Assembly: GCA_052389415.1 (NCBI GenBank)
Contig: JBQTHX010000024.1
Coordinates: forward strand, 1 to 13,183
Reading direction: 5' to 3'
From: Nitrosopumilaceae archaeon
Lineage (GTDB): Archaea > Thermoproteota > Nitrososphaeria > Nitrososphaerales > Nitrosopumilaceae
DNA: 13,183 bases
Shown: positions 1 through 13,183 of the stretch, piece by piece
How the letters are laid out: each line of letters begins with the position of its first letter
Numbering within the stretch: position 1 is the first letter of the stretch
The notes under the pieces: generated by a model
Seen by the model: the letters and a program-made list of their open reading frames with translations, nothing else
Told to the model about the DNA's origin: nothing
The model's database searches: none
Made by a program: the position numbers and the translations under genes

Positions 1-95
1 ACATGAGTTAGAGTGGCAGGAATTTTTCCAGAATCAATTGCCAATGCAATCTCTGTTCCAATTGCACCACATCCCAATAGTCCTATTCTTTTCAT
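1..95 (-). CDS. nadX: Aspartate dehydrogenase-like NAD(P)-binding oxidoreductase, 5' fragment (runs off window start)
   Basis: Not in the ORF track. Manual translation from ATG at 95 (minus) gives MKRIGLLGCGAIGTEIALAIDSGKIPATLTH..., with an N-terminal Rossmann GxGxxG typical of L-aspartate dehydrogenase. Only 31 codons are visible, so the family call is tentative. Confidence 0.7.
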   Translation of the reverse strand, partial: MKRIGLLGCGAIGTEIALAIDSGKIPATLTH

Positions 96-169
96 GGCGA
101 TCAAATTTGCAGTACGCCCTTGTTAAAGATATAACTTTAAACAAGTTTTGAACTATACGGGTTTAGAAA
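96..169. promoter_or_regulatory. Divergent promoter region (nadX-like / proline dehydrogenase)
   Basis: TTTAAA at 136-141 lies about 30 nt before ATG 170. A TTATAT-like element on the minus strand around 129-134 lies upstream of ATG 95. Confidence 0.45.
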
Positions 170-1036
170 ATGAGTTCTGGCCTTATGGAAAAGTTTCTCT
201 TTGGAATAGCAAAGCAGTGGATAGCAGGGGATTCCATGCAACAGGCACTTACCTCGGCTCGTCTTGCAAACAAGAAGGGAATGGATGCCATCATAAACAG
301 ACTAGGGGAGCACATCACAACCAAATCTCAGGTTGAAAAAACAGTAAAAGAATACCTTGGTCTCATCTCAAATTTGTTCAAGTCAAAGGTGGAGGGAGGC
401 GTCTCAATCAAACCTACTCAACTTGGTCTTTCAAGAAACAAGAAAGAGTGTTTGAAAAATTACGAGACTATTATCGAAGGAGCTGCAACATCGCAGTCAT
501 TTGTTTGGATTGACATGGAGTCATCAGAGCACACAGATGACACCATTGGAATTTATCTTGATTTGTTTGACAAATATGAAAGATTAGGAATTGCAATTCA
601 GGCAAACTTGAAACGCTCTAGAGGAGACATGATGCATTTGCTTGAAAAGGGAGCAAAGATTCGTCTAGTAAAAGGAGCATATCGAGAAAATAAAGAGATT
701 GCATATCAATCAAAAAAAGAAGTTGATCAAAACTATCGAACTCTGATGAAGATGCTCTTTGTTAAAGGAAACGAGTTTGGCATTGCAACACATGACTCTG
801 TTCTAATTGAAGCTGCAATCAAACTCTCAAAGGTATATGAAAAAAAATTCGAGTTTCAGATGCTCAAAGGTATTCGTGACGAACTAAAACCAGATCTTTT
901 AAAAAAAGGATTTGCCGTTTCAGAATACATCCCTTATGGAACAAACTGGCTACCCTATTCTATTAGAAGACTAAAGGAGCGAAAACGCAACATCCTGCTT
1001 TTGGGAAGCTCCTTTATTCACTCACACCGAGTCTGA
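170..1036 (+). CDS. putB: Monofunctional proline dehydrogenase (ProDH, FAD TIM barrel)
   Basis: Motifs IAG, LGE, SIKPTQLG, IDME, RLVKGAY, ATHD, EFQML.G and YIPYG..W..Y..RRL.ER. Alternative start at ATG 185. Confidence 0.92.
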   Translation: MSSGLMEKFLFGIAKQWIAGDSMQQALTSARLANKKGMDAIINRLGEHITTKSQVEKTVKEYLGLISNLFKSKVEGGVSIKPTQLGLSRNKKECLKNYETIIEGAATSQSFVWIDMESSEHTDDTIGIYLDLFDKYERLGIAIQANLKRSRGDMMHLLEKGAKIRLVKGAYRENKEIAYQSKKEVDQNYRTLMKMLFVKGNEFGIATHDSVLIEAAIKLSKVYEKKFEFQMLKGIRDELKPDLLKKGFAVSEYIPYGTNWLPYSIRRLKERKRNILLLGSSFIHSHRV

Positions 1037-2607
1037 GTCTGTTCTCGCATAAACTGTAGAAGATAGTACTCTCCTCCAGCTCCCTTGCCAGAAATTCCAG
1101 AGTCTTTCCAGCCAACAAATGGCTGAGCTCCAACCAGTGCTCCTGTGGTAGCACTGGCTTGCCTGTTTGCGTAGGTCACTCCTGCCTCGATCTCATCAAA
1201 GAACGTCTCAATCTCATTCTTGTTCTGGCTAAATATTCCAGCAGTCAGTCCATAGTTTGAACTATTTGCTTGCTTGATTGCCTCATCAAAACTGTCAACT
1301 TCTGAAACACAGACAAAAGGCAAAAACAGTTCCTCTTTTACTAGCTCACTGTTTTGTGGTAAACCAGTTACAATTGTGGGTTGTACATAGTAACCATCTT
1401 TGTACTGGGAGTCTTTGAGAACAGAGCCGCCATGAATTATCTTTCCATCTTTTTTAGCAATTTCTGCAGCTCTCTCAAATTTTTTTATTGCAGAATCATT
1501 AATCACTGGACCAAGATAGACATCTTTTTGCCAAGGGTATCCTATCTTTATTGCTCTTGCCTTTTCAACAAGCTTTTCCAAAAACTTGGTTGCAATTTTT
1601 CTGTCTACATACACTCTAGAGCATGCACTACACTTTTGTCCGCCATATCCAAATGCAGCGCGCATCACGCCATCTGCAGCTTTATCAATGTCAGCTGAAT
1701 CAGTAACTATGGCAGGATTCTTTCCACCCATCTCTGAAATAAAGGGACGAGGATTTTTTTCACTAAAGGCTCGAAATCCTGACATGCCAACCTCTTTTGA
1801 TCCTGTAAATGCAATTCCATCAACTAGTGTGCTCTCTAGAATTGTTTTTCCCACGACACTGCCAGAACCAGTTACAAAGTTTAGTACAGCAGGTGGCAGT
1901 TTGTGATAGATTGATTCTACAAACTTGAAGGCAGAAAGCGGCGTGTCACTAGATGGTTTTAGTACGCAGGTGTTTCCTGTAAGAAGAGCCCCCGTAGTCA
2001 TTCCTATTGCAATTGCAGAAGGGAAATTGAATGGAGAGATGACTCCCCAAACTCCATAGGGTTTGAGCACGCTACGAGTCTTTTCGTTTGGATTGGCACT
2101 CTTTGTCTCCTTGGAATAGCCTTGGTTTATCTCGAGTTGTTCTGAATAAAACCTAAGAAAATCTATTGCCTCATCCACATCTCCCATGGCTTCTAGCCTA
2201 TTTTTTCCATTCTCAAAAGTCATTATTGCAGCCAGGATAAACTTTTGAGAAGCAAGATCGTCAGCAGTTTCTCTGAAGATCTGAACTCTTTTTTGGTATG
2301 AAACTTCACTCCATCTTGAAAATGCATCCTTTGCAGATTCGATTGCACGTAGAGTGTCTTCATTTGAGGCTAGAGGAAAATTTGCAATTACAATATTTCT
2401 ATCAGCTGGAGACCTTACCTGAAACTGGTTCTCAGAGTAGATCTCCTTTCCACCTATTATCATTGGGTATTTTTTTCCAAAATCTTTTCTTACCGATTCT
2501 ATTGCTTGATCGAATTTTTTGTGAAACTCTTCTACAGCATTACTAGATACAGCTCTTGCCCAGGTTTTCTCGTTTTCAAACACATCATTGCTTGTGGCTG
2601 ACTCCAT
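1018..2607 (-). CDS. 1-pyrroline-5-carboxylate (glutamate-gamma-semialdehyde) dehydrogenase, ALDH family
   Basis: ALDH motifs SPFNFP, KPSS.TP, FTGS, EMGGKN (catalytic Glu), GQKCSACS (catalytic Cys, P5CDH-type), EELF.P, YGLTAG, TGA.VG.QPF.G.K.SG. Adjacent to ProDH. Confidence 0.9.
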   Translation of the reverse strand: MESATSNDVFENEKTWARAVSSNAVEEFHKKFDQAIESVRKDFGKKYPMIIGGKEIYSENQFQVRSPADRNIVIANFPLASNEDTLRAIESAKDAFSRWSEVSYQKRVQIFRETADDLASQKFILAAIMTFENGKNRLEAMGDVDEAIDFLRFYSEQLEINQGYSKETKSANPNEKTRSVLKPYGVWGVISPFNFPSAIAIGMTTGALLTGNTCVLKPSSDTPLSAFKFVESIYHKLPPAVLNFVTGSGSVVGKTILESTLVDGIAFTGSKEVGMSGFRAFSEKNPRPFISEMGGKNPAIVTDSADIDKAADGVMRAAFGYGGQKCSACSRVYVDRKIATKFLEKLVEKARAIKIGYPWQKDVYLGPVINDSAIKKFERAAEIAKKDGKIIHGGSVLKDSQYKDGYYVQPTIVTGLPQNSELVKEELFLPFVCVSEVDSFDEAIKQANSSNYGLTAGIFSQNKNEIETFFDEIEAGVTYANRQASATTGALVGAQPFVGWKDSGISGKGAGGEYYLLQFMREQTQTRCE

Positions 2608-2684
2608 AAATTGATTATCTATTAGCTAGTACACAAATCATTTTCAAAAAATAAACATTTTATCTATGTACACAAAGTGTGCTT
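2608..2684. promoter_or_regulatory. Divergent promoter region (P5CDH / nurA operon) with 9-bp direct repeat
   Basis: TTTTATCTA at 2658-2666, preceded by an A-rich BRE-like tract, lies about 20-27 nt before ATG 2685. GTACACAAA occurs at 2629-2637 and 2668-2676. Confidence 0.5.
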
Positions 2685-3524
2685 ATGCGAAACACTGTCT
2701 ATCTTGACGCTTTAAAGAATCGTGAGCAAACCTTGTCTGTATTAAAGGGACAGAGATTTGAGCAGATAATCGAGGAAGCAAAAAGCAACTGGATAGAGTA
2801 CACACCACAAAGACAAGATTCCATAATTGCAGGAATAGACAGCAGCTACAACAGCACAAAATTTCAGGGATTAGAATTATGGGTAGTTGCTGCAGTATCA
2901 ATCAAGTCTGATGGCACCATAATTACAGAGCTTCACAACCAGGGGCTTGGGACACCACATCCAGAACTTGCCACTCAGGCAAGCAAGATGGAAATTGATG
3001 CCTGCGGAGCCTCTGTAGACAAGGTCGACTTGGTGGCTATCGATGGCTCGTTATACTCTCAATTTCTCACCAGACAGGCCACTCTGATTTCTTCTCTCAC
3101 ATCAGCTGTAAAAAAGAAGAATAATGTTGTCTTTATCTCAAAGACATCGATTACCAAAAATGAGTTTGGCAAGTTTGGTTCTCTGGCAGGAGATATTTTC
3201 TATTATAATCATGCGGTACAAAGACCTGGCTTTAGCAAGATCTTTGTTGACAAGGACCTTGGGCCAGGCAAAACAATTTCATCTGTGTATGCAAGACTAC
3301 GAGATTCTACACCACTTGTCAAAATAGAACTGTTAGGTTCTGATCATGATGAATCAGAGATAAGATCACTTTTGGACAGACTAAACAAGAACAGTGTGTC
3401 AGGTTACCCATATGCTCTAAAGCTAGCACACAACAATTGCAAAATTTCTTACAATGATCTTGCAAGACTAGTTAGTCTATATGGCCTTGGAAATGAAAAA
3501 GGATCAAGGGAAGTACTAGAATGA
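2685..3524 (+). CDS. nurA: NurA 5'-3' nuclease (RNase H-like fold)
   Basis: AGIDSS (first catalytic Asp), conserved Glu in KME, IDGSL, ISKTS and C-terminal GYPY.L..AH...KI. Directly upstream of herA with ATGA overlap. ATG 2685 preferred over GTG 2679. Confidence 0.9.
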   Translation: MRNTVYLDALKNREQTLSVLKGQRFEQIIEEAKSNWIEYTPQRQDSIIAGIDSSYNSTKFQGLELWVVAAVSIKSDGTIITELHNQGLGTPHPELATQASKMEIDACGASVDKVDLVAIDGSLYSQFLTRQATLISSLTSAVKKKNNVVFISKTSITKNEFGKFGSLAGDIFYYNHAVQRPGFSKIFVDKDLGPGKTISSVYARLRDSTPLVKIELLGSDHDESEIRSLLDRLNKNSVSGYPYALKLAHNNCKISYNDLARLVSLYGLGNEKGSREVLE

Positions 3525-5041
3525 ACATTGGTGTAGTTATAGGAGAGGCCAAACCAACCGAAGTCACGGCACAATCTGTCCGTCCACTCTCCGTTGGCGA
3601 ATATGTTGTTGTAGATTCACAAAACGGCAAGCTTCTTGGTCTGGTTGAGCGCTCTATTGTTTCAAGTGATGCACTGACTGATGTAAGAAATTTTGATGAA
3701 GCAATGGAGAGCAAGGAGGTAGCAGAGCTAAACATCCGCGACAAAAACTATAAAGTAAAAATTGGAATCTTGGGGTTTCTAGAAAAATTACAAAAAGGGC
3801 AGGCCATAGTTCCAGCAGTACCACCACTTCCTGGAACCTCGATATTAGAAGCTACACAGCAAGACCTTGGAGTGATATTTGCGCCAAAACAAAAAGAGTG
3901 GATTAGAATCGGCTCTCTTTTGAGGAACTCGGAAATTGAGGCAAAGATAAACCTAAACCGAATCGTCTCAAGGCACATTGGTATTCTTGCCATGACTGGG
4001 ATGGGCAAGAGCAATCTTGTCTCTTTGATAGCAAAACAAGTTTCAGCTCTAGAAGGAACCTTGATAATTTTTGATTACCACAACGATTACGCAAATCTTA
4101 GTGTTCCAAAGATTAGTGTCACTGATGCCAAGATAAATCCAAGACTCTTGCAGGCAGACAAGCTTGCCGAAGTAATCGAGCTTAGAGAGAACGCAGACAA
4201 GCAGCAAAGAGTCTTGCGAGAGTCTTTTACGGCATCTGTTAGACAGGCCAAAGACTTTTGGACTGCGCTTGAAGAAAGCGTCTCTGAGTTTGGCCACACA
4301 ACAAAGGGTTATGCAGATAGTGCAAGCAGAGTACTTGACAAAATAGATGACGCAAAGCACAGATTTTCTGACATCTTGGATCCTGATTGTGGGGATCCAG
4401 TTGATCTGATAAAAGAGGGCAGAGTAAATGTCCTAAGTGTTGCCGAGCTTAGCGAAAGACAGGCAAACGTAGGGCTGTCTTACTATTTACAAGAGTTACT
4501 CAATGACAGAAAAGATTCGTACTGGGCAAAAAAGGGAAGAAAACTTTCAGGAAAGACAGCAAAATTTTCATCACCACTTTTTGTAATAATTGAAGAAGCT
4601 CATGTCTTTATTCCAAAAGGAGAACACACTGACACAAAATACTGGGCATCCAAAGTAGCAAGAGAGGGAAGAAAGTTTGGAATTGGTCTTGGCATAGTTT
4701 CACAAAGACCAAGAAACATCGACCCAAACGTCCTAAGCCAGATGGGCTCTCTTGCTATCATGAAGATAGTTCAAGATGATGATCAGCAACAAATTGCCTC
4801 TGCAGCAGAATCTCTAAGCAAAGACCTTCTCACGCAACTCTCATCACTAAACATTGGAGATGCAGTGCTTGTTGGGCAGTGGGTAAACCTTCCGTCTATA
4901 GTTCATGTAGATGAAGTAAAGGGAAAGGCAATAGGCTCTGATCTGGATGCAGTAACAGAGTGGTCCGAATCTTCAAAGTACAAAGAGATTGCAGCAGAAT
5001 CCACACAGGGTCTTATACAAAAAGACTTGCTAATGGATTGA
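3521..5041 (+). CDS. herA: HerA DNA helicase/translocase (HAS barrel + FtsK/HerA ATPase)
   Basis: N-terminal HAS barrel (IGVVIGEA..T, VGEYV), RH..ILAMTGMGKSN Walker A, IIFDYHNDY, IIEEAH Walker B, REGRKFG, SQRP...D..VLSQ. Confidence 0.95.
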   Translation: MNIGVVIGEAKPTEVTAQSVRPLSVGEYVVVDSQNGKLLGLVERSIVSSDALTDVRNFDEAMESKEVAELNIRDKNYKVKIGILGFLEKLQKGQAIVPAVPPLPGTSILEATQQDLGVIFAPKQKEWIRIGSLLRNSEIEAKINLNRIVSRHIGILAMTGMGKSNLVSLIAKQVSALEGTLIIFDYHNDYANLSVPKISVTDAKINPRLLQADKLAEVIELRENADKQQRVLRESFTASVRQAKDFWTALEESVSEFGHTTKGYADSASRVLDKIDDAKHRFSDILDPDCGDPVDLIKEGRVNVLSVAELSERQANVGLSYYLQELLNDRKDSYWAKKGRKLSGKTAKFSSPLFVIIEEAHVFIPKGEHTDTKYWASKVAREGRKFGIGLGIVSQRPRNIDPNVLSQMGSLAIMKIVQDDDQQQIASAAESLSKDLLTQLSSLNIGDAVLVGQWVNLPSIVHVDEVKGKAIGSDLDAVTEWSESSKYKEIAAESTQGLIQKDLLMD

Positions 5042-5042
5042 C

Positions 5043-6191
5043 ATGATCTTTTCCCACATTTCTGATACACATTTGGGATTTGTACAATATTATTCAGAAG
5101 AAAGAGAACAGGACGTCTACACTGCATTTGATCAGGCAATTGATACTTCGATAAAAGATCATGTCGAGTTTGTAATATTTGCTGGGGATATCTTTCACGT
5201 TCCAAATCCAAGCGGCAAGGCAATCTTGATCTTGGCAAATGCACTAAAGCGACTAAAACAAAACGACATAGATTCTTTTTTCATACTAGGTGAACACGAC
5301 ATCAGCAGGATACGTGCAACGCCAGTTCCTTTTGTGTATCACAATCTAGAGTTTTCAAAATATATTGGAAACGGAAAACCATTTCATTACAAGGATGTCA
5401 TGCTTGTTGGGTTTGACAAGAAAAGAAAGAGCGAAGCTCACACATTTGAAATTGAATTTGCACATATAGATTCTGAAGCAAAAAAACATTCTGGACACAA
5501 AATTCTTGTCTTGCACCAGGGAATCGCCGAGATAAACAAGTTTGCCGGAGAGCTAAACTCAACTGACCTTCCAAAGAACTTTACATATTATGCCATGGGA
5601 CACCTACATGACCGAGAACTCAAAAACTTTAACCATCTTGGAGGCCCGCTTGCGTATCCTGGTTCAATTGAGCTTACCTCAAGTGAGGGAATAAAAGAGA
5701 CCCAGAAAGGATTCTACCAAGTTGATATTTCATCGCCTGAGGCAAGACCCACATGGATAAAGCTAGACACTCGTCCACAATTATCTATTAGAACAGAATT
5801 TGAAAACCTGAAAAACGAGGTAGAGTTGCTTTCAGGAAAACTACAAACATTTTCAAGAAAACCTATAGTGGAAATAAAAATTCATGGAGAAAAAATTGAG
5901 ACCGATCTCGTGCAATCGCAAATTTCAAGACTGTACCCACTTGCATTAAGGTGCTTTTGGAAGTCTATACAAAGTGAAGAAAACAACGGTTCCACATTTG
6001 TCGATAGGCCAGCAAAGATAGACGATGAAATGTTCAAACTAGCAAAAGATATCCTAAATTCAGAATCATGGGCAAGCTTTGCGATCAGGGATCTCTTACC
6101 TTTACTTTCTGCAAACCAGATTGATGAAGCAAATCATCTTGTTATGGAACATTATGATCGGTTTAAAAAGGAGAAAAAAATTGCTAACTGA
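5043..6191 (+). CDS. mre11: Mre11/SbcD metallophosphoesterase nuclease
   Basis: HISDTHLG, FAGDIFH, GEHD (variant of GNHD), LHQ, YYAMGHLH, YPGS.E motifs. Lies between herA and rad50. Confidence 0.93.
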   Translation: MIFSHISDTHLGFVQYYSEEREQDVYTAFDQAIDTSIKDHVEFVIFAGDIFHVPNPSGKAILILANALKRLKQNDIDSFFILGEHDISRIRATPVPFVYHNLEFSKYIGNGKPFHYKDVMLVGFDKKRKSEAHTFEIEFAHIDSEAKKHSGHKILVLHQGIAEINKFAGELNSTDLPKNFTYYAMGHLHDRELKNFNHLGGPLAYPGSIELTSSEGIKETQKGFYQVDISSPEARPTWIKLDTRPQLSIRTEFENLKNEVELLSGKLQTFSRKPIVEIKIHGEKIETDLVQSQISRLYPLALRCFWKSIQSEENNGSTFVDRPAKIDDEMFKLAKDILNSESWASFAIRDLLPLLSANQIDEANHLVMEHYDRFKKEKKIAN

Positions 6192-8259
6192 AATAGAGCT
6201 AGGAAATTTCCTATCGCATCATGACACAAAACTTGGCTTTGACAAGGGAGTTACAGTATTTGTTGGGCAAAACGGGGCAGGAAAGTCAAGTGTCATTGAT
6301 GGAATCACATTTGCACTTTTTGGGCAGCACACAAGAAACTCTAACAAGGGCCTGATTCGACGTGGCGCAAATCAAGGGTATGCCAAAGTAGACTTTACCA
6401 TCTCCGGAAGAGCCTTTGTGGCTGTGCGAAAGATTGATTCCAAGGGGACCCTGGGAGCACAATTTTTTGAAAAAAGAAACGGTGAGTTGATTCCTCTAGC
6501 ATCAGGTGAGAGAAAACAGTTTGGTGAATCCATGACAAGAGAGATTGAATCTCTAATTGGAATGGATTTTGACAAGCTCAAGATTGCATCAATAGTTCAA
6601 CAAGGAGAACTAAATTCCATTATTGATGCAGATCCTAAAAAATTCAAAGAACTTGTTAATGCAATTATTGGAATAGACAAGCTTGATACTGCGTTTAGTT
6701 CAATGAAAGATGTAATTGAAAACTTTCGTGAATCTGTTAGAAAAAAACTAGAGTACGATGACACTGATACCGAAAAATTAAGGTCAAGACTTGAGCTTGT
6801 TGCAAAAGAGATCCGTGATGTTCAACCACGAAAAGAAGAATTGATGGCACAAAAACAAAAACAAGAACGCGAGCTAAGAATGCTTCAACAAAAGATTGAT
6901 GCAGAGTCGCCAAAAGAATCCAAACTAAAGGATCTTGATATCAGAAAGTCTGAACTGGTAAAATATGTCAAGACTGCAATTTCGTCGCTTCAAAAAGAGA
7001 TACTAGAAAAACAAAGGAAACTTTCAGACTGTGAGGGATGTTTTGATGAAGTCTCCATCAAAAATGATATTGAAAAACAAATAAGATCTCTTGATGATGA
7101 ACTAGAATCAAAGCGTGAAGAGATCCGAGGTCTGTCAGAAAAGGTTGGTAAGCTTGGCGGACAAGAAGAGATTGCAACGAAATTAAAGCTAAAGGATGGC
7201 AAGTGTCCGGTATGCGATTCCAAAGTAGACACGTTTAGTCCTTTATTCCAAGAAGACCATATTAGAGAAGAGATTACAAAGATGAGACAGACAATTGGCT
7301 CTCTTACCAACGACGAAAAAAAGGCAGTATTGGACAAGCGTGAACTAGAGACCAAGTACAAAAAGGCTATACAGGCAGAAAACACGCTCAGAGCACATGC
7401 CATTTCAAACCCAAAAGACCTTCTCCAACTAAAAGAAGAAATTTCAAGACTACAAACTAGTGTAGAAAAAATCCCTGTAAATATTGACTCTTCGATGAAT
7501 CTACTGCACCTTGCGATTGACACGCACTCTAAAACTCTTTTAGATACAATATCTACTTTGCAAGAAGAAACAAAGGGATTTGATCTCAATGAATTCAAAA
7601 ACTTGAAGATTTCATTTGAGCAATCAAGAAGATTATCAAGTGAGATTGATCAGCAGCTTGGCGCTATTACACAAAAAATCCTCGATGCAGTACTGGAGCA
7701 AGAAAAATTATCAAAGATTCTAGACGAGCTTGTTGTGGTAAAACAATATGTCTTGGAATTGGAAGAGATTCGCAGTCAGATCTTCAATAGAGATGGTCCT
7801 GTTGCAACTAGTCTGCGTTCTTGGGCATTGAACCTAATATCTCAAAAGGCATCTGAATATCTTGCAGCATTCAATGTAAAGATTCAGCGAGTCTTACTAG
7901 AAGAAAAAGCAAGAGATGTTGGAGTCTCTTGCTTTTCTGGAAACTCTGTTTTGGATCTAGATTCACTTAGTGGTGGAGAAAAAGTCAGCATCGCTCTGGC
8001 CTTGCGACTGGGGATGGCTCACATTCTTGGTGCATCAAATCTTAATTTTATCATCTTGGATGAGCCAACAACTCATCTTGATGAAGAGCGCAGAAAATCG
8101 CTTGTCAACGTCTTGTCACAAGCATTTGAGGCAAACCTTGGCTCGATATCGCAGTTTATTATTATCACTCATGATTCAGAGATTTTTGAAAACTCTAATG
8201 TGGACATGATATACAACTTTGAATCTACAGAAGAAGGTACCAAGGTAACCCCACTCTAG
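6181..8259 (+). CDS. rad50: Rad50/SbcC SMC-like ATPase
   Basis: Probable TTG start at 6181 (MLTEIELGNFLSH), in frame with ORF 6079. Walker A GQNGAGKSS, Q-loop VQQGE, coiled coils, central zinc hook CPVC (7204-7215), LSGGE signature, ILDEPTTHLD Walker B/D-loop, ITHD H-loop. About 692 aa. Confidence 0.94.
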   Translation: MLTEIELGNFLSHHDTKLGFDKGVTVFVGQNGAGKSSVIDGITFALFGQHTRNSNKGLIRRGANQGYAKVDFTISGRAFVAVRKIDSKGTLGAQFFEKRNGELIPLASGERKQFGESMTREIESLIGMDFDKLKIASIVQQGELNSIIDADPKKFKELVNAIIGIDKLDTAFSSMKDVIENFRESVRKKLEYDDTDTEKLRSRLELVAKEIRDVQPRKEELMAQKQKQERELRMLQQKIDAESPKESKLKDLDIRKSELVKYVKTAISSLQKEILEKQRKLSDCEGCFDEVSIKNDIEKQIRSLDDELESKREEIRGLSEKVGKLGGQEEIATKLKLKDGKCPVCDSKVDTFSPLFQEDHIREEITKMRQTIGSLTNDEKKAVLDKRELETKYKKAIQAENTLRAHAISNPKDLLQLKEEISRLQTSVEKIPVNIDSSMNLLHLAIDTHSKTLLDTISTLQEETKGFDLNEFKNLKISFEQSRRLSSEIDQQLGAITQKILDAVLEQEKLSKILDELVVVKQYVLELEEIRSQIFNRDGPVATSLRSWALNLISQKASEYLAAFNVKIQRVLLEEKARDVGVSCFSGNSVLDLDSLSGGEKVSIALALRLGMAHILGASNLNFIILDEPTTHLDEERRKSLVNVLSQAFEANLGSISQFIIITHDSEIFENSNVDMIYNFESTEEGTKVTPL

Positions 8260-8744
8260 CCGCCAGTAAGCTTGGCAAACCTCTCGTTCTTGCTTAATTT
8301 TTCCATAAAGTGCAGGTTTGATAGAGCCACTACTGCAGATTCCCTTACGGGTTCACTAGAGTCTGATAACGCACCTTGTAAGGTTGCCTTTGCGTCCTGG
8401 CTTCCTATTACTCCAAGTGCTATTGCAGCTTCATGTCTTACAAAAAAGCTAGGGTCATTTTTTACCGCATTCTCTAGTGGTCTTACTCCACTTCGATAGC
8501 ACATCTGTCCAAGTGAAAAGGCAGCTTCATGTCTTACAAGCTCGTTTGGATCATCCTTTAGAACTTTGGAAACATATGGTACCATCTCCTCTCCACCAAA
8601 ATCTACAAGAATGCATACTGCTCTTGTTCTAATGACATAGTCATTGTGATCTAAGAGTTTGACAAAGTATTCTTTGTCTTTATTTTCGTATCTTTCTTCC
8701 ATCTCTGACAACAATTCTATCCGTGAGCTGGGAATGGTTTCCAT
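8256..8744 (-). CDS. HEAT-repeat (PBS lyase/DOHH-like) protein with two His-Glu motifs
   Basis: Repeats D..YVIRTRA, DPNELVRHEAAFSLGQM, DPSFFVRHEAAIALGVIG, DSSEPVRESAVVAL. ATG 8744 preferred over GTG 8750. Confidence 0.85.
   Translation of the reverse strand: METIPSSRIELLSEMEERYENKDKEYFVKLLDHNDYVIRTRAVCILVDFGGEEMVPYVSKVLKDDPNELVRHEAAFSLGQMCYRSGVRPLENAVKNDPSFFVRHEAAIALGVIGSQDAKATLQGALSDSSEPVRESAVVALSNLHFMEKLSKNERFAKLTGG
8425..8539. repeat. 19-bp exact direct repeat inside the HEAT gene
   Basis: GCAGCTTCATGTCTTACAA at 8425-8443 and 8521-8539, 96 nt (32 codons) apart. Both copies encode VRHEAA. Confidence 0.9.
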
Positions 8745-8784
8745 GCACACAATTTTATAAGCGAATATTTATTCATTGATAAAC
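8745..8784. promoter_or_regulatory. Compact overlapping divergent promoters
   Basis: TTTTATAA at 8753-8760 lies about 25 nt before ATG 8785. AATAAATA on the minus strand (about 8766-8773) lies about 22-29 nt before ATG 8744. Confidence 0.55.
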
Positions 8785-9243
8785 ATGACACGATGTAGAT
8801 ACTGGCATCTCTCAATAGATGAGCTCAAAAAGGTAACATATGATCCAAAAAAAGTACTGGTCTGGGAAATAAAATGTGCAAAAGACGACAGCGGAGCACA
8901 CTTTGGAGTATTCATTTACAGGAATGGCACGCCTTGGGATTACAAAGAGATCAAGGGAATTGTTTTTTATTATAACATGATTCCACGCGATGAAGTTCAA
9001 AAAATTTCAGAATTTCTAAAAAGCAAGTTTGGAGGAGATCCAAAAGAAAAAGGAGAACGCATCTTCTTGGTGGATTCTCGCGAATTTTATTCTCCAAATG
9101 ATATCGCAAGCCTTGCTACCGAAATTGGAAACAAGTTCGAGACAAGTGTTGAGATCTCTGTTGAGCTTGAAAACTTTACACCGCAAGAACAGGAACAAAG
9201 TAATTTTCCCTCAAGCAAACTTTTGCCAATTCCAGGCAAGTAG
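8785..9243 (+). CDS. Hypothetical protein (soluble, alpha/beta)
   Basis: Open frame of about 152 aa with normal composition that fills the intergenic space. ATG 8785 fits TATA spacing (ORF track uses TTG 8776). No recognised motif. Confidence 0.8.
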   Translation: MTRCRYWHLSIDELKKVTYDPKKVLVWEIKCAKDDSGAHFGVFIYRNGTPWDYKEIKGIVFYYNMIPRDEVQKISEFLKSKFGGDPKEKGERIFLVDSREFYSPNDIASLATEIGNKFETSVEISVELENFTPQEQEQSNFPSSKLLPIPGK

Positions 9244-9277
9244 ATAAATATAGATTCAGACAATTTTTAGATCTCCG

Positions 9278-10075
9278 ATGGATGAACTAAAACAGATTGG
9301 CACACATCTTGAGGAATTAAGAAAGCGACTTCTTAGAATGGTTCTAGCAGTTGGTCTGATCTGTCTGTTTGTACTTTCATTTCATCTTACTCCATTTGAT
9401 TACAACGGCATTACACTTTACTATCCAACTCTGGATCCCCTTGACAACATTGCAGCTCAGCTGACCGTTGCAATGAAGGATCAGTTGGTGCCAGACTCTG
9501 TTCAGCTAATTCAGACCGCTCCAGGACAGGCCTTTTTTGCACAATTTTATGTTGCTGGATTACTAGGACTTGTCTTTGGGATGCCAGTCATAGTAAGAGA
9601 GTTTTTTGCTTTTATCTCACCTGCTTTGGATAAAAGGGAAACTAGAATAATTAGAAACATAACAATTCCTGCCGTCGCTCTTTTTGTTATAGGATGTCTC
9701 TTTTCATACTATTTTGTAACACCGCAAATTTTGGAATTTCTTTATACATATGGTGAGGCAAGCGGTCTTGTCACTTTTCTTAATATAGTTGATTTTATCA
9801 CTTTTGTACTCCAGTTTCTGTTGGCATTTGGAATATCATTTCAGCTTCCCATGGTGATGTATGCGGTATCTGCAAGCGGTATGGTTGAGCCAAAATTCTG
9901 GAGAAGAAACATTCGCTATGCAATTGTAATAATTATTATCTTTGGAGCCATCATTACTCCAGACGGAAGTGGAGTAACAATGTGGTTTGTGTCATTACCA
10001 ATGATGGCATTGTATCTTTTAGGAATGGTCTTTGTAGAACGCCAAGGCAAACAGACTGCAACACTTAAATCTTAA
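9278..10075 (+). CDS. tatC: Twin-arginine translocase subunit TatC
   Basis: HLEELRKRL N-terminal motif, FISPAL...E, FGISFQLP, IITPD and about six hydrophobic helices. Followed by tatA. Confidence 0.95.
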   Translation: MDELKQIGTHLEELRKRLLRMVLAVGLICLFVLSFHLTPFDYNGITLYYPTLDPLDNIAAQLTVAMKDQLVPDSVQLIQTAPGQAFFAQFYVAGLLGLVFGMPVIVREFFAFISPALDKRETRIIRNITIPAVALFVIGCLFSYYFVTPQILEFLYTYGEASGLVTFLNIVDFITFVLQFLLAFGISFQLPMVMYAVSASGMVEPKFWRRNIRYAIVIIIIFGAIITPDGSGVTMWFVSLPMMALYLLGMVFVERQGKQTATLKS

Positions 10076-10092
10076 TCTGACAAAAATAGTGT

Positions 10093-10278
10093 ATGGCCGG
10101 AATAGGAATCCAAGAAATAATTATAATTGTTGTAGTTATTGGAATTATTATTTTCGGCGCAAAAAAGATTCCAGAGCTTGCGCGAACTTTTGGCAAGGCC
10201 AAAGGCGAATTTGAAAAAGCAAAGATAGAAGCAGACAAGGAACTAAAAGAGTTCAAAGAAAAACAAGACCCAAAATAA
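10093..10278 (+). CDS. tatA: Twin-arginine translocase subunit TatA/E
   Basis: G..E.III TM helix, FG.KKIPELAR..G....EF.KA amphipathic helix and charged tail. Confidence 0.95.
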   Translation: MAGIGIQEIIIIVVVIGIIIFGAKKIPELARTFGKAKGEFEKAKIEADKELKEFKEKQDPK

Positions 10279-10286
10279 AACAACGC

Positions 10287-10293
10287 TTTTTTA
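10287..10293 (+). terminator. T-tract after tatA; may double as the TATA element for the purP-like gene
   Basis: TTTTTTA begins 9 nt after the tatA stop and lies about 23-29 nt before GTG 10316. Confidence 0.3.
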
Positions 10294-10315
10294 CCCAAGA
10301 CTAACTCTTTAGCTT

Positions 10316-11407
10316 GTGATTAGAAGATCAGATATCCAAGAAATCGTAAATGGCTATTCTGATCTTACTGTCGGTGCGCTGGGGAGTCATTCTGCCCTTG
10401 AAATAATGGATGGCGCAAAAGACGAAGACCTCAGAACTGTTGTAGTGTGCCAACGTGGAAGAGAGACTCCATACAAGCGATTCTCTAGACTCTCTGATGA
10501 AATTATGATTGTTAACAAGTTTAAGGACATGCTATCTGCAAAAATTCAGAACAGACTGCGACTGTCAAACACAATTGTTGTACCACATCGTGCCCTTACA
10601 GCTTATCTTGGTTACAAAGGAATAGAAGACAGCTTCAAGGTCCCAATATTTGGCAACAGGGCACTTTTTCAGGCGGAGGAACGCTCTCACAAGAAAAATC
10701 AGTACTATCTTTTAGAAAAGGCAAGAATAAAGCATCCAAAATTATTCAAGTCACCAAAAGAGATTGACAGGCCAGCCATTGTAAAGGTGCAGGAAAAGTC
10801 TCGCAAGCTTGAAAGGGCATTTTTCAATGTCTCCTCTTATTCTGAATATAAAGAAAAGACAGAGACCAAGATAAAACACGGTCTGATATCAAAAGAGGAT
10901 CTCAAGATTGCAAGCATTGAAGAGCTTGTTATAGGAACATACTTTAATTTCAATTATTTTTCCACTCCAATTTCAGATGAAGTGGATTTTCTTGGAATAG
11001 AAAGACGTCTGCAGACCAACCTGCATGATTTTAACGCTCTTCCTGCAAGGCAACAGCTAGAGATAGATGTATCATTACAAAACATCGAGGTTGGCCACAC
11101 GCCTGCAAGTATACGTGAATCTTTGCTGGACAAGGTCCTATCAGCTGGAGACAAGTTTGTTCGCGCTGTGAAAAAAGAATACTCGCCTGGAATTATAGGA
11201 CCATTTTCTTTGCAGAGCGTGATAACAAGAGATCTAGAGATCATTGTTTATGATGTGTCATTGCGAGTTCCAGGAAATCCAATTCTTGCAACTACCAGTC
11301 CGTATACAAAATACAAATATGGAAGTACGTTTGGTGTTGGAAGAAGAATTGCAATGGAACTAAAAAAAGCTCAGCAGGAAGGAAGACTGGCAGATATAGT
11401 AACCTAG
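10316..11407 (+). CDS. purP: PurP-family ATP-grasp ligase (FAICAR synthetase-like, DUF1246/DUF1297)
   Basis: LGSHSAL.I..GAKDE, PIFGNR, IVK, EE...G..FNFNYF, LGIERRLQ, GH.PASIRESLL, GIIGPFSLQ, YDVS.RVPG, GRRIAMELK. GTG start. Confidence 0.88.
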   Translation: MIRRSDIQEIVNGYSDLTVGALGSHSALEIMDGAKDEDLRTVVVCQRGRETPYKRFSRLSDEIMIVNKFKDMLSAKIQNRLRLSNTIVVPHRALTAYLGYKGIEDSFKVPIFGNRALFQAEERSHKKNQYYLLEKARIKHPKLFKSPKEIDRPAIVKVQEKSRKLERAFFNVSSYSEYKEKTETKIKHGLISKEDLKIASIEELVIGTYFNFNYFSTPISDEVDFLGIERRLQTNLHDFNALPARQQLEIDVSLQNIEVGHTPASIRESLLDKVLSAGDKFVRAVKKEYSPGIIGPFSLQSVITRDLEIIVYDVSLRVPGNPILATTSPYTKYKYGSTFGVGRRIAMELKKAQQEGRLADIVT

Positions 11408-11829
11408 GCTTCCATCTTTTCTTTAAGCAAACTCTTTCTTACAAGAATTGGAACGTTGTAAAATGATGCCAATGCAACCGCATCAGATGCTCGATAATTT
11501 CGCATGACAAGCTCGTTCTTTCCTGTAAAGTACAGGTTTGCACGTAATACACTGCCACTCTCATACACCTTTATCTTTACCATGAACAGCTCGTTTAGCT
11601 CTGCAATCTCTTCTATCATGTTGTAAATCGTTGGAATCGAGTCCCTGTGGCCATCCTTGAAATTTGTAATATGCCTTGCAACCTCGCCAGAAAAGGCTCT
11701 CATATGGAACTCTTTTCCATCATCTGCTTTTAAGATCAGGAGACCCTCTACCCCGTAAGGATCAACAAAGCCTACATAAGATATCTTGGCGTCTTCATAA
11801 TCTGAATCTTGAATTTCATTTATCTTCAA
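11404..11829 (-). CDS. DUF151 / bifunctional nuclease (BFN)-family protein, divergent
   Basis: C-terminal R.SDAVALA....PI.V...L hallmark and N-terminal LILK...G..F.M....E.A pattern. TTG start, with TTTATC on the minus strand about 28 nt upstream. Confidence 0.75.
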   Translation of the reverse strand: MKINEIQDSDYEDAKISYVGFVDPYGVEGLLILKADDGKEFHMRAFSGEVARHITNFKDGHRDSIPTIYNMIEEIAELNELFMVKIKVYESGSVLRANLYFTGKNELVMRNYRASDAVALASFYNVPILVRKSLLKEKMEA

Positions 11830-11915
11830 GTTTGAATATACGAATCATCCATTGCAGATAAAGTCTTTGGCAAATACAGATACAATTTAATGTCACAAAA
11901 ATTTAGTTACCGATA

Positions 11916-12743
11916 ATGGAAACGCAGGTGACAATGCATCAATCCTACAAAGCTATGATTGTTGTAGGATTCCTATCAATCGGAGTCTCCTTTCTTTTCT
12001 ATGCAAAATATGATTATGCTGCAGTAACACAGGAAATGATTCCATTTTTGGAAAGAATTGCAATAGCAATGTATGTTGTACTTTTCATGTCATTTGGAGC
12101 AATAGCATATGGTTTGTATAAATTCTATAAAGTAAAAATTTCACAGGATGGAAATTCAATTTCCTCAATAATTGCAAACTCAATTAATAATAAGAGATCA
12201 AAAAAAGTCTTTATTGCCAGTGCTATTGGTTATGGAATATTTTTTTCATTAACGTCTGGGATACTGGTATATCAACCAGAGGTAATTTTTTCGCAGCACT
12301 ATGGAGCTACAGTTCCATCGATTCACATAACTCCTTGCTGCGGACCTGTAGGTTACATGCCATCAATTGTGGGATATTTTACAGAACATGTAGGCTTTAA
12401 GATAGTTCCAATCAATTTGGTACTACAAGTCACGGTATCATTTTTGGTAGGTCTTAACTTTGCAATTGCTTCAGGTGTATTTTCAATGTACAAGAAATCT
12501 GGTGGATTGGGTGGATTTGGTGCAGTTACTGGCCTCTTCATAGCTTGTCCTACATGTGCAGGAACCATACTTTCCACTCTTGTAGGGGCTGGCGCAGTTG
12601 GTGTCTTTGCAGTTGCTCTCTCACAACTTCAAACCTTGTTTATTGTGGCATCGATTCCAGTCTTATTTGTCACTCCTGTTATAATGGCAAGAAAGATAAG
12701 AAAAATTAATCTTGGAAGCTGCGATTTAGACTTTAAACCGTGA
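11916..12743 (+). CDS. Polytopic membrane protein with CC and CxxC motifs, function unknown
   Basis: About 6-7 hydrophobic segments, TPCCG (12336-12341) and ACPTCAG (12546-12557). AATTTAAT at 11884-11891 upstream. Alternative start at ATG 11934. Confidence 0.85.
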   Translation: METQVTMHQSYKAMIVVGFLSIGVSFLFYAKYDYAAVTQEMIPFLERIAIAMYVVLFMSFGAIAYGLYKFYKVKISQDGNSISSIIANSINNKRSKKVFIASAIGYGIFFSLTSGILVYQPEVIFSQHYGATVPSIHITPCCGPVGYMPSIVGYFTEHVGFKIVPINLVLQVTVSFLVGLNFAIASGVFSMYKKSGGLGGFGAVTGLFIACPTCAGTILSTLVGAGAVGVFAVALSQLQTLFIVASIPVLFVTPVIMARKIRKINLGSCDLDFKP

Positions 12744-12990
12744 TTGACTTTTTCACTTCAGGGGTCTTCCAGTCTCCAATGTTGTATCCATCACGTCTAA
12801 GAAATTTCAATGTAAGTTTGTATACAAGTTCATCATGGTCAACTGTTTCTAGAATCTCTTTCCAGGATACCTTTCCGTCTTGCTCTATCTTTTTTGAAAT
12901 CTGTACTGTGATTCCCTCGGCAATCTCTTTGCATTGATCAAAAGTCTTGCCGTTCTTGTATGCTCGAGTTCTTGTATCACAACTGTCCAT
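12733..12990 (-). CDS. Small hypothetical protein (85 aa)
   Basis: ATG start, charged globular composition, TTTTTATGTA on the minus strand (13010-13019) about 20-29 nt upstream. Confidence 0.78.
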   Translation of the reverse strand: MDSCDTRTRAYKNGKTFDQCKEIAEGITVQISKKIEQDGKVSWKEILETVDHDELVYKLTLKFLRRDGYNIGDWKTPEVKKSITV

Positions 12991-13035
12991 GTTAAAAATT
13001 AAATCTAGTTACATAAAAAGTTCGTTAAATTAGAA

Positions 13036-13103
13036 CCGGAAACGTAAGAAACGCTGCATACCAATGTACGTCACGCTTTAGGGTTATTACCCCACGTTTC
13101 CGG
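13036..13103 (-). ncRNA. Putative structured small RNA (three-way junction)
   Basis: Perfect 10-bp closing stem CCGGAAACGT/ACGTTTCCGG enclosing two hairpins. G-U pairs favour the minus strand. GC-rich island in an AT-rich spacer. TTAAATAA on the minus strand at 13126-13133. Confidence 0.5.
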
Positions 13104-13183
13104 CAAGATACATTATGTGATTTTATTATTTAACAAGGTAAGGTGATTTTCAATCTTGATAATTAGAGATGTTTATCTTTTCG

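Follow-up and report, generated by a model that had tools for sequence, protein, structure and literature searches.

The window analysed here, a stretch of 13,183 nucleotides from a Nitrosopumilaceae archaeon (contig JBQTHX010000024.1), carries a small minus-strand gene for a HEAT-repeat protein resembling one half of deoxyhypusine hydroxylase (DOHH), and a divergently oriented neighbour. The features of the locus are as follows:

8256..8744, minus strand: gene of the half-size DOHH-like HEAT protein, 162 aa (open reading frame list, starts of relatives, Pfam)
8748-8750, minus strand: in-frame GTG, two codons upstream of the ATG
8742-8744, minus strand: likely ATG start, giving the 162-aa product METIPSS...KLTGG
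8553..8639, minus strand: HEAT repeat 1, residues 36-64 (model helices 36-49 and 52-64)
8457..8543, minus strand: HEAT repeat 2, residues 68-96, with the first His-Glu motif and LGQ (helices 68-81 and 84-96)
8526..8531, minus strand: His72-Glu73 codons (CAT GAA), first His-Glu motif (from the sequence; invariant in 20/20 and 13/13 relatives)
8505..8513, minus strand: Leu78-Gly79-Gln80 codons (invariant columns)
8370..8447, minus strand: HEAT repeat 3, residues 100-125, with the second His-Glu motif (helices 100-113 and 116-125)
8430..8435, minus strand: His104-Glu105 codons (CAT GAA), second His-Glu motif (from the sequence; invariant)
8298..8354, minus strand: HEAT repeat 4, residues 131-149, V-x-[E/D]-S-A-x-x-A-L (helix 131-149; S136 and A137 invariant)
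8337-8342, minus strand: Glu135-Ser136 codons of HEAT repeat 4
8259..8267, minus strand: codons of the C-terminal Thr-Gly-Gly tail (T160, G161 and G162 invariant in 20/20)
8256-8258, minus strand: stop codon
8745..8784, no strand: A+T-rich 40-bp spacer separating the two divergent genes; contains TATA-like ttttataa and atatttatt
8776..9243, plus strand: divergent neighbour, 155 aa from TTG or 152 aa from the ATG at 8785

The minus-strand open reading frame extends over 8256..8750 and, read from the GTG, encodes 164 aa (open reading frame list and translation). Since the relatives are mostly of 162 aa and start with the same methionine, the gene probably spans 8256-8744 with its stop codon. The translation confirmed a HEAT protein of 162 aa whose two His-Glu motifs are spaced by 32 residues: LVRHEAAFSLGQM, FVRHEAAIALGVIG and EPVRESAVVAL were all found, and the two histidines are H72 and H104 (74 and 106 if counted from the GTG). 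Pfam assigned HEAT_2 (1.5e-24), HEAT and HEAT_PBS (2.9e-11), and no other protein of the source genome matched HEAT_2. The AlphaFold2 monomer is an all-helical repeat of helical hairpins with a mean pLDDT of 92.8.

The spacer at 8745..8784, judged by its sequence, possibly contains back-to-back promoters. For the neighbour at 8776..9243 neither a Pfam family nor a usable Atlas hit was obtained; its divergent pairing with the HEAT gene recurs in about 20 Nitrososphaera-type loci. NurA-HerA-Mre11-Rad50 lie upstream of the HEAT gene in the window, and on its other side are the divergent ORF, TatC, PurP and a gene with a BFN domain, of which the block divergent ORF-TatC-PurP is syntenic with Nitrososphaera-type loci. 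As nothing there is tied to translation, we rejected the neighbourhood in the window as functional context.

Both His-Glu motifs were kept in every relative examined. R71-H72-E73, L78-G79-Q80, R103-H104-E105 and S136-A137 are invariant in 20/20 relatives with identities down to 48%, RHE, LGQ, VRHE and SA in 13/13 relatives with identities down to 33%, and both His-Glu motifs are present in all 30 ORFs from 30 loci. A second half-size paralogue, found in some Nitrosopumilaceae, has two His-Glu motifs without LGQ. Among 2026 generic PBS-type repeats, taken from 146 large HEAT proteins that are the best generic matches to the family's own profile, His-Glu at the two variable positions following [VILM]R occurred only eight times (0.4%), five of these in a single protein; the HEAT protein has it in both neighbouring repeats. 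The motif is thus more than a chance feature.

These counts bear on the reading that the protein is a non-catalytic HEAT adaptor, in which the His-Glu pairs provide structural metal or protein contacts without oxygenase chemistry. HEAT repeats are overwhelmingly binding modules, and in an exhaustive search of 1.84 billion representatives the family profile matched 84,431 cluster representatives (E <= 0.001), the majority of them repeat proteins of great length; 146 of the best 150 rows were HEAT proteins with many repeats and over 400 residues, and the only family members in these 150 were P0122, P0328, P0333 and P0346, so that distant half-size relatives did not come into view. Yet so rare an arrangement of neighbouring His-Glu pairs is invariant over deep divergence, and DOHHs are the only characterised proteins in which we met it.

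The protein was proposed in the preliminary description to match one half of DOHH motif for motif, LGQ included, and this was borne out by profile alignment, HMM scores and phylogeny; the DOHH motifs given there proved essentially right against eukaryotic sequences. In eukaryotic DOHHs (plant, yeast and others) one half reads ...HEAAFALGQMQD...VRHEAAEALGAIG...ETCELA... and the other ...RHEVAYVLGQLQ...VRHEAAEALGSIA...QSCEVAL.... Hhalign aligned the family profile (20 sequences) with a DOHH profile (11 sequences) at a probability of 99.5% and E 5.4e-23 over 110 columns, with both His-Glu motifs, LGQ and the [E/D]S..VAL helix in register. HEAT repeat 1, with R39, R41, A42, C44 and L46 invariant in the 20-sequence alignment, falls in this register on the R..A.F.LR repeat of DOHH. 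In repeat 2, RHEAAFSLGQM is paired with KHEVAYVLGQL, which places His72-Glu73 opposite human H56-E57 / H207-E208; none of the 11 DOHH sequences departs from LGQ either, and Gly79 stands seven residues past His72, as does human G214 past H207, a residue listed in a review among those binding the substrate (PMC9117371). Repeat 3, VRHEAAIALGVIG, is paired with VRHEAAEALGSIA, the counterparts of His104-Glu105 being human H89-E90 / H240-E241, and the segment of repeat 4 aligns with ..QSCEVAL / ..DSAVVAL.

HMMs of the N- and C-terminal DOHH halves gave 59-85 bits on 30 family members, compared with 14-59.5 bits (median 33) for the best domain of each of the 146 large HEAT proteins. The His-Glu residues alone supply about 20 bits of this score; once they are masked, the family medians are 52-54 bits, and the lowest family scores (39-46) fall within the range of the top generic domains (maximum 51-59.5), which speaks for the adaptor reading. 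In a sequence search against solved structures human DOHH was the best natural match (E 7e-20), followed by proteasome Rpn2-type subunits (approximately 1e-6) and YibA (1e-4), and in the tree all His-Glu-bearing domains separated from 15 generic segments with a support of 99/97. A word-based search with the HEAT protein missed eukaryotic DOHH, which was reached only with the fused relative P0122 as query; the resulting candidate list favours shared words, for example around the His-Glu motif, and its ranking was not counted as evidence. On sequence grounds we regard the HEAT protein as a half-size DOHH homologue, one chain of which probably supplies what one DOHH lobe supplies.

The modelled monomer fold does not discriminate DOHH from CpcE or YibA. 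With Foldseek, of all the long alignments the one to DOHH showed the lowest rmsd (1.8 A over 131 columns, TM 0.73), but VIA-align ranked CpcE (Z 15.8) and YibA (14.6) above DOHH (13.8), so that on fold an adaptor is accommodated as well as an enzyme. CpcE being the best natural fold match in that ranking also speaks for a phycobilisome-type lyase or degradation protein like CpcE, CpcF or NblB, a reading to which the name of the Pfam repeat points, and there are weak NCBIfam matches to these families, which span generic repeats only. Identity with CpcE, CpcF, CpeY or NblB is effectively refuted by scores of 22.2, 20.5, 15.1 and 37.9 bits against cut-offs of 330, 220, 600 and 300, respectively. 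The carriers, moreover, are archaea, which are not known to have phycobiliproteins, and we consider this function extremely improbable.

It had further been suggested that a homodimer brings the His-Glu faces together, and a confident symmetric model, with His residues in the interface, is consistent with this. The homodimer modelled with two Fe scored 0.89, compared with 0.22 for the highest-scoring of three controls, with at least 91% of contacts in agreement between runs and a partner pLDDT of at least 91; the calibration mark for the dimer score was reached by 20/30 proteins solved as pairs and 1/23 solved as single chains, and the networks may have seen the DOHH structure, so that these models and those of the fusions described below may reflect memory. 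The modelled interface includes residues 69, 72, 73, 76, 101, 104, 132, 135, 136, 139 and 159-162; it thus takes in the first His-Glu motif, parts of repeat 4 and the end of the C-terminal tail, and Phe101 and His104 would contact the partner subunit. In the Bathyarchaeia-type branch KPKIRL stands in place of the TGG tail.

Natural fusions offer a second view of such a pair. P0122 is a tandem fusion that keeps four His-Glu motifs, and its model superposes on human DOHH 4D4Z with a TM of 0.79 (normalised to target). The continuous repeat proteins listed reached TM <=0.51 against the same model at comparable alignment length, and one 180-residue designed HEAT trimer reached 0.68 over a shorter alignment. 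The possibility that P0122 is an assembly artefact was rejected, as its halves are just 57% identical. Its N-terminal 50 residues, with pLDDT <50 over 1-43, may stem from a mis-called start. P0136 likewise has four His-Glu motifs, and the tree groups its halves as sisters (96/96). That independent fusions rebuild the four-His-Glu architecture argues against a mere adaptor.

The same can be said of the distribution. In a 201-genome sample of the phylum, haem-copper oxidase subunit I was detected in 32/32 carrier genomes and in 38/169 others. It was also found in 10/10 further carriers, nine of them new (G284 has the same coordinates as G152), which brings the total to 41/41 distinct carrier genomes, although few independent lineages lie behind the association. 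Five genomes (G023, G093, G115, G160 and G167; E 1e-6 to 1e-8, ORFs of 326-880 aa) were left out of the carrier group because their matches are to generic HEAT proteins, not relatives. The expected aerobic setting was thereby recovered, the carriers tested all being genomes that encode an aerobic terminal oxidase. In the 201-genome sample, no match to the HEAT protein came from most families of the phylum. With an aerobic oxidase in every carrier tested, in addition to the motif and fusion data, we consider the adaptor unlikely. L039 and L042, which bear "bacterial" labels among 80 loci, are 65-71% identical to Bathyarchaeia-type sequences.

Regarding the hypusine pathway, DHS (340.7 bits, contig C66) and an aIF5A ORF (contig C60) with the loop ..KPGKHGAAKA.. 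(PGKHG) were found in the source genome, as had been anticipated. This co-occurrence is uninformative alone and was rejected as evidence, since DHS is said, in the part of PMC5178350 available to us, to be present in all archaeal genomes. The same part reports hypusine in Sulfolobus acidocaldarius, for which our control search returned no HEAT_2 match; archaea must therefore reach hypusine by another route as well, the HEAT protein cannot be the general archaeal deoxyhypusine hydroxylase, and the other route could also operate in carriers.

No link to translation was seen at the neighbours of the HEAT gene in the window, nor at most loci. DHS lies directly downstream of the homologue on the same strand in 3/110 loci, an adjacency restricted to a single clade (of 71 genomes sampled from that clade's family, only G201 pairs both genes), dph5 lies <=4 kb away in 12 loci, and trm5b is directly downstream in 14. 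These neighbours point to the translation apparatus in some lineages. The sparse linkage leaves room for a DOHH-type dimeric oxygenase, with di-iron or another metal, acting not on aIF5A but on another protein-bound or free amine or on an alkyl chain: the metal-ligand and dimer evidence fits it equally, there is no consistent tie to DHS or aIF5A, the TGG tail and the EME helix are absent from DOHH, and the paralogue without LGQ suggests that the scaffold can diversify. However, the residues listed for deoxyhypusine binding (four Glu and the glycine of LGQ; PMC9117371) are all conserved, DHS, dph5 and trm5b do adjoin the gene in some lineages, and no context suggests an alternative substrate, which makes such a substrate improbable in our estimation.

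The designation expected in the preliminary description, solely a PBS-lyase HEAT protein, did not hold: several relatives are named 'deoxyhypusine monooxygenase' by JGI, and automatic Atlas cluster names bear '(DOHH)'. Our literature search yielded no publication dealing with hypusine in ammonia-oxidising archaea. Papers of 2012-2021, as far as the portions available to us go, record no archaeal DOHH orthologue, yet hypusine in some archaea (PMC3306375, PMC5178350, PMC6105217, PMC8153317).

The HEAT protein is a credible candidate for a homodimeric DOHH-type enzyme serving aerobic lineages, and in our judgement the chances that it is one are about even. Two chains are predicted by the model to pair face to face round a two-fold axis; His72, His104 and Glu105 of each would bind one iron, so that a di-iron centre would form where the chains meet, and the dimer would carry out O2 chemistry with aIF5A as its substrate. 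The range of such an enzyme would cover aerobic Nitrososphaeria, Caldarchaeales and some genomes labelled Bathyarchaeia, and not archaea generally. The earlier hydroxylase reading is partly supported: it stands as to homology, conservation, dimer model, pathway and oxidase, and falls as the missing hydroxylase of archaea in general, for S. acidocaldarius and most families of the phylum have no match.

The tree is consistent with the idea, also raised before, that the family represents a pre-duplication state of DOHH. We tentatively propose, as a scenario that may well prove wrong, that the family is the surviving pre-duplication form, that hydroxylation arose in aerobic archaea (Nitrososphaeria, Caldarchaeales and the Bathyarchaeia-labelled genomes) as a homodimeric di-iron enzyme, that the eukaryotic eight-repeat DOHH came from a tandem fusion, and that fusion recurred independently at least twice (P0122 and P0136). 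If the protein is active, an enzyme would be identified for ammonia-oxidising archaea, a large and ecologically dominant group, and their aerobic relatives, on whose aIF5A full hypusine would be predicted; it would serve as a minimal, symmetric model for di-iron oxygenases built of HEAT repeats and would show in concrete terms how eukaryotic DOHH came about by duplication and fusion, and, with Sulfolobus lacking the family, there would be at least two archaeal routes to hypusine.

Among known systems, the AlphaRep designed proteins gave the top sequence and fold scores (E 5e-40, Z approximately 20), because they consist of idealised PBS-HEAT consensus repeats (thermostable archaeal/bacterial HEAT-like); they are artificial, and their His-Glu positions read RA, RR, RQ, RL, RY and similar in five alignments. 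CpcE/CpcF/NblB and E. coli YibA share the HEAT_PBS repeat type and have a comparable solenoid, four to five repeats long, but the HEAT protein is far under the CpcE/CpcF/NblB family cut-offs, and YibA is described, in the part of PMC3306375 available to us, as without the DOHH active-site residues. DOHH itself (Lia1, EC 1.14.99.29; human structure 4D4Z) differs in several respects. The HEAT protein is half as long, each chain having four repeats and two His-Glu motifs; activity would accordingly need a homodimer, since the full DOHH set would arise only there; it is without the linker carrying the SVDPAP motif; the invariant C-terminal TGG tail and the N-terminal EME helix belong to its family and are absent from DOHH; and it is archaeal. 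PBS-type HEAT repeats are nevertheless common to both, and the order R..A..L, HE....LGQ, VRHE..-ALG-IG, [E/D/Q]S..VAL of a DOHH lobe is found in the same register, with a His-His spacing of 32 against 33 in plant DOHH (hand count) and in the human numbering (PMC9117371). Every iron ligand and deoxyhypusine contact listed there has a counterpart in the HEAT protein, and the two-lobed shape of DOHH appears in the predicted dimer and the P0122 fusion model, both of which may draw on the solved DOHH structure.

The gene on the minus strand of the window can be read either from a GTG (ORF 8256..8750 in the ORF listing, 164 aa) or from an ATG two codons 3' of it (8742-8744), which on translation gives a protein of 162 aa. 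Because nearly all of the 120 nearest database relatives are 162 aa long and the ORFs from 30 related loci start at a Met matching this ATG, the gene likely occupies 8256-8744. The same gene, with two His residues 32 aa apart, had been proposed in the preliminary description, and ORF, translation and the starts of the relatives bear it out (His72 to His104, 32 residues in the 162-aa numbering). The protein reads ...LVRHEAAFSLGQM...FFVRHEAAIALGVIG...EPVRESAVVAL...KLTGG, matches Pfam HEAT_2 (1.5e-24), HEAT and HEAT_PBS, and is the sole HEAT_2 match in its own 1.43-Mb, 94%-complete genome. The genes around it and the labels of its relatives indicate that the organism belongs to the Nitrosopumilaceae, the ammonia-oxidising archaea. 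An AlphaFold2 monomer built from a 20-row alignment is a helical repeat (mean pLDDT 92.8, pTM 0.88) in which a helix pair at the N-terminus precedes four helical hairpins, and a short helix closes the chain. The positions used below are as follows.

8526-8531, minus strand: codons of His72-Glu73 (CAT GAA, checked on the DNA)
8430-8435, minus strand: codons of His104-Glu105 (CAT GAA, checked on the DNA)
8259-8267, minus strand: codons of the C-terminal TGG tail (end of F-x-[KR]-x-T-G-G)

The F-x-[KR]-x-T-G-G C-terminus is constant in 20/20 Nitrososphaeria-type members of the family, i.e. the half-size relatives of the window protein, and is replaced by KPKIRL in a Bathyarchaeia-type branch (13-sequence alignment). 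A C-terminal di-glycine resembles the tails of ubiquitin-like proteins.

PBS-type HEAT repeats are extremely common, so that overall likeness to any HEAT protein, deoxyhypusine hydroxylase (DOHH) included, is weak evidence alone; a search with the family profile (E <= 0.001) hits 84,431 cluster representatives, with mostly giant multi-repeat proteins in the top rows. What discriminates is a His-Glu pair in the two variable positions behind [VILM]R. This pair occurs in 8 of the 2026 repeats (0.4%) of 146 large HEAT proteins, five of the eight lying within the database protein P0365, and in two consecutive repeats of the window protein. P0365 (1029 aa) has five VRHEAAQ[AS]LG repeats within residues 526-1000; no other generic protein of the 146 has RHE motifs in tandem. 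In Nitrosopumilaceae and two other families, 30/30 ORFs have both His-Glu motifs. The 48 invariant columns of a 20-sequence alignment (48-86% identity to the window protein) include R71-H72-E73, L78-G79-Q80, R103-H104-E105, S136-A137 and T160-G161-G162, and RHE, LGQ, VRHE and SA are still invariant when the Bathyarchaeia-type branch is added at 33-39% identity (13 sequences); conservation of the motifs, on which the initial proposal depended, is thus supported in the relatives compared. A non-catalytic HEAT protein, a reading for which the sheer frequency of such repeats speaks, has this invariance against it, and we regard it as unlikely.

For comparison, a set of eukaryotic DOHHs (plants, yeast, protist or metagenomic forms) was obtained by querying with P0122, a tandem-fused relative of the family. 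Aligned by hhalign to a profile of 11 DOHHs, the family profile gave a probability of 99.5% and an E of 5.4e-23 over 110 columns, in a register that places RHEAAFSLGQM on KHEVAYVLGQL, VRHEAAIALGVIG on VRHEAAEALGSIA and VRESAVVALSNL on VSQSCEVALSML; the match to one DOHH half motif for motif, LGQM included, that had been put forward from inspection was therefore reproduced. Searches with HMMs of the DOHH N-half and C-half gave 59-85 bits for 30 family members, 14-59.5 bits (median 33) for the best single domain of each large HEAT protein (n=146) and <= about 41 bits for mid-size HEAT proteins without His-Glu. With His-Glu masked, the family medians fell to 52-54 bits, above the generic median, yet overlapping with the generic maximum. 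About 20 bits of the score are the His-Glu motif, and the rest is a weaker, non-exclusive signal.

Among solved structures, the natural protein closest in sequence is human DOHH (E 7e-20), followed by proteasome Rpn2-type subunits (about 1e-6), YibA (1e-4), MTH187 (0.011) and CpcE (0.35). Designed alphaRep proteins outscore DOHH by sequence, because they consist of idealised consensus repeats, and are without His-Glu in the five alignments shown. With the monomer model, Foldseek gave human DOHH (4D4Z) a smaller rmsd (1.8 A over 131 columns, TM 0.73) than any other of the long alignments, and VIA-align ranked CpcE (Z 15.8) and YibA (14.6) above DOHH (13.8); the fold of the modelled monomer is thus non-discriminating between DOHH and other HEAT proteins. 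A function as bilin lyase, for which the structural score of CpcE might be cited, seems to us very improbable.

In a maximum-likelihood tree of 65 domains, every His-Glu-bearing domain was split from 15 generic segments by a 99/97 branch; the N and C halves of DOHH clustered together (98/99), and the archaeal domains formed a separate cluster (89/89). The topology is as expected of a pre-duplication relative of DOHH, the evolutionary position initially suggested, but the tree is midpoint-rooted, with few outgroups, several long-branch rows and motif columns that feed the grouping. Together, the alignments, scores and tree make a strong case that the window protein is homologous to a DOHH lobe.

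A homodimer modelled with two Fe(II) scored 0.89 (runs 0.89, 0.90, 0.89), whereas the highest-scoring of three controls had 0.22; at least 91% of contacts agreed between runs, and the partner pLDDT was at least 91. In calibration, the mark was reached by 20/30 proteins solved as pairs and 1/23 solved as single chains, rates that hold only roughly here because a custom alignment and a ligand were supplied. The symmetric interface of the model comprises L69, H72, E73, F76, F101, H104, P132, E135, S136, V139 and the tail 159-162, F101 packing against F101' and H104'; with the His-Glu residues in the interface, the His-Glu faces would meet like two DOHH lobes. The proposed convergence of the two faces is thus what the model predicts, but the pass may stem from network memory of a solved relative.

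Natural fusions point the same way. In P0122 (363 aa, on a single metagenomic contig) two family copies, only 57% identical to each other and each with both His-Glu motifs, are joined head to tail; the N-terminal copy is nested within the Nitrosopumilaceae branch of the tree, and only the second copy keeps the TGG tail. Its AlphaFold2 model (mean pLDDT 83.5), from an input alignment without eukaryotic DOHH rows, superposes on 4D4Z with a TM of 0.79 (target-normalised), against <= 0.51 for the listed continuous repeat proteins at comparable alignment length and 0.68, over a shorter alignment, for a 180-residue designed HEAT trimer. In P0136 (285 aa, four His-Glu motifs) the two halves are mutual sisters in the tree (96/96), which indicates another, independent duplication. 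That two units have been fused more than once is classical evidence of their acting as a pair. A dimer of the window protein is therefore a prediction supported by both the model and independent fusions. P0136 belongs with P0146 and P0168 to a set of metagenomic proteins of 252-285 aa with four His-Glu motifs that are unlike standard eukaryotic DOHH; P0168 has apparently fewer repeats per half.

In some Nitrosopumilaceae there is another half-size HEAT protein, 167-169 aa long, for example at loci L115 and L116.

L115, 252-761, plus strand: second HEAT paralogue
L116, 307-810, plus strand: second HEAT paralogue

Its two His-Glu motifs follow the pattern [RK]HE, about 32 residues, [RK]HE, and it reads QIAARN where the main family reads SLGQM. 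Eleven sampled genomes of the window's family had such a match in addition to the main one, and none was detected in the genome of the window. The paralogue may form heterodimers with the main protein.

Close relatives (E <= 1e-38) were present in 32 genomes of a 201-genome sample of the phylum: 26/27 of the window's family, its own genome counted (the exception, G140, is listed as 99% complete), 5/7 of a family with a Caldarchaeum-labelled genome and 1/8 of a third; the remaining families of the sample had none. Five weaker matches were rejected as generic long HEAT proteins. When every prokaryotic species was scanned through one genome, at least 563 loci came up; the labels of the best 80 are Bathyarchaeia/Bathyarchaeota, Nitrosocaldus, Nitrososphaera/Nitrososphaerales, Nitrosopumilales, Nitrosomirales, Gagatemarchaeum, Caldarchaeum and unspecified archaea, with two contigs labelled bacterial. 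Haem-copper oxidase subunit I was found in 32/32 carriers versus 38/169 other genomes of the phylum sample, and in 10/10 further carriers, seven of them labelled Bathyarchaeia or Bathyarchaeota; since G284 and G152 share coordinates, these are nine new carriers, or 41 distinct carriers overall. This co-occurrence fits an O2-dependent enzyme, though the carriers are few related lineages and the counts are no statistical proof; many oxidase-bearing families are without the HEAT gene.

Deoxyhypusine synthase (DHS; 340.7 bits, contig C66) and an aIF5A ORF with a ..SKPGKHGAAKA.. loop are both encoded in the window's genome. Gene order was compared by clustering the ORFs of 110 loci. The surroundings in the window are:

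2679-8259, plus strand: complete NurA-HerA-Mre11-Rad50 row, on the lower-coordinate side of the HEAT gene
ending at 8259, plus strand: Rad50-like gene, converging with the HEAT gene (minus strand, ending at 8256), the stop codons overlapping by four bases
8776-9243, plus strand, likely ATG at 8785: ORF of 152-155 aa, divergent, 40 bp from the HEAT gene

Past the HEAT gene, this divergent 155-aa ORF, for which no Pfam family and no Atlas hit was found, is followed by TatC and PurP. In about 20 Nitrososphaera-type loci the HEAT gene and this ORF are paired in the same way, with TatC and PurP behind them (40-44% identity); a search of 1.5-kb flanks in the other Nitrosopumilaceae loci did not find the pairing. 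The window's own gene context recurs as synteny in the Nitrososphaera-type loci and is uninformative on function.

In three loci labelled Nitrososphaeraceae, DHS lies directly 3' of the HEAT gene on the same strand, after a gap of about 75-115 nt.

L069, L100 and L103, about 3950-5580: HEAT gene and DHS region

The DHS frame of L100 is broken by one TAA. Among 71 sampled genomes of the family of L103 (labelled Nitrososphaeraceae), 60 have the HEAT gene and only G201 has it adjacent to DHS, so the linkage represents one event in one clade. The diphthine synthase gene dph5 (TIGR00522, 198 bits versus a cut-off of 114) adjoins the HEAT gene divergently in L081 and lies within 4 kb of it in 12 loci. 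In 14 Bathyarchaeia-type loci the HEAT gene is directly followed by a gene for a Trm5b-type tRNA methyltransferase; nearby genes also encode a DUF371 protein in 20 loci and a GCD14-like methyltransferase in 15. In L044-L057, L081, L086 and L104 the neighbours include a 426-aa fusion of dph5 with a DUF357 domain and Trm5b-type, DUF371 and GCD14-like genes. These translation-factor- and tRNA-modifying neighbours, in three separate arrangements, are suggestive, although such genes are common in archaea and the loci are non-independent. A DOHH-type oxygenase acting on another substrate, a reading that the confinement of the DHS linkage to one clade leaves room for and that the conserved deoxyhypusine-binding positions speak against, has in our view a low probability.

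Hypusine is reported in Sulfolobus acidocaldarius in the available part of PMC5178350; the control genome of this species had no HEAT_2 match, though it was positive for DHS, eIF-5a and COX1, and the family is therefore not the general archaeal hydroxylase. Presented at the outset as a candidate for the missing archaeal enzyme, the protein is retained as a candidate for aerobic Nitrososphaeria and relatives but not for archaea at large. Within these lineages, the best single explanation is a candidate function as aIF5A deoxyhypusine hydroxylase, to which we give about an even chance.

The available parts of PMC3306375 (2012), PMC5178350 (2016), PMC6105217 (2018) and PMC8153317 (2021) state that no DOHH orthologue was found in archaea, and those of the 2026 reviews PMC12856214 and PMC13602936 do not mention an archaeal DOHH. 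A full-text search, with most subscription journals outside its coverage, returned no literature on hypusine in Thaumarchaeota or ammonia-oxidizing archaea; DHS is the only enzyme mentioned in the accessible portions of one paper on deoxyhypusine with Nitrosopumilus, and in the portions so retrieved a half-size archaeal DOHH is not described. The expectation that the protein would be annotated only as a PBS-lyase HEAT protein proved incorrect, as several relatives are named 'deoxyhypusine monooxygenase' by JGI and '(DOHH)' appears in names that the Atlas gives its clusters automatically, all of them unreviewed labels. One Atlas cluster consists of 162-aa 'putative DOHH' proteins from Methanobacteriota.

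According to the available part of PMC9117371, the di-iron centre of human DOHH is anchored by H56, H89, E90, H207, H240 and E241, and the deoxyhypusine side chain is bound by E57, E90, E208, E241 and the two glycines of the LGQ motifs. All of these residues have archaeal counterparts in H72, E73, G79, H104 and E105; the TGG tail is a feature of the archaeal family without counterpart in DOHH. Compared with the eukaryotic enzyme, the window protein would represent a homodimeric, pre-fusion form of DOHH, a plausible and testable candidate.
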